This document shows positions 1 through 64,000 of a stretch of 64,000 nt of DNA, in pieces. The stretch is from NCBI GenBank assembly GCA_963663225.1, contig OY760142.1, forward strand, positions 1,216,001 through 1,280,000. Direction: 5' to 3'. Origin of the DNA: Nitrospirota bacterium (GTDB lineage Bacteria > Nitrospirota > UBA9217). Position 1 is the first letter of the stretch, and every line of letters begins with the position of its first letter. Under the pieces are notes generated by a model. It ran no database searches, was not told where the DNA came from, and was given only the letters and a program-made list of their open reading frames with translations. Position numbers and translations under genes: made by a program.

Positions 1-938
1 TCGCGAACATCGTCTCCCGTGAGCGCCTCCGCTCCGTTTTTAAGCAAGGCACTCGAAACAGCATAACTGTTCACCGTCCGGGTAAGCGCCGCCTTGAATC
101 CGACAAGATGAGTACCGCCTTCCTGGGTGTTGATGTTGTTCGCAAAGGAAAAAACCTGCTCCGCATAGCTGTCATTATACTGCAACGCTATTTCGACAAA
201 AATTCCGTCGCGTTCCTTGGAAAGAGAAATCGGTGCGGGATGCAACGGCGTCTTATTTTTATTCAAGTACTCGATAAACGAGGCGATGCCGCCTTCGTAA
301 AAAAAGGTCTGCTTTTTCCCGCTCCGCTCATCCTGAATGGAAATTTTCAATCCGCGGTTCAGGAACGCGAGCTCCCGCAAGCGCTGCGACAAAATATCAT
401 AGCTATACTCACGGTCTTCAAAAATCTGAAAATCCGGCTTGAAGGTAATCTTGGTACCCGTCGTGGAGGTTGAACCGGTTACCGCCAGCGGCGCCTGCGG
501 GTTGCCGCGTTCATATCGCTGCTGAAAGACACTGCCGTTTTGCTTGATTTCGAGTTCAAGCCACTCTGAAAGTGCATTCACGACCGACACACCGACGCCA
601 TGAAGCCCTCCGGAAACCTTATACACATCACCGTCGAATTTTCCTCCTGCATGCAGCACGGTGAGTGCAACCTCTGCCGCCGAGCGTTTCTGCGTGCTGT
701 GCATTTCTGTGGGGATGCCGCGCCCATCGTCGGTAACGGTAATGCTGTTGTCGACATGGATTATTACGTCGATATTTTTGCAAAAACCCGCCATCGCTTC
801 GTCTACGCTGTTGTCTACTATTTCATAGACGAGATGGTGCAATCCGACGCTTCCCGTGCTGCCGATATACATGGCAGGGCGTTTGCGGACGGCTTCGAGG
901 CCTTCAAGGACTTTTATACTGTCTGCTGTGTATTCCAT
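1..938 (-). CDS. gyrB: DNA gyrase subunit B (5' part; runs off left edge)
   Basis: Minus strand reads MEYTADSIKVLEGLEAVRKRPAMYIGS from ATG at 938, with GAGGAG RBS at 947-942. Not in the ORF track. Confidence 0.96.
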   Translation of the reverse strand, partial: MEYTADSIKVLEGLEAVRKRPAMYIGSTGSVGLHHLVYEIVDNSVDEAMAGFCKNIDVIIHVDNSITVTDDGRGIPTEMHSTQKRSAAEVALTVLHAGGKFDGDVYKVSGGLHGVGVSVVNALSEWLELEIKQNGSVFQQRYERGNPQAPLAVTGSTSTTGTKITFKPDFQIFEDREYSYDILSQRLRELAFLNRGLKISIQDERSGKKQTFFYEGGIASFIEYLNKNKTPLHPAPISLSKERDGIFVEIALQYNDSYAEQVFSFANNINTQEGGTHLVGFKAALTRTVNSYAVSSALLKNGAEALTGDDVR

Positions 939-949
939 CCACTCCTCAC

Positions 950-987
950 AAAAAGAGGGATTCACCCGCACGGTGCGGAAATCCCTC
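950..987 (-). terminator. Intrinsic-terminator-like hairpin directly upstream of the gyrB RBS
   Basis: GAGGGATT...AATCCCTC stem (955-987) enclosing CCGCAC/GTGCGG, followed on the minus strand by TTTTT and then the RBS. Confidence 0.55.
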
Positions 988-1200
988 AAAGCTTACCCCA
1001 GAAACACCGGAATATGAATGTGTTTCCCGCGCCGCAGGCATAACAAAGCTGGAGTGTCTGCTCTGCGATAAGGTGCGACACCTTCGCACGGTTTCTGCAA
1101 AGTAAAGAGAATGCTTATCTTCACTGCAGCTGCTTGCAAGGCCAAAACCTTGAAGTCTTCCAGCCTGAGCGTTCTGCATTCGTCTTTATGCTGTTTTATC

Positions 1201-2319
1201 CTACACTCTCATGGGCATGACAACACACTTGTAATGCTCATCGCCTTCTTCCATGATAAGGCAAGGGCTGAGCGCATCATTGAATTCGAGAGAAATCGTC
1301 TCCCGGTCGATGGCGGAAAGAGCATCGATCAAGTAGCGGGAATTAAAACCGATAATGATTCCTTCGTTTTTATAGTCTACCGCAAGCTCTTCGTTTGCTT
1401 CGCCCACTTCCGGATTGTTTGTGGAAAGGGCCAGCAGCCCTTTTTCGAGCTGCAATTTTACCGCATTGGTTTTCTCTTTTGACAAGATGGACACTCGTTT
1501 TACCGCATGAGCCAATTCTTCTTTCGGCACCGTAACTTTTTTTGTGCTCTTGACAGGCACGACCTGAAGATAATTAGGATAGTTTCCATCAATAAGTTTC
1601 GACACCATCACCAGGCCGTCTCGCTTGAACAACGCATGGTTTTTACTGAATCCGATCCGAAGCTCCGTATTTGGTGAATCTTCTTCAAGAAGCCTTCGAA
1701 GTTCCATCATGGTTTTTTTAGGAACAATAATGCTTTCTTCTTTATGCTTCGCATCGATTACCCGATCAACCATGGATAACCGGTGGCCATCCGTCCCGAC
1801 CATGCGGATGCTGAGGCCGGCCTTCGTTTGGGTCATATGCACGAAAAGGCCGTTCAATACGTACCGGGCATCGTTTTCACCCACCGCGTAAAGTGTTTTT
1901 TTGATCATGTCCCGCAGCGTATCGCCTTCGATGGCAATCATTCCTTCTTCCTCAACATCCGGAAGTGCGGGATAATCATCTTTTGGAAGCCCTACCAGTT
2001 TAAACTGAGAATGGCCGGATGCAATCTTTACCCAATTAGCATTACCTTCAACGTTTATTTGGATATCTTCCGCAGGAAGTTCTCGTACAATTTCGTACAT
2101 TTTTTTTGCGGAAACGGCCACCGCGCCCGCTTTTTCAACGTCCGCTGTATACCGGCCACGCAGCCCGATTTCCAGGTCGGTGGCGACAATCTCCACCCCG
2201 TTTTCATCTGCTGTGAGAAGCATATTCGAAAGAATCGGCATCGTATTTTTCTTTTCCACGATACCCTGAATTCTCTGCAATCCCTTCAGAATTTCTTCTT
2301 TCTTGATTTTTACTTTCAT
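1201..2319 (-). CDS. dnaN: DNA polymerase III beta clamp
   Basis: TDGHRL and VVMPMRV motifs. ATG at 2319 with GGAGG RBS; lies downstream of dnaA. Confidence 0.97.
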   Translation of the reverse strand: MKVKIKKEEILKGLQRIQGIVEKKNTMPILSNMLLTADENGVEIVATDLEIGLRGRYTADVEKAGAVAVSAKKMYEIVRELPAEDIQINVEGNANWVKIASGHSQFKLVGLPKDDYPALPDVEEEGMIAIEGDTLRDMIKKTLYAVGENDARYVLNGLFVHMTQTKAGLSIRMVGTDGHRLSMVDRVIDAKHKEESIIVPKKTMMELRRLLEEDSPNTELRIGFSKNHALFKRDGLVMVSKLIDGNYPNYLQVVPVKSTKKVTVPKEELAHAVKRVSILSKEKTNAVKLQLEKGLLALSTNNPEVGEANEELAVDYKNEGIIIGFNSRYLIDALSAIDRETISLEFNDALSPCLIMEEGDEHYKCVVMPMRV

Positions 2320-2405
2320 CAGGAAACCTCCTGTCACAGCGTATTGATCGTATCAGAGTTTAGATGAAATTGCAATACATTTTTTTGGATTATTTTTTTA
2401 TTTTT

Positions 2406-3734
2406 TCAAAGCTTTAGCTGTTTAATCAACAGTTCTATTTTTGCCTTCAGTTCCGGATCTTTTTCCTTTTTTTCCTCAATTACCTTGCACGCGTGAATAA
2501 CCGTGCTATGATCCTTGCCGCCAAAAAAGGCGCCCGTCTCCGGCAGCGATGCTCCGGTGATGCTGCGGCAAAGATACATCGCCACTTGGCGCGGCAGAAC
2601 AATCGCCTTTGTTCGTCTCTTTGATTTTAAGTCCGCTGTTTTTATCCCAAAGGCTTCCGCTACGACTTTCTGGACAATCTCTTTCGTGATAACCCGATCT
2701 CTGTTGTCGATGAGATATTTCAGTTCGTTTTTCGCAAGTTCCTGCGTTATTTCAGTATTTGTCAGGGAGGAAACCGCGCCAAGCTTGACGAGTCCGCCTT
2801 CAAGTTCGCGGATGTTGCTTTTCATGATGGAGGCAAGAAATTCCGCGACATCATCCGGAAGTCGAATGCCCCAGAAGTCAGCCTTTTTCTTAAGAATTGC
2901 AATGCGTGTCTCCAGATCCGGGGTCTGTATGTCAGAAATCAAGCCGGATTCAAACCGTGAACGGAGACGTTCTTCAATATCCGGAATTTCTTTGGGCTGG
3001 CGGTCGCTCGTCAGCACGATCTGCTTTTGCGCCTCGTAAAGCGCATTGAACGTATGAAAAAATTCTTCCTGGGTGCGTTCTTTGCCGGCAATAAACTGAA
3101 TATCGTCAATGAGGAGTATGTCCATATTCCGGTACTTCTGCCGAAACTCCTCCATTCGCTGATGACTCATGCGATTTATAAGCTCATTTGTGAATTGTTC
3201 TGAAGAAAGATAAGCTACTTTTGCGCGCGGTGACCGGCTCTGCACATGATGGCCGATGGCGCTGACCAAGTGTGTTTTGCCTAATCCCACTCCGCTGTAG
3301 ATAAACAGCGGATTATATGCTCTGCCCGGGGCATCTGCCACGGCTTTTGCTGCCGCATGTGCAAACTGATTGCTGGGACCGACAACGAAAGTACTGAAGG
3401 TATATTTCTTCTCAAAAAGGCCAATTTTTTCTTCCCGCGTGTTTTTTTGTTCTTCTTTCCCCGGACGTTCCGTTTTTTTAGCCTGTTGCGGCTGGACAAA
3501 AAAATCTATTTCGATGTTGTTGTGCTTTGTAACTTCCTGAATAACGTCTGTAAACGTTTCCCAATGGTGCTCTTTTATCCAGTCACGATGAAACTTGCTG
3601 GGCACCTCAATCTGAAGTTTGTTTCCTGTCATTGAGAGAAGCTTAGACTGGCTGAACCACGTATCGTAAACCTGCTTGGATATTCGGTTTTCTATCAGTA
3701 AAAGAATTTCTTCCCAAACCCGTTCGCGTTCCAT
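2406..3734 (-). CDS. dnaA: Chromosomal replication initiator DnaA
   Basis: YNPLFIYSGVGLGKTHL Walker A, LLIDDIQF, and KDHSTVIHA domain IV. Confidence 0.98.
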   Translation of the reverse strand: MERERVWEEILLLIENRISKQVYDTWFSQSKLLSMTGNKLQIEVPSKFHRDWIKEHHWETFTDVIQEVTKHNNIEIDFFVQPQQAKKTERPGKEEQKNTREEKIGLFEKKYTFSTFVVGPSNQFAHAAAKAVADAPGRAYNPLFIYSGVGLGKTHLVSAIGHHVQSRSPRAKVAYLSSEQFTNELINRMSHQRMEEFRQKYRNMDILLIDDIQFIAGKERTQEEFFHTFNALYEAQKQIVLTSDRQPKEIPDIEERLRSRFESGLISDIQTPDLETRIAILKKKADFWGIRLPDDVAEFLASIMKSNIRELEGGLVKLGAVSSLTNTEITQELAKNELKYLIDNRDRVITKEIVQKVVAEAFGIKTADLKSKRRTKAIVLPRQVAMYLCRSITGASLPETGAFFGGKDHSTVIHACKVIEEKKEKDPELKAKIELLIKQLKL

Positions 3735-3770
3735 AAAAGTCCTTTAAAAACACCTCAGTTACAAACATGC

Positions 3771-3779
3771 TTATCCACA
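3771..3779. promoter_or_regulatory. Perfect DnaA box upstream of dnaA
   Basis: TTATCCACA 37 bp upstream of the dnaA start, with an inverted degenerate box TGTTAATAA next to it (3782-3790). Confidence 0.8.
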
Positions 3780-4109
3780 GGTGTTAATAAACAATAAATT
3801 CTTTAATTTTCTGTAGGTTATTGGCTCGTTCGGAGGCTTCTTGTCCGATTTTAGGTACCACATTTTTGCAGGATTTTGCGTGTTCTTGGTAAACAATACA
3901 TAGCATGTATTTTGCATATTATTACTACGCAGGTACCAACATGACTTTTGACTATACCAGAACGTTATATTTCTGGCAAGCTTTTTTATCTGTGTTATTT
4001 TGAGCCTGATTAATTGCACTTTTTGCTCTCAATTTTGAGGAAAACAATTTTTACTTCTTTCTCTGGACATTATTTTTTTTTTATGATAAAAATAGCCTCG
4101 GTGTTAATT

Positions 4110-4430
4110 ATGCAGATACCTGATAACCTTAAATATGACGATAAGGGCTTAATTCCTGCCGTAATACAAGACTGGAAAACAGGAGATGTCCTTATGGTTG
4201 CATATATGAACGACGCTTCTTTGCGCAAAACCGTGGAGTCAAAACTGACGTGGTTCTGGAGCCGGTCCCGTCAAAAATTCTGGCAGAAGGGCGAAACATC
4301 CGGCAACATTCAGCGTGTAAAAGAAATTTTTTATGATTGTGATCTTGATACGCTTCTCATTAAAGTTGAACAAACTGGTCCTGCTTGCCATACCGGCCAA
4401 AGAAGCTGTTTTTATAGACGTTTCTCTTGA
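4110..4430 (+). CDS. hisI: Phosphoribosyl-AMP cyclohydrolase
   Basis: [20 protein letters not shown] and [10 protein letters not shown] motifs. Confidence 0.95.
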
Positions 4431-4453
4431 TTTTTCTGGAGAAAAGTACAAAC

Positions 4454-4801
4454 ATGGATTCATCCTGCATCTTCTGTAATATTGTCGAAAAAAAAATTCC
4501 TGCCAAAATCGTTTATGAAGATGATTTTTCCTTAGCTTTTGAAGACGTTCATCCCCAAGCACCAACCCATATCCTTATTGTTCCCAAAAAACATATTATC
4601 GACATTCACAGTATGGTTGTTTCTGACCGGGAACTTATCGGCCACCTTTTTTTCGTCGCAAAATCTATTGCTGCGCAACAAGGACTCGATGAAGACGGGT
4701 ATCGTCTTGTCATTAATAACGGCAAAAATGCCGGTCAGTCTGTTTTTCATATCCACCTCCATCTTCTGTCTGGCCGCTGGTTTTCCTGGCCTCCCGGATA
4801 A
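4454..4801 (+). CDS. Histidine triad nucleotide-binding protein (HinT family)
   Basis: CIFC N-terminus, HIHLH triad and WPPG C-terminus. Confidence 0.93.
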   Translation: MDSSCIFCNIVEKKIPAKIVYEDDFSLAFEDVHPQAPTHILIVPKKHIIDIHSMVVSDRELIGHLFFVAKSIAAQQGLDEDGYRLVINNGKNAGQSVFHIHLHLLSGRWFSWPPG

Positions 4802-5080
4802 TAACATTCCGCTGTGGACTTTTCTGTAATAACCTGTTCGTAAATAGCACAAGGTCTTTATCAACAGTGTTATATACTCCTATACACAAACTGTTGTTCC
4901 TGTTTCTTGTTTTTCTTTTTTCCATCTTTTCAATTATTTTTTTTCGCTGTCAACATATTCACAGGACCTATTACTACTGCTACTATTTTATTTATTTATA
5001 ACAATAGTATTTCTTTCTGACAGCACATTGTTTCTATCCATCGCTCTCTTTCCTCACGAGTAAAAATGATCGTTATTTTA
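4802..5080. other. Probable replication origin oriC
   Basis: Degenerate DnaA boxes at 4858-4866 (TTATCAACA), 4880-4888 (CTATACACA) and tandem 4947-4963. These are followed by GGACC, DnaA-trio-like TATTACTACTGCTACTA (4969-4985) and an AT-rich tract. Confidence 0.8.
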
Positions 5081-5081
5081 C

Positions 5082-5109
5082 TTGACAATAAAAAGTTTTT
5101 GCTTATAAT
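5082..5109 (+). promoter_or_regulatory. Sigma70 promoter of the rpmH operon
   Basis: TTGACA-N16-TATAAT with perfect hexamers. Confidence 0.8.
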
Positions 5110-5144
5110 AACTCTCTATTTTATTATTTTAAGGAGTAGAAGCA

Positions 5145-5282
5145 ATGTCAGAAACCACAGCGCAAAAAAGCAATCTCAAGCAAAAAAGAGCTCAGGGATT
5201 CAGAAAAAGAATGAGCACGGCAGGTGGTAGAAAAGCGATCAATCGCCGGAGAGCAAAGGGCAGAAAACGTCTCGCCGTATAA
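5145..5282 (+). CDS. rpmH: 50S ribosomal protein L34
   Basis: 45 aa [54 protein letters not shown], upstream of rnpA. Too short for the ORF track. Confidence 0.93.
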
Positions 5283-5304
5283 GTTTTTCAGTAGGATAGC
5301 GTGC

Positions 5305-5643
5305 ATGCCGTATGCATACCGGAAAAGCGAGCGTTTAAGAAAAAATGCTGATTTTTCTTTTGTTATGAAAGGTAAAAGACTGTCTGTTGACGGTCTTTCT
5401 CTTTTTTGTGTCAAAAATACAGTTGGTAATTTTAGAATCGGTATTTCCGTCAGCAAAAAGCTGGCAAACGCAGTAAAACGAAATCGGTTGAAACGACAGA
5501 TCAGGGCGTGTATAACGCAGGCGCTTCACGGCCATACAAAGGGCTATGATGTTGTGTTTATTGCACGTTCTGATTTACTGACGGCTTCATACAAGCAGAT
5601 ATTACAAACGGTTGAACAAGTAGTACACAAAACAGTTCTTTGA
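5305..5643 (+). CDS. rnpA: Ribonuclease P protein component
   Basis: ERLRKNADF and RIGISVSKKLANAVKRNRLKR (RNR motif). Confidence 0.95.
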   Translation: MPYAYRKSERLRKNADFSFVMKGKRLSVDGLSLFCVKNTVGNFRIGISVSKKLANAVKRNRLKRQIRACITQALHGHTKGYDVVFIARSDLLTASYKQILQTVEQVVHKTVL

Positions 5644-5885
5644 TGAAAAAATTACTCGTGTTTACTTATGCATCCGTGAGAAAAATCATACTTTTCATTT
5701 TGAGGTCTTACAAGCGTTTTCTATCACCTTTTTTGCCGCCCGCATGCAGGTTCATTCCTACCTGTTCTGAGTATGCGATTGAGGCGTTCGAAAAAAAAGG
5801 CTTACTAACAGCTGTATGGCTGACGTTAGTACGCCTTGCTAAGTGCCATCCCTTTCATCCAGGCGGATACGATCCTGTACGTTAA
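5643..5885 (+). CDS. yidD: Membrane protein insertion efficiency factor
   Basis: CRFIPTCSEY and KCHPFHPGGYDPV motifs. Confidence 0.94.
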   Translation: MKKLLVFTYASVRKIILFILRSYKRFLSPFLPPACRFIPTCSEYAIEAFEKKGLLTAVWLTLVRLAKCHPFHPGGYDPVR

Positions 5886-5899
5886 TTTCCGGAGGATTC

Positions 5900-7597
5900 A
5901 TGGAACCCAAAATAGAAACAAAAAATCTATTTTTAGCGATAGCTCTTTCAGTAGTTGTTTTTGTGGTTTATTTGGTTTTTTTTGTTAAACCGCAGCAACC
6001 GACGGCACCCCAAGTTTCAGAAACGCCAAAACAGGAAAAGGTCCAAGTAAAACAAGAGCCGCCCAAAAAAGTGGAAAGTCCATCACCTGCGCCGGCAAGC
6101 ATTAAAACGGCTAAAGGGAAAGAAATCATCGTAGAGACGGATTTATTGAAAGCAATTATTAATACTGCAGGTGGTGTTATTACATCCTGGGAGTTGAAAG
6201 ACTATCGAGAGGCGGATAAGTCAGATGTGGGTTTAACTGCCATCTACAGGCAGGTAATGGGGCAGGCACGAAAAGAGATAAAAACAAAAAAAGAATTGGG
6301 GAATGTACTGCTTACTCCGGACAGAACACTGATTGATACTAAGGATATGGTGTACCCTTTGACAGTTCTTCCGCTTGATAAAACGCGTTTTTCGACTTCG
6401 CAATTTGTTTATCGCGCTAATGTGGAAAATACTGTCAGGCTCTCGAAAGAAAAACCGACAGAAACTATTGTTCTGATTTATCAAGGTCCTGCGGGCATCA
6501 TAATTGAGAAAAGCCTGACCTTTTACAATGCTGATTATAAGGTTGACGTCGGTATCAAAACCGCAGGAATAGATGGCTATACTCTCAGTCTAGGGACGGA
6601 TTTCGGATTAGCGGACAAGGTAAGTTCTGAGGCAAGTGATCGCGTTGGAATATCTGCGCAGACTGACGGAAAACTCGTTTCTGAGAAGATAGAAAAGATA
6701 AAGGGAGAGCAGCAGTATACAGGGATCATCGACTGGTTCGGACACGAGGATAAGTATTTTACGGCGACAATTCTGTATGGGAAGAAAGGCAACATAACCA
6801 GCAAAAAAACGACTGCTCCGCCGGAGATTGGTGACCTGATCACAACAGATCTCACTATTAAAGATAAGCCGGACGTACAAACGTTTACTCTTTTTGCCGG
6901 ACCAAAAAGTTTTTCCTTGCTTGCGGCACAGGGCCACGGTTTAGAGCAACTGGTAGACTATGGTTGGTTCAGCATTCTTGCGAAACCGATGTTCTGGCTT
7001 ATGCAGCGGTTTTATGATTTTACAAAAAACTACGGCATCGCCATTATTCTGCTCACCATTGTAGTAAGAGTTTTGCTGTTTTACCCCTCTCTCAAAAGTT
7101 CTCTTTCCATGGAAGAGATGAAGAAAATTCAGCCGCTCATGGCTGCGGTCAAGGAGCAATATAAAAAGGACCCAAAGCGCATGAACCAGGAGATGATGAA
7201 GTTATACAAAGACCACAAGGTCAATCCTCTCAGCGGTTGTCTGCCGATGCTATTGCAGTTTCCTTTCTTTATTGCACTCTATAATGTTCTTGCGGTGTCT
7301 ATAGAGCTGCGGCAAGCGCCGTTTATTGCTTTCTGGATCAAGGATCTTTCAGCGTACGATCCATACTATATTCTTCCCCTGCTTATGGGTTTGAGCATGA
7401 TCGTGATGATGAAAATGACCGCAACCTCGGATCCTCAGCAAACAAAAATCATGATGATTATGAATGTTGCGTTCATTATATTTTTTGCGTGGCTCCCGGC
7501 GGGACTTTTATTGTACATTACCATAAGCAACATACTGTCCATTGTACAGCAGATGTATGTACACCGAATCATAACAAAAAGAGAGGCAGCAGCGTAA
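5900..7597 (+). CDS. yidC: Membrane protein insertase YidC
   Basis: VDYGWF, NPLSGCLPMLLQFP and WIKDLSAYDPYYILP motifs; GGAGG RBS. Confidence 0.96.
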   Translation: MEPKIETKNLFLAIALSVVVFVVYLVFFVKPQQPTAPQVSETPKQEKVQVKQEPPKKVESPSPAPASIKTAKGKEIIVETDLLKAIINTAGGVITSWELKDYREADKSDVGLTAIYRQVMGQARKEIKTKKELGNVLLTPDRTLIDTKDMVYPLTVLPLDKTRFSTSQFVYRANVENTVRLSKEKPTETIVLIYQGPAGIIIEKSLTFYNADYKVDVGIKTAGIDGYTLSLGTDFGLADKVSSEASDRVGISAQTDGKLVSEKIEKIKGEQQYTGIIDWFGHEDKYFTATILYGKKGNITSKKTTAPPEIGDLITTDLTIKDKPDVQTFTLFAGPKSFSLLAAQGHGLEQLVDYGWFSILAKPMFWLMQRFYDFTKNYGIAIILLTIVVRVLLFYPSLKSSLSMEEMKKIQPLMAAVKEQYKKDPKRMNQEMMKLYKDHKVNPLSGCLPMLLQFPFFIALYNVLAVSIELRQAPFIAFWIKDLSAYDPYYILPLLMGLSMIVMMKMTATSDPQQTKIMMIMNVAFIIFFAWLPAGLLLYITISNILSIVQQMYVHRIITKREAAA

Positions 7598-7611
7598 TAA
7601 TTCTACTGCGC

Positions 7612-8019
7612 TTATTCACGCACCAGGGCTTTTATTTCGAACGAAGGCGGGTGCAAAATAGTTTTTTTAACTGTGCACTGGTCAGCCACTTTTATTAAAG
7701 CATGGTGATATTTCGCAGGAAAATCTTTTGGAACATTAATCGTAATAATAATTTTATCGAGCTGCGTCTTGCCGTCTTCCTTTTTTTTGTGTTCAACCCG
7801 TTGCGTGAGCGTTAGGTTTTCCGTCGGAATGTTTCGCTCTTGGCAGAAACTCAGAACGTAGATTCCTGCGCACGTCCCCAGGGAAGCAAGAAAGTGTATA
7901 AAGGGACTAGGAGCTGTTCCTTCTCCTCCGTCTTTTACTGGTTGATCCGTTTTAATAATCATCCCGTTAATCTCTGCATTCACCTTTTTCCCACCGGGAA
8001 AGGTTACGATGATTTCCAT
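7612..8019 (-). CDS. OsmC/YhfA-like protein
   Basis: TDQP..GG.G.APSP, ASLGTCAG and DQCTVKK two-Cys pattern. Confidence 0.85.
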   Translation of the reverse strand: MEIIVTFPGGKKVNAEINGMIIKTDQPVKDGGEGTAPSPFIHFLASLGTCAGIYVLSFCQERNIPTENLTLTQRVEHKKKEDGKTQLDKIIITINVPKDFPAKYHHALIKVADQCTVKKTILHPPSFEIKALVRE

Positions 8020-8129
8020 TGAATCCTCCTTCTTCTTTTTTGCTCGAATACGTTTTTTACTTGCTCTTTACGCCGTAGTATTTCTAGTATATAATAATTT
8101 ACCGATCATCGTGCAGGAGTAGCGGCGAA

Positions 8130-8876
8130 ATGTATAAAACAATCCTTTTGTTTTGTTGTCTGTTGATCCTGTCCTCCTGTTCCACAAAAAAATCGAGCAC
8201 AACCGGGCAATCAGACACGCCGGCAGGCACAAAAGCAACGCAAAGACCGTATACCGTATTTGGGCAGCGCTATGAACCGCTTCAAACGCATGAACGGTTT
8301 GTACAAACCGGGATGGCCAGCTGGTATGGAAAGGATTTTCACGGAAAAAAGACCAGTAATGGCGAAAAATATGATATGTATGCACAAACGGCCGCGCATA
8401 AAACGCTTCCTTTGGGAGTATATGTCAGAGTTTACAATATAAATAACCGCCGCGAAACAGTCGTGCGGATAAATGACCGTGGTCCCTTTGTAAAGGGAAG
8501 AATTATTGACTTATCGTATGCAGCGGCAAAGACCCTTGGAGTTGACATCGCGGGGACGGCTTTTGTCAGAATTGAAGCGTTAGGGTATCGGCAGACTGAT
8601 GTTGCAGATACTGCTTCCATCAAACAACCTGTTTATAATCAGGGAACTTTTACCGTTCAGGTTGGTTCATTCAAGGAGCAGGCAAACGCGCAGCGATTAT
8701 CGGGTGAAATGAAAAAACGCTTCGGCTTTTCAGATATCCGCCTTACCGATGTAAAAGGGGAACTTTTTTACCGCGTTTATGCCGGGCGATATACTACACT
8801 GGAATCTGCCGAGCAGGCAGAGGAAAAATTTACAGAGCTGGGATACGCAGGCAGTTTTGTCGTATCGCTTGACTGA
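8130..8876 (+). CDS. rlpA: Septal ring lytic transglycosylase RlpA (DPBB + SPOR) lipoprotein
   Basis: Lipobox LSSC; ASWYG, TAAHKTLP and INDRGPF motifs; C-terminal VQVGSF SPOR domain. Confidence 0.92.
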   Translation: MYKTILLFCCLLILSSCSTKKSSTTGQSDTPAGTKATQRPYTVFGQRYEPLQTHERFVQTGMASWYGKDFHGKKTSNGEKYDMYAQTAAHKTLPLGVYVRVYNINNRRETVVRINDRGPFVKGRIIDLSYAAAKTLGVDIAGTAFVRIEALGYRQTDVADTASIKQPVYNQGTFTVQVGSFKEQANAQRLSGEMKKRFGFSDIRLTDVKGELFYRVYAGRYTTLESAEQAEEKFTELGYAGSFVVSLD

Positions 8877-8882
8877 TATCGT

Positions 8883-9056
8883 TTAATCGAGCGGCATAGG
8901 ATTGCAGATATTTTTACTTGAGTCTGCAACCCGGCCGCAGTTAAAACAGATAAATTTCGGATTCTTTGTAAGTTTTTTTATTTCCTCAAAAAGACCTTTG
9001 GTTGCCAGAATGCACAAATGGCAGGAATGGTCTCCGCTGCATGTGTTTTTCACCAT
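8883..9056 (-). CDS. Small Cys/His-rich putative metal-binding protein (57 aa)
   Basis: CSGDHSCHLC ... CFNCGRVA...ICNP; GGGAGGG RBS before ATG at 9056. Confidence 0.7.
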   Translation of the reverse strand: MVKNTCSGDHSCHLCILATKGLFEEIKKLTKNPKFICFNCGRVADSSKNICNPMPLD

Positions 9057-9136
9057 GTCGCCCTCCCTCGTATCAGCATGCACACCACAGTATTTAAATT
9101 ATAGCGGACTTCTCGGGTCTGTTGCCGCGGATGTGA

Positions 9137-12100
9137 TCACGTGGTTTTTTTTTCACACCATTCCCGTGCGTTCTGGAACATTCTAAGCCAGGGAGAAGCG
9201 CTCAGCGTTTTTTTGAGTTTTTCCGGCATCCAACCCCACTGCCAGGTGAGTACTGCGCGTTCAGGATGCGGCATCATGGCTAAATGGCGTCCGTCCGGCG
9301 AGCAGAGGCCGGCAATGCCGGCAGGCGAACCGTTCGGATTAAAAGGATATGCTTCGGTGATCTGCGACAGGTCATCAACATAACGAATTGGAGCAAGACC
9401 GAACTCACTTTCGTTGAAAATGCCTTTGTCCGGGAAATAGGCTCTGCCTTCACCGTGGGCCACCCAGATTCCGAGAACAGAGTTCTCCATGCCCTGGAGC
9501 ATGATGGCAGGGCTTCGGAGGATTTTTACCGTCGAAAATCGAGATTCAAACCTGCCTGAAACATTGTGGATGAAACGCGGCTGTAGATCGTCTGCAATTC
9601 CACGCCAGGGTACCCATCCAATGAGAGCCATAAGCTGGCATCCATTGCAGACGCCGAGGCTGAAGGTGTCCGGGCGTTGGTAAAAAGCCTCGAATTGCTG
9701 CCAAACGTTTTTGTTGAAACGGATGCTGGCGGCCCATCCCTTTGCCGAGTCGAACACGTCCGCATAGCTGAAGCCGCCTACGAAGACAACGCCCCTGAAC
9801 TGTTCCAGGGAAATCCGTTCCGAAAGCAGGTCGGTCATGGTGACATCGTACGGATCAAACCCGGCCAGGGAGAAGGAGGAGATCATTTCGCGATCGCCGT
9901 TGCTCCCTTCTTCGCGCAGGACGGCAACCTTATATTTTGAATTGTCCCGAAGGATGCAGGCGTTCGTCGGAGACGGTTCAAAGGGAATGGTATAAGACGG
10001 ACCTTTGCGGTCGTAAATATTGTTCTGTTCGTCGAGAATATTTTTTGGGTTGCGTTGCAGCCGGTCGAGCCGATGGCTTGTTTCTTCCCAGATATTCCTC
10101 AAAACGCACATGTCTTCCGAAAGAACACGGGTATTGTTTATGGAGATGGATATCTTTTTTTCTGTAGTGCTCTTACCGAGAACAGCATATGGCACAGATG
10201 CTTCTTGCAAAACGGCGCAGATCGAAGACTCGTCGGACGGTCGATATTCCACCACGAGGCCCAGTTCTTCGGAAAAAAGCGCGGCTATTGCATCGCCGGT
10301 TTCTGATTCAAGGTTCACGTCGATTCCGCAGTTTCCAGCAAATGCCATTTCAAGCAGCGTTGTTATGAGACCGCCGTCGGATCGGTCGTGGCCGGAAAGA
10401 ATCAACTCCTTAGTGATTAGCGTTTGGATTGCGTTAAACACACGAACCAGCAAATCAGGGTCGTCGAGATCCGGGGTTTGATCGCCGACCTGGCAGAAAA
10501 CGTGCGCGAGGGCGGATCCCCCAAGGTGGTTTCTTCCGTTACCGAGGTCAATGAACAGAAGATTGCTGTTACCCGGTTCTTTGATATCCGGAGTGATCGT
10601 TTTCGTTATATCCGGGCAGGTGACGTAGGCTGAGATGACAAGTGTACCCGGTGACTTCACGGTTTCGCTCGAATTGTCCTTGTTTATAACTTTTGCCGCC
10701 ATGGAGAGGCTGTCTTTGCCGCCGTCAACGGCAATACCGAGTTTTATCATAAGATCTCGCATTGCCACTGCCGCATGATACAGTCTCGCCCCTTCTCCCG
10801 GGAGCTTCGGGGCCCACATCCAATTGGCGGAGCAGCGAATATCTTCGAGCTTGCTCACTTGTGCCCAGACAATATTCGTCAGCGCTTCGCCGACACTCAT
10901 GCGCGCCATTGCGGCAGGGTCAAGGAATTCCTTGATCGGTTGTTCCCCTATGGAGATTGCTGCGCCGGTCAGGCTGAAGTGTGATTGTGCAATAACCGCT
11001 ACGTCGGAGACGGTCAGCTGAAGAGGACCCGCACACTGCTGCCGCGCGATAAGACCGGTTACCGACCTGTCGACTTTGTTTACGAGGAAGCGCTTTGAAC
11101 CCACCGACAGGAGCCGGAGCACGCGGTCCAGCGCCGACCGGACGGTCAGGCCGACCGGCAGGTTGAGGGGCCGGAGGGTGGAGGCTTTTCCATCCAATTT
11201 AAAAACTTTCTGCGGCATATCGCCCAGTACTTTCGAGAGTTCCAGATTTACGGGCGTGGAGCCGTCTGTTTCGTCGAGCAACACAATGTATCCATCGCCG
11301 GTAACCGTTCCGATAAAGGCAACGGGAACTTTCTCCCGGCTGCAGAGCATTTCGAACAACGGCGCATGTTCAGGCCGCAGCAGGAGAGCAACCTGTTCCT
11401 GGTATTCTGCTCCCCATATTTCGAGCACAGAAAGCGTTTCGTCGCCTAAAATGATTTTTTTGACTTCAACTCTGGCGCCCGCAGGGTGGACCAGCTCTTT
11501 TACCACATTGCAGTTGCCACCCGCCCCCTGGTCATGAATGCTGACAATGGGATTTTTGTCTCCGTACTCAACGCACGCCCGGATGATCCGATGGAGCTTC
11601 TGCTCCATTTCCGCATCTCCCCGTTGCACGGCATTGAAGTCGAGCTCTGCTATGTTTTCGCCCTGGATCATGGACGACGCGGCACCCCCGCCCATGCCGA
11701 TGCGGTAGGCGGGACCGCCGACTTTAACAACCAGCATGCCTTTTTCAGGATCGGATTTAGACGTGTGGCGGGCGTCGATCTGGCCGATGCCGGCACTGAA
11801 CATGATGGGTTTGATCCACTCTCTGCGTTCACCGTCGGGCAGCCGAAGCCCGAAGGAGCGCGTGAAACCCTGAATAACCGGCTCACCGAACTTGTTTCCG
11901 TAGTCTGATGCGCCGTTGCTTGCCTCGATTTCGATGGCAAGCGGGGAGGCGAAATTATTCGGATATGAATAATCTGCATCCTCCCAGGGCAGGGAATAGC
12001 CGGGGATGCGAAGATTGCCGACGCAATATGCAGCGGTGCCCGCAACAACAAGGCCACCGGTTCCCGTGCCGAGCACATCACGGATGCGGCCGCCGGTTCC

Positions 12101-13084
12101 GGTTTCGGCGCCGGGAAACGGCGCGACGCCGGACGGAAAATTGTGGGTCTCTGCTGTGAGAATAAAATGATGCGTTTTGGAGGTTTCACGGAACGGGGAG
12201 GGGCCGGAAAGATTTTCCGGCTCAATTGTGGTTATTGCATATCCTTTGATGGCGCTTGAATTATCACAAAATGCTATAACGCTGTTGTTTTTGTTCGCTT
12301 CGTACGTTGATTTGACGAGGCTCATCAGCGTGTCAGGAACTTCTTTTCCGTCGACAATAAGCCGTCCCCGGAAAAACCAGTGGCGCGAGTGTTCGCTGTT
12401 TGACTGCGAAAGATCGAAACACTCGACATTCGTCGGGTTTCGTTTGATTTCCCGCACGAAAAGATTTGTGTAGTAATCAAGGTCCCAATCATCAAGCCCC
12501 AACCCCATCTCGATGTTAATTTTTTCGAGTGCAGCCCGGCCCTCTTCAATAAGTGGAATGATGTAGGTGGGCGCAGGTTTGGCTCCTGTTTCGAACGTCT
12601 GGAGCGTTTCAGAATACGGACATTCCGTCATGCGGTCATGAACAAGCGCGAGAAACGCGGATTTGAGCTCTGCCGATGCCGCTGAACCGTTGTCAAGCGT
12701 GAGCAGATACCGGCGCGATCGTTCGATGCGGGAAATTTTTTTCAGGCCTGCAGAACGGCAGACAGATACGGCGTTTGTTGACCAGGCAGTTGTGAAATTC
12801 AATCGAGGCCCAACCTCCAGAATCACCTGCCGTTTTTCGGTTGTAAGGCGTGAACGCAGAAAGCTTTCATCGGAAAAATTTCCGGGCTCGAACGTTTCTG
12901 CAAGCAGCCAGCGGACCAATCGTTTTTCTTCCTGCACCAGGGGGGCAGAGGCAGCAATGTTGAAACAGAATTCCGTATCGATTCCTTTAATAGCGGTGGA
13001 AACTTTTTTTTGAGCACTACTGAGCAACTCAGCTGTCTGATACGCAGAGAGTGCCGGAGTGCGATAGCAATGAAGAATTATCAT
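9137..13084 (-). CDS. purL: Phosphoribosylformylglycinamidine synthase, large single-chain type
   Basis: NSEHSRHW, AETHNFP and DGGKDSLSM motifs; glutaminase GVCNG and MPHPE; 1315 aa. Confidence 0.97.
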   Translation of the reverse strand: MIILHCYRTPALSAYQTAELLSSAQKKVSTAIKGIDTEFCFNIAASAPLVQEEKRLVRWLLAETFEPGNFSDESFLRSRLTTEKRQVILEVGPRLNFTTAWSTNAVSVCRSAGLKKISRIERSRRYLLTLDNGSAASAELKSAFLALVHDRMTECPYSETLQTFETGAKPAPTYIIPLIEEGRAALEKINIEMGLGLDDWDLDYYTNLFVREIKRNPTNVECFDLSQSNSEHSRHWFFRGRLIVDGKEVPDTLMSLVKSTYEANKNNSVIAFCDNSSAIKGYAITTIEPENLSGPSPFRETSKTHHFILTAETHNFPSGVAPFPGAETGTGGRIRDVLGTGTGGLVVAGTAAYCVGNLRIPGYSLPWEDADYSYPNNFASPLAIEIEASNGASDYGNKFGEPVIQGFTRSFGLRLPDGERREWIKPIMFSAGIGQIDARHTSKSDPEKGMLVVKVGGPAYRIGMGGGAASSMIQGENIAELDFNAVQRGDAEMEQKLHRIIRACVEYGDKNPIVSIHDQGAGGNCNVVKELVHPAGARVEVKKIILGDETLSVLEIWGAEYQEQVALLLRPEHAPLFEMLCSREKVPVAFIGTVTGDGYIVLLDETDGSTPVNLELSKVLGDMPQKVFKLDGKASTLRPLNLPVGLTVRSALDRVLRLLSVGSKRFLVNKVDRSVTGLIARQQCAGPLQLTVSDVAVIAQSHFSLTGAAISIGEQPIKEFLDPAAMARMSVGEALTNIVWAQVSKLEDIRCSANWMWAPKLPGEGARLYHAAVAMRDLMIKLGIAVDGGKDSLSMAAKVINKDNSSETVKSPGTLVISAYVTCPDITKTITPDIKEPGNSNLLFIDLGNGRNHLGGSALAHVFCQVGDQTPDLDDPDLLVRVFNAIQTLITKELILSGHDRSDGGLITTLLEMAFAGNCGIDVNLESETGDAIAALFSEELGLVVEYRPSDESSICAVLQEASVPYAVLGKSTTEKKISISINNTRVLSEDMCVLRNIWEETSHRLDRLQRNPKNILDEQNNIYDRKGPSYTIPFEPSPTNACILRDNSKYKVAVLREEGSNGDREMISSFSLAGFDPYDVTMTDLLSERISLEQFRGVVFVGGFSYADVFDSAKGWAASIRFNKNVWQQFEAFYQRPDTFSLGVCNGCQLMALIGWVPWRGIADDLQPRFIHNVSGRFESRFSTVKILRSPAIMLQGMENSVLGIWVAHGEGRAYFPDKGIFNESEFGLAPIRYVDDLSQITEAYPFNPNGSPAGIAGLCSPDGRHLAMMPHPERAVLTWQWGWMPEKLKKTLSASPWLRMFQNAREWCEKKTT

Positions 13085-13219
13085 ATGCAGTAATTGTTCG
13101 CCGTAGTTCAGATTTAGGATTTAATAGATAACGTGCACAATGGTCGAAAGCCTTTTCTTCTCTTCGGAGCAGAGTATGGCTAAACGGAGGCCTGCAGGTG
13201 CACAACTAATTGAAAATGC

Positions 13220-13615
13220 TTAACGGTCTGTTAAAGATACGACCTTTTGCTCAACGGCTTTTTTTTCACCTGCCATTTCGCATTTGCCGTCAAAAGTGAC
13301 CCCTTCTTCAATAATGAGCTTGGGGGTTTTTATGTTGCCTTCTATGTTTCCCGGGGCAAGAATATGCACTTTTTGGCTGGCATTGATGTTGCCGACGATC
13401 CTGCCGCTTGAAATAATTGTTCCGACGGATATTTCACCCTGCAGAAAAGCGCCATCTCCCGCAATGAGCGTGTCTTTGGACACAATTTCGCCATCTACCT
13501 TGCCGTCAACGCGGATCGTTCCTTCAAAGCTGAGAACACCCTTGAACTCCGTGCCCTTTCCAAGGAAGGCGGTGATTTCCGCCTGTTCAGGTGTGCCAGA
13601 TCCCTTTTTAAGCAT
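13220..13615 (-). CDS. Bactofilin (polymer-forming cytoskeletal protein)
   Basis: Beta-helix repeats (GTEFKGVL..IRVDGKVDGEI; IEEGVTFDGKCEM); lies downstream of parB. Confidence 0.9.
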   Translation of the reverse strand: MLKKGSGTPEQAEITAFLGKGTEFKGVLSFEGTIRVDGKVDGEIVSKDTLIAGDGAFLQGEISVGTIISSGRIVGNINASQKVHILAPGNIEGNIKTPKLIIEEGVTFDGKCEMAGEKKAVEQKVVSLTDR

Positions 13616-13674
13616 GTAACTCCTCCTGTAAAAAAATGATGCAAATCTTTTCCGAAGTGCTGGTCATTCTTTCG

Positions 13675-14523
13675 CTAGCAGATTTTATCAAGCAAACGAT
13701 CCAGTTCCTCGGATGAATAGTATTCGATCACTATTCTGCCGCCTTTGGGTTTCGGCGATATGCTAACCTTGGTGCCGAGCGCCTTTCTGAGCCGTTCTTC
13801 GACAAAGTTGATTTCCTGGTTCAGAACCGCCTTTTTTTCTTTCGAGGGTTTCCTGAGCCGGGTTGAAAGTGCTTCTGCCTCCCGAACTGAGAGCCCTTTT
13901 TTTATAATCAATGCGCCGGCCAGAATTTGATCACGGGTACGCTCAAGCGACAGGATTGCTTTCGCATGGCCCATGCTGAGCAGACCGGAGGCAATCTCCT
14001 GTTTTACCTCTTTCGGAAGTCCCAGGAGGCGCAGAAAATTTGTAACAGTTGACCGTTCTTTTCCAACTCGCTTTGCGAGGTCATCCTGGGTAAGTTTGAA
14101 TTCATCCTGCAGCCGTTTGTATGCTTCCGCCGCCTCGAGCGGATTGAGATCCTCCCGCTGGACGTTTTCGATCAAAGCCATTTCGAGAAGTTCTCGTTTG
14201 GTTGCTTCCTTAACAATGGCGGGAATGCTTTTGAGCCCAGCAAGTCGCGATGCGCGCCAGCGTCGCTCTCCGGCGATTAATTGATAACCACTGCTGCCGG
14301 CCTTATGAACGATAATGGGCTGTATAACACCTTGCTCTTTTATTGATGCGGCCAGTTCATTCAATTTATCATCATTAAAAGTTTTGCGCGGCTGATACTC
14401 ATTCGGTATTATTTTATCCAGCTCAATTTCAGTAATGCCGAGCGCTTTGCGTTCCTTGTCATCCAGCGTGGACAGATCCGGAATTAGAGCTCCGAGGCCT
14501 TTACCGAGCGCCACTTTTTGCAT
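13675..14523 (-). CDS. parB: Chromosome partitioning protein ParB/Spo0J
   Basis: [23 protein letters not shown] and ENVQREDL motifs. Confidence 0.97.
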
Positions 14524-15277
14524 GGGTCAGAACCTCCTTTGCGAGCTCAAGATAGCTTTGGGCGCCTCGGGAACGAATATCGTACAACAAAACAGGCTTA
14601 CCATGGCTTGGAGCTTCGCTTAGTGATACATTCCGGGGAATAATAGTAGTATAAACCTTATTTCCGAAATACTTGCGCACTTCCAGAGCAACCTGTTCAG
14701 CCAGATTGTTTCTGCTGTCGTACATTGTAAGAAGAACGCCCTCAATGATCAGGTTTGGGTTTAGATCCTGTTTGATAAGCTTGATTGTGTTCGTAAGAGC
14801 GGTCAAGCCTTCCAGAGCGTAGTATTCGCATTGTACAGGGATTAGTACGCCGTCGGCGGCAGTAAGGGCGTTGACAGTAAGCAGACCAAGAGAAGGCGGA
14901 CAATCAATAAAAATATAATCATAATTGCTTATATGTGTATCCAGGGCTTTTTTGAGCACCCGTTCACGCGATATCATCTGGATAAGTTCTACTTCAACAC
15001 CGACGAGGTCAATGCCTGCAGGAACAACATCCAGCCAGGGGAAATGAGTTGTTTTTTTTATTTCCTGGAGAGTTTTTTTTCCTGTGAACAGATCATATGT
15101 ACTGCCGTCGATCGCCGTTCTGTCTATACCCATGCCGCTTGTGGAATTGCCCTGTGGATCAGAGTCTATGAGCAAAACCCGTTTTTCAGCTGCGGCAAGT
15201 GATGCGGCGATGTTTACTGTCGTCGTCGTTTTTCCAACACCGCCTTTTTGATTTGCTATAGCTATTATTCTGCCCAT
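14501..15277 (-). CDS. parA: Chromosome partitioning ATPase ParA/Soj
   Basis: [17 protein letters not shown] and [11 protein letters not shown] motifs. Confidence 0.97.
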
Positions 15278-15436
15278 GATTTTTCAGCGTCTCCTCGTGC
15301 TGCTGAGTCTTAGCCGTACTAATTTACCATAGGATAATAATAAAGGGAAGGAAAAATTAAGAAAATATGCCGTCTGAAATGGCCGCAAGTGAGACATAAG
15401 CGTATGAGGATTTTGTGTTTTATTCCATTTGCAGAT

Positions 15437-15452
15437 TGTTCCACGTGGAACA
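15437..15452. promoter_or_regulatory. parS centromere site
   Basis: TGTTCCACGTGGAACA; the palindrome extends to 26 bp (15432-15457). Confidence 0.93.
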
Positions 15453-15458
15453 ATCTGT

Positions 15459-16526
15459 CTATAGTAAGCCTAGTTCTTTTCCAGCAGGGCTTACTCGCAG
15501 CGAGCCCAACGACACGTGCCTGACACTAGAAGTATCCCGCAACGGGGTTATTACCCGAATTGACAGCTCTTTTAAGTCTATACTGCGCAGTATTCCAAGG
15601 CCGAGGCAAAAGTTTCGGTCATCACTCAAACCTATGAGCAAATGATCTAACTCGGAATTCTTAAGAATAGAAATTTCCCGAACATTATATTGCTGTTTAG
15701 CAGCAAAAAGCTCATCAGCCAGATAATCTCCCTCAACCAAAATGAACAACCGATCAGCAGCGAGTTCCGCGTGTATAACGATGCTTTGAAGCATTTTTGA
15801 AAGTGCATTGATATCCCGAAATCCAAGACGCTCGCCCGTTCCGAGCCCTGGTCCGTGAACACCAACGTCGTGCAGCATTATTTCCTGAAAGTCGGCCCCT
15901 CTGAAATATTCCTTAAACCGTTGTTCCCGGGCTGATTGGCGGGCCTCACGGGTAGATATTTTAGCGTCAGGAGAAACAGGAAGTCGATGAATAAGAAGTC
16001 CGGCGCGGTGCGAATGAGGAGCTAATAAATGTTCAACCTCGTTTTCCTTTTGGAGCGCGACAATATGGCTGGGCGAAAGCATGTCAATTTCGTGAAACTT
16101 TAAATCGCGGGCCGCCCCTCCGGCAACAAGACCGCACGTATTAATTAAGACAAGCTCAGCAGAAGAAGAAGCGGCAAGTAAACAGAGCTTTTGAATGCCG
16201 GAAACCATCTCCAAAAGCCGTCCGACCGGAGAAGTATTTCCGATGAATACCATAAAAGCAGGGTTTTTTCTTCTGAGCAGATCGTTTGTGTCTTGAAAAA
16301 GGGTAAAGGATATCACTGTAGGTGGTCCGATAAATGGCTGTCCGGGATCCGCATCTATCCAGGCCACTTTTTTGCCCGTCCTGCAGAAGAGGCCTGCAAG
16401 ATAAAGGCAGAAAGTTGTCTTTCCTGATCCAGGTCCGCCTATAACCATTACAGGACCGCGAACTTTTTGAATTTCTGCAGCTAATTCCCGCCACGCTGCT
16501 GGTATGGTAAGCACTGCTTCAAGCAA
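15459..16526 (-). CDS. Clp1/Nol9/Grc3-family polynucleotide 5'-hydroxyl kinase
   Basis: Walker A GGPGSGKTT, Walker B IDADPGQ, GNTSP, clasp INTCG and lid REARQSAR. TTG start is uncertain. Confidence 0.85.
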   Translation of the reverse strand: MLEAVLTIPAAWRELAAEIQKVRGPVMVIGGPGSGKTTFCLYLAGLFCRTGKKVAWIDADPGQPFIGPPTVISFTLFQDTNDLLRRKNPAFMVFIGNTSPVGRLLEMVSGIQKLCLLAASSSAELVLINTCGLVAGGAARDLKFHEIDMLSPSHIVALQKENEVEHLLAPHSHRAGLLIHRLPVSPDAKISTREARQSAREQRFKEYFRGADFQEIMLHDVGVHGPGLGTGERLGFRDINALSKMLQSIVIHAELAADRLFILVEGDYLADELFAAKQQYNVREISILKNSELDHLLIGLSDDRNFCLGLGILRSIDLKELSIRVITPLRDTSSVRHVSLGSLRVSPAGKELGLL

Positions 16527-16555
16527 AAGAAATTCCTTTTTTACATTCGACTGAT

Positions 16556-17230
16556 TTATGTTCCACGTGGAACATCACGGAGCTTTCTGAAAACCCAAAT
16601 CATTCTTTTATGGTCCGAATAAGGGAGAACAAGGCCAATTCTATTTTCCAGCGCCAAGCCGTACTTTTCCAAGTCCAGACTATCTAATGTTTCCATTGGC
16701 CCTCTGCTCAAAACAATGACTCCATTTTGTTTTAGCAATGGCAACGCGGTAAAAATAGCAACGTTCATATCCGCAAACGCTCTGGCAGTTACAATATCAT
16801 AGGTATTATGCAGCGAACTTGCAAGCTGTTCTGCTCTCTGATCAAGAATCTCTACTGACGACAATTGAAGTGTCCTGATAATGTGCCGGAGAAAAGCAGC
16901 CTTCTTTTTAACAGATTCCACGAGTGTTACAGTTATTTCGGGATGAACAATTTTAATCGGCAATGCTGGAAAACCAGCGCCTGATCCCAAATCGAGCAAC
17001 CGTAGCCCAGGAGACGGAGCAAAACCTTTTATATAGGAAAGAGAATCAAGAGCGTGTTTTATAATGATTCCATGCGCATCAGTAATAGTTGTCAGATTTA
17101 TTTTATTATTCCATTTAATGAGCTCAGCAAAATACATAAAAAAAGAATCAAGATGCGCGGGAGAAAGGGTAATTCCGAGCTCCATTGAACCTGATTTCAG
17201 CAAATCCTGATGGTTTTTATTCGTCTGCAT
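16556..17230 (-). CDS. rsmG: 16S rRNA m7G527 methyltransferase
   Basis: [20 protein letters not shown] and VTARAF motifs; follows mnmG. Confidence 0.95.
16559..16574. promoter_or_regulatory. parS centromere site (inside the last codons of rsmG)
   Basis: TGTTCCACGTGGAACA; encodes VPRGT at the RsmG C-terminus. Confidence 0.93.
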
Positions 17231-19112
17231 TTTTCGACTTTGCTGAGCGCTTTCTTTTTTCGAGAGCAACCATAATCAGCGAAATGGCTGCGGGAGTTAC
17301 ACCTGATATTCTTGATGCCTGGCCTATTGAAACAGGCCGCACCTGGTTGAGCTTTTGACGGACTTCAGATCCGAGGCCGGTAATTTCATCGAAATTAATA
17401 TCAGGAGGAATTCTTTTTTGCTCCAGGGTGGAAAAGCGTGCAACCTGCTGAATTTGGCGGTTGATATATCCTTCATATTTGACCTGAATTTCAACCTGCT
17501 CAGCTGCATCATCCACAATCGACTTGTCAGCTGGAGAAATAGAAGCGATATCCGAATAATTCAGTTCCGGCCGTTTTAAGAGCTGCTCAAGTGAAGCTTC
17601 CTGGATCAGCTCTGCGGAACCGCGCTTCGAGAGAATTAAATTGACATCCGGACCGGGTTTTATCCATGTTTTTTTAATTCGTGCTGCTTCGAGCTCAATC
17701 TGGTTTTTCTTATCAAGAAATTGTAGGTAGACATCATCAGATACGAGGCCAAGTTCGTGCCCTTTTGACCGCAGTCGAATATCAGCATTGTCCTCTCTCA
17801 GGATAAGCCGATATTCTGCCCGTGAGGTGAACATTCTGTAAGGTTCACTTGTTCCGCGGGTAACCAGGTCGTCAATTAAAACAGCAATGTATGCTTCCGA
17901 ACGCTTAAGGATGAATGGTTGTTTTTGTTGTATTTTAAGTGCCGCGTTTATACCTGCGACTAATCCCTGAGCAGCAGCTTCCTCATATCCAGAGGTACCG
18001 TTGATTTGACCGGCGAAATAGAGTCCTTCAATATGTTTCGTTTCCAATGTATGCTTTATTTGTGTTGGCGGTGCAAAGTCATATTCTATTGCATAGGCCG
18101 GACGCATAATTTCTACTTCCTCAAGGCCTGGTATAGACCTATACATTTGCACCTGAACCTCAAAGGGCAAACTGGTAGATAAGCCGTTTGCATAAAATTC
18201 TTTTGTATCCAAACCTTCTGGCTCAAGAAAAACCTGATGGCGTTCTCTTTCTGAAAAGCGTACAACCTTATCTTCAATGGATGGGCAATAACGAGGTCCG
18301 GTCCCCTTTATAACTCCGGCATAAAGTGGGGAAAGGTTAAGGTTCCGGAGAATAATTTCATGCATACTTGCATTTGTATACGTTAAATAACAGGGTTGTT
18401 GTGGGAGTGGATGCTTCTTTTTGGTAAAAGAAAAAAATGGGGCCGGATCATCACCATACTGGAGTTTCATTTTAGAGAAGTCGATTGTTTTGCCATCCAG
18501 CCGCGCCGGAGTTCCTGTTTTGAGCCGGCCAATTTCGAAGCCAAGACTGCGCAGGCTGTCAGAGAGGCTGATCGAAGGAAACTCCCCTGCTCTGCCGGAA
18601 GGATAATGAACCAATCCAATATGTATTAGTCCCTGCAAAAAAGTGCCGGTGGTTATTATGACAGCAGAGGATTGATACTGGACACCGATGCTCGTCTCGA
18701 TGCCGACCACCAGACCGTTTTCTACAATAAGCCTGCTCGCTTCAGCCTGGTGCACATCGAGAAGTTTTTGATTTTCAATTTTTTCTTTCATCGCAAGCCG
18801 GTAGCGCTGTTTATCTGCCTGAGCGCGTGTTCCCCGTACCGCGGGCCCTTTGCTTCCATTCAAGATTCTGAACTGAATCCCGGTCAGATCAATAATGTTG
18901 GCCATTTCCCCGCCGAGCGCATCAATTTCTTTCACGAGATGACCCTTGGCCAGGCCTCCGATTGCCGGATTGCAAGACATATGCGCGATGGTATCCAGGT
19001 TCATCGTGAGCAAAAGCGTGGAACAGCCCATGCGTGCGGAGGCCAGGGCCGCTTCACATCCTGCATGGCCGGCGCCGACGACAATCACATCATATTTTTT
19101 TGAATAAGCCAT
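17217..19112 (-). CDS. mnmG: tRNA U34 modification enzyme MnmG/GidA
   Basis: [29 protein letters not shown] and [16 protein letters not shown] motifs. Confidence 0.98.
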
Positions 19113-19187
19113 AAATCATCCCAACGCGAGAAAACGAAGCAATACTGCGGGGAACACAAGTTACTTCCGGACAAACTATTCGTATTA

Positions 19188-20564
19188 TTATTTTCCGATG
19201 CAGAAGTTTTCAAAAATTCTATCGAGGATATCTTCCGTATATGTTGCACCGGTAATAATGCCGAGACTGTCCAGGGCGCAGCGAAGATCAAGAGCGATAA
19301 ATTCCGGTGAAGCATTGTCCTTGATCGAGGCGTGCGCTTTGAGCAAGCTTTCACGAGTTTGTTCCAGTGCTGTTTTATGGCGCAGATTTACGGTCCAGGC
19401 ATGGTCACGCGACGGAGCAATCCCTTGTTTTTGCATATTTAAGATGGCACTCTTCAGCTCTTCGAGACCCTCCCCGGTAATACAGGAAATCGACACCTGT
19501 ACCACAGGTTGATTCAGGGCTTCCGCTTCCCTGGGCAAATCGGACTTATTAATCACCGCGACGGCATTTTTTCCGGCTACATACTCCAGCACCAGCCGAT
19601 CCTCCGGCGTAAGCTTTCGGGAGCCATCGAGCACCACCAAAACAATATCCGCAGATTCAATTGCCGCAAGGGTCCTGCGGATGCCTTCTTTTTCCACAAT
19701 ATCGTGTGAATGCCTGATTCCAGCCGTATCGATGATTTTTAAGGGAATTCCTGCAACATTGAGATATTCCTCGAGCAGATCCCTTGTTGTGCCCGGTACG
19801 TCTGTAACAATCGCACGATTCTGCTTAAGAAGGGTGTTCAACAGGGAAGATTTGCCCACATTAGGCCGGCCGACAATGGCCGTCGCGAATCCATCCCGAA
19901 GAATTCTGCCATAGTTGTAAGTAGAAAGCAGGGATTCCACTCCCCCAATCAGCTGCACAACAGTGTCAGCCGGCCGGGAGCCTATACCAAACTCAATGTC
20001 CTCTTCCGGAAAATCTATCCAGGCCTCCACCGCTGCAGTGAACGAAAGCAATTGATTGCGGAGCAAGGCAACCTCGGACGATAATCCGCCGAGCAATTGA
20101 TCGTTCGCCGCGCGATGCGCCAGGGCAGTCTTAGATTTGATGATATCCATAACCGCTTCAGCCTGGGTCAAATCAATTCGTCCGTTTAAAAAAGCACGTT
20201 TTGTAAACTCCCCCGGCTCTGCCTGCCGGGCGCCGGCCGCGATGAGCAGCGACAGGGTGCGCCAGAGCGGCATCATGCCGCCGTGACAATTTATTTCGAC
20301 GACGTCTTCACGCGTGTAGGTGGCTGGCGAGCGCATTACACTTGCCAGGACTTCGTCGACCTGCTCCTGTGTAGCCGGATCGACAATATAACCGTAGTGG
20401 AGAGAATGTGTTGGCGCGGTTTCAAGGCTTCCCGCCTCTGGTCTGCGCAGCCTGAACACTTTATCAGCAATTGCAACAGCCGTTCTGCCGCTGATGCGGA
20501 TAATTCCGATGCCGCCCTCTCCCGGAGGAGTAGAAACCGCACAAATTGTGTCCTGCTCAAACAT
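19188..20564 (-). CDS. mnmE: tRNA modification GTPase MnmE/TrmE
   Basis: DTICAVSTP, GRPNVGKSS, GTTRD, DTAG and C-terminal FCIGK. Confidence 0.97.
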   Translation of the reverse strand: MFEQDTICAVSTPPGEGGIGIIRISGRTAVAIADKVFRLRRPEAGSLETAPTHSLHYGYIVDPATQEQVDEVLASVMRSPATYTREDVVEINCHGGMMPLWRTLSLLIAAGARQAEPGEFTKRAFLNGRIDLTQAEAVMDIIKSKTALAHRAANDQLLGGLSSEVALLRNQLLSFTAAVEAWIDFPEEDIEFGIGSRPADTVVQLIGGVESLLSTYNYGRILRDGFATAIVGRPNVGKSSLLNTLLKQNRAIVTDVPGTTRDLLEEYLNVAGIPLKIIDTAGIRHSHDIVEKEGIRRTLAAIESADIVLVVLDGSRKLTPEDRLVLEYVAGKNAVAVINKSDLPREAEALNQPVVQVSISCITGEGLEELKSAILNMQKQGIAPSRDHAWTVNLRHKTALEQTRESLLKAHASIKDNASPEFIALDLRCALDSLGIITGATYTEDILDRIFENFCIGK

Positions 20565-20720
20565 AAACCATATATTACCACAATGACGAAGCACGAAAAA
20601 GCCATTTTTAGAGGTTCCTACAGGGCTAAACAAAGAAACCAGACGTATCCGTATGCTTTTTTAGAGTTTTTTACTTGGAACCGCCTTTTTATGATACAAT
20701 AACTCTGAAAATGGTGGCCT

Positions 20721-20981
20721 ATGAAGATACCCGAGTTAAGAAAACTGGTGGAACACTTTTCCTATGAACAAATCGACGCCTGCATTCAGCAGCAGCTTGC
20801 CAAAGGAGAAAATGAATGCAATGTCATAGATAAGACAGATGCCGTTATCGAAGCACTCAGCAAGGCAGGTGTTGTTCGCGAGATGATGGACAGCGGATTG
20901 ACATTCTCGGACGCGCTCCGGGAGCTGGGCAGAAAAATACGCGCTGTGTATGGAAAGGAAAAAGACAATGACAATGACTGA
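20721..20981 (+). CDS. Hypothetical 86-aa helical protein overlapping the pgi start
   Basis: Protein-like composition, ATG start, and overlap with pgi. Confidence 0.7.
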
Positions 20982-22563
20982 TCATGCTCTCTGGGAGCGC
21001 TACAAAAAATATCTCTGTACAAACCAGTTAATCGGCATGACACTTGACATCAGCAGGATCAAGTTCAATGACGATTTCTTTGACCGCATGGAGCCCAAAA
21101 TACAGAAAGCGTATGAAGCAATGGATGCGCTGGAATCAGGGGCCATAGCGAATCCTGACGAAAACCGCATGGTTGGACATTACTGGCTTCGAAAGCCCCA
21201 ATTGGCACCCTCAGCGGAAATTGGCAAAGAAATCGAAACCACGCTGCAGGCAGTCAAAGATTTTACCTTCTCAGTTCACGCGGGAAAAATAATGCCGAAA
21301 AAACGCGCCCGGTTCACGCGTTTTTTATGCATCGGCATCGGTGGTTCTGCTCTCGGCCCGCAATTTATCGCAGATGCCCTCGGATCACAAACCGACAAAA
21401 TGAAGCCGTATTTTCTGGATAATACCGATCCCGACGGAATAGACCGGGTGCTGTCTCAGCTCGGGGATCAGCTGGGCGACACGCTTGTTCTGGTAATATC
21501 CAAGAGCGGCGGCACTGTAGAGACCAGAAATGGGATGCTTGAAACGGCTGCGGCCTACCGAAAAGCGAACCTGTCTTTTGAACGGCATGCGGTCGCGATT
21601 ACTGGAGTGGGAAGCAAGCTTTATGAAATAGCAAAAAAAGGAGGCTGGCTAGCCACCTTCCCGATGTGGGACTGGGTGGGTGGGAGAACATCAGTATTAT
21701 CAGCAGTCGGCCTTCTTCCGGCATCTCTCCAGGGGCTCGATATAAATAGCCTTTTGACCGGTGCCGCCCTCTGCGATGAGGCAACGCGGAGCAAAAAGAC
21801 GCACTCAAACCCCGCGGCCCTTCTGGCCCTTGCCTGGTATCATGCCACAAAAGGCAGCGGTCAGAAAGATATGGTGATACTGCCCTATAAAGACAGGCTG
21901 CAGCTCTTCTCGAAATACCTCCAGCAGCTGGTTATGGAGTCGCTTGGCAAGGAAAAAGATCTTGCGGGTAAAGTTGTGAACCAGGGAATCACTGTTTACG
22001 GTAACAAAGGAACCACAGACCAGCATGCCTATGTTCAACAGCTTCGGGATGGGGTGAACAATTTTTTCGCCACGTTTATACAGGTCCTGCATGACCATGA
22101 CAGCGCGTCGATTGAAATTGAGCCCGGTGTCACCACAGGTGATTATTTAAACGCGTATCTGCAGGGGACACGAAATGCCCTGTATGAAAACGGGCGGGAA
22201 TCCGTTACGATCTCAATCGAAAAACTGGACGCACAGTCCATCGGAGCGCTCATTGCCCTGTATGAACGGGCCGTTGGATTTTACGCGTCGCTGGTGAACA
22301 TCAATGCATATCATCAGCCGGGGGTAGAAGCAGGAAAGAAAATGGCCGACGCCGTGATCACGTTGCAGCGCGACATTCTTGCTTATTTAAAGAAGAACAG
22401 CGGAGCGTCATTTACTGCTGAAGAGATCGCACAGGGTATCAACGCGCAAGACAGTGCAGAATCTATTTTTAAGATTCTTGAGCATGTGAGCGCGAATGCC
22501 GATCATTCGGTGGGCAAGACACCGGGGAACAAGGTGTTTGATGCGAAGTTTCAGGCGTTGTGA
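20968..22563 (+). CDS. pgi: Glucose-6-phosphate isomerase
   Basis: [34 protein letters not shown] and QPGVEAGK motifs. Confidence 0.96.
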
Positions 22564-22628
22564 TAAGATTTTGTCGATTTAAATAAGATCTCATCTTGCT
22601 TCATTACCAGTGGATGCGCCAATATTGA

Positions 22629-22660
22629 CTCCCCTTAGCAAGGGGAGGCAAGGTGGGGTG
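22629..22660. repeat. Short palindromic repeat (CCCCTTAGCAAGGGG type, REP/MITE-like)
   Basis: CTCCCCTT-AGC-AAGGGGAG hairpin followed by a G-rich tail. Confidence 0.5.
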
Positions 22661-22828
22661 GATTACCAAAAAAGAAGAGGCCACATCTTGTTAGTTTTTT
22701 CCGGTTGCCTTTTTCCTTCATCATTGCTTTCACTGGAAGTTTCCCAATGAATTATTCTGGTAGTCCGGCGGCTTTAAGTATAACGTAAGGCTGTGTGGAT
22801 TTATATTCCTGGAGTCGGTACACGACAT

Positions 22829-22900
22829 TACATCGGTATGACTGAGCAGCGTTTGTATCGTGCAGATATTGTAGTTCGCCTGCAAGAGGTGTGTCGTAAA
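22829..22900 (-). pseudogene. Fragment of a tyrosine recombinase, probably an integron integrase
   Basis: FTTHLLQANYNICTIQTLLSHTDV is a degenerate box II (FATHLLxxGYDIRTIQELLGHxDV). The rest of the gene is absent. Confidence 0.75.
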
Positions 22901-22916
22901 ATCGTCACGGTTCAAA

Positions 22917-22937
22917 CAGCTTATTTTGTCGTTATGT
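22917..22937 (+). mobile_element. 3' half of an attC-like site
   Basis: GCTTATTTTGTC-GTTATGT (GTTRRRY-like core) 35 nt before a cassette-like ORF. Confidence 0.45.
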
Positions 22938-22971
22938 GTTACAAGTACGACTGCGCTCAGGAGGAGGTCGA

Positions 22972-23418
22972 ATGAATAAGAAGCTGTGGTTTTATGTAAG
23001 CAGTTTGGCAGCATTACTGGCTTTCCTAGCAGGCTGTGTGACTCTCAGCCCACAAGCAAAGCAAATTCAAATAGTAAGGAACTCGCAGGAGGTTTCCGCC
23101 TGTCAACGTATAGGCCCGGTGTCAACAAAAACTATGGCGTGTGTCGATCCCTCCACGTGTATGCGTGCTGCCGCAGCAGAAGGTCGCAATCAAGCTGCTG
23201 CGATGGGTGCAACGCATCTGTTGGTCACCTACAACGGCATTACTATTACTCATGGCGTGTTCGATGGTTTCGCATATCGGTGCGCTGAAGATCGAGTAGG
23301 TGTGCAGAGAATGGAACTGATCACACCCAATCCTACAAACAGTTTCATAGGGTGCACAAAAGACATCGAGTGCAAAGGTGACCGGATATGCGTATCAGGT
23401 CAATGCGTCGCGCCATGA
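22972..23418 (+). CDS. Cys-rich lipoprotein of unknown function
   Basis: GGAGGAGG RBS, lipobox LAGC, RNQAAAMGATHL, and C-terminal CTKDIECKGDRICVSGQC. Confidence 0.8.
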   Translation: MNKKLWFYVSSLAALLAFLAGCVTLSPQAKQIQIVRNSQEVSACQRIGPVSTKTMACVDPSTCMRAAAAEGRNQAAAMGATHLLVTYNGITITHGVFDGFAYRCAEDRVGVQRMELITPNPTNSFIGCTKDIECKGDRICVSGQCVAP

Positions 23419-23547
23419 GAAGTTCTTACACAGCAAATTAGTCACTTTCACTAGGAGTGAGCGTATTCACGTATTTGTGTTTATTCTGGAACTCAGAACA
23501 ATGCGCTTCAACCGTAAATTTCTTCCCGGCACAAACAAAAAACGGCG

Positions 23548-23599
23548 GGAGAACCAGGAGTTAAAGACCGACCATAGCGGCTTAACTGCCGCATTAGAC
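23548..23599 (+). mobile_element. Degenerate attC-like site
   Basis: GGAGAAC-CAGGAGTTAAAGACCG...CGGCTTAACTGCCGC-ATTAGAC, an imperfect palindrome with a bulged base. Confidence 0.55.
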
Positions 23600-23631
23600 A
23601 GAACACAACCTAAACAACAGGAGGTATCGCG

Positions 23632-24003
23632 ATGATCCCTGAAAAACTGCTGGAAATTATGAAACAGGATGGGGTTGTTGCCATTGCGACATTGGGAAAA
23701 GATGGACCGCATATGGTCAACACCTGGAATAGCTACCTCAGAATATCATCAGACGGACGATTGTTTATTCCTGCAGGTTACATGCATAAGACAGAAGCTA
23801 ACATTGCTCACAACCCGAATGTGCTGATTACGCTGGGAAGCAGCAAAGTTAAGGGCTTGCATGGACCAGGTGCCGGTTTCTTGATCAAGGGAAAGGCAGC
23901 CTTCATAACATCCGGACCTGATTTTGATTTCATGAAAGCAAAGTTCAATTGGCTGCGAGCCACCCTAGCGGTAACCATCGATTCAGCTACTCAAACCTGG
24001 TAA
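23632..24003 (+). CDS. FMN-binding protein (pyridoxamine 5'-phosphate oxidase-like, Desulfovibrio FMN-bp type)
   Basis: GVVAIAT.G.DGPHMVNTWNSY, MHKTEAN and GPGAGFLIKG motifs. Confidence 0.88.
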   Translation: MIPEKLLEIMKQDGVVAIATLGKDGPHMVNTWNSYLRISSDGRLFIPAGYMHKTEANIAHNPNVLITLGSSKVKGLHGPGAGFLIKGKAAFITSGPDFDFMKAKFNWLRATLAVTIDSATQTW

Positions 24004-24081
24004 AGGGGAGTGGAAAGTCTATACGTTGCAGTTTCGTGTCTTTGGCAAGCGTGTTGACAAAGGAAGGGAAGAGGGTTTTTA

Positions 24082-26154
24082 ATGAAATTCATATTCCGCC
24101 ATGCGGCAGTGTTTCCACTTCTGTTTTTATTCCTTCTGCCCTCCGGATGCAGCAGCAGTAATTCTAATGCGCGATATAACGCGACAATCGTCGAAGGGCG
24201 CGCCGTAGTGCAGGAGGTTATGGCCGAAACCGGCGCCACGTCGGTTTCCGTCGCTTTGGTGGATAACAACGGAGTCATCTGGTCGGAAGCTTTCGGTAGC
24301 GCAGACCGGGAGGCCAGCCGGAGTGCAACCCCCGCGACCCTGTATGCCGCCTGCTCGGTCAGTAAGATGCTGGCTACGATCTCTGTCATGATTCTTGTGG
24401 ATCGGGGAGACGTATCACTGGAAGATCCGGTCACGACGTACATTCCGGTTTTCACGATGCCATTTGACGGGCGTTACCGTGACATTACGGTCAGAATGCT
24501 TTTAAACCACTCGTCCGGACTTCCTGGAAACGACTCGAGAGGGACCCTCACGGTAAATCCCTTTCCCGGCTATGCCGAGCAGATGATGGCCGGATTACAG
24601 TATCAGAGATTGAAGCACAATCCGGGATTATTCAGCGCGTATAACAACGATGGCTTCACAATGGTTGCCAACCTGGTCAAAGCGGTGACCGGACAGAATT
24701 ATCAGGATTTTGTCCGCGAAAAGATTCTGACCCCGCTGGGTATGAATTCCAGCCGGTATCATATTGAACCTCTGCCCGACGGCTCATACGCCCGGGCCTA
24801 CTCCGGCGATACTAAACTTACGCAATATTACGTCAACGTATACAGCTCGGGCGGTCTGTTTACCACCCCCGAAGAATTATCCCGTCTGGCCACCCTGTTC
24901 ATTAATAACGGCGTTTACGGTACTTCCCGGATTCTTACCGCAAGATCCATCGCCGCCATGGCGCAGGACCAGCGGCTGGGATCTTTTAACCCAGTTTCGT
25001 TTGAAGAAAACCGGTTCGGTTTGGGGTGGGATACGGTTGCGCAGCCGGGTCTCTCGGCGGTGGGCTTTACGGCATGGCAAAAAACAGGCGATATGAGCGG
25101 ATTGTATGGAGCCAATATCGCCGTACTGCCCAATGAGAAACTGGGCGTCGTGGTCATGGGCGCATCCAATCAGTTTGCCTCCAGACACGCCGTGAAAATT
25201 TCGGAGCGCATTCTGCTTCGCGCGCTGGTTGAAAGCGGCCAGCTTTCCGCAATGCCGGCGCAGCTGGCCGGCGCCTCGCTTCCAGTGCAAACCGTCACGG
25301 CGGAGGAGAAAAGCACTTACACGGGATTTTATGCTGCTGGAAGCGGCGCATATCGCCTGAGTTTTGGAGCGGATGACTCCCTCTCGGTATCCGAATATCG
25401 AAGCGACTGGACGCCAAAATATGTAAACTTCAAACTGCGCAGCGACGGCTGGTACGCTGCTGATGACGATCCGTTTACCGCACTGCGCCTGCTCACACGG
25501 GGAGGATATCAATATTTAGCCCTCCGTCTGAAACGGGGAATGGGACATTACAGCGTTGCCTTTCTCTTCGCACAACGCTTAGATAACAGAGCGGCAATCT
25601 CCGCCGCCTGGCAGGCACGGATAGGTGAGGCATGGCTTCCGGTCAACGCCGACCCTTGGTATTTTTTGATCTTGAAAGGCAATGCTATCTTCGGGCTCAG
25701 AACGATCACTGACCTGATCGGTTATTTGTTCGGCAACAAGGTTCTGCGCGACATGACCCCGTCTTCCGACAACCGGCTTGATGGAATGTATCTGACACTG
25801 CCGGACAGCGCAACAGACTTGATGGATGCGGGAATTGAAACCTGGAACAGTGAAAACTGGCTTCGAGTTGGCAGTTATCTCTATCGTCCCCTGTCCGGCC
25901 TGCCGCTTCTTACATCGGGTGCCGGCACCGTGGTGATAGGCAGCGACGGATTCTCCGAATGGCGACGCCTGCCGTCCACAGGTTCACTTTCCGTCAGCCA
26001 GGCCGCCTACTGGTTTGTCTATGATGCCGACTTTAATGAGCTGTCGTCCGGAGTTGGAAGCGGTATGGCGTTTTTTTCCGGAGCCGGAGCCAAATACCTG
26101 CTTTTATGTGGCACAGCGGGAACGGAAATAACGCTTAATCTGACGACACCGTAA
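24082..26154 (+). CDS. Serine hydrolase, beta-lactamase/PBP-like family lipoprotein
   Basis: Lipobox PSGC, SVSK (SxxK), LLNHSSGL, YNN and KTG motifs. Confidence 0.88.
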   Translation: MKFIFRHAAVFPLLFLFLLPSGCSSSNSNARYNATIVEGRAVVQEVMAETGATSVSVALVDNNGVIWSEAFGSADREASRSATPATLYAACSVSKMLATISVMILVDRGDVSLEDPVTTYIPVFTMPFDGRYRDITVRMLLNHSSGLPGNDSRGTLTVNPFPGYAEQMMAGLQYQRLKHNPGLFSAYNNDGFTMVANLVKAVTGQNYQDFVREKILTPLGMNSSRYHIEPLPDGSYARAYSGDTKLTQYYVNVYSSGGLFTTPEELSRLATLFINNGVYGTSRILTARSIAAMAQDQRLGSFNPVSFEENRFGLGWDTVAQPGLSAVGFTAWQKTGDMSGLYGANIAVLPNEKLGVVVMGASNQFASRHAVKISERILLRALVESGQLSAMPAQLAGASLPVQTVTAEEKSTYTGFYAAGSGAYRLSFGADDSLSVSEYRSDWTPKYVNFKLRSDGWYAADDDPFTALRLLTRGGYQYLALRLKRGMGHYSVAFLFAQRLDNRAAISAAWQARIGEAWLPVNADPWYFLILKGNAIFGLRTITDLIGYLFGNKVLRDMTPSSDNRLDGMYLTLPDSATDLMDAGIETWNSENWLRVGSYLYRPLSGLPLLTSGAGTVVIGSDGFSEWRRLPSTGSLSVSQAAYWFVYDADFNELSSGVGSGMAFFSGAGAKYLLLCGTAGTEITLNLTTP

Positions 26155-26218
26155 AAAAAAACTTGATCTTGTATATTTCGAGGAAACAAAACAAAGGGGA
26201 CGATGATATTTAAGTATT

Positions 26219-26273
26219 TCCCAACCAGGCAATACAACCGATCGCTTCGCTCCGGCTGATTCCTATATTACAG
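26219..26273 (+). mobile_element. Degenerate attC-like site
   Basis: TCCCAAC-CAGGCAATACAACCG-ATCGCTTCGCT-CCGGCTGATTCCT; the right-hand core has decayed. Confidence 0.55.
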
Positions 26274-27425
26274 TGCAATCTGGTTCTTTCGAACCAACCG
26301 GTCTATGATTTTAAATAATTGTCTGATCTCGGCTTTGGTATTGTAAAAATGCGGTGATACGCGAAGACCGCCGCCGCGCACATTGACCATGATCCCCGCT
26401 TCCAGCAGCGCATCTTTCATCTGTACAGGGTCGAAATTTCCGGAAAATGTAATACTGCCACCCCGCTCTGTGCGGGTTTGCGGAGTCAGCATTCGGTAGT
26501 TTCTTTTCTCCGCTTCCTTGAAAATCTCATCACCAAGCTCCAGCACGCGTTGCTCAATATTTTCTATTCCCACTTCGAAAAGAAGGTCCAGAGCAGCTCC
26601 GAGACCCAAAATACCCATGAGATTGAGAGACCCTTCCTCGAAACGCAGGGCATCAGATTTGAGGGAAAAAACCGGCTTCTCAAAATCAAAGTCTGTTTTC
26701 ACTGATTTCCAGCCAATAAGCGGCGGCGTCAATTTTTCAGCCAGTGCGGCCCTGCAGAAAAAAATCCCGATGCCTTCAGGGCCAAGGAGCCATTTATGCG
26801 AATCCGCAGAAAGAAAATCGATGCAATAGTTTTTTACATCCATCGGGATTATGCCCAGGCTTTGGATCGCATCGACACAGAAAAGAACCCCCCTGCTTCT
26901 GCAAAGTTCACCGATTTTTTTCAGATCAGCGCGGTATCCGTTCGTAAACTGCACCGAACTCAGGGACACGAGGCGCGTTCCCGCATCCATCCGGCCCTCC
27001 AAGTCCTCAAGACATATGTATCCGTTGCGGGAGGGAATGATCCTGACGTTCACGCCTTTTCGCTGAACGTGCATCCAGGGATACAGATTTGCGGGGAACT
27101 CCCGTTCATAAACGAGAAGGTTGTCTCCAGGCTTCCAGTCGAGACCTTCCGCCACGATTGACAAACCGTGAGAAGTATTTTTTACGAAGGCAATTTCCTG
27201 CTCCTCTGCATTGACCAGCGCCGCGCATGCTTTTCTGACTTCTGTTATTCGTTGAGACCATTGCGGATAGAAGAAGGCTCCGTTTTTCGATGATTCCGCT
27301 AAAAAAGATTGGACAGCTGTTTTTACCCTGAGAGGGATAGGCGACACCCCCGCATGATCGAAGTAGAGGTGTTTTTTCGTAATCGGGAATTCCTGTCGAT
27401 AGGAGGTGAAGTATCGTTCATTCAT
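26268..27425 (-). CDS. PLP-dependent aminotransferase class V (cysteine desulfurase/selenocysteine lyase-like)
   Basis: YFDHAGVSP, VDAIQSLG, SHKWLLGPEGIG and LRVSPHFYN motifs. Confidence 0.9.
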   Translation of the reverse strand: MNERYFTSYRQEFPITKKHLYFDHAGVSPIPLRVKTAVQSFLAESSKNGAFFYPQWSQRITEVRKACAALVNAEEQEIAFVKNTSHGLSIVAEGLDWKPGDNLLVYEREFPANLYPWMHVQRKGVNVRIIPSRNGYICLEDLEGRMDAGTRLVSLSSVQFTNGYRADLKKIGELCRSRGVLFCVDAIQSLGIIPMDVKNYCIDFLSADSHKWLLGPEGIGIFFCRAALAEKLTPPLIGWKSVKTDFDFEKPVFSLKSDALRFEEGSLNLMGILGLGAALDLLFEVGIENIEQRVLELGDEIFKEAEKRNYRMLTPQTRTERGGSITFSGNFDPVQMKDALLEAGIMVNVRGGGLRVSPHFYNTKAEIRQLFKIIDRLVRKNQIAL

Positions 27426-27684
27426 GATTTTTGATATACAGCTCCTTTTGTTTGCGTGTTAAGGCTTTCATCGCGTATTCCTTCCTTAATGCTTCAGATT
27501 TTCCGCGGCAGGGCTCCTGAAAAAGAATGCGCACAGGCAGGCGGCTCCGGGTGTAGCGTGAAGCGGTTCCCTCCGAATGCTGCTTCAACCGCCGAGCGAG
27601 GTCGTTTGTAATGCCGGTATACAGCGAGCCGTCATGGCATTTAAGGATATATAGAATCCATTGTTTCGAGGTTTTTTTGTTCAT
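27418..27684 (-). CDS. GIY-YIG nuclease family protein (YhbQ/YazA-like)
   Basis: LYILKC.DGSLYTGIT.DL.RR..QH..G..SRYT pattern. Confidence 0.9.
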   Translation of the reverse strand: MNKKTSKQWILYILKCHDGSLYTGITNDLARRLKQHSEGTASRYTRSRLPVRILFQEPCRGKSEALRKEYAMKALTRKQKELYIKNHE

Positions 27685-27801
27685 CGCAGCCTGTTGTGAA
27701 TTTTATAGAATTGAAAACGGTATATCAAGAAGAATCTCAGACCACGCAGGAGAGACCGCATTAGTTGAATTGGCTCTGGCGCTATGTTATATTGTTTTCG
27801 C

Positions 27802-30800
27802 ATGAAAAAATTAGCGGACATAATGCTGCCTGTTGTCAATGATATCCAGGCAGAACGGAAAAGAACAGAGGTTAGCGAGCTCTGGGGGGCGTCAAAAGCC
27901 CTTTTTTTGTTCAGTTTTCAGCGCCTGACAGGCCGTCCCATTGTCATCGTAACGGCTAATGAAGAAGAAGCCGTAACCGTGGCAGAAGATCTCGCTTTTT
28001 TTAAACAGTGTCCAATCCTTCCTCTTGACGAGCATTTTCGGAACAAGGAAGAAAACGTAACCGAACCCCGCGCAGACGCCGGAATCTTTCTGTTCCCTTC
28101 CTGGAGCATTCTTCCCTTCGAAACCGATTCGCCTGACAGCAGAACCGTGGGCGAGCGCATGCGATTTCTATACAACCTGATCACCCGCGCTCCGGGTATC
28201 CACGTGGTTCCTGCTCCCGCGCTCATGCAGAAGCTTCCACCCTGGGAACTCTTTGCAGATGCCGTAAAAACCATTGCTCCGGGGACCGAAAGCGACCCGG
28301 ACAGCATTGTGCAGACGCTCGTGTCTGCCGGTTATGAATCCGCCTCGCTTGTTACGCGGACAGGAGAGTTCAGCAGGCGGGGAGGAATTCTGGATTTTTT
28401 TTCGCCGCTGCACGAAAATCCGGTACGGTTGGAATTCGCGGGCGATGTCGTGGAATCAATACGCGAGTTTGACAACGATACGCAGCGTTCTCATGCGGAA
28501 ATCCGCGGCGCCATCATACTGCCCGTGCGGGAGCTCCTGCTCGGACAGGAACACATTGAACGCTTCGCAAACCGGGTTAACAACGAAGCGCTCATCAATC
28601 AGGTCCGGGATGGAAACCTCCCGCAGGGCGTGGAGTTTCTCGCCCCCTTTTTCTATGACATGGGGACCCTGTTCGACTACCTGCCGGAGGAAAGTCTCTT
28701 TGTGCGCATCGAGCCTGACGACATCAAACAGGCGCTGACGGAAAGAATGCTGAAAATAACCGAAGGCCGGCAGGAAGAAGTCAACGAGGGGCGGCTGCTT
28801 CCCGATGTGCAGGAGATGTACCTTGACCCGGACGGCGTCGAGTCCGGCATGGAACGGTTTTCAGGGGTAGATTTGTTACTGCTCGGCAGCAATGCCGGAC
28901 ATCGCATGGATACAAAATCCGCCGCGTGGCTCGGCATGAAGCTTACCAAACCGCTGGATACGGACCGGGATGCGGCAGGACCTCGTGACGGCACGATGAC
29001 GGCGCTGGTTGAAAAGCTGAAACAGCTGCGCCGGACGAACCGAGTCTGGATCGTCTGCGGCACGGATGAAGCAGCTGCCCGGATCAAAAAACTGTTTCAG
29101 GATTATGACCTCGGCATCCTGCTCGGCCCGGCAAGCGACAACCGGGAGGAAGGCCCCTGGACCGTTACGGCGACAAGCGGCAGGCTCTCCGAAGGGTTTT
29201 CGTGGCCGGACCTCGGAATCACGATTATCACCGAAGAGGAAATATTCGGCAAAAAAGTACACCGCATTGCACCCAGGAAATCGCGCATAACGCCGTTTCT
29301 CTCGACGTTCAAAGAGCTCAAGCCCGGAGATTATGTCGTTCACACGGACTACGGCGTCGGTGAATACCAGGGCCTTACGCACATAAACGTGGATGGTTTT
29401 GAGACCGACTTTCTCGTGCTGCGCTATGAACCGGATGCCAAACTCTATGTCCCGCTGTACAGTCTCGACAAGGTCCAGAAGTACATCGGCGTTGATGGGA
29501 TGCAGCCCAGGCTCGACCGGCTCGGGGCGCCCGCATGGGCGAAAACCAAGGAAAAGGTCAAGAAAGACATCCTCGAGATGGCCCAGGAGCTTGTGGCCAT
29601 TTACGCGGCACGCGAGGCAATGCAGCGTACGGCCTTCTCTCCTCCCGACAACCTGTATCGCGAGTTTGAAGGAGCATTTCCTTTCGAGGAAACGCCGGAT
29701 CAGCAGAAGGCCATTGAAGAGGTCCTTGCTGACATGCAGCGTCCGCGACCGATGGACCGGGTCGTTTGCGGGGATGTGGGATACGGTAAGACGGAAGTGG
29801 CGCTCCGGGCCGCATTCAAAGCTGTGGAGGACGGTTTTCAGGCAGCCGTGCTCGTGCCGACAACGCTGCTTGCGGACCAGCACTGCAGAACGTTCTCCGA
29901 ACGGCTCGCGCCGTTTTCGGCCCGGGTGGAGATGCTTTCACGGTTCCGCACAAGAACAGAACTTAAGGAGACCATCGCAGGTCTCAAGCGCGGCAGCGTG
30001 GACATCGTGATTGGGACACATCGTCTGCTTCAAAAGGATGTTTCGTTCAAAAATCTCGGCCTTCTGGTCGTGGACGAAGAACACAAATTCGGAGTGCGCC
30101 ACAAGGAACGCATCAAGGAGTTCAAAAAGCTGGTGGATGTGCTGACGCTTACCGCCACACCGATCCCCCGGACGCTGCACATGTCGCTTGCGGGTCTGCG
30201 GGATCTTTCCATCATTCAAACCCCGCCGTTGGACCGGCAGGCGATCCAGGTCGTGCTGGCGCGTTTCGGCAAACGGGTGATCCGGGAGGCCATTCTGCGC
30301 GAGCTTGAACGGAACGGCCAGGTTTTCTTCGTGCATAACCGCGTACAGGGCATCGAACGAATGGCGGCATTTGTCCAAAACCTTGTACCGGAGGCGAAAG
30401 TCGGAATCGCCCATGGACAAATGGGAGATGAGGAAATCGAGGACGTGATGTCGCGGTTTATTCACGGCGCGCTGAACGTGCTGGTGACCACAACCATCAT
30501 CGAATCCGGCATTGATATTCCGACCGCGAATTCCATAATCATAAACCGCGCTGACCGCTTCGGCCTCGCCGACCTGTACCAGATCAAAGGCAGGGTCGGC
30601 AGAAGCCGGGAAAAGGCCTACGCATACCTGCTTACGCCGTCCGACGAATTGCTTTCGGACACGGCGCGCAAACGGCTCAGGGCAATTCAGGAGCTTTCCG
30701 AACTCGGAGCAGGCTTCCGCATCGCGGCACAGGATCTGGAAACGCGCGGAGCCGGGAATTTGCTCGGCAAGCAGCAGTCGGGCCACATTGCTGCGGTGGG

Positions 30801-31305
30801 GATCGACCTTTACACCCAGATGATGGAAGAGGCCATGGCAGAACAGCGCGGCGAAACGTTCGAAACGAAACCGGACACGCTCATCAACCTGCGCGCATCG
30901 GCGTTTATTCCGGAGGATTACATCAATGATGTCAGCCTGCGGCTTGCCGCTTATAAGGAAATCGCGGGCGAAACGGACGAGTCCGGCCTCGCCGCCATCA
31001 GAGAAGAGCTGCAGGACCGGTACGGCAGACTGCCCGAACCGGTGGAGAACCTAATCGAGATCATGAGCGTCAAATGCATCGCCCGCCGCGCTTCCGTGGC
31101 AAGAATCGACGCTGCGAAAGAGTTCGTCAATATAACCTTTGCCGAGCATGCTGCCGTTGCGCCGGAGAAGGTCATGTCGCTGCTTAAAAAGAACAAAAAC
31201 CGGATCAAATTAATTCCTGAATACACGCTCCAGATTGCACTGCCCGATCAATCGCTTGCAACGGCATCCAACGCCGTGAAAAAGTGCTTGCAGGACCTGT
31301 TGTAA
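27802..31305 (+). CDS. mfd: Transcription-repair coupling factor
   Basis: CGDVGYGKTEVA, VDEEHKFG, TATPIPRTL and TRG motif DLETRGAGNLLG. Confidence 0.97.
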   Translation: MKKLADIMLPVVNDIQAERKRTEVSELWGASKALFLFSFQRLTGRPIVIVTANEEEAVTVAEDLAFFKQCPILPLDEHFRNKEENVTEPRADAGIFLFPSWSILPFETDSPDSRTVGERMRFLYNLITRAPGIHVVPAPALMQKLPPWELFADAVKTIAPGTESDPDSIVQTLVSAGYESASLVTRTGEFSRRGGILDFFSPLHENPVRLEFAGDVVESIREFDNDTQRSHAEIRGAIILPVRELLLGQEHIERFANRVNNEALINQVRDGNLPQGVEFLAPFFYDMGTLFDYLPEESLFVRIEPDDIKQALTERMLKITEGRQEEVNEGRLLPDVQEMYLDPDGVESGMERFSGVDLLLLGSNAGHRMDTKSAAWLGMKLTKPLDTDRDAAGPRDGTMTALVEKLKQLRRTNRVWIVCGTDEAAARIKKLFQDYDLGILLGPASDNREEGPWTVTATSGRLSEGFSWPDLGITIITEEEIFGKKVHRIAPRKSRITPFLSTFKELKPGDYVVHTDYGVGEYQGLTHINVDGFETDFLVLRYEPDAKLYVPLYSLDKVQKYIGVDGMQPRLDRLGAPAWAKTKEKVKKDILEMAQELVAIYAAREAMQRTAFSPPDNLYREFEGAFPFEETPDQQKAIEEVLADMQRPRPMDRVVCGDVGYGKTEVALRAAFKAVEDGFQAAVLVPTTLLADQHCRTFSERLAPFSARVEMLSRFRTRTELKETIAGLKRGSVDIVIGTHRLLQKDVSFKNLGLLVVDEEHKFGVRHKERIKEFKKLVDVLTLTATPIPRTLHMSLAGLRDLSIIQTPPLDRQAIQVVLARFGKRVIREAILRELERNGQVFFVHNRVQGIERMAAFVQNLVPEAKVGIAHGQMGDEEIEDVMSRFIHGALNVLVTTTIIESGIDIPTANSIIINRADRFGLADLYQIKGRVGRSREKAYAYLLTPSDELLSDTARKRLRAIQELSELGAGFRIAAQDLETRGAGNLLGKQQSGHIAAVGIDLYTQMMEEAMAEQRGETFETKPDTLINLRASAFIPEDYINDVSLRLAAYKEIAGETDESGLAAIREELQDRYGRLPEPVENLIEIMSVKCIARRASVARIDAAKEFVNITFAEHAAVAPEKVMSLLKKNKNRIKLIPEYTLQIALPDQSLATASNAVKKCLQDLL

Positions 31306-31384
31306 GTGTGTTATAAGAACCACACTGCACGATACAGTCATGAAACAAAACCGTGACTATAAAAAGAGTGGAGGATATCGCTAC

Positions 31385-32092
31385 ATGACAACCATTTATA
31401 GAGCATTGAGTGTTTTCGTCATCGCACTGGCCGTTCTGCTGCCGGGCTGCAATAAAGGATCCGACAGTGCCGTCCTGGCGAAAATAAACAGGGAGAAAAT
31501 CACTGTTGCTGATTTCAAAAAACAATATGATGATCTGGCCCCGCAGCTGCAGGAGGCCGTGGCCGCCGACCCCAAAATGCGCAAGGACTATATCGAAGAC
31601 CTTATCGGCATTGAGCTGGTGATCCAGGAAGCAAAAAAGCAGGGACTCGACAAGGACGCGGAATTCGTAAAGAACATGGACGCACGGAAGAAAAAAATCG
31701 AGGAGTTCAAAAAACAGCTTGACCAGCAGAAAAAGCAGCTCGATGAACAGCTGCAAACCGCAACCCGGGACGAGCTCTTTAACAGCATGCTGAAAAAAGA
31801 TCTGAGCGAAAAACTGAACAGCCTGCCGGCGCCGACCGACAAGGAGGCACTGGATTTCTACAACAAGAACAAGGATAAAATCCGCACGCCGGACGGCAAG
31901 CAGATCAGTTTTAAGGACGTAGCGCCGCAGATAAAAATGCGGCTCATCCAGGAGAAACAACGTCCGATCTATATTGAATACACCAAGAATCTGAGAGCCA
32001 AAGCAAACGTGTCCGTAGACGACAAGGCGCTGGACGCAGCCGTTGCAAGCTGGTCGCAAACGACGGCACCGTCCAAAGAAGGAGCTAAATAA
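31385..32092 (+). CDS. SurA N-terminal-domain (PrsA-like) lipoprotein chaperone
   Basis: Lipobox LPGC; VLAKINREKIT; EAKKQGLDKD; LRAKANVSV. Confidence 0.75.
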   Translation: MTTIYRALSVFVIALAVLLPGCNKGSDSAVLAKINREKITVADFKKQYDDLAPQLQEAVAADPKMRKDYIEDLIGIELVIQEAKKQGLDKDAEFVKNMDARKKKIEEFKKQLDQQKKQLDEQLQTATRDELFNSMLKKDLSEKLNSLPAPTDKEALDFYNKNKDKIRTPDGKQISFKDVAPQIKMRLIQEKQRPIYIEYTKNLRAKANVSVDDKALDAAVASWSQTTAPSKEGAK

Positions 32093-32102
32093 CACCTCCA
32101 CC

Positions 32103-33047
32103 ATGAATATGCTGCCGATGACAAAATATATAACCCCAGTGCTGCTGCTGGGGTTATTGTTTTTTTCCTGCAAAAAAAAGGACGAAGGCGATCAGGGGCG
32201 CACGGCCACGGCTGACGCAAAAGTGGTGGCAACCGTAAACGGGGACCCGATAACGCTTTCCGAGTTTCAGGAGCGATTTGCCCGCGCCGGGCTCAAGGCC
32301 GAACGCGACGCGAGCCGTGCCGTGAAAGAAGAATTTTTGAACCGGCTGATAGAACGCACGATGATGCTGCGCGAAGCCCAGCGAAAAAGAATCAAAGTCG
32401 GCACACCGGAAATAGACAAGCGGGTTGAAGCGTTCCGCAGCGAACACGGAAAAGACATCGCGGCGGAACTGGCGGGGCTCGGCGTCGATTTTGAAAAGTG
32501 GAAGTCCGACCTCTGGGAAGAGCTCATGATTCAGCGTTTGCTCGAAAGCGAGGTCTACCGGCGCGTTTCCCTGTCATCTGCTGACGTGCGCCGGTACTAC
32601 CAGGCCAATCCCCAGGAGTTTGAAAAGCCCGAGCAGGTGCGCGTGCGCCAGATCGTGGTTCCTGCCGAGGACGACGCGAAAAAAGTGCTGGAGCTTTTGC
32701 ATGCGGGCGGGGATTTTGCCGCCATTGCGCACGACAAGTCTACGGCGCCGGAAGCCGCAAAGGGCGGCGATCTTGGTTATTTCGCCATGGGAGATATGCC
32801 GAAAGAATTCAACGTGGTGTTCGGGCTTCCCAAAGGCGGCGTGAGCGGGATTATCAAGAGCCCCTATGGGTACCATATCTTCAAACTCGTGGACAAGCGG
32901 CATGCGGGGAAAATCACCTTCGAGGAAGCCAGGAAAGAAATCGAAGAAAAGCTGCGGCATGAAAAAGAAGACGTGCGGTACAAACAATGGTTGACAGACC
33001 TGCGGGCAAAAACGAAATTTGAAGTAAACTACAAAGCCCTGGAATAA
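32103..33047 (+). CDS. Parvulin-type peptidyl-prolyl isomerase lipoprotein
   Basis: VATVNGDPIT, VRVRQIVV, GGDLGYF and SPYGYHIFKL motifs. Confidence 0.88.
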   Translation: MNMLPMTKYITPVLLLGLLFFSCKKKDEGDQGRTATADAKVVATVNGDPITLSEFQERFARAGLKAERDASRAVKEEFLNRLIERTMMLREAQRKRIKVGTPEIDKRVEAFRSEHGKDIAAELAGLGVDFEKWKSDLWEELMIQRLLESEVYRRVSLSSADVRRYYQANPQEFEKPEQVRVRQIVVPAEDDAKKVLELLHAGGDFAAIAHDKSTAPEAAKGGDLGYFAMGDMPKEFNVVFGLPKGGVSGIIKSPYGYHIFKLVDKRHAGKITFEEARKEIEEKLRHEKEDVRYKQWLTDLRAKTKFEVNYKALE

Positions 33048-33096
33048 CGCCCACCCCGGCAATGCAGCGGGTTTTCAACCGAAAGTAAGCTGTCCT

Positions 33097-34179
33097 TTAG
33101 CGGTCAGCGGCCGTGGTCGTTCCCCCGGATGCCAGCTGAATTTTTCCGATGTCCGACTCGATTTCAAACTCCGTGTCAAAACGCTCCGAAGCGTCCTGTA
33201 ACGCTTCCAGCACCTCAGCAGCAGCCTTGCCTTTCAGCACCCGCGGCTGGTACTTTACCCGGTAATTATTCACACCCAGAGGAACCGCCTCCGCCCTGAC
33301 AAGACTCTTGCCCTTAAAGGTCAAAAGGAGTATGATACTGCTGTTTGTATTGTTGCTTTCGGACCCGAAGACGAAATTTCCGAGGCTGTACGCTATGAGA
33401 CGGCCCTTGTAAATTTCGATTTCCTGCAGTACATGAGGATGGTGGCCCAGCACGAGGTCTGCGCCCCAGTCTATGGCCTGATGCCCCAGCTCCACTTGAT
33501 ACTCTTTGGCCGCTGTCATCAGTTCAGCGCCCCAGTGAAACGAGACCACCACGAGATCAGCCAAAGGGCGGATTTTTTCCACATCAGCTTTTACAAATTC
33601 CTGATACCCCGGCGCGGTGCCCGGACGCTTCGCTGAAGCGTAGAATTCAAGCGGAAAGGTGAGGGAATACGAAAGAAAGGCAACTGTTTTTCCCTTGATT
33701 TTCAGGATCGCGGGTGCGCGTGCATCCTCAATGTCCATCCCCGCCCCTGAATAGAGAATCCCGTTTTCGTCGAGAATTTCAAGCGTGTCCTGCAGCGCCA
33801 GCGGGCCGAAGTCCATGGAATGATTGTTGGCCAGCGTAACCACGTGGACACCGGCTGCCGCGAGAGCTTCTACGGCGACCGGTCCGGCGCGAAGCGTGAA
33901 CTTCTTGTTTTCCACGGCAGTACCGCGCGTGGAAATCGGCGACTCGAGGTTGCCTACAACAATATCCGCCTTGTCGAGAAACGGCTGCACCTCGACAAAC
34001 GGATACTGCGGACCGAACTTCTTTAAAACCGGTTCGGTCCGATGCCCGAGCATGATGTCGCCGACCGCGGCGATCGTGATTTCCTCCGGCTGTGCCGCCG
34101 TCGGTTCCGCGGCAAGGGCGAATGACGCAAGAGCAAGCGCAGTAATAGCAGTAAGAAACGAAGCAACGGTTTTTTTCAT
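33097..34179 (-). CDS. CapA/PgsA family metallophosphoesterase
   Basis: VGDIML, GNLESP, LANNHSMDFG, HWGAE, GHHPHV and YSLGNF motifs; signal peptide. Confidence 0.9.
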   Translation of the reverse strand: MKKTVASFLTAITALALASFALAAEPTAAQPEEITIAAVGDIMLGHRTEPVLKKFGPQYPFVEVQPFLDKADIVVGNLESPISTRGTAVENKKFTLRAGPVAVEALAAAGVHVVTLANNHSMDFGPLALQDTLEILDENGILYSGAGMDIEDARAPAILKIKGKTVAFLSYSLTFPLEFYASAKRPGTAPGYQEFVKADVEKIRPLADLVVVSFHWGAELMTAAKEYQVELGHQAIDWGADLVLGHHPHVLQEIEIYKGRLIAYSLGNFVFGSESNNTNSSIILLLTFKGKSLVRAEAVPLGVNNYRVKYQPRVLKGKAAAEVLEALQDASERFDTEFEIESDIGKIQLASGGTTTAADR

Positions 34180-34273
34180 ACTATACTGGATAATAATCAA
34201 CTTGGTTTCAAAAGGCAATAAAAAAGAAAATCAGCATTTCCAATCCAACGTATAACGAGCAGGAAACTAAAAC

Positions 34274-35218
34274 ATGGCTAAAAAAATCTTCTTATCGATT
34301 GTGATGTTAACAGGCCTTTTTCTTTTCTCAGGCCTGCAGGGCGCCGCAACCGGCTCCCTTGTTGTGGACCGGGTGGTTGCCGTTGTGAACGGCGAGATTA
34401 TCACGCTTTCCGATCTGCAGCGTGAGGAGACCCTCAATAAGAAAAAAGAACCAAAATTGGACACGCGTCATATTCTTGAGGACATGATTGACAGAAAACT
34501 GCAGATGACTGCCGCAAAACGCGCCGGCATGGACGTTACGGACAAGGAATTGAGCGAAGCCGTTTCGGACATAGAAAAACGAAATAATATGGACAACAGA
34601 CAGTTCGAGGCGGCCTTGGCCAAAGAAGGGCTGACCCTTGAACAATACAAGTCGGATCTGAAGGAGCAGATGACGCTTTCGCGCGTTTTCAACAAATTCG
34701 TGCGCGCCGGCATTGCTGTGGACGAGGCAGAAGCACGCGCATTTTACCAGAAAAACCTGAAGGTATATTCCCTTCCTGAAGAGATCCGCGTACGGCAGAT
34801 ATTCATTCCGGTGCCGGAAAAAGCGAAAGCGGACAAGATTGCCGCGGCAAAAGAAAAAGCACAGGCATTGTATGAGCGCGCGAAAAAGGGAGAAGACTTT
34901 ATCGGCCTTGTCCGCGAGGGATCGGAAGGCGTGACCGCCCAGCACGACGGCGATCTGGGCTTCATGCAAAGGGACCAGGTGATTCCCGAGATTGCAGCGG
35001 CCATTCAGAATCTTCAGCCCGGCGAGATTGCAAAACCGTTCCTCGGCGCCGGCGGCTATAATATTATCCTGCTCGAAGAAACGCGCTCGCCGATCAAACC
35101 GTTCGAGAGTGTCAAGGAAGAGATTCTGAATATTCTCTATCAGCAGAAGCTGGATAATTCCTACCGGAACTGGCTCCAGACACTCAGAAGCGATTCGCAT
35201 ATAGAAAACAAACTGTAG
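34274..35218 (+). CDS. surA: SurA-family chaperone/PPIase
   Basis: VVDRVVAVVNGEIITLSDL N-terminus and parvulin GDLGF. Confidence 0.8.
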   Translation: MAKKIFLSIVMLTGLFLFSGLQGAATGSLVVDRVVAVVNGEIITLSDLQREETLNKKKEPKLDTRHILEDMIDRKLQMTAAKRAGMDVTDKELSEAVSDIEKRNNMDNRQFEAALAKEGLTLEQYKSDLKEQMTLSRVFNKFVRAGIAVDEAEARAFYQKNLKVYSLPEEIRVRQIFIPVPEKAKADKIAAAKEKAQALYERAKKGEDFIGLVREGSEGVTAQHDGDLGFMQRDQVIPEIAAAIQNLQPGEIAKPFLGAGGYNIILLEETRSPIKPFESVKEEILNILYQQKLDNSYRNWLQTLRSDSHIENKL

Positions 35219-35266
35219 CGGGGATTCCGGGCGTTCTCTATCTCTATTTTTCTTTCATCAATCCAC

Positions 35267-36430
35267 ATGAAAACAGTAAAGCTAAAGCACAAAGAAGAGC
35301 GGCGCGTTTTGCGCGGGCACCCCTGGGTGTTCAGCAACGAACTTCAGCACACCAAGGAGACATTTCTTCCCGGCGAACTGGTGGATGTGCTTGACGCGTC
35401 CGGCCGGTTTGTCGGCAGAGGGTATATCAATCCCCATACCCTGATAGCGGTCCGCATTGTAACACGGAAACAGGAAGCAATTAATCAGGAGTTTTTTCAC
35501 ACGAGGCTGGCCACAGCGCACGCCCTGCGAACCGCGCTCGGGCTTGCTGATTCGTTCCGGGCCGTGTTCAGCGAAGGAGACAATCTGCCGGGATTGATCG
35601 TGGACAAATACGCCGACACGCTGGTCGTGCAGTCATCCACGGCCGGCATGGACAATCTTCTCCCGGAATTAATTCCCGCGCTGCAGCAGGAGTTTTCCCC
35701 GAACGCAATTGTTCTCCGGAACGACATGGCCTCCCGCGAGTTGGAAGGACTGTCCCTTGAAACGCGCGTCCTGCATGGAGAACTCGGAGGGCCCGTCCTT
35801 ATTCAGGAGTCAGGCATCCAATACGAAGTCGATCTGCTCCAGGGCCAGAAAACAGGTTTTTTTTTCGACCAGCGGGAAAACCGGCTGGCAATCAAGGATT
35901 ACGTGAACGGGGAGCGGGTGCTCGACTGTTTCTGCTATGTCGGCGCCTGGTCGCTTACTGCTGCGCGCTTCGGCGCCTCAGAAGTCATCGGACTCGATTC
36001 ATCAGAACGGGCCATCGCGAGCGCCTCCTTCAACGCGGAACTGAACGGATTGTCCGTGCAATTCAAAAAAGCCGATGTTTTCGAGGAACTGCGGCTGCTC
36101 GAAAAAAATCGGGAACACTTCGGCAGCATCATTCTTGATCCTCCTGCGTTCGTAAAGAACAGGGCGAAAGTGCGCGAAGCGCTGAAGGGCTACAAGGAAA
36201 TCAACCGCAGGGCAATGCAGCTGCTCGAACCGCACGGCATCCTCGTGTCCTGCTCATGTTCGCACCATATAGACCAGGCGTTGTTCAGGGAAATGCTGCT
36301 CGATGCAGCATATTCCGCCGGCAGACAGGCGAGGCTCCTCGAGATGCGCGCGCAGTCCCGGGACCATCCGATTCTTCTTGCGGCGCGGGAAACCGAGTAT
36401 CTGAAATGCGCGATTCTGGTTGTTGACTGA
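35267..36430 (+). CDS. RlmI-like SAM-dependent rRNA methyltransferase
   Basis: GHPWVFSNE PUA domain, GQKTGFFFDQRENR, LDPPAF and YLKC motifs. Confidence 0.9.
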   Translation: MKTVKLKHKEERRVLRGHPWVFSNELQHTKETFLPGELVDVLDASGRFVGRGYINPHTLIAVRIVTRKQEAINQEFFHTRLATAHALRTALGLADSFRAVFSEGDNLPGLIVDKYADTLVVQSSTAGMDNLLPELIPALQQEFSPNAIVLRNDMASRELEGLSLETRVLHGELGGPVLIQESGIQYEVDLLQGQKTGFFFDQRENRLAIKDYVNGERVLDCFCYVGAWSLTAARFGASEVIGLDSSERAIASASFNAELNGLSVQFKKADVFEELRLLEKNREHFGSIILDPPAFVKNRAKVREALKGYKEINRRAMQLLEPHGILVSCSCSHHIDQALFREMLLDAAYSAGRQARLLEMRAQSRDHPILLAARETEYLKCAILVVD

Positions 36431-36455
36431 TGCTGCGGAAAAATACTTTTTTAGC

Positions 36456-36484
36456 TTGACTAACACCCATCCTCTGGGTAAGAT
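36456..36484 (+). promoter_or_regulatory. Sigma70 promoter of tRNA-Val
   Basis: TTGACT-N17-TAAGAT. Confidence 0.65.
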
Positions 36485-36497
36485 GTTAACCGTTTCA

Positions 36498-36572
36498 GGG
36501 CGCTTAGCTCAGCGGGAGAGCACTGCCTTCACACGGCAGGGGCCACTGGTTCAATCCCAGTAGCGCCCACCA
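36498..36572 (+). tRNA. tRNA-Val (anticodon CAC)
   Basis: GGGCGCT/AGCGCCC acceptor stem, CTGCC-TTCACAC-GGCAG anticodon arm, GGTTCAATCC T-loop and encoded CCA. Confidence 0.95.
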
Positions 36573-36738
36573 TTTTTCCATAATAACACGTGGGTTTTTC
36601 TTACGGATTTTTGTTTGTCCGAATAAAAATGTAACGCAGGTTTTTGAGGCCAAATTCAAAGTTGAACGGAATACCGAGCACAATTCAAGGCAGTAGTAAA
36701 CGTTTTTTCTGCTTCGGCGTAGGTGGTTCGCTTCAACT

Positions 36739-38052
36739 CTATTTCGACCGCATCAACTGCGGCGTCTGTTCACTATTATACTGCTTTCGTGCGATCCGCT
36801 CTACCTGAGGCTTGAGATAGCTGTAAAGATCATCTATTTTCAGCGAACCATCCTGGGTCGTTACGCCCTCATTCTTGATGCCTTTGAGCAAAAAATATGT
36901 GAAGAGCCCATGGCCTTTTTCCTCATAGGTAGAGCTTATCTGATCACCCTGAGAAGCCGAGATAACCGTCATGTTCCTAGATGGCACTGAATTGTTTTGA
37001 AGGTTCATAACAAGCGGACGCGCGCCCTTGGCCAGCACCGAGCGCCCTCCCGCACCGGAGAAGCAAGAATCAAGAGCGACAATGATTTCCTTCGCGGGCA
37101 ACTTCCCAAGCGCATCATACATTCTTTTCAGCGAGTAGCCGGTTTCTGCAATAAACGTTGGATCTCCGTCATAGGGCACCAGATAAGCCCCTCCTGTCTT
37201 GGGTTCCGGTGCACCATGGCCCGAGTAGTACACAAATACGGTGCTCTCTTTCTCGACATTATTTGGGAGCCATTTTTCGAAGTATTTTACAAAGTCGACA
37301 TTGGTGGCATTTTCGTTCAGCAAGGTGACAACGTTTTCTTCAGGATACCCAAGGGCTTTGGTGAGGTAATCAACAACTAACCTCGCATCCTGGGTTGCGT
37401 AATCCGCCCTCGGCAACTTCTGGCGGTAGTTTTGAATGCCGATCACAACAGCGTAGGCTTTACTGTTCTGCTTGGTTTTTACTACCGGCACGACATCAAT
37501 ATCCGACCGCTGCATAGAAGAATCTTCACTGGATAATGAAGAAGCATCGTCATCCGCAAACTGTTCCTGCTGTTGTTTCTGCAACGTTTTTTTTCGAGAG
37601 GGAACGGCTGCGGTCTGTTCTCGTTTTTGAGCTGCTACTACTGTTTCTCCTCCGCGATTAGCGCCGTAGTCAAACAAAAGCCTTACCATCTTGGTGTTTT
37701 TCTTGCACTCCGCGATAAACAGAGGCGTCCCGCAATTACAACTTGCCGCCCATCCGTCCCCACAGCTTATTTTATTTACGTCCGCTCCTCTCTCGAGCAT
37801 AAGACGGACGATATCCAGCCGGGCATTATTGAACACCGCCTCATGCAAAGGTGACAAACCGGGCATTACACGCGCGTTAACGTCAGCGCCATTATTTAAT
37901 AAATCTTCCACTTCCTTAATATCTCCCCGTTTTGCAGCTCTGCCCAAGGAGGAAACAGTTGCACATCCTGTCGTCAACAGAAACAAAAAAACGACAAACG
38001 CCACGCCGATACAAGAAAATATTGATTTTGAAGGATTCTCTCTTTTCACCAT
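36739..38052 (-). CDS. Lipoprotein with ankyrin repeats and a caspase-like (peptidase C14) domain
   Basis: Lipobox TTGC; ankyrin repeats (LLNNGADVN, SPLHEAV, TPLFIA); YSGHG and LDSCFSG His-Cys dyad. Confidence 0.9.
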   Translation of the reverse strand: MVKRENPSKSIFSCIGVAFVVFLFLLTTGCATVSSLGRAAKRGDIKEVEDLLNNGADVNARVMPGLSPLHEAVFNNARLDIVRLMLERGADVNKISCGDGWAASCNCGTPLFIAECKKNTKMVRLLFDYGANRGGETVVAAQKREQTAAVPSRKKTLQKQQQEQFADDDASSLSSEDSSMQRSDIDVVPVVKTKQNSKAYAVVIGIQNYRQKLPRADYATQDARLVVDYLTKALGYPEENVVTLLNENATNVDFVKYFEKWLPNNVEKESTVFVYYSGHGAPEPKTGGAYLVPYDGDPTFIAETGYSLKRMYDALGKLPAKEIIVALDSCFSGAGGRSVLAKGARPLVMNLQNNSVPSRNMTVISASQGDQISSTYEEKGHGLFTYFLLKGIKNEGVTTQDGSLKIDDLYSYLKPQVERIARKQYNSEQTPQLMRSK

Positions 38053-38438
38053 GGCCTCCAGCAAATTCAGGAAAAGCGACATACAGTATTTTTTGGTTAT
38101 TACAGAGAAAATTCAACTTGTTAAATGTATAACAGGGCCAGGGGATAAATGCAAGAAAAAAGGGTTATGATATTTTTCAGGTTCAGGCTTAATATCTGCA
38201 AGAGATTGCTGGAAGTAGCTTGTTGTACGGGGTATTTGGAGCTGAGGAATAATATTTGAACTGACAAACCAAAATAAAACTCTAGATGCTAATTCTGCAA
38301 ATGGTCTTGTTATAGTAACCTTTTTGAAACTGTCTAACTATTTTGTAACTACTTGACAAAATATATTATTAGATGATACGGTCACTTAACAGCAAAGAAA
38401 AATATCAGTCCAAACCGCAGGAACGGAAGGAGGCCGAT

Positions 38439-38996
38439 ATGACAAAAGAAAAAATCGGTAATAATATATTTATTCCCATGCCGGTATGTATTGTCGGTGC
38501 GATATGCAACGGCAAAGAAAACTACATGGCAGTAGGCTGGATCACGAGAGTAAACGGCAATCCTCCAATGGTCGGAATCGGAATAGGCAATAAACACCAC
38601 ACGTGGAAAGGGATAACCGAACATGGGGAGTTTAGTGTTAACTTCCCTGCGGCAAACGACCTAAAGAAAACGGACTACGTCGGCATTGTGTCAGGGGCCG
38701 TAAAAGACAAGTCTCAGCTGTATACGGCACGGTATGAAAATCTTAAAAGAGCGCCCCTTATAGAGGAATGTCCCTTATCTCTGGAATGTAAACTGGTTCA
38801 GAAAATGGAGCTTCCCACGCATACGCTTTTTTTGGGCGAAATCGTCGGCGCCTATGCTGACCCGAAATACATGATTGATCATAATTTCAGCTACGAAAAA
38901 GCGGGAGCGTTCCTGCTGACCATGATGGACAATACGTACTGGAGTTTCGGAAAGAAAATCGGCGATGCGTGGAAGGATGGAAAAAGCTTTCAATAG
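38439..38996 (+). CDS. Flavin reductase family protein (flavoredoxin-like)
   Basis: PMPVCIVGA, GEFSVNFP, APLIEECPLSLECK and HTLFLGEIV motifs. Confidence 0.88.
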   Translation: MTKEKIGNNIFIPMPVCIVGAICNGKENYMAVGWITRVNGNPPMVGIGIGNKHHTWKGITEHGEFSVNFPAANDLKKTDYVGIVSGAVKDKSQLYTARYENLKRAPLIEECPLSLECKLVQKMELPTHTLFLGEIVGAYADPKYMIDHNFSYEKAGAFLLTMMDNTYWSFGKKIGDAWKDGKSFQ

Positions 38997-39061
38997 ATTT
39001 TCGGTATGCGCGCGATAGGAAAATTGCATAAGGATTATCCGGAAACCCCAGGGAGGCGCCA

Positions 39062-40081
39062 GTGAACAAGACTGATACCACTACCGATATAAAAGAAAAG
39101 GCATATGCGCTCGGCTATGATTTATGCGGGACCATTCCGGCAGATTCCTTGAACGAATACACTGCGTTTCTCGATAAACGGGTGGAACGGTTTCCGCAAT
39201 CGCGCCATTTATACGAACAACTCTACGCGCTGGGTTCACCCGAGAAAAAAGAAGCATGGGCGAAATCAATCGTTGTCTGCGTAAGACGGTATAATAAATA
39301 CAAAATTCCGGCGAATGCAAACAAATACTTTGGAAAATTGTATTTGTTTGACCGCAGATTGCCGTACACGGAAGGCTACAAAAGCGCAGCCTTATTCGAA
39401 GAATATCTTCAAAGCAAAGGAATGAAGTGTTTTAAGGACTCGACTGCTGCCAGATTGGCGGCGGTGAAAGCAGGTCTGGGGCATTTTGGGAAAAATAATT
39501 TTCTCTATACCCGGCACGGGTCATGGGTCACCGTGGATACCTGGACGGTGAGCGCCGAGCTGGACTATGATGGTCCGAAGGAAGTCAGCTCCGCGTGCCC
39601 GCCGAACTGCACCACGTGCATTGATGCCTGTCCCACGCGAGCAATGGCAGGTCCCTACGCAATGGACAGGGGATTATGCATAGCGCAGCTGTCCTTTTTT
39701 TCTACCGACCTTCCTGAAGAACAGGTGCGGGAGCAAATGGGGACCTGGTTATACGGGTGCGATGTATGCCAGGATGTGTGCCCGAAAAACAGCGGGTTAT
39801 GGAAGGAAGAAGAGGAGTTTCCAAGGTTGAATTCCCTCGCGGGGCTGTTAACCCCGGACAGGATCGCAGAAATGGGTGAACAAAGGTACCTTGAGACAAT
39901 TCAACCGAGATTCTGGTACATCAACAAAGAAAGCATCTGGCTCTGGAAGTCCAACGCGATACGGGCAATGGCAAACAGCAATGACTCCAGGTACCATCCG
40001 TATATCAGGCAGGCCTGTCAGGAACACGATGCAAAAATTAAAAGCATGGCAAATTGGGCCTGCAAAAAGCTCGGCATTTAA
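39062..40081 (+). CDS. Epoxyqueuosine reductase (QueG)-like Fe-S protein
   Basis: AGLGHFGKN, CPPNCTTCIDACPT and YGCDVCQDVCP motifs; HEAT-like C-terminus. Confidence 0.82.
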   Translation: MNKTDTTTDIKEKAYALGYDLCGTIPADSLNEYTAFLDKRVERFPQSRHLYEQLYALGSPEKKEAWAKSIVVCVRRYNKYKIPANANKYFGKLYLFDRRLPYTEGYKSAALFEEYLQSKGMKCFKDSTAARLAAVKAGLGHFGKNNFLYTRHGSWVTVDTWTVSAELDYDGPKEVSSACPPNCTTCIDACPTRAMAGPYAMDRGLCIAQLSFFSTDLPEEQVREQMGTWLYGCDVCQDVCPKNSGLWKEEEEFPRLNSLAGLLTPDRIAEMGEQRYLETIQPRFWYINKESIWLWKSNAIRAMANSNDSRYHPYIRQACQEHDAKIKSMANWACKKLGI

Positions 40082-40095
40082 AAAAGGAGAGAACA

Positions 40096-40326
40096 ATGCC
40101 CCACATTATTGTAAAGCTGTATCCAGGAAGATCAGAGCAGCAGAAGACTCAGCTTGTCGAAACAATCGTGAAAGATGTTGTGGCAATAGTCAAGTGTGAA
40201 GAAAAATCCGTTTCCGTGGCTGTTGAAGAAATCAAACCGGAAGACTGGGTGGAAAAAGTGTATAAGCCGGATATACTTAGTAAGCAAGAGCAACTTTACA
40301 AAAAACCGGGCTACAACCCGTTATAA
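40096..40326 (+). CDS. Tautomerase (4-oxalocrotonate tautomerase/PptA family)
   Basis: N-terminal Pro (MPHIIVKLYPGRSEQQK) and LYKKPGY C-terminus. Confidence 0.88.
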   Translation: MPHIIVKLYPGRSEQQKTQLVETIVKDVVAIVKCEEKSVSVAVEEIKPEDWVEKVYKPDILSKQEQLYKKPGYNPL

Positions 40327-40394
40327 CGGCGATGGAAGCAAACACATAAATCAACCGCAGCACCCTGAGAAGATTCAATAAGAGGAGAACTAAT

Positions 40395-41009
40395 ATGAAA
40401 GCTATCGCAATAAACGGCAGTCCAAGGTCAGGCGGCAACACGGAAATTTTGCTCAAAAAAGTGCTGGAGCCGCTGAACGCCGCGGGGTGGAGCACGGAGT
40501 ACCTGAAAATCGGCGGCCAGGCGGTACGGGGTTGCATGGCCTGCTTTAAATGTTTTGAGAAGAAGGACAGGCGGTGCGTAATACAGCAGGATTCCATGAA
40601 TGAGTTTCTGGAAAAAATGTACGACGCCGACGCGATTATTCTCGGCTCACCGACCTATTTCACAGATGTGACTGCCGAAATGAAAGCTTTGCTTGACCGG
40701 TCGGGACTGGTGTCGCTGGCCAATGGCGCCCTGCTCAGGGGAAAAATAGGCGCTGCGGTCGTGGCCGTCCGGCGCGGCGGCGCCACGCATGTGTTCGACA
40801 GCATCAACCACATGTTTCTCATGTCTTCCATGATCGTGCCCGGTTCCATCTACTGGAACATGGGCATGGGGCTCGGCAAGGAAGAAGTTCTTCGTGATGA
40901 GGAAGCAATGCGCAACATGAATCATCTTGGACAAACAATCGCGTGGCTCGGCAAAGCGATCGTTTCAGCGCGCAATAGCTTTCCTGTGCCGCCGCTTGGC
41001 GAAGCATAG
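40395..41009 (+). CDS. Iron-sulfur flavoprotein (flavodoxin-like, Isf)
   Basis: INGSPR..GNT, CMACFKC..RC and GSPTYF motifs. Confidence 0.9.
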   Translation: MKAIAINGSPRSGGNTEILLKKVLEPLNAAGWSTEYLKIGGQAVRGCMACFKCFEKKDRRCVIQQDSMNEFLEKMYDADAIILGSPTYFTDVTAEMKALLDRSGLVSLANGALLRGKIGAAVVAVRRGGATHVFDSINHMFLMSSMIVPGSIYWNMGMGLGKEEVLRDEEAMRNMNHLGQTIAWLGKAIVSARNSFPVPPLGEA

Positions 41010-41029
41010 GTTCTTCGCGGGAAGCGCAT

Positions 41030-41608
41030 ATGAGACATGACCTGGAAAACAAGGCTGATGTAACGCTTATGCCCGGAGAAGCGTACATTACCGATAAACC
41101 GTTGATCATCACTACGATTCTGGGTTCCTGCCTGTCTTTTGTTTTATACAACAAACGACGCCGTCTTGCCGCGTTGTCTCATGCGCAGCTTCCCATGGAA
41201 AAAACACAGCACTGCTGTGTTGACAACTGCCCGGTAAAGTGCAATGCCGCGACCGAAGACAACCCTCTCAAGTATGTGGCCGGTTCCACCGAAACGCTGA
41301 TCGATACGATCCAATCTCTGGGAATAGCGCCGCGCGAGCTTGACGTGAAAATTTTCGGCGGCGCTGATGTGCTCAAGGTGGCCTATCCCACAAAGTCCAT
41401 AGGGAAGCAAAATATCGAAATGGCGCACGCGCTCATCGATAAATACAAAATGAAACTGGTCGCAGAGGACACGGGCGGAAAGCAGGGGAGAAAGATTGTT
41501 CTGAATGCAGGAACCGGCGATGTATGGGTAAAGAAAATCGTCAATGAAATGCGCGATACGCGCGATGACAGCGTGGGGATTGCCGATTATTTACACAAGC
41601 TGAAATAG
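41030..41608 (+). CDS. cheD: Chemoreceptor glutamine deamidase CheD
   Basis: TILGSC, H..LP, VKIFGGA, IGKQN and EDTGG..GRKI motifs. Confidence 0.88.
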   Translation: MRHDLENKADVTLMPGEAYITDKPLIITTILGSCLSFVLYNKRRRLAALSHAQLPMEKTQHCCVDNCPVKCNAATEDNPLKYVAGSTETLIDTIQSLGIAPRELDVKIFGGADVLKVAYPTKSIGKQNIEMAHALIDKYKMKLVAEDTGGKQGRKIVLNAGTGDVWVKKIVNEMRDTRDDSVGIADYLHKLK

Positions 41609-41657
41609 TGGAGGACGTCTGTTCAGGCAATAATCGATTTCTCACTTAGCCGTGATA

Positions 41658-42287
41658 CTACAGATGCTGCCAAGCAGTTGCCTGAACAAACCGGGAAAGT
41701 CCGTCTTTCTGCGATGAATCGGCACAAAACTCTGCCATGATCTGCGGAAAGAAGGAGTGGAAATGGTTCTGGAGGGAATCGTAGTTCTGCTCCAGCTCTT
41801 CGATGGCCGAGTCCAAAGGATTTTCATGCCGCAGCCTTCGGGAGATTCTTCTGAATGTCCGGTCGATGCTTTCCACGGACCGGTAGCTTCGCAGCCAGTC
41901 TTCGTGGACCATCTTCTCGATCACCAATGGCACCGGGTGGGGGACAGCCACGCGATGCCGGCCCAGGTTTTCATAAACCCGCCCAACGAACTCATCAAGC
42001 GTTAAGGAGTTGTATCGGTCCCAGTTCGTTGCCAGAAAGTGGTCATAGGCCACGTCGATGATGATGCCCGCGTAGCGCCGCCGGGAGTCGCTCACAAGCC
42101 GGCGGCTCGCGGCAAAGACTTCGTGCGAGTCCGTAAAGAAGTCCACTCTGCGGTGATTGCGGATGCCTTCTGCCACTTCGCGAGGAAAGCGTCCCTCCAC
42201 GTTGCCTTTTACAAAATCGGCAAGAAGGTTCCCCAGCATCGAAGCAGGGGTGTCGTTGCTGCAGAGCATGTGGGCGAGGTAGTTCAT
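41658..42287 (-). CDS. acpH: Acyl carrier protein phosphodiesterase
   Basis: MNYLAH, GNLLADFVKG, HRRVDFFTDSH and DVAYDHFLA motifs. Confidence 0.9.
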   Translation of the reverse strand: MNYLAHMLCSNDTPASMLGNLLADFVKGNVEGRFPREVAEGIRNHRRVDFFTDSHEVFAASRRLVSDSRRRYAGIIIDVAYDHFLATNWDRYNSLTLDEFVGRVYENLGRHRVAVPHPVPLVIEKMVHEDWLRSYRSVESIDRTFRRISRRLRHENPLDSAIEELEQNYDSLQNHFHSFFPQIMAEFCADSSQKDGLSRFVQATAWQHL

Positions 42288-42542
42288 GGAGTGTGAAGGA
42301 GTATACGATTGAAGAGAGGAAAAAGTCAATCCCTGCGACACGGAGTTTTTGAAAAGAGAGAGGTACACAGTAAGCAGCAATGCAGGATGCATATAACGCC
42401 GGCGTAAAATAACTTTACAGGGCCGGGAAAGGAAATTATAATATTTCTTAAAAAGTGCGGGCTGCTATTGCGTGCTTGGTTTTTAGAGAGACAATGCATG
42501 CTGGTTGTCCGTCAAACGCAACGATCCGCCAGGGGGCAGGTT

Positions 42543-43910
42543 ATGAACAGAACGCGTAAGATATCCTCAATCAGTGTGATCCTGATGGTGCTAGCGGCCG
42601 TTGTGCTCAGCGGGTGCGCCACGTCCCGCACGGTCATGATCGCGCCCATCGATTCTGCGTCAAAGAGCCTGGTTCCCGTGCCGTTTTCGGTGCACGTGGA
42701 AATTCGGGGGGTCAAGGAGGAAAATCCAAATCCAGTGACCCCGATCGCTGTAGACAAGGAATCGTTGAAGAGGATGATCGTACGGTATCTCGCGGCCCGC
42801 TCGACGTTCGACCGTGTTTTGGACGGTCTTGCGGACAGCGTGCTGAACATTGACGTCACCTACCACGTGCGGCAAGGCAATTTTTTTGACTACGTCGCGA
42901 ATTTGAAGGCGGCGTTGATTTCGAAGGACGGGCGCGATCTCGGTTCGTTTACAGGACAAAGCACTGTACGAGGCGGCATGACGAGGTTTTCCGCGAGCGC
43001 CGACGTCGAGCCGATGAACAGCGCTATGGCGCAGGCAATTGAAAATCTCTGCCTGAGGATCGAAGAGAACCGTCCGCTGATCCTGGCAAAGCTTGGTCGG
43101 CAGGATGCTCTTCCTCTGGCAGCAAAACCCCTCATCAGATCCGATGTCGATGACATCCAGATCACAAAATCGAAACCGAACCCCAGCGCGTACGCCGTTG
43201 TCATCGGCATCGAGCAGTACCGACAGAAATTACCCGCGGCGGATTTTGCCGTGAGCGACGCGCAGACCGTGACCGACTACCTGACGAAAGCCATGGGGTA
43301 TCCGGCGGAAAACATCATTACCCTCACAAATGACCGGGCGGCGTTGGGGGATTTTGTAAAATACATCGAGCGATGGCTCCCGAACAATGTAGAACATGGG
43401 AGTACCGTTTTCATCTACTATTCGGGACACGGGGCTCCCAACACCAAGACGGGGGATGCTTATCTTGTTCCCTATGACGGCGACCCGACGTTTATCGCGG
43501 AGACGGGTTATTCGCTGAAGAGAATGTACGACGCCCTGGGAAAGCTACCGGCCAAGGAAATCATTGTTGCGCTCGATTCATGCTTCTCGGGCGCGGGCGG
43601 CAGATCGGTCCTTGCGAAAGGCGCCCGGCCTCTTGTCATGAATCTCAAGCATGACGCAGTAATGGCAAAAAACATAACCATTCTTGCTGCTTCCTCGGGC
43701 GAACAGATCAGCTCGACCTATGACGAGAAGGGCCACGGTCTCTTTACCTACTTTTTGCTCAAGGGAATCAAGAATGAGAATGTCGTAAACCAGGACGGCT
43801 CGCTCGCTGTACAGGATCTGTTCAGCTACATGAGGCCTCAAGTGGAGCGGATAGCCAGAAAACAGTATAACAATGAACAGATACCGCAAATGATCGGGCC
43901 GAATAGATGA
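42543..43910 (+). CDS. Lipoprotein with an unknown N-terminal domain and a caspase-like (C14) domain
   Basis: Lipobox LSGC; YSGHG and LDSCFSG dyad; C-terminal half is paralogous to 36739-38052. Confidence 0.9.
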   Translation: MNRTRKISSISVILMVLAAVVLSGCATSRTVMIAPIDSASKSLVPVPFSVHVEIRGVKEENPNPVTPIAVDKESLKRMIVRYLAARSTFDRVLDGLADSVLNIDVTYHVRQGNFFDYVANLKAALISKDGRDLGSFTGQSTVRGGMTRFSASADVEPMNSAMAQAIENLCLRIEENRPLILAKLGRQDALPLAAKPLIRSDVDDIQITKSKPNPSAYAVVIGIEQYRQKLPAADFAVSDAQTVTDYLTKAMGYPAENIITLTNDRAALGDFVKYIERWLPNNVEHGSTVFIYYSGHGAPNTKTGDAYLVPYDGDPTFIAETGYSLKRMYDALGKLPAKEIIVALDSCFSGAGGRSVLAKGARPLVMNLKHDAVMAKNITILAASSGEQISSTYDEKGHGLFTYFLLKGIKNENVVNQDGSLAVQDLFSYMRPQVERIARKQYNNEQIPQMIGPNR

Positions 43911-44041
43911 TGAAGGCTTTTGCGGCAAGGGTCACTTATGAACTCACGTCCGCAGGGAGCGCGATTGTCGAAAAGTTTGCGGCGGACCAGTCCCACGAGA
44001 TGTAGCAGGAATATGACAGCGTTTTGTGTCCATGGCTAGCT

Positions 44042-44446
44042 ATGAACGAAAGACCCTTTCTGACAGTTGACTGCGTTATGTTTCATAACAGCACAGTCGT
44101 CCTTATTCGGCGGGCATACGAACCGTTCAAGGGATGGTACGCGCTGCCCGGCGGTTTTGTGGAAGCCGGGGAGACCGTCGAGGAGGCGTGCCGCCGCGAG
44201 ACGCGCGAGGAAACCGGCCTCATCGTCAAAGACCTGCGGTTGATCGGTGTTTATTCCGACCCCGCGAGAGACCCCCGCAGGCACACCGTCTCCGTGGCTT
44301 TTCTCGGCGAGGCTGACATCTCTTCCCTCAAGGCGGGTGACGACGCGAGCGCAGCGGAGCTGGTTGTTGACTGGCAGCATGCCGAGATAGCGTTCGATCA
44401 CAAGAAAATACTGCACGATGCATGGCGGTTGCATAATCGACGGTAA
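44042..44446 (+). CDS. Nudix hydrolase (ADP-ribose pyrophosphatase-like)
   Basis: Nudix box GGFVEAGETVEEACRRETREETGL, RDPR, AGDDA and IAFDH motifs. Confidence 0.92.
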   Translation: MNERPFLTVDCVMFHNSTVVLIRRAYEPFKGWYALPGGFVEAGETVEEACRRETREETGLIVKDLRLIGVYSDPARDPRRHTVSVAFLGEADISSLKAGDDASAAELVVDWQHAEIAFDHKKILHDAWRLHNRR

Positions 44447-44456
44447 TAACTATTAA

Positions 44457-44730
44457 TTTTTTTTGTTACCTTTCTTGCTTGCTCCAAGAAAGGTAACCCA
44501 ATCCCCTGCGACATATGATTCCGGCTTTGGCCGGAGTCGGGTTAGTCGCGGGGAGGTCGCATTATCAAGAGCCTTCGGCTCATAAGGTTCTCCTCAGAAG
44601 GGCACCCGGCGAACATTCTGGTCCGTCATCCTCAATCGCCCTCAGTACATTTCGGAAATAGTCTGTATTCGCGCTACGCACTCATAACCACTGGCCACGA
44701 GCTCAATCGTCTGGCGGGAATGTTCGTATG
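44457..44730. repeat. Structured repeat element, copy A (carries a 94-nt internal insert)
   Basis: GTTACCTTTCTTG..CAAGAAAGGTAAC hairpin; homologous to 46191-46420. Confidence 0.75.
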
Positions 44731-44771
44731 GGGAGGCCCTTGTGTGCAGCCCCATCCGCCCTCTATCACCC

Positions 44772-44798
44772 TAAAGTAATCCACCAATTTGCCGATAA
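44772..44798 (+). promoter_or_regulatory. Sigma28 (FliA) promoter of flagellin
   Basis: TAAA-N15-GCCGATAA consensus. Confidence 0.85.
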
Positions 44799-44918
44799 GC
44801 ATAGCAGCAAGAGCAAAACACGGGATTCGTGTGCTTTTTTTTAATTAGTTACGCGAAAGTTCGCAACGATATTAGAAATCGGGCGTGATTGTTCTGCCAA
44901 GAGGTCGAGGCCAGGGAA

Positions 44919-46103
44919 ATGGGCATCAATGACATATCGCTGACAACGGGAATGAGGTCGAATCTCATCAGCCTGCAGAAGACGTCAAGTCTCCTGAACA
45001 GGACACAGGAGCGTCTTGCCACCGGCAAGAAAGTGAACACCGCCCTTGATAATCCCACCAGCTTTTTCGCGGCCCAGACGCTCAATATGCGTGCCTCCAA
45101 TCTGACGGGCCTGAAAGACTCTATGTCGAACGCGGTCAGCACCATTCAGGCCGCGAACGACGGCATAACAGGCATTACCAGGCTGATCGATGCTGCAAAA
45201 GGCCTGGCCCAGTCTGCGCTTGCCACGTCCGACACGACCGCGATCAACTCATACGCTGCGCAGTTCGATACAATTTTGGGCCAGATCACGCAGATGGGCG
45301 GCGATTCGGGCTATTCCGGCACCAACTTCCTCGCTTCCCAGAACCTGACCGTCATCTTCGACAGCACGAGCGGGAATTCACTCCAGATCAACGGGTTCAA
45401 CGGCTCGAGCACCGGGCTCGGCCTGCACGCGGCGAATACGGCAAGCAGCACACAAACCGTCACGAGCACGGTCACAACTCTCCAGACGGCAACAGTGTCA
45501 AGTTATGACTCCATCTATCACATTGTCAAGCTCGGCTCCGGCACAGTATCGGCCGCGCTGGGAAATCTTATGAACGCAAATCCGTTCAACTACCGGATAG
45601 TCGATTCCGTGACAGGAGCAATCGCAACCGGCGATTCCGTGGATGCTATGGGCTATCAGCCGCCTTCCATTGGTGGAGACTATTGGGCCCTGGTGGTGTC
45701 CGGCACGTTTCACATCGGCGACGCGGTCACGATTCAGTACGACGCGAGCGGTTTCAACCACACGACCGGCGCGCCGAACTCCCTAACCGTAACCACGCCC
45801 GGCAGCAACTCCTGGCTCGCTTCCGGCGGCATACAGGCTTCGATAAACGAGTTGAATTCCGCCGTGACCACCCTCCAGAACTATTCAGCCGGCCTTTCAT
45901 CCAACCTGAGCATTGTTACGACGCGCGAGGATTTCACGACCAGCATGGTCAATGACCTGCAGGTCGGAGTCGACGAGCTTACCCTTGCCGACATGAACCA
46001 GGAAGGGGCCAGCATGCTGATGCTCCAGACCAGGGAATCGCTCGGCACCACCTCGCTCAGCCTCTCGTCACAGGCGGCCCAGACAGTCCTCGATCTCTTC
46101 TGA
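44919..46103 (+). CDS. Flagellin
   Basis: N-terminal MRSNLISLQ...QERLATGKKVNTALDNP and C-terminal LTLADMNQEGA..LQTR..VLDLF; Thr/Ser-rich variable middle; sigma28 promoter. Confidence 0.88.
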   Translation: MGINDISLTTGMRSNLISLQKTSSLLNRTQERLATGKKVNTALDNPTSFFAAQTLNMRASNLTGLKDSMSNAVSTIQAANDGITGITRLIDAAKGLAQSALATSDTTAINSYAAQFDTILGQITQMGGDSGYSGTNFLASQNLTVIFDSTSGNSLQINGFNGSSTGLGLHAANTASSTQTVTSTVTTLQTATVSSYDSIYHIVKLGSGTVSAALGNLMNANPFNYRIVDSVTGAIATGDSVDAMGYQPPSIGGDYWALVVSGTFHIGDAVTIQYDASGFNHTTGAPNSLTVTTPGSNSWLASGGIQASINELNSAVTTLQNYSAGLSSNLSIVTTREDFTTSMVNDLQVGVDELTLADMNQEGASMLMLQTRESLGTTSLSLSSQAAQTVLDLF

Positions 46104-46117
46104 ACAAATCGCTTTCT

Positions 46118-46180
46118 CAGATAGCGTTTAATCACGAACAAATTTTGAATAACGCGTGGCGGTTGCCTAAACAACGGTAA
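46118..46180 (+). pseudogene. Displaced Nudix 3' tail, copy 1
   Basis: QIAFNHEQILNNAWRLPKQR* aligns ungapped with 44384-44446 (47/63 nt by hand count). Confidence 0.85.
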
Positions 46181-46190
46181 CAAGATATTG

Positions 46191-46420
46191 ATTTCTTTTT
46201 GTCACCTTTCTTGCTCGCTCCAAGAAAGGTAACCCAAAGAAGGGCGCCCGGCGAAAATCCTTTACGGCTGACTCGGTCGTCCTCGGTACATTTCGGAAAT
46301 AGCCTGCATTCGCGCAGTGCACTCATAAACGCTGGCTACAGGCTCGCCAACCTTTGGGCTCAAACAGTCCGAAATGTTTAACCCTCGTCCTCGGTCGTCC
46401 GCCTATATTTTCGCATGGGT
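46191..46420. repeat. Structured repeat element, copy B
   Basis: Same leading hairpin as copy A; long fold-back CATTTCGGA/TCCGAAATG and GCGAAAAT/ATTTTCGC. Confidence 0.75.
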
Positions 46421-46631
46421 TTTATCACAGGCCTTGCACACCATTGTCCTTCGGCTAAGGAACCTCTTGTGTGCTCAAGAAAAACATGCTGATCTGAAGA
46501 CTCACGCCACCTTGCCGGAAAGCGCTCCCTCCTTGACAGTGTGCTTGCTTGCCCCTATACTCAAATAAGCCTTCCGCGATAGCTCCTGTTCTCGCAAAAA
46601 TTTCACCCCAGCGCCAAAAGAGGATATTGCC

Positions 46632-47591
46632 ATGGCACAAGACCTGACCGCGCGATTCCGAACATTTTTCCCGCTGTTTATTATCACGCTTCTGATACTG
46701 GCTCAAGCCTGCTCTTCGGTGCCGCTTATGCAAAGCGATGATCCTGACGATCGGCTGAAGGGAATCAGGAAAGAGGCCGAAAATATCCGCTCTCTGGGCG
46801 AGCGCTATTGGATTCGGTCTCTGAGTTTCTGGGACAAAAATGACATCGTCAAGAGACTGAATGCATCAGGCGGAGACCTGGGCCGGTTAAGCCGACAAGA
46901 CAAGGACACCCGCGTCAGGACTGCCGCTGAACAGCAGTTGGCGGAATTGTTCAAAAGTGAAAATCCCCTTATCCGCCTCGTTGCCTTCCGCGAGATCAGA
47001 AATCAGCAAACCATTCAACAGGCTGTCCGGAATGACGCGTTGATAGAAGTGCGCTGCATCGCGGCTGCGCGGTTGAAAGATCCCAAGCTGCTGGAGGAGA
47101 TTTCCCGAACAGAGGGCGTAGTCGGCAGGATCGCGCGCGTCCAGCTCGGATTAACAGATCCCGTTGTTCAAAAACACCTGACCCACGAACCGGACATAAC
47201 CGTGGAAAGTGAAACAAAATATAGTAGATTTAATGAAGCATTAACGGAAGGCTATTTTGTGACCATTACCATTAAGGCCGGAGAGAAAGTTCTTGCCAAA
47301 GGAGAAGATTATTCGACCTTGAAAACGAGAACGCCGATGGCTCCCGGCCAGATGACGGTATTTGCCGTCGGATATCCCGTAGGCGGGAGCGATGTCATCG
47401 CCAAGATAAAAGCAACCGAGGGCCAGCAGAAGGGAGCAGTCAAGCGGGTCGAGCTGAATCCGCCGGAGATACTGTACAATGTTCTAATGAATTTATCTCT
47501 CCCGACTGCCGGCGCGAACGAAATCATCCGCGCGAGCGGCAGCGATGATCTGAAGCAGGCAGCTCTTCGCTATGTGAAGAACAGCAAATAG
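46632..47591 (+). CDS. Hypothetical lipoprotein with HEAT-like helical repeats
   Basis: Lipobox AQAC; DTRVRTAA, NPLIRLVA and LIEVRCIAA repeats. Confidence 0.75.
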   Translation: MAQDLTARFRTFFPLFIITLLILAQACSSVPLMQSDDPDDRLKGIRKEAENIRSLGERYWIRSLSFWDKNDIVKRLNASGGDLGRLSRQDKDTRVRTAAEQQLAELFKSENPLIRLVAFREIRNQQTIQQAVRNDALIEVRCIAAARLKDPKLLEEISRTEGVVGRIARVQLGLTDPVVQKHLTHEPDITVESETKYSRFNEALTEGYFVTITIKAGEKVLAKGEDYSTLKTRTPMAPGQMTVFAVGYPVGGSDVIAKIKATEGQQKGAVKRVELNPPEILYNVLMNLSLPTAGANEIIRASGSDDLKQAALRYVKNSK

Positions 47592-47685
47592 ACAAATCCT
47601 TTCCTGATGCTGATTGTTCCTGTAAAGGGGTCATGGTATGGAAATCAGATTGGCTCAGATAATAAAAACATGTAATAGATTCCTC

Positions 47686-48120
47686 ATGCGAGGCATTCCC
47701 ACGGCAGTTCTTATTCTGCTTTTTGCAATGCTCACCTCCTGCGGCTCGACGTATCGGATATATCAGGGCGATCCCCTGCCCCCGGATAAAATCGGCATTC
47801 TGAAAATTCCCGGTGGCATTGATACCACGGAAACAGTCCGCATCAAAGTGGTCGACGGCGTGAGGCGGGGAAATTTCTACGGCAGCCTTTGGGATGGCAG
47901 CGGGCAGATAGAATTTATGCCGGGAAAACATTCGATTACTGTCTATGTCTGGCTTCGGGGATATCAGAGTTTTGAGCGGCGGCTGGATTTCATTGTTGAG
48001 GCCGGGAAAACGTATGTTGTCAGGCATGAACGCGTCAGTGGTATTGCAGGAACTTATTACGAACTCAAGGTTGAGGATGAGACGGTGAAAAAGGAGAAGT
48101 ATAAAATCGAGCCTTATTAG
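47686..48120 (+). CDS. Hypothetical beta-rich lipoprotein
   Basis: Lipobox LTSC; YQGDPLP; IEFMPGKHSI; VEAGKTY. Confidence 0.78.
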   Translation: MRGIPTAVLILLFAMLTSCGSTYRIYQGDPLPPDKIGILKIPGGIDTTETVRIKVVDGVRRGNFYGSLWDGSGQIEFMPGKHSITVYVWLRGYQSFERRLDFIVEAGKTYVVRHERVSGIAGTYYELKVEDETVKKEKYKIEPY

Positions 48121-48167
48121 CAGGTGATGACGTGAGCGCATTGATGATGATTGTAGATTGGCAGCAT
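48120..48167 (+). pseudogene. Displaced Nudix 3' tail, copy 2
   Basis: AGDDVSALMMIVDWQH versus AGDDASAAELVVDWQH at 44333-44380 (37/48 nt by hand count). Confidence 0.78.
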
Positions 48168-48378
48168 ACGGTAAACCGCTCGGACGAGGCGCGCAGCACG
48201 CAATGAAGTTTCACAGAACCACTGCATATCAGCAATAAGAAACTTAGTTGATGTGCTTTTGCTCGGAAGGCATGTTGCTGAAAAATCAAGAGGACACGTG
48301 GGACACAGCATAGGTTGCTTCAGGATTGTCAATAACTACAGATTCAAGTCTGACTCTATACACCCCCAAGGGCGATGA

Positions 48379-48855
48379 ATGAAAAGCTACGCATCAATAA
48401 GGAAAGCAATTAGTGCCGATCTGCCAGCTATCGGGGAGCTCTGGAAAGAGTTCATTGATTTCCATAAAAAACGCGATCCACATTTTACCCGCGCAGCCGA
48501 CGGCCATGAGGTGTTCAAGGAGTTCATATCCGGTCACATGACGGCAGAGACATCGTGTGTTCTGGTCGCCGAGCAGGACGGTGAAGCAGTAGGTTACTGT
48601 CTTGCAACATTGGCCAAGCATCCGCCGGTGTTCGAGAATCAGGATTATGGAATGGTGTGCGATCTTGCCGTGACCGAACGGTGCCGGAGAAACGGCATCG
48701 GCGAGAGACTGTTCCGCGCGGTACAGACATGGTTTGTGGACTGCGGTATTCACCGGATCGAACTTCGGGTCGTCGTGGCCAATGAGACTTCCACGGCATT
48801 CTGGCGGAAGATGGGGCTTAATCCCTACATTACAACTGTTTTCAAAAGTATCTGA
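48379..48855 (+). CDS. GNAT family N-acetyltransferase
   Basis: LVAEQDGEAVGY, DLAV...RRNGIG and N..STAFWRKMG motifs. Confidence 0.9.
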   Translation: MKSYASIRKAISADLPAIGELWKEFIDFHKKRDPHFTRAADGHEVFKEFISGHMTAETSCVLVAEQDGEAVGYCLATLAKHPPVFENQDYGMVCDLAVTERCRRNGIGERLFRAVQTWFVDCGIHRIELRVVVANETSTAFWRKMGLNPYITTVFKSI

Positions 48856-48933
48856 CAGCGGAGTAATGAAGGTCAACGCTTTACTGATGGCACTGATGTC
48901 GACAATAAAGATTTGACCCCAAAGATGATAAGT

Positions 48934-49236
48934 ATTGATACCACGGAAACAGTTCGCATCAAAGTGGTCGACGGCGTGAGACGGGGGAATTTTTACGGCA
49001 GCCTCTGGGACGGCAGCGGGCAAATAGAATTTATGCCGGGAAAACATTCGATCATTGTCTATGTCTGGCTTCAGGGGTATCAGAGTTTTGAGCGGAGGCT
49101 GGATTTTACAGTTGAGGCAGGAAAAACCTATGTTGTCAGGCATGAACGCGTCAGCGGTATTGCAGGAACTTTTTACGAACTCAAGGTTGAGGATGAGACG
49201 GTGAAAAAGGAGAAGTATAATATAGAGGCTTACTAG
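48934..49236 (+). pseudogene. 5'-truncated second allele of the 47686-48120 lipoprotein
   Basis: 303 nt colinear with 47818-48120, about 24 differences; lacks signal peptide and lipobox. Confidence 0.88.
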
Positions 49237-49254
49237 CAGGAGCGGTTGAGGATA

Positions 49255-49352
49255 GCGGAGTTAATTGTAGATTAGCAACATGCTGAGATAGCTTCGGATC
49301 ATAAAAAAAATTTTAACGACACGACGCGTGGCGAATGCAAAATCAATGGTAA
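49255..49352 (+). pseudogene. Displaced Nudix 3' tail, copy 3
   Basis: AELIVD*QHAEIASDHKK / HDAWRMQNQW* versus AELVVDWQHAEIAFDHKK..HDAWRLHNRR*; contains a nonsense codon and a frameshift. Confidence 0.85.
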
Positions 49353-49507
49353 GGGAATTAACAGGAACATTTAACTCAATAACTAAAGTGATTTGCTTTT
49401 TGGTCGAAAAGCAAGTTGCTATAAAATTAAGAGAACAAGTGGGACTGAACGTCCCGCTAGGTTGCGTGAGAATACTAAAATAAAGATTTGACACTATTTG
49501 GACTGAT

Positions 49508-49918
49508 TCATGTCTGATCCTGTAAGGTTCTATCTATTCGTTTGATACAGGCCTCGAAATTATTTTTGAGTTCATGCTGCCATAGACGGATAACTTTCCA
49601 GCCCTGTGCACGAAGTCTTCGGTGGTTCCTGGTGTCCCGTTTCCGATTTTGCGATATTTTCTTTTTCCAAAAGTCCGACAGCTTGTGTTCCCATAATGGG
49701 AATCGGTATCCATGCCAGAAATCACCATCCACAAATACTATCACACGGTTCTTTTTGAATACGATATCTGGTTTGCCTGGTAAGCGCTTGTCATGCTTCC
49801 TAAACCGTAATCCTTTTTTATGAAGAGCCGTTCTCACGCGTAATTCCAAGCTGGTGTCCTTCCCCTTAATACGGGACATACAGTAGCTGCGCTGTTTTTT
49901 GGTCAGATTATCCGGCAT
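49508..49918 (-). CDS. vsr: Very short patch repair endonuclease
   Basis: RSYCMSRIKGKDT, LPGKPDIVF, FVDGDFWHG and LWQHE motifs. Confidence 0.93.
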   Translation of the reverse strand: MPDNLTKKQRSYCMSRIKGKDTSLELRVRTALHKKGLRFRKHDKRLPGKPDIVFKKNRVIVFVDGDFWHGYRFPLWEHKLSDFWKKKISQNRKRDTRNHRRLRAQGWKVIRLWQHELKNNFEACIKRIDRTLQDQT

Positions 49919-52853
49919 TATCCTGTCTTTGGAACTGGCTGAATATTCGAACCATCGCCCGCTGGTTGGGTAAGTACAGGGCAGGCGGTAATGTTTTCAG
50001 AAGTTCGAAGTTCTGTGGTTCTCGCGAGCACAGCTGTTTGAAGTCGCAGTTCGCACATTTATCGGGATGCGGCCGCATCGGAAAATCAGCGTTGAGAATA
50101 CCCTGTACTGCCCATTCTATGTTCGCGAGGGCGGCATCGACGGCCTCGGACGTTATCGGTATCTCGATTCGCTTGTTGTCTTTCAAGAGATGTACACTGC
50201 CCGTCTTGGCATTCTGACCGATGACTTGATCCGCTGCGCTCGCATACAATTGAACTTGCAAGGAGAGCTCGGTCCAGTCGAGTTTGGCGTTTGTTTCGGG
50301 TGTCTCGCCGCCTTCCATCGCCTTGAAGTCGATGATCTCGGCGTCGAGGATGTTCCCGCTCTGATCTTCACGGAGCAACAAATCAATCGCGCCAGAGATC
50401 ACGCAATTTGATGCTGGTATCTCGAAAGCTACCTCAACTTGCCTTTCCCGCTCGAAGTCGGCACCGTACGAGCCCACGTAGTCCTGAGTAATTTCGACAG
50501 CCCGGTTCTTTGCTTTCTCGTACGCGCCTGGATTATTAACTGGATCGCGGCTCTCAGGAACATGCTTCAAGTGAAAAGTATTTTGTATGACCTGTTCAAT
50601 TTCGTCCGCACGAGGCGGTGCTTGGGGAAACAGTTCATGTAACTTTTGGATGGATGTATGAACCGTCTGTCCAAAACCGAACATTTCCGGAATGGCAGGA
50701 TTAAGACCATACCGTTTCCGAAATTGATAGCCCTTTGGGCACTGCAGGTAGTATTTGATTTCAGTGAAACTTGTTGGATAGTCGGCATCCTCGACTCTGC
50801 GACGAGGTGTAGTCGGAACGAGCCCTAGAGGAAGTCCTGCGGGGTCTTTAACAATCGCAGGGTGCAATGCGAACCGAAGCGCAAAGATCGATTGTGGTCT
50901 GGGTTTCTTTCCTTGCGGCAATTGTGCAGCGCCGGTTATGTAAAGATACCGTTCAGCGCGCGTGGCAGCCGTGTAGAAAAGTCTTATTTGCTCATTCTCA
51001 GTACTCTGATAAGCCCCACGGTTGACTGCCGGAGCCATGACGCCAGCTGGCAGCCATCCGGAATAGCTACTACGTTTTTTCGGGAACCGCTGAGCTTCCA
51101 CGTCCACGACGAATACACATGGAAACTCGAGTCCCTTCATTTTATGAACAGTCGATACTGTTACTGTATCCGGCCGTTGTAACAGATCATCAGTAGATAC
51201 ATCGTATCCTATTTCGGCGGCATTTTGCAAAAAATTGAGGACTTCCGAGAAGCGAAACGTAGAATCGACACTCATGTACACAGTTTCGACGTCCAAAATC
51301 ATGCGGCTGAATAGCCCTATATCCCGCATCACATCGTCGCCGAAGTTCGTCCTGGCAATATTAAACGCCTCTAACAAATCGTAAACGAGCTGTTGCGGAT
51401 AGAGCCGAATCCTCGTTGATCCTTGGGGTCGATGAATCTTACGATGCCAATCGGTAAGAATACGGATTACTGCATTAATGTCCGAGTCGGGAAACGCGGG
51501 ACGTACTTGGGCGTTGAAATGCTGCTGCACGGTGTTCCGGTCGAGAAACGTTTGCCGGAGTAGCTCAAAAGTGCCACGAAGTACTGCTATCTGCGGACGG
51601 TCAAATGGGCCGCCTCCTGATTCCAAACTATAGGGAAGTCCTAAATCACCTAAAGCTCCGGTGAACGCACTGTGCCTTGGAAAACCATTTTGTTCTGGCT
51701 CTCGTGTGGACTGCATTAATACAGCAAAATCAGCCGGGGTTAAGCCCCTGCTCTGTCCATTGTCGTTGTAGGCAGTGCCAAGTAGATCATTGATCTTTCT
51801 TGCTACCCAGTCAGCCTCGGTTGGACGGTCTGGAAACCACAGCACCCGAGTATCCTGAGGTGCGATATTAGCAACCGCGGATGGGTTCTTTGGAAACCGG
51901 CTCGGCCCCAGCATTGCCACTGCAAATGCATCCGATGCCTGCACGATCGGCTCAGTACTTCGAAAATTTTCGGACAATGTATGTACACTACAGCTCGGAT
52001 ACCGTTGCTGAAATCCTAGTATGTTTGTAACATCCGCCCCACGCCAAGCATATATAGACTGATCGTCGTCCCCGACTACAAAGAGGGTCTGAGAGCGACT
52101 GTGCAGAAGTCGGATTAGCTCTTCTTGACAAGGATTGACATCTTGGTATTCGTCTACCATGAGATGCCGCAGCAGGCCGACCCCTTTTTCAACACCCCGT
52201 GAATTGCTACGGATCGCCTCAACCACGTTTCTGATCATGAGGGAAAAATCGATATATTGGTCCGCCCGGAGTCCATCCCGAATGGCTGTAAGTAACTCAC
52301 CTATCTCCGCGTCCTCTGCAGCGATTGCATTGAAGTCTAATAGCTCATCATTCGCGGTTTTCCATGCATCAGACGCCTGTTTGATCGTGTCGAAGTAGCT
52401 ACCCTCTTTATTTGGCCCTGCTCCTTTTGCTCGTCTGCGTAGCGGTTTAAGTTTTAATGCGCCGAATCGTGAGATCATGTACAGCTTCAGACGGTTCTCG
52501 TCCAAGACATCGAACTGACGATACGTTGCATCCATGTCGCCTAAGACTCTTTGGCAGTAAGCATGAATTGTCCCGATGAACATCGCACCCATGACCGTTG
52601 GGTCGATCCCTGCCTTAGTTAGGGCTTGAGAAACGCGCCGCTTGATTGTTTCTGCCGCCTTTTCAGTAAATGTGAAGGCTACGATGCTATCAGGAGACTG
52701 TCCCTCGGCTAAGAGCCTCGCTATCCTATATGCCAGCGTTCTTGACTTCCCTGATCCTGCGCAAGCCAGACACAATACTTCTCTCACAGGATCAACTGCT
52801 GCGTCATATTGCTCTGGTGTAAGTTCCGCTCTCAATACCTGATCGATGTCCAT
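49908..52853 (-). CDS. UvrD/Rep (SF1A) helicase fused to a C-terminal PD-(D/E)XK RecB-like nuclease with Fe-S cysteines
   Basis: Helicase motifs AGSGKS, FTFTEKAA, VDEYQD, GDDDQSIYAWRGA, NFRS, TVHKMKGLEF, YTAATRA. Nuclease motifs GAIDLL, IIDFK, QVQLY. Cysteines QCP and CANC..C. Confidence 0.9.
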   Translation of the reverse strand: MDIDQVLRAELTPEQYDAAVDPVREVLCLACAGSGKSRTLAYRIARLLAEGQSPDSIVAFTFTEKAAETIKRRVSQALTKAGIDPTVMGAMFIGTIHAYCQRVLGDMDATYRQFDVLDENRLKLYMISRFGALKLKPLRRRAKGAGPNKEGSYFDTIKQASDAWKTANDELLDFNAIAAEDAEIGELLTAIRDGLRADQYIDFSLMIRNVVEAIRSNSRGVEKGVGLLRHLMVDEYQDVNPCQEELIRLLHSRSQTLFVVGDDDQSIYAWRGADVTNILGFQQRYPSCSVHTLSENFRSTEPIVQASDAFAVAMLGPSRFPKNPSAVANIAPQDTRVLWFPDRPTEADWVARKINDLLGTAYNDNGQSRGLTPADFAVLMQSTREPEQNGFPRHSAFTGALGDLGLPYSLESGGGPFDRPQIAVLRGTFELLRQTFLDRNTVQQHFNAQVRPAFPDSDINAVIRILTDWHRKIHRPQGSTRIRLYPQQLVYDLLEAFNIARTNFGDDVMRDIGLFSRMILDVETVYMSVDSTFRFSEVLNFLQNAAEIGYDVSTDDLLQRPDTVTVSTVHKMKGLEFPCVFVVDVEAQRFPKKRSSYSGWLPAGVMAPAVNRGAYQSTENEQIRLFYTAATRAERYLYITGAAQLPQGKKPRPQSIFALRFALHPAIVKDPAGLPLGLVPTTPRRRVEDADYPTSFTEIKYYLQCPKGYQFRKRYGLNPAIPEMFGFGQTVHTSIQKLHELFPQAPPRADEIEQVIQNTFHLKHVPESRDPVNNPGAYEKAKNRAVEITQDYVGSYGADFERERQVEVAFEIPASNCVISGAIDLLLREDQSGNILDAEIIDFKAMEGGETPETNAKLDWTELSLQVQLYASAADQVIGQNAKTGSVHLLKDNKRIEIPITSEAVDAALANIEWAVQGILNADFPMRPHPDKCANCDFKQLCSREPQNFELLKTLPPALYLPNQRAMVRIFSQFQRQDNAG

Positions 52854-52877
52854 TGCGTTCTGACCTCATGCTGTTAC

Positions 52878-53930
52878 TTATACTCTGTTAACATTCAGCA
52901 AGCCGCGTCTAATACATCTTCCATGAGCAGCAATCATCGGAGGTGGCAAGGCATTCCCTATCATCAATGCCACCGCTGATTTGCTCTCTGCTATTGGGAA
53001 TTTGTATCGGGATGGGAATCCCTGTAGAAGTGCAGCTTCGCGCATTGTGATCGCTCTATTCTCTTTTGGGTGAATGAAGCGACCCTTTGATGGATTGAAG
53101 CATCCGCTGGTGATCGTGGGGGCGACATCGTCCCAGGCCATGCGCCCGTAGACGTCCTTGAACCCAGAACATCGCTTATGACATTTTAGTTGAAATCTCT
53201 TCGGTAAATCCGTGCGGCTTCCGCCGTTTCTCGGTACTCGCCGTATAATATCCATAACCCTAGGCGTACGATGCTCCGGCATATCGTGCAGGCGGTCTCC
53301 ACTTTTACCCGCAGCCGGTAGCTTCCCGATAGCATCCCTGACTGTCCGCAGTCTGTTAGTTTTCGCTGCGAAGGGTATCTCAACGCCCATACCGGCAAGA
53401 TAAATCAACCTGCGTCTTCGCTGCGGGACACGGTAATCCTTGGCATTCAGGACACGGTGGCCCCCGAAATATCCGAGTTTCTTCATTGCTCTACTAAATG
53501 TAGCAAACCGTTTATCATCACCAAGGCCAGGTACATTTTCCAGCATTATAGCTCGTGGACGGAGGATCTCTACGAACCGTTGAAATTCAAGTAATAGGTC
53601 ATTCCGCGAATCAATGATCTTGAGCGCTCCATTGAGTGTCCTCAATGTAGAGAAACCTTGACAAGGCGGGCATCCAGCCAGGAGGTCCAGCTCTCCCTTT
53701 TTCAGTCCGAGATCAGCGAGTAAGCGTCTCGGGCTAAGTCGCCTGATGTCCTTTTCCCACACCATGACATTGCGATGATTTGCCTTATAGGTCATCATGG
53801 CAAGAGGATCGATATCAACAGCACCCAACACGCGAAAGCCAGCATTTTTGAGTCCGACCGTAGTTCCACCGCACCCGCAGAAAAGGTCAATAGCCGACAG
53901 TTTTTTCTTATTTGCTTTCTTGCTCTTCAT
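52878..53930 (-). CDS. DNA (cytosine-5)-methyltransferase
   Basis: DLFCGCGG, GCPPCQGFS, ENVPG, PQRRRR, REAALLQGFP and IGNALPP motifs. Confidence 0.95.
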   Translation of the reverse strand: MKSKKANKKKLSAIDLFCGCGGTTVGLKNAGFRVLGAVDIDPLAMMTYKANHRNVMVWEKDIRRLSPRRLLADLGLKKGELDLLAGCPPCQGFSTLRTLNGALKIIDSRNDLLLEFQRFVEILRPRAIMLENVPGLGDDKRFATFSRAMKKLGYFGGHRVLNAKDYRVPQRRRRLIYLAGMGVEIPFAAKTNRLRTVRDAIGKLPAAGKSGDRLHDMPEHRTPRVMDIIRRVPRNGGSRTDLPKRFQLKCHKRCSGFKDVYGRMAWDDVAPTITSGCFNPSKGRFIHPKENRAITMREAALLQGFPSRYKFPIAESKSAVALMIGNALPPPMIAAHGRCIRRGLLNVNRV

Positions 53931-54007
53931 CTTTTTGCAATAATGGGTAGGATATGTACGATGTGATGGGAAAATCTTCAAAGGTGAAGTTCCTCCCAGA
54001 TGTGATG

Positions 54008-54036
54008 AGAATACTATGCTTTTGCGAAAGAAGCAA
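54008..54036 (-). promoter_or_regulatory. Putative sigma70 promoter of the MTase-helicase-vsr operon
   Basis: Minus strand TTGCTT-N17-TATTCT. Confidence 0.45.
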
Positions 54037-54073
54037 GGACTTTTTCTTAATATTTAAGTTGGTTTTCCGCCTG

Positions 54074-54089
54074 TAAGCACTAGTGCTTA
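54074..54089. promoter_or_regulatory. 16-bp perfect palindrome, possible operator
   Basis: TAAGCACTAGTGCTTA in a divergent intergenic region. Confidence 0.45.
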
Positions 54090-54190
54090 ATCAAAACAAG
54101 AACTTGATTGAAATGTGAAAACAAGGGTATAATCTTTTGGCAGTTTAACATCATGCTGCAAGTTTTCAGCGTTTACAGGGAGGGCCTATT

Positions 54191-55519
54191 TTGGGTTATC
54201 TTTGGCTGAACATCAAACATAAAGTGCTGACGGTTTCAGCGCTCTTAATCCTGCTGGTGATGATGCTATCCGGATGCGGCGCCGCGACCGATTACCTCGC
54301 CTTCATGGGGCGACATAAATCCCTGGAATCTTCATTTCAATCTCATCCCAGTCTGGAAGCAAGACGGGAACTGTATCCGGAAGATTGCTTCTACCTGAGC
54401 GGCAGGATTCTGATGAACCGCCCGTACAACGGCCCGGTGCTGATTGTCGCGGTCTCCGACCGGTATGCGCAGCGCGAAATTGTCGCTACCCGCATACTTC
54501 GAAGCCCTGCCACGTTTTACTCGCTCTTCCTGCCGGAAGGGGAGTACGATCTTCTGGCCTTTGTCGATCTGAACAATAACAATTATTTTGAATCTCAGGA
54601 AATGATCGGCTGGACACCGATGGGGAAGCGGGCAACTGTCAATCGCTCATTGACCGTTGACGGCATCACGGTGGTCGGCCCGGAAGTCAAGCTCGATTTC
54701 AACGTCACCAAAAAAGCGGAGATTCCGGTTAATACGAAGGTGACGGTGAACAGCTACAAATATACTTCCCTTGATGATGATTTCTTCGATTCCCGGTACG
54801 GCACCATGGGAGTCTACCGTCCCACGCAGCTGCTGACCCATACCCAAGGGTCGATATTTTCCCTGGAAGAATATGATGCCAAGAAAACAGTTGTTCTGTT
54901 TGTGCACGGCATGGAAGGAACGCCGCAGGACTGGAAGTATATGGTGGACGGTCTGGACCGAAGCCGCTTTCAGCCCTGGTTTTACTACTACCCGTCCGGC
55001 CTGCCCCTGGCGCAGCTCGAATCTCATCTGGCCAATTCCATCATCGAAAGGAACACCAGACACACTATTAACCGGTTGATCATTGTCGCGCACAGCATGG
55101 GCGGCCTCGTGGCGCGGTCGGCCATCGACACGCTGAGCAAGCGTGACAAGCCGTCGTATTTGAAGATGTATATTTCGATGTCGTCGCCATACGGCGGCGT
55201 GGAGGACGCGAACAGCGGCCTCAAATCGGCGCCTGTTGTGGTCCCCTCCTGGCGCGATGTAGCGACAGAGAGCGTGTTTTTGACGCAGCTGTACCAACAG
55301 GAAACTCCACAGAACCTCCCCTTTTACATGTTTTTCAGTTATCGAAACCGGTCCGGGGCCAGCGGCGACGGGGTGATTGCCCTGAAGAGCCAGCTTGATT
55401 CACGGATACACATGAAGGCAATAAAGACATACGGATTCGATACGACCCATGTCGGGATTCTGAATGATGAAGCAGTGAGGCGGGAGTTTTACCGGCTTTT
55501 GGAGACGGTCCACCCGTGA
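54191..55519 (+). CDS. Alpha/beta hydrolase lipoprotein
   Basis: Lipobox LSGC; FVHG, AHSMGG nucleophile elbow, DGVI and HVGIL. Confidence 0.85.
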   Translation: MGYLWLNIKHKVLTVSALLILLVMMLSGCGAATDYLAFMGRHKSLESSFQSHPSLEARRELYPEDCFYLSGRILMNRPYNGPVLIVAVSDRYAQREIVATRILRSPATFYSLFLPEGEYDLLAFVDLNNNNYFESQEMIGWTPMGKRATVNRSLTVDGITVVGPEVKLDFNVTKKAEIPVNTKVTVNSYKYTSLDDDFFDSRYGTMGVYRPTQLLTHTQGSIFSLEEYDAKKTVVLFVHGMEGTPQDWKYMVDGLDRSRFQPWFYYYPSGLPLAQLESHLANSIIERNTRHTINRLIIVAHSMGGLVARSAIDTLSKRDKPSYLKMYISMSSPYGGVEDANSGLKSAPVVVPSWRDVATESVFLTQLYQQETPQNLPFYMFFSYRNRSGASGDGVIALKSQLDSRIHMKAIKTYGFDTTHVGILNDEAVRREFYRLLETVHP

Positions 55520-55550
55520 CAAAACAGGGACAACGAGCGAGGAGCGGAAA

Positions 55551-56693
55551 ATGAAAAAAATATTCTGCGTTCTGGTGCTGCTTCTGAGCGTGCATGCCGG
55601 ATGGGCGGCGGAACCGCTGCGGATAGGCTTTATCGGCCCGATGACCGGCAGCTTTGCGGACGCAAGCAAGGAAGCAACGCAGGTGCTGACGCTGCTTGCT
55701 GCGGACATCAACGACCAGGGCGGGCCAGTCGGACGGAAGATTGAATTATTCTTCGAAGACGACGGCGGCAGCCCGGAGGCGGCGCTGGCAGCGGCGAAAA
55801 AGCTGCTCCTCCGGAATCCCGTTGCCGTCATCGGCACCCAGACATCGACCATTACGGAAGCCCTGCAACCTGTCTTCAACGACCGAGGAATCATCCATAT
55901 ATCGCATGCCGCCACGGCGATGCCGCTGACGGAAAAAGGGTATAAATATTTTTTCCGCACCTGCCCCCAGAACAACGACCAGGCAAAGGCAGTGATAAAG
56001 AGCATCCGGAAAATGAACATTAAAAAGGCGGCCCTGATTCACGACGGCAGCCTCTATGGACAGGACCTGGCCGACGCGGTGCGCAAGGAGCTGTTCAACT
56101 GGATGATCGATGTTGTGTATGACGGGCAGCTGAAAGCCGGTCCGCCGGATTATCTTTCGCTCGTGGAGCAAGTGAAGGCAGCAGGCCCGGAACTGGTCTT
56201 TTTTGCGGGCTATTATCCCGAAGCCGCGAAGCTCCTGTCGGCCCGCAGCCGGCTGAATTGGACAGTGCCGTTCATGAGCGGGGACGGGGCAAACAACAGC
56301 GACCTTGTCGAAATCGCCGGGGAAAAAGCCGCGGCGGGTTTTTATTTCATCAGCCATCCGGCGCCGGAAGACCTTGCTTCTCCGAGGACAAAAACGTTTC
56401 TCGACCGCTACCAAAAAACCTACGGCACAAAGCTTTCCTCGATTTTCGCCCTCTTTGCCGGCGATGCCTTGATCGCCGTTCTGGAAGGCGTCACGAAAGT
56501 GCAGTCAACAGACCCGGACCAGATTTCGGATTATCTGCATCGCAGTTATTTTAATACCGGCGCGCTCACGGGCAAGCAGTACTTCAATTATAAAGGCGAC
56601 GTGATGAATGACCTGCACGGTTTATACCGGGTGGACAATGAAGGCCGTTTTGTTCTTCAAACCGTTCATGCCGGCGGGCAAGCCGGCCGATAG
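55551..56693 (+). CDS. Branched-chain amino acid ABC-type substrate-binding protein (LivJ/K-like, orphan)
   Basis: Signal peptide; IGFIGPMTG, INDQGG..GRKIEL and YFFRTCP motifs. Confidence 0.88.
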   Translation: MKKIFCVLVLLLSVHAGWAAEPLRIGFIGPMTGSFADASKEATQVLTLLAADINDQGGPVGRKIELFFEDDGGSPEAALAAAKKLLLRNPVAVIGTQTSTITEALQPVFNDRGIIHISHAATAMPLTEKGYKYFFRTCPQNNDQAKAVIKSIRKMNIKKAALIHDGSLYGQDLADAVRKELFNWMIDVVYDGQLKAGPPDYLSLVEQVKAAGPELVFFAGYYPEAAKLLSARSRLNWTVPFMSGDGANNSDLVEIAGEKAAAGFYFISHPAPEDLASPRTKTFLDRYQKTYGTKLSSIFALFAGDALIAVLEGVTKVQSTDPDQISDYLHRSYFNTGALTGKQYFNYKGDVMNDLHGLYRVDNEGRFVLQTVHAGGQAGR

Positions 56694-56729
56694 CCGCGTG
56701 CGGCGCGTCCGGGTTTCGCGGATGAACAA

Positions 56730-57488
56730 GTGGAATTTGGAAAAATGATCGTCAAAGAGGTCAAGGCAAAGGGCATCCTGTCAAAATCAAAGATCAATGA
56801 TTACGCCTTGAATGCCTATATCGGCTGTGAGCATGCGTGCACGTACTGCTACGCGCGGTTTATGAAGCGGTACACAGGGCACACGGAAGCCTGGGGAGAT
56901 TTTGTAGACGTAAAAATAAATGCCCCGGACCTGCTGACGAAAGAGGTAAAAACCAAGAAACCGGGAACTGTATGGATAAGCGGCGTCTGCGACGCCTACC
57001 AGCCCCTGGAAGAAAAATATCAACTTACGAGAAGATGCCTTGAAATCCTCGTTGAAAACCACTGGCCCATTGTCGTGCAGACCAAATCCCCTCTGGTGTG
57101 CAGGGACATCGACATCCTGAAGAAATCCGGCGATTGCGAAGTCGGATTTTCCATTGCCACGGCGGACGAAGCAATACGAAAGGTTTTTGAACCCCGGGCT
57201 CCGTTGATACAGAAAAGAGTGGAGGCATTGGCCGCGCTTCGCCGGGAAGGGATCACTACGTTTGTGATGATCGCACCGATGCTGCCCGGTGTTGAAGCCC
57301 TGCCTGAGATGTTGAAAGGACACGTGACGTCCGTGCTTGTTGACAAGATGAATTACCATTACGCGGACTGGGTGTATAAAAAGCAGGGGCTGCAAAAAAC
57401 GATGCAGAGAGAGTTCTACCGCCTGAAAAGCGAGGAGCTGAGAATACAGTTTGAAAAGGCCGGCATTCCCTGCCGGATATTCGGCTGA
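56730..57488 (+). CDS. Radical SAM protein (SplB/Rv2578c-like)
   Basis: NAYIGCEHACTYCYA (CxxxCxxC), DAYQPLE and QTKS motifs. Confidence 0.88.
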   Translation: MEFGKMIVKEVKAKGILSKSKINDYALNAYIGCEHACTYCYARFMKRYTGHTEAWGDFVDVKINAPDLLTKEVKTKKPGTVWISGVCDAYQPLEEKYQLTRRCLEILVENHWPIVVQTKSPLVCRDIDILKKSGDCEVGFSIATADEAIRKVFEPRAPLIQKRVEALAALRREGITTFVMIAPMLPGVEALPEMLKGHVTSVLVDKMNYHYADWVYKKQGLQKTMQREFYRLKSEELRIQFEKAGIPCRIFG

Positions 57489-57582
57489 TTGCTCTCGATC
57501 AAGGTATTATTCTGCGCGGTTTACGAGCGATAGTGGGAAAAAGCAGATTACGCCAGTGCGCGATATGCCTGCATAAACAACA

Positions 57583-57612
57583 AAAGGGCTGCCCGGAACC
57601 GGACAGCCCTTT
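57583..57612. terminator. Intrinsic terminator between convergent genes
   Basis: AAAGGGCTG...CAGCCCTTT hairpin. Confidence 0.7.
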
Positions 57613-57639
57613 GCTTAGAAAGATATGATGAAGCAGCAC

Positions 57640-58008
57640 TTACCCTGCCTGGATTTTTTCTTCCTCTTCCTGGCGGGTCTTGCATTCGATGCAGAGCGTT
57701 GTCACGGGACGCGCTTCGAGCCGCTTGACGCCGATTTCTCCGCCGCAGGACTCGCAGACACCGTACGTTCCGTCGTCGATGCGCGCAATGGCCTCATCGA
57801 TTTTTTTGAGCAGCTTCTGCTCCCGGCCGCGCAGCCGCAGCAGGAAATTGTTGTCGAGTTCCGCCACTGCCTGGTCCGTTGGATCGGGAAAACTCTCTTT
57901 TTCGGTGCTGATTTTCGTATTGAGGGTCTGGCCCGCTTCAGCCAAAAGATCCTGCCGCTGTTTAAGGAGTTTCTTTTTGATCATTTGCAGCTTTGAATCA
58001 GTTACCAT
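57640..58008 (-). CDS. dksA: RNA polymerase-binding factor DksA
   Basis: DPTDQA coiled-coil tip and CESC...RLEARP...CIEC zinc finger. Confidence 0.93.
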   Translation of the reverse strand: MVTDSKLQMIKKKLLKQRQDLLAEAGQTLNTKISTEKESFPDPTDQAVAELDNNFLLRLRGREQKLLKKIDEAIARIDDGTYGVCESCGGEIGVKRLEARPVTTLCIECKTRQEEEEKIQAG

Positions 58009-58046
58009 TTCGCAACCCCTTCTTTACAGATAAAATACAAAGTGCT

Positions 58047-58075
58047 ACTATACCAAAAAAAAACGAATGAGTCAA
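58047..58075 (-). promoter_or_regulatory. Sigma70 promoter of dksA
   Basis: Minus strand TTGACT-N17-TATAGT. Confidence 0.65.
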
Positions 58076-58119
58076 TTGCTAAAAACAACAGAGTGAACAC
58101 CATGGTTTGCTGTTACAAT

Positions 58120-58148
58120 TTGACAAAGAACCCTGTTCCCGATATCAT
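58120..58148 (+). promoter_or_regulatory. Sigma70 promoter of the HD-GYP gene
   Basis: TTGACA-N17-TATCAT, ending 11 nt before the ATG. Confidence 0.65.
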
Positions 58149-58159
58149 AAAATTAACGT

Positions 58160-59389
58160 ATGAAAAATGAAAAGCAAAAACTCGCGAAAATCATAAGGTT
58201 AGGCGCTGAAATCACGGAGATCAAGGATGTCGATGTGCTTTTGGAGCGCATTCTTCGCGAGGCGCGGCAGCTGGTGAACGCCGACGCAGGCTCCATCTAT
58301 ATAAAGGAAGACAATTCCCTGAAATTCAGCTATACCCAGAATGACACGCTGCAGAAGAAGCTCCCCCCGGGGAAAAAGCTGATCTATTCCACGTTTTCGA
58401 TACCGATCAACAATCAATCCATTGCCGGATATGTGGCAAACACCGGGGAAGTCTTAAATATCGCGGATGTGTACAAACTGGAACCCGGGCTTCCGTTCAC
58501 GTTTAACAAGTCCTATGACGGCCTTTCGGGCTACCGCACGCAATCGATGCTGACGTTTCCGCTCAGAACCAATCAGGGCGTTACCGTCGGCGTGCTTCAG
58601 CTGATCAACGGCAAAAGCGAAAAAGGAAGAATCATTTCGTTCAAGAAAAAAGACCAGCTCACCCTGCTCTATTTTGCCAACATGGCGGCCGTTGCCATCG
58701 AGCGGGCGCTCATGACGCGCACGATGATTCTGCGCACCATCAAGATGGCGGAGCTGCGGGACCCCAAGGAAACCGGCGCGCATGTAAACCGCGTTGCCGC
58801 CTATGCGGTGGCCATTTACGAGGCGTGGGCGATGAAACGGAAGGTGCCGCTTGCGGAGGTCGAAAAAAACCGTGACATTCTGCGCATGGCCGCCATGCTC
58901 CACGATGTGGGAAAGGTCGCAATTTCAGACACTATCCTCAAAAAGCCTGCCCGTCTGAGCGATGAAGAGCGCAAAATCATGATGCAGCACGCGTGCGCGG
59001 GCGCGAAGCTCTTTCAGGAGCGGTATTCAGAGTTCGATGAGGCAGCCGCAGTCGTGGCCCTGAACCATCACGAAAAATGGGACGGGACCGGCTATCCGGG
59101 ACACGTGAACCCGTGTGATGGATCCGTCATCTGCGGGTATGAGAACCATGACGGATCGCCGAGGCCGAAGAAAGGGGAAGAAATCCCGCTGTTCGCGAGG
59201 CTTGTCGCGCTGGCCGATGTGTACGATGCGCTCAAGTCGCACAGGGTTTACAAGGAAGAATGGGACGAGACGCGCATTCTTGATGAGGTAAAAACCCACA
59301 GCGGAACGCAGTTCGATCCGGAAGTCGTTGAAATGTTTTTTACCTGCATAGAGACAATCCACAATATTACCGAGCGGTATCCTGATTAA
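58160..59389 (+). CDS. GAF + HD-GYP c-di-GMP phosphodiesterase
   Basis: GAF domain (SIAGYVA, GYRTQSML), LHDVGK, HHEKWDGTGYP and GTQFDP motifs. Confidence 0.92.
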   Translation: MKNEKQKLAKIIRLGAEITEIKDVDVLLERILREARQLVNADAGSIYIKEDNSLKFSYTQNDTLQKKLPPGKKLIYSTFSIPINNQSIAGYVANTGEVLNIADVYKLEPGLPFTFNKSYDGLSGYRTQSMLTFPLRTNQGVTVGVLQLINGKSEKGRIISFKKKDQLTLLYFANMAAVAIERALMTRTMILRTIKMAELRDPKETGAHVNRVAAYAVAIYEAWAMKRKVPLAEVEKNRDILRMAAMLHDVGKVAISDTILKKPARLSDEERKIMMQHACAGAKLFQERYSEFDEAAAVVALNHHEKWDGTGYPGHVNPCDGSVICGYENHDGSPRPKKGEEIPLFARLVALADVYDALKSHRVYKEEWDETRILDEVKTHSGTQFDPEVVEMFFTCIETIHNITERYPD

Positions 59390-59443
59390 AAACCCGAACA
59401 AAATCCAGCGTAAAGGCGATAGCGGCCTGATTCCCATACTCTC

Positions 59444-60136
59444 ATGAAAAAAAACAAAACCCCTGATTCCCTTTCCGGTGATTTCAAGAACAAACCGTTC
59501 GGGATGCTCAAGCAATTCAAATCAACAACAGCCGCGCCGGAAAAAACAAAGCTTATCCACAAGAAAAGCGCGGGCAAGAGCGGTGAACACGCAGAAAACG
59601 ACGAGGCGCTTTTTCTGCGCGCCATGGAAGGCGCCAGGTCGATGCACGAATCTCCCAGGACCGTGACGGCTTCCTCCAGGCAAAAAGCACCGGCTAACCC
59701 TGCGGCCGCTGCAGAGGAGGATGAAAAACTCTTTCTGCAGGCGATGCAGAAGATGGGAACGACATTCCGGGATTCATTTCAGAAAACCGACAATGAAGAC
59801 ACGGAATTCCGGTCAGCATCGAACCGCATGCGCCAATTAAAACGCGGAACAATCCGGATCAGCCAGGAACTCGACCTGCACGGGTATTTGAAGGAGGAGG
59901 CACTCGCCCGGCTTGGGCATTTTATCGGCGATGCCTTCAGCCGGGGCCAGAAGGCGGTCCTGGTAATCACGGGGAAGGGGATCAATTCGCCGGAAGGACC
60001 GGTGCTGCAGGGGGCGGTTGCCGCGTGGCTGCGGGGGCAGGGAAAGGCGCTGGTCTCCGAATTCTTTCCCGCGCCGCAGAACCGGGGCGGCAGCGGCGCG
60101 TTTGTGATATTTCTGAAGGCGAAAAAAAAAGAATAG
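59444..60136 (+). CDS. Smr/MutS2 C-terminal domain protein
   Basis: LDLHG, LVITGKG and GGSGA motifs. Confidence 0.9.
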   Translation: MKKNKTPDSLSGDFKNKPFGMLKQFKSTTAAPEKTKLIHKKSAGKSGEHAENDEALFLRAMEGARSMHESPRTVTASSRQKAPANPAAAAEEDEKLFLQAMQKMGTTFRDSFQKTDNEDTEFRSASNRMRQLKRGTIRISQELDLHGYLKEEALARLGHFIGDAFSRGQKAVLVITGKGINSPEGPVLQGAVAAWLRGQGKALVSEFFPAPQNRGGSGAFVIFLKAKKKE

Positions 60137-60139
60137 GAA

Positions 60140-61966
60140 TCAGCGCGGCTCTTTTTTGCCAGGCAGCCTCAGAATATTCCGGATTTCCTCTCCTTCTATG
60201 GTCTCCTTTTCGAGTAGCGCCGCGGCGAGCGTCTTCAGATTGCTCTGGTTGGATTTCAGCAGTTTCTGCACTTTTTTATACGCGGCGTCCACAATCCGTT
60301 TTACCTCCTGATCGATCTCTCTCGCCGTTTCTTCGCTGTATTCCCTCGATCCCTGCGGCATTCCGATGTCCAGAAAGAGCGGGCGCCGTTCCCGTTCGAA
60401 GGTAAGCGGTCCGAACGCGTCGGTCATGCCGTATTCCGTCACCATGCTGCGCGCGATGACAGCCGCCCGTTGCAGGTCATTCTGCGCGCCGGTCGAAACT
60501 TCCTTGAAGATGAGTTTTTCCGCGACGCGGCCGCCGAGCATGACGCACAGCTTGTCCTGGAGCTCGGATTTTGTCATCAGATACCGGTCTTCGGTCGGCA
60601 ACTGAAGCGTATAGCCGAGGGCCGCAATGCCGCGTTGCACGATCGAAACCCGGTGCACCGGATCAGTGGTCGGCAGAAGTTCGGCAACGATCGTATGGCC
60701 GCATTCGTGGTATGCTACTATTTCCTTTTCTTTTTTATTCATGACGCGCCGCTTTTTTTCGAGACCCGCAACGATGCGGTCGATGGCGGCTTCGAAGTCA
60801 GTCATGTCCACGTGCGACTTGTTTTTGCGCGCGGCCAGGAGCGCGGCTTCATTCACGATGTTGGCCAGGTCCGCACCGACAAAACCCGGGGTCCGGGCCG
60901 CAAGGACGGAAATGTCCACTTCCTTCGAGAGTTTCACGCCGCGGATGTGGATTTTGAGAATATCTTCCCGGTCCTTGATATTCGGACGGTCCACCAGCAC
61001 GTGGCGGTCGAAACGTCCGGGCCGCAGCAGCGCGGGATCGAGGATCTCCGGCCGGTTGGTCGCCGCCATGATGATCACGCCTTTTCGCGCATCGAAACCG
61101 TCCATCTCCGCCAGGAGCTGGTTGAGGGTCTGCTCCCGCTCCTCATGGGCCCCCGCTATGCCCACGCCGCGCGCGCGCCCGAGTGCGTCCAGTTCATCGA
61201 TGAAGATGATGCACGGGGCCTTTTGTTCGGCCTGCTGGAACAGGTCGCGCACGCGCGACGCGCCGACGCCGACGAACATCTCGACGAATTCAGAACCGCT
61301 CATGGAGAAAAACGGAACCTTTGCCTCTCCTGCCACAGCCTTTGAAAGCAGCGTTTTACCCGTGCCCGGCGGCCCCACCAGCAGCACGCCTTTCGGTATG
61401 CGGCCTCCCAGCCGGGTGAATTTTTCCGGATGCTGCAGAAAATCGATGATTTCGACAAGCTCGTCTTTTGCCTCATCGACGCCCGCGACATCGGCGAACG
61501 TGACTTTTATGTCGCTCTCCCCGTATATCTTTGCGTGAGACTTCCCGAAGCTCATAAAGCGTTCACCCGCTCCGCCTGCGCCGCTCATTTTTCGAAAAAC
61601 AAAGCTCCAGATGACGACGAGAATAATAAGAGGAAGAATCCAGGCGAGGAAAAAATCCTTTAAAAAATTGTCCGACAGCTCGCCGCGGTAGGAAATGCCG
61701 GTGCTGTCCAGCAATTTTACCAGATCGCTGTCTTCGATGCGTACAACAGTAAACGCTTTTTCTTTTTCGCCGGTTTTTTGGGGGAGAAGAACGCCTTTAA
61801 TGGAATCGCGGGTAAGTACGAGGTTTTTGACCTGCTTTTCCGCGAGGAGCGTTTTAAACGTACTGTAGGGGATGTCCGTTGCCGAAGGCTCGGCATACAT
61901 GCGAAACAGCGTGATTGTCACCAGGAACAGCGCAATATAGAAAAAAAGAAGGTAGTTTTTTTTCAT
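60140..61966 (-). CDS. ftsH: ATP-dependent zinc metalloprotease FtsH
   Basis: [26 protein letters not shown] and HECGH motifs. Confidence 0.96.
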
Positions 61967-62094
61967 GCTGCCCTCATTCGTGCGGACGTAGTGAGGTTAG
62001 GCAGGCTTTCCTGTGCATGACTGCTGGAAGAACGAAGAACGACGTTTCTAAAAATACTACTCTCTTAGGGACCTATTCACAAATGGCCGGGCTG

Positions 62095-62598
62095 TCAGGG
62101 CTGCCGCTGCGGATCGTACAGAGGATCACCCCACTGCGTCTGAGCGCCGGGCCGCATTTGGTCTTTCTGCCAGAGTTTCAATTCTTTTAAAATGAGGAGA
62201 GGATAATCAAATTCATTGTCGCCCAGGGCTTTCAGACGGGTGCCAGCCACTTCGGCTGCTACCGTAATATCGCGTCCGAGAGCATAGGCTAACGAATCCA
62301 GGTGACGGTAGGAAAACACGAGATAATATCCGCCCGAGCTGGTCGTACGGACAGGCTTGCCCCAGTAGTCGAGGGGCTTCTGCACGACGGTCAATAAGGA
62401 ACCCTGCTTCGCATCGGCAACCTGTTCTATGGTGCCGCCCAGGATGAGGATTTTTCCCTTATAGAGATTGGGGTCCGCACGCAGCATTTCGAAGGTTATG
62501 CTTTTGTCCGCCTTGTCAACCACGGCTGAAGAAAGCACGGATGTGCACCCGCTGAGCAACAGGACGGCTATGAACAGAAGTCCGACAGGATGTGCCAA
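62095..62598 (-). CDS. Slp family outer-membrane lipoprotein
   Basis: Lipobox LSGC; LGGTI; QKPLD..GKP; GRDITVA; YP motif. Confidence 0.82.
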   Translation of the reverse strand: MAHPVGLLFIAVLLLSGCTSVLSSAVVDKADKSITFEMLRADPNLYKGKILILGGTIEQVADAKQGSLLTVVQKPLDYWGKPVRTTSSGGYYLVFSYRHLDSLAYALGRDITVAAEVAGTRLKALGDNEFDYPLLILKELKLWQKDQMRPGAQTQWGDPLYDPQRQP

Positions 62599-62639
62599 GG
62601 AACACCTCTCACCAAAGGGTTATACTCATTGCCGGAACA

Positions 62640-62918
62640 TTACCGTGCATCGATGTTCGTCGGCCGGTGCCGCTCCGATTCGTGTTCTATTTTCTTTTTG
62701 ACTTTATCCGGGATGTCCAAACCGGTAAGGTCGAAGTTTCCGAGTTCTTTCGCTAAAAGATTGATCTTTTCACTGTTTTGAAGGTGCTTGTTGATAATAA
62801 TTCTTCTGGTGGTGACGACTCTGCACGATCCGCCCTTTGACGTTTTAAGATCGTCGTACGATATTTTGACGGACAGCGCGAGTGCGATTTTTTCGAGATC
62901 AGTAAGGGTAACTTTCAT
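62640..62918 (-). CDS. Hypothetical protein
   Basis: 92 aa; GGSCRV..RRIIINK.L..EK..LAKEL pattern. Confidence 0.7.
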   Translation of the reverse strand: MKVTLTDLEKIALALSVKISYDDLKTSKGGSCRVVTTRRIIINKHLQNSEKINLLAKELGNFDLTGLDIPDKVKKKIEHESERHRPTNIDAR

Positions 62919-63231
62919 ACGTGGTTATACTCTAAATATAGCAGAATTGTGGACATGCTAAATACCTGGTTTGAAAAAAAATGCTCAAATGAAAAAGAAC
63001 ATAAAATAGTATTTTATGTTCGTGAGAGTGCACCGTCATACTGGCATAATGCAGAAGTCATTCCCAAGTCAAGCGGAAATAAAGTATCATAAACCAAGCG
63101 CGCAAGTCAACACCGAAAACCAGGTCCGGCTTTGCGTGCAAGAGTTGCGAAACAAGGCATGTTTTTCGGCGCCATTTTCAAGGTTTTTTAAACAACAGGA
63201 TTTTGTAAAAATAAAAGTAATAAAATTTCAC

Positions 63232-63260
63232 TTGCTATTTTAATCTTTCCTGTATATACT
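63232..63260 (+). promoter_or_regulatory. Sigma70 promoter of HU
   Basis: TTGCTA-N17-TATACT. Confidence 0.55.
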
Positions 63261-63334
63261 TTTCGACGAATTACATAGCCCACAGCGGATGTTTTCAGAA
63301 TTTTTATTTTAATTATCCTAAAGGAGGTAGATTT

Positions 63335-63622
63335 ATGGCAAAGGCCATGACGAAGTCGCAGATTGCGGACCACATCGCGAAAAAGGCTGACATTAAAAAG
63401 AAAGTAGCAGTACAGATTCTGGAAGACATTGCAGCACTTGCATACAAGGAAGCCAAGAATGCATTTACGCTCCCCGGGCTTGGCAAGCTGGTACTCGTGC
63501 AGCGCAAGGCCCGCATGGGCAGGAACCCCCAGACCGGCGAAGCTATCAAGATCCCGGCCAAGAAAGTCGTAAAATTTCGTGTTGCCAAGGCAGCGAAAGA
63601 AGCAATTCTCGGCAAAAAATAA
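63335..63622 (+). CDS. hup: HU family DNA-binding protein
   Basis: MTKSQI, LPGLGK and ARMGRNPQTGEAIKIPAK motifs; AAGGAGG RBS. Confidence 0.95.
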   Translation: MAKAMTKSQIADHIAKKADIKKKVAVQILEDIAALAYKEAKNAFTLPGLGKLVLVQRKARMGRNPQTGEAIKIPAKKVVKFRVAKAAKEAILGKK

Positions 63623-63652
63623 TTTTTTACCCCTTAGCATAAACGGCGTTAT

Positions 63653-63693
63653 AAGAAAGGCATCCCGCGCATTCGGGATGCCTTTTCTTTTTT
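63653..63693 (+). terminator. Intrinsic terminator after HU
   Basis: AAAGGCATCCCG/CGGGATGCCTTT stem followed by a T tract. Confidence 0.88.
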
Positions 63694-63754
63694 AAAAAGA
63701 AAATGTGCAAAATGTTTTTGAGCATGGTATAACTACCGAGAAAAAGGGTTTCCT

Positions 63755-64000
63755 ATGAACAAACGCGTTCTTATTGCGATGAGCGGCGGCGTCGACAGTT
63801 CGGTTGCCGCCGCATTGCTGGTCAGGCAGGGTTTTGAGGTCAAAGGCGTGACCCTGAAATTGACTCCGGGGCAATGCTGCGATATCGGCTCAGCCCAGGC
63901 TGTTTGCGAACACTTGGGAATTCCACACGGCATGCTTGATGCGCAGGCGGAATTTACAGACGGTGTTATACAAAATTTTGTTTTGGAATATCAGCAGGGC
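63755..64000 (+). CDS. mnmA: tRNA 2-thiouridylase MnmA (5' part; runs off right edge)
   Basis: MNKRVLIAMSGGVDSSVAAALL PP-loop. Confidence 0.92.
   Translation, partial: MNKRVLIAMSGGVDSSVAAALLVRQGFEVKGVTLKLTPGQCCDIGSAQAVCEHLGIPHGMLDAQAEFTDGVIQNFVLEYQQG

Follow-up and report, generated by a model that had tools for sequence, protein, structure and literature searches.

A C5 methyltransferase, a UvrD-Cas4 helicase-nuclease and Vsr encoded together in a Nitrospirota bacterium: a predicted restriction-modification-like module

Gene content and boundaries of the locus

Within the 64-kb window, by which is meant the whole stretch of DNA analysed, the ORF calls and their translations place three co-oriented genes on the minus strand, encoding a C5 methyltransferase, a helicase-nuclease and Vsr in that order (Table 1). 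The genes are as tightly packed as an earlier note on this DNA had described, with a 24-nt gap between the methyltransferase and the helicase-nuclease, a GAGG Shine-Dalgarno sequence sitting 10 nt 5' of the helicase ATG, and an 11-nt overlap of the helicase stop and vsr start that is read directly from the sequence as ATGCCGGATAA. The module is ~4.4 kb in size, carries no mobility genes and has intact catalytic motifs in all three of its proteins. The unit had been drawn as 49508..54036, which does hold the three genes, although its right-hand end takes in ~100 nt of upstream DNA. The methyltransferase ORF runs from a TTG (52878-53981), the true start is however likely to be the ATG at 53930, as this gives a match to the 350-aa protein on record for the window (P0274).

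Table 1. Positions of the three genes and associated features within the window
Feature	Position	Strand	Basis or remark
Candidate weak terminator-like hairpin, 3' of vsr	49441..49455	-	Consensus scan
Left repeat copy, TGAGAATACTA	49467..49477	+	Exact match; 31 nt past the vsr stop
Vsr, very-short-patch-repair T:G mismatch endonuclease, 136 aa	49508..49918	-	Pfam, NCBIfam, alignment
SF1A UvrD-type helicase with C-terminal Cas4/RecB-type PD-(D/E)XK nuclease and four Fe-S cysteines, 981 aa	49908..52853	-	Pfam, motifs, AlphaFold2 model
C5 cytosine DNA methyltransferase, 350 aa (probable start)	52878..53930	-	Pfam, NCBIfam, motifs
Right repeat copy, TGAGAATACTA	54006..54016	+	Exact match; 76 nt 5' of the methyltransferase ATG

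The methyltransferase is complete, matching Pfam PF00145 (DNA_methylase, 3.2e-57) over profile positions 2-320 of 324 and NCBIfam TIGR00675 at 160.6, above the cut-off of 100.65, with the motifs FCGCGG (17), PPCQGFS (88, including the catalytic Cys90), ENV (131), QRRRR (170) and GNALPP (325) all found. The third gene is equally clearly a vsr, its product matching Pfam Vsr (1e-29) and scoring 124.7 against NCBIfam TIGR00632, above the cut-off of 97.85. When aligned to E. coli Vsr (1cw0, 2.1e-21) equivalents of PGxPD (here PGKPD), FWH and FW..KI are retained, which we take, in residue numbers and roles, to be the catalytic and wedge residues of the E. coli enzyme, and the positions that are presumably its zinc cysteines are not retained in the same alignment. 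The N-terminus of Vsr, MPDNLT..QRSYCMSRIKGKDT, is conserved in 27/27 aligned homologues, supporting the long vsr start.

The helicase-nuclease begins with a UvrD-helicase domain (Pfam, 3.3e-55, residues 11-286) followed by UvrD_C, and its C-terminal half matches PDDEXK_1 (6.2e-23, 694-942) and Cas4 (6.2e-07, 862-942). The motor contains a Walker A AGSGKS, DEYQD and VGDDDQ, the nuclease GAID824, D842-F-K844 and QVQLY, and the split arrangement of one and three cysteines previously noted in this 981-aa fusion of an SF1A helicase to a RecB-type nuclease was found again as C705 and C933-x2-C936-x5-C942, a pattern that we take to be AddB-like. These motifs are invariant or nearly so in an alignment of 54 family members. 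The AlphaFold2 model (pLDDT 89.1, pTM 0.90) has as its best Foldseek match AddA (4cej_A, E 2e-34), then UvrD, PcrA, RecB and AdnA/B, with a probability of 1.00 for AddA, RecB and AdnA/B; the modelled fold is AddA/RecB/AdnB-like. No domain able to read a sequence or a methyl mark is found in the protein by Pfam, the model or the alignment, the clade-specific additions being only residues 2-8, 388-394, 765-772, 851-856 and a C-terminal tail (952-978). As there is no domain besides the motor and nuclease, the protein cannot obviously recognise a site or methyl group. For loading, UvrD-type motors require single-stranded DNA, a nick or an end.

An 11-bp direct repeat brackets the unit, as the earlier note had observed, and is present in exactly two copies in 64 kb. 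Of 5878 pairs of 100-nt segments set equally far apart 28 share an 11-mer, as do 622/189827 random pairs, so that such a bracketing repeat is uncommon by chance, at about 0.3-0.5% for 100-nt flanks. The three genes are the only ones between the two copies, with no further nuclease gene among the ORFs there. The left copy lies inside a locally duplicated segment, the other copy of which is without the 11-mer, and the homology of the two duplicate segments appears to continue beyond the left repeat copy; a 14-mer, AATAAAGATTTGAC, is also repeated at 48904 and 49479. A target-site duplication was therefore not accepted as the origin of the 11-bp repeat, and the junctions are rather read as a patchwork of short-repeat events. 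The idea that the unit lies at the end of a gene-capture hotspot is borne out in part only, by the two local duplications just to its left. Scans of the region for promoters and terminators gave counts that were not above those of shuffled sequence (7 terminator-like sites vs 5.0 +/- 2.1), and palindrome under-representation in the 64-kb window, used to guess at the methylated site, was uninformative, with CTAG alone standing out.

Relatives of the three proteins and their spread

A representative search finds many full-length relatives of the helicase-nuclease, ~880-1040 aa long and 26-35% identical, with matches that span residues ~10 to ~945. With its N-terminal UvrD-like SF1 helicase and C-terminal Cas4-like nuclease the protein belongs to UvrD-Cas4 (the pfam12705 branch), and in both this search and the 54-sequence alignment it groups with the full-length fusions, not plain UvrD/PcrA. 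In a tree of the family, which has no plain UvrD outgroup, the Dcm-linked helicases form one long-stemmed clade (stem 1.17, SH-aLRT 100), with tips in the core clade of 0.05-0.22 against a median of 0.6 in the tree. Further away in the family, 4/5 of the distant full-length loci examined have genes for a DNA methyltransferase and a Res-type helicase (Type III Mod/Res) as neighbours, and one member carries a fused Pif1-like SF1B motor, giving it the two motors of a RecBCD-like design for duplex DNA degradation. A fusion ('Rosetta stone') search of 14 representatives, nine of them >1000 aa, found no fusion to a methylase or Vsr.

The system had been put forward as undescribed, a claim that has to be given up, as its context and a prediction of a role in defence are already present in the available text of Hudaiberdiev et al. 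(2017, BMC Evol Biol 17:232, PMC5704561). There the UvrD-Cas4 fusion is described both beside Type III Mod/Res and beside Dcm with Vsr, Vsr being present in 'several' of the UvrD-Cas4/Dcm loci, and is predicted to be a defence-system component with an 'ancillary role' partly redundant with RecB. Genes for cytosine methylases and for Vsr also occur together in further predicted R-M systems, according to passages in Iyer et al. (2008). What is new here is the single long-stemmed Dcm-linked clade, its very short tips across phyla and the clade-specific C-terminal tail. No experiments on this kind of system were found in literature searches.

For each of the three proteins there are >100 relatives with 68-85% identity, and the sources named for them come from many phyla and include Chloroflexota, Nitrospinota, Desulfotomaculum, Deltaproteobacteria, Competibacter, Cloacimonetes, Lentisphaerae, Dethiosulfovibrio, Dehalococcoides, Actinobacteria and Thermotogaceae. 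Co-occurrence was judged from the best 120 matches listed for each protein, by counting pairs whose longest contigs have identical size. There are 13 such pairs for each combination, where near-miss counts give a chance expectation of 0.35 (helicase/methylase), 0.29 (helicase/Vsr) and 1.1 (methylase/Vsr), and 6 contig sizes are common to all three lists. The same organism name appears in all three for Chloroflexota (8972 bp), Desulfotomaculum (12333 bp) and Desulfobulbaceae (10741 bp); as several of the shared contigs are only 6-12 kb, the genes of the trio must lie close together there. That the three genes are one unit is therefore upheld by their recurrence on the same contigs in other organisms, and as the shared contigs are far above chance and identity is 68-85% across phyla it follows that the trio moves jointly by horizontal transfer. 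A partner contig was found for 20/120 helicase clusters among the matches listed, with none among them for the closest helicase relative (P0004, 85% identity, 8645-bp contig). Distances of the paired helicases did not correlate significantly with those of the methylases (Mantel r 0.21, 816/5000 permutations as high) or Vsr (r 0.17, 1141/5000 as high).

It might be argued that an ordinary repair helicase has simply come to lie between dcm and vsr, for which UvrD paralogues are abundant enough in general, with nothing more to commend it. The recurrence of the trio far above chance and the operon-like spacing of the genes contradict this. When 80 loci were fetched with the generic UvrD motifs DEYQD[VI]NP and VGDDDQ[SA]I, 3 held full-length UvrD-Cas4 proteins and 0 belonged to the close clade, and a relative of this methylase or Vsr lay within 8 kb in 0/80, 77 of these being generic UvrD loci. 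We regard a chance neighbourhood as very improbable indeed.

A DNA search of E. coli genomes and plasmids gave no match, and a protein search of plasmids and phages found relatives at <=32% identity only, none of them full-length in phages. The module has spread almost unchanged between distant phyla, and has done so with no mobility genes of its own, which is the usual case in R-M units.

Possible roles of the trio

The best reading, held tentatively, is that the trio is a mobile three-gene defence module resembling restriction-modification. The C5 methyltransferase would mark the host's DNA at one fixed sequence, and the UvrD-type motor together with the Fe-S RecB/Cas4 nuclease that trails it would be an ATP-driven effector, which may load on the ends or nicks of incoming unmarked DNA, then unwind and degrade it as AddA or RecB do. 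Vsr would offset the cost of 5-methylcytosine, by nicking the T:G mismatches that arise by deamination. The trio would thus restrict, with methylation as the presumed protection, and the methyltransferase may lend specificity in the way that Mod does to Res in Type III systems.

Of the readings considered, a restriction-like role is the most economical, and it agrees with the prediction in the available text of PMC5704561. It is supported by the trio on shared contigs, by its mobility and by the wider family beside R-M genes, in contrast with the loci fetched by generic UvrD motifs, and further by the lack of any other nuclease between the repeats, the Pif1 fusion, the 2017 prediction itself and the methylase-vsr pairing described by Iyer et al. 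(2008). Against it, the effector is without a reading domain and the operon holds no enzyme for a first cut in unmethylated DNA; relatives in the Type III context accompany a complete restriction enzyme, which speaks for an accessory role, as the 2017 authors also see it; the distances are without co-variation, the pairing of helicase clusters is limited among the matches listed and PADLOC matches are at the domain level only. The earlier proposal that the helicase-nuclease takes the place of the restriction enzyme and may degrade unmethylated DNA processively is pure inference, for a protein without any sequence- or methyl-reading domain. In its fullest form, with a single-chain AddA/RecB-like SF1 helicase and Fe-S nuclease that is guided or licensed by the methyltransferase and translocates on unmethylated DNA as it shreds it, the trio would be a new kind of R-M, compact at 4.4 kb and recently swept across many phyla of anaerobes; this is possible but doubtful.

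The main rival, which we consider unlikely, is that an orphan methylase travels with a self-contained kit for very-short-patch repair and nothing is restricted. Vsr would nick 5' of the mismatched T, the motor would load there and displace Vsr, and the nuclease would excise the T-bearing strand, making the module independent of the recipient's MutL, Pol I and exonucleases. The 11-nt overlap of helicase stop and vsr start suggests translational coupling, most of the clade-specific additions fall in the nuclease half and in the C-terminal tail, the coding sequence of which adjoins vsr, and Vsr itself looks canonical. A UvrD-type motor naturally starts at a nick, although canonical VSP repair in E. 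coli uses Pol I and ligase and has no need of UvrD. According to passages in Iyer et al. (2008), MutL in E. coli couples nicking enzymes to UvrD, whose unwinding begins at the nick. The repair kit has no obvious route to spread at 68-85% identity over many phyla and leaves unexplained why the wider family lies beside Type III Mod/Res genes, where there is no T:G problem. If the trio were a portable kit for repairing 5-methylcytosine damage it would also be new, and would account for the ability of cytosine methylases to enter hosts whose repair equipment differs greatly.

Less probable again is an accessory role, in which the helicase-nuclease is not sensitive to methylation and destroys or resects DNA at any break or where another enzyme has cut, perhaps a restriction enzyme encoded elsewhere, with Dcm-Vsr a co-travelling marking module. 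That distant relatives accompany complete Type III systems with their own nuclease does suggest an accessory rather than a primary restriction role, as would the AddA/RecB/AdnB-like fold, the resemblance of the Pif1 fusion to RecBCD and the role favoured by the 2017 authors in the text available (PMC5704561). However, no restriction enzyme is found in the unit or in the nine flanking ORFs by PADLOC or Pfam, the tight operon recurring on short contigs argues that three genes suffice, and an unregulated duplex-degrading enzyme without a self-mark would be costly to its host.

If the trio does restrict, as the preferred reading has it, it would add a restriction design that cuts with a RecB/AddA-type SF1 motor-nuclease, a task performed in the known types by an SF2 Res or HsdR protein or by a simple endonuclease. 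A mechanistic puzzle would come with it, namely how an enzyme without a reading domain tells marked from unmarked DNA. Being small, near-identical in many phyla and without mobility genes, the module is a clean case for the spread of defence or epigenetic modules and should be easy to test in laboratory hosts.

Comparison with known systems

PADLOC v2 gives only domain-level matches for the trio and no whole system, Gabija and DISARM II included, in keeping with the earlier view that the composition fits neither, and the nine flanking ORFs have no PADLOC match of any family and no nuclease by Pfam. The N-terminal motor does match GajB profiles at 1e-47 and GajB structures at 3e-12, the profile matches being confined to residues 2-384, but there is no GajA OLD-family partner in the nine flanking ORFs (PADLOC). 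GajB itself is not known to have a nuclease domain. As to DISARM class 2, the methylase matches DrmMII (1.7e-43) more weakly than MTase_II (1.6e-81), and PADLOC finds no Drm proteins among the neighbouring ORFs. A classical Type II R-M system with Vsr is not apparent either, there being no gene for a site-specific endonuclease beside the methylase or in the flanking ORFs. The Dcm-Vsr repair pair is present as such, with Vsr above the TIGR00632 cut-off and its motifs retained against 1cw0.

With AddA, RecB and AdnB the trio protein shares an SF1A UvrD-like motor followed by a RecB-family nuclease. Unlike AddAB, RecBCD and AdnAB it is a single chain, with no gene for a second motor or nuclease subunit adjoining, it is ~200 aa shorter than AddA or RecB, and its gene has a methylase gene and vsr for company in place of recombination genes. 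Its NCBIfam scores for addA (132, cut-off 708) and recB (104, cut-off 696) are far below the cut-offs.

The likeness to Type III R-M is in the proposed logic, where a methyltransferase marks and perhaps gives specificity and a helicase-nuclease would restrict using ATP, and relatives of the helicase-nuclease are encoded beside Type III genes. The components differ, as a C5 methylase (PF00145) stands in place of an N6/N4 Mod (PF01555) and an SF1 motor of UvrD type (PF00580) in place of SF2 ResIII, and Vsr is present. CglI and NgoAVII, as far as the available text of Zaremba et al. (2014, PMC4267653) and Toliusis et al. (2018, PMC5861437) describes them, also have three genes, with a methyltransferase, an NTP-driven helicase-like motor and a nuclease replacing a simple Type II endonuclease. 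Their nuclease R has its own site-recognition domain and their motor (H/N) is a separate SF2 DEAD-Z1 protein, whereas the trio has motor and nuclease in one SF1 chain without a recognition domain.

The closest likeness is to the UvrD-Cas4/Dcm(+Vsr) loci in the available text of PMC5704561, which have the same fusion and the same neighbours. Here the helicase-nuclease gene has both of these neighbours, with the C5 methylase gene ending 24 nt before it in the same orientation and vsr overlapping its stop, so that with no essential difference from those loci this one is a further member.

Gene order, domains and predicted fold

ORF calling on the window places the methylase, helicase-nuclease (UvrD-Cas4) and Vsr genes head to tail on the minus strand. 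A gap of 24 nt separates the methylase stop from the helicase start, with a GAGG 10 nt upstream of the helicase ATG, and the vsr ATG lies within the final codons of the helicase gene, an overlap of 11 nt; the tight, co-oriented packing described in the earlier note is thus borne out by both the ORFs and direct reading of the sequence. The ATG start of the methylase is that of the 350-aa database protein for the window itself (P0274). The database Vsr for the window (P0394) is shorter, 123 aa, but the N-terminus of the longer form, MPDNLT..QRSYCMSRIKGKDT, is kept in 27 of 27 aligned homologues, and this conservation shows the overlapping vsr start to be the real one.

Features in and around the trio, in window coordinates
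Feature	Position	Strand	Detail
Origin region	1-20700		dnaN, dnaA, rnpA, yidC, parAB, gidB, gidA (mnmG), mnmE
tRNA-Val	36498-36572
Peptidase_C14 proteins	36739-38082; 42468-43910		caspase domain
Second duplication	44385-44704; 46119-46345		~320 nt
Flagellin-N-domain gene	44889-46103
Local duplication	47638-49500
Duplicated ORFs	47638-48120; 48913-49236		160 aa; 107 aa
Duplicate segments	47818-48350; ~48934-49500
GNAT acetyltransferase gene	48379-48855		between the duplicated ORFs
14-mer AATAAAGATTTGAC	48904-48917; 49479-49492		exact
11-mer TGAGAATACTA	49467-49477; 54006-54016		only two copies in window
Vsr	49508-49918	-
Helicase-nuclease	49908-52853	-	981 aa
C5 cytosine methyltransferase	52878-53981	-	ORF from TTG; ATG at 53930 gives 350 aa
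Palindrome TAAGCACTAGTGCTTA	54074-54089		perfect, 16 bp

Pfam assigns DNA_methylase (3.2e-57) to the first protein, UvrD-helicase (3.3e-55), UvrD_C, PDDEXK_1 (6.2e-23) and Cas4 (6.2e-07) to the second, and Vsr (1e-29) to the third. The methylase and Vsr pass NCBIfam cut-offs, and the helicase-nuclease falls far under every NCBIfam equivalog cut-off tested (pcrA, uvrD, rep, addA and recB). It carries the full set of helicase motifs, the nuclease motifs GAID824, D842-x-K844 and QxxxY, and 1+3 cysteines (C705, C933, C936 and C942), all invariant or nearly so across 54 family members, so that the fusion of a helicase to a nuclease with split cysteines, as first read, agrees with both the domains and the residues. 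Its AlphaFold2 model is confident (pLDDT 89.1, pTM 0.90), with AddA (4cej_A, E 2e-34) the closest PDB fold, followed by UvrD, PcrA, RecB and AdnA/AdnB, and the whole chain is motor plus nuclease, with no extra domain. As a separate observation, the closest solved structures to the methylase by sequence are eukaryotic DNMT1 catalytic domains (E 7e-32), which rank above the bacterial M.HaeIII (6e-20) and M.HhaI (3e-13).

Repeats and genomic setting

The window, part of a contig of 3,255,001 bp, opens at the replication origin region, and the trio lies about 50 kb from dnaA amid unrelated genes. PADLOC gave zero matches among the nine ORFs flanking it. Elsewhere in the window, just past the tRNA-Val gene, both caspase-domain proteins match the PADLOC 'caspase' profile, one of them with ankyrin repeats.

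The 11-bp direct repeat that the earlier note saw bracketing the unit is present in both copies, and sharing of this kind is rare: with 100-nt windows, 28 of 5878 pairs at the same spacing have a common 11-mer, as do 622 of 189827 random pairs. The bracket is therefore unusual, yet it is not proof of an insertion event. The left copy sits within the second of the two duplicate segments; the first lacks the 11-mer, and the similarity between the two seems to run on beyond the left copy. The two duplicated ORFs, neither matched in Pfam or PADLOC, are 94% identical over 100 aa, and the DNA downstream of them is repeated too (300 nt at 92%). The 14-mer marks the start and end of the second segment, its right copy beginning one base past the left 11-bp repeat. 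The other duplication, in three blocks 75-93% identical and including a NUDIX 3' end, flanks the flagellin-N-domain gene as though its insertion had produced a long target duplication.

The trio itself has no regulator gene. Located between divergent genes, 144 nt ahead of the methylase ATG, the palindrome may be an operator, and one methylase homologue (P0318) bears an HTH_17 domain.

Recurrence and place within the UvrD-Cas4 family

Among the matches listed, at least 120 clusters (965-995 aa) are 69-85% identical to the helicase-nuclease, with names that include Chloroflexota, Nitrospinota, Desulfotomaculum, Deltaproteobacteria, Desulfobulbaceae and Competibacter, whilst methylase relatives (70-83%) and Vsr relatives (68-78%) include Cloacimonetes, Lentisphaerae, Syntrophaceae, Dethiosulfovibrio, Dehalococcoides, Actinobacteria and Thermotogaceae. 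Co-occurrence was read from exact equality of the size of each match's longest contig between the three lists, each being the best 120 of thousands, so the counts are lower bounds. At least 13 pairs were found for each of helicase/methylase, helicase/Vsr and methylase/Vsr, where near-misses predict 0.35, 0.29 and 1.1 by chance, and at least six values are common to all three lists, three of them with the same organism name throughout. Adjacency by chance, which these pairs contradict, is thus highly improbable. At least 20 of the 120 helicase clusters listed have a partner, although the closest relative (85% identity, on an 8645-bp contig) has neither methylase nor Vsr partner among the matches listed. 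Generic UvrD motifs were used to retrieve 80 further loci, and in none of these does a relative of the window's methylase or Vsr occur within 8 kb.

At the 50%-identity level three full-length representatives (56, 49 and 44%) are followed by many full-length fusions at about 26-35%. In an IQ-TREE phylogeny of 59 sequences, with which FastTree concurs, the 13 close rows form a single branch (stem 1.17, SH-aLRT 100), with core tips that measure 0.05-0.22, compared with a median of 0.6. This clade is star-like and offers little signal for distance comparison; paired-protein distances gave no co-variation. Within its 13 rows, contig matches back a Dcm/Vsr context besides the window only for clusters P0017, P0036 and P0080, and Vsr alone for P0042. 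The clade differs from distant members by small insertions (2-8, 388-394, 765-772 and 851-856) and a C-terminal tail (952-978).

Genes for a DNA methyltransferase and for a Res-type helicase adjoin four of five distant full-length loci: PF01555 and ResIII at L001 and L002, and, on plasmids pATS1 and pBSY18_4, the annotated order helicase, methyltransferase, DEAD/DEAH helicase; the fifth, L003, has neither gene adjacent. Of 14 representatives scanned, one is fused to an N-terminal Pif1-like motor, one to an HTH domain and none to a methylase or Vsr. Three relatives (P0132, P0140 and P0145, 1106-1319 aa) align to the query in three separate stretches; ahead of the one matching query residues from about 223 come about 130-170 additional residues that may be an intein or inserted domain.

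Proposed working and known systems

The trio is tentatively favoured, at somewhat under an even chance, as a restriction-like defence module, because it recurs as a unit, spreads across phyla without mobility genes, holds no other nuclease and has a helicase-nuclease from a family linked to restriction-modification. The methylase would label self DNA, the AddA/RecB-like motor-nuclease would start at ends or nicks and degrade incoming DNA that is unmarked, and Vsr would mend T:G mismatches arising from 5-methylcytosine; by analogy with Type III enzymes, specificity would have to be supplied by the methylase. Counting against this are a helicase-nuclease with no reading domain, the lack of an enzyme for the first cut, and the fact that relatives at Type III loci sit in an accessory position. 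The same genes could instead form a portable very-short-patch repair kit whose motor loads onto the nick made by Vsr, which is rather unlikely, and it is improbable, more so than the repair kit, that the helicase-nuclease is a methylation-blind end-processor co-travelling with a Dcm-Vsr pair.

The passages of Hudaiberdiev et al. (2017; PMC5704561) on these fusions describe UvrD-Cas4 as the largest pfam12705 branch, with monophyletic helicase domains, and give it two conserved contexts, Type III Mod/Res and Dcm, the latter in several loci with Vsr. They conclude that the fusions are defence-system components with an 'ancillary role', possibly partly redundant with RecB. What the earlier note observed is therefore confirmed and its interpretation supported in part, but 'undescribed' was wrong, as this kind of system is already known computationally. 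A search on the UvrD-Cas4 fusion and on UvrD/Vsr/Dcm combinations in defence found no experimental study. Cytosine methylase genes also stand alongside Vsr genes in the predicted MORC-type restriction-modification systems described in a passage of Iyer et al. (2008; PMC2292703). In logic, the nearest characterised analogues of the trio are CglI and NgoAVII.
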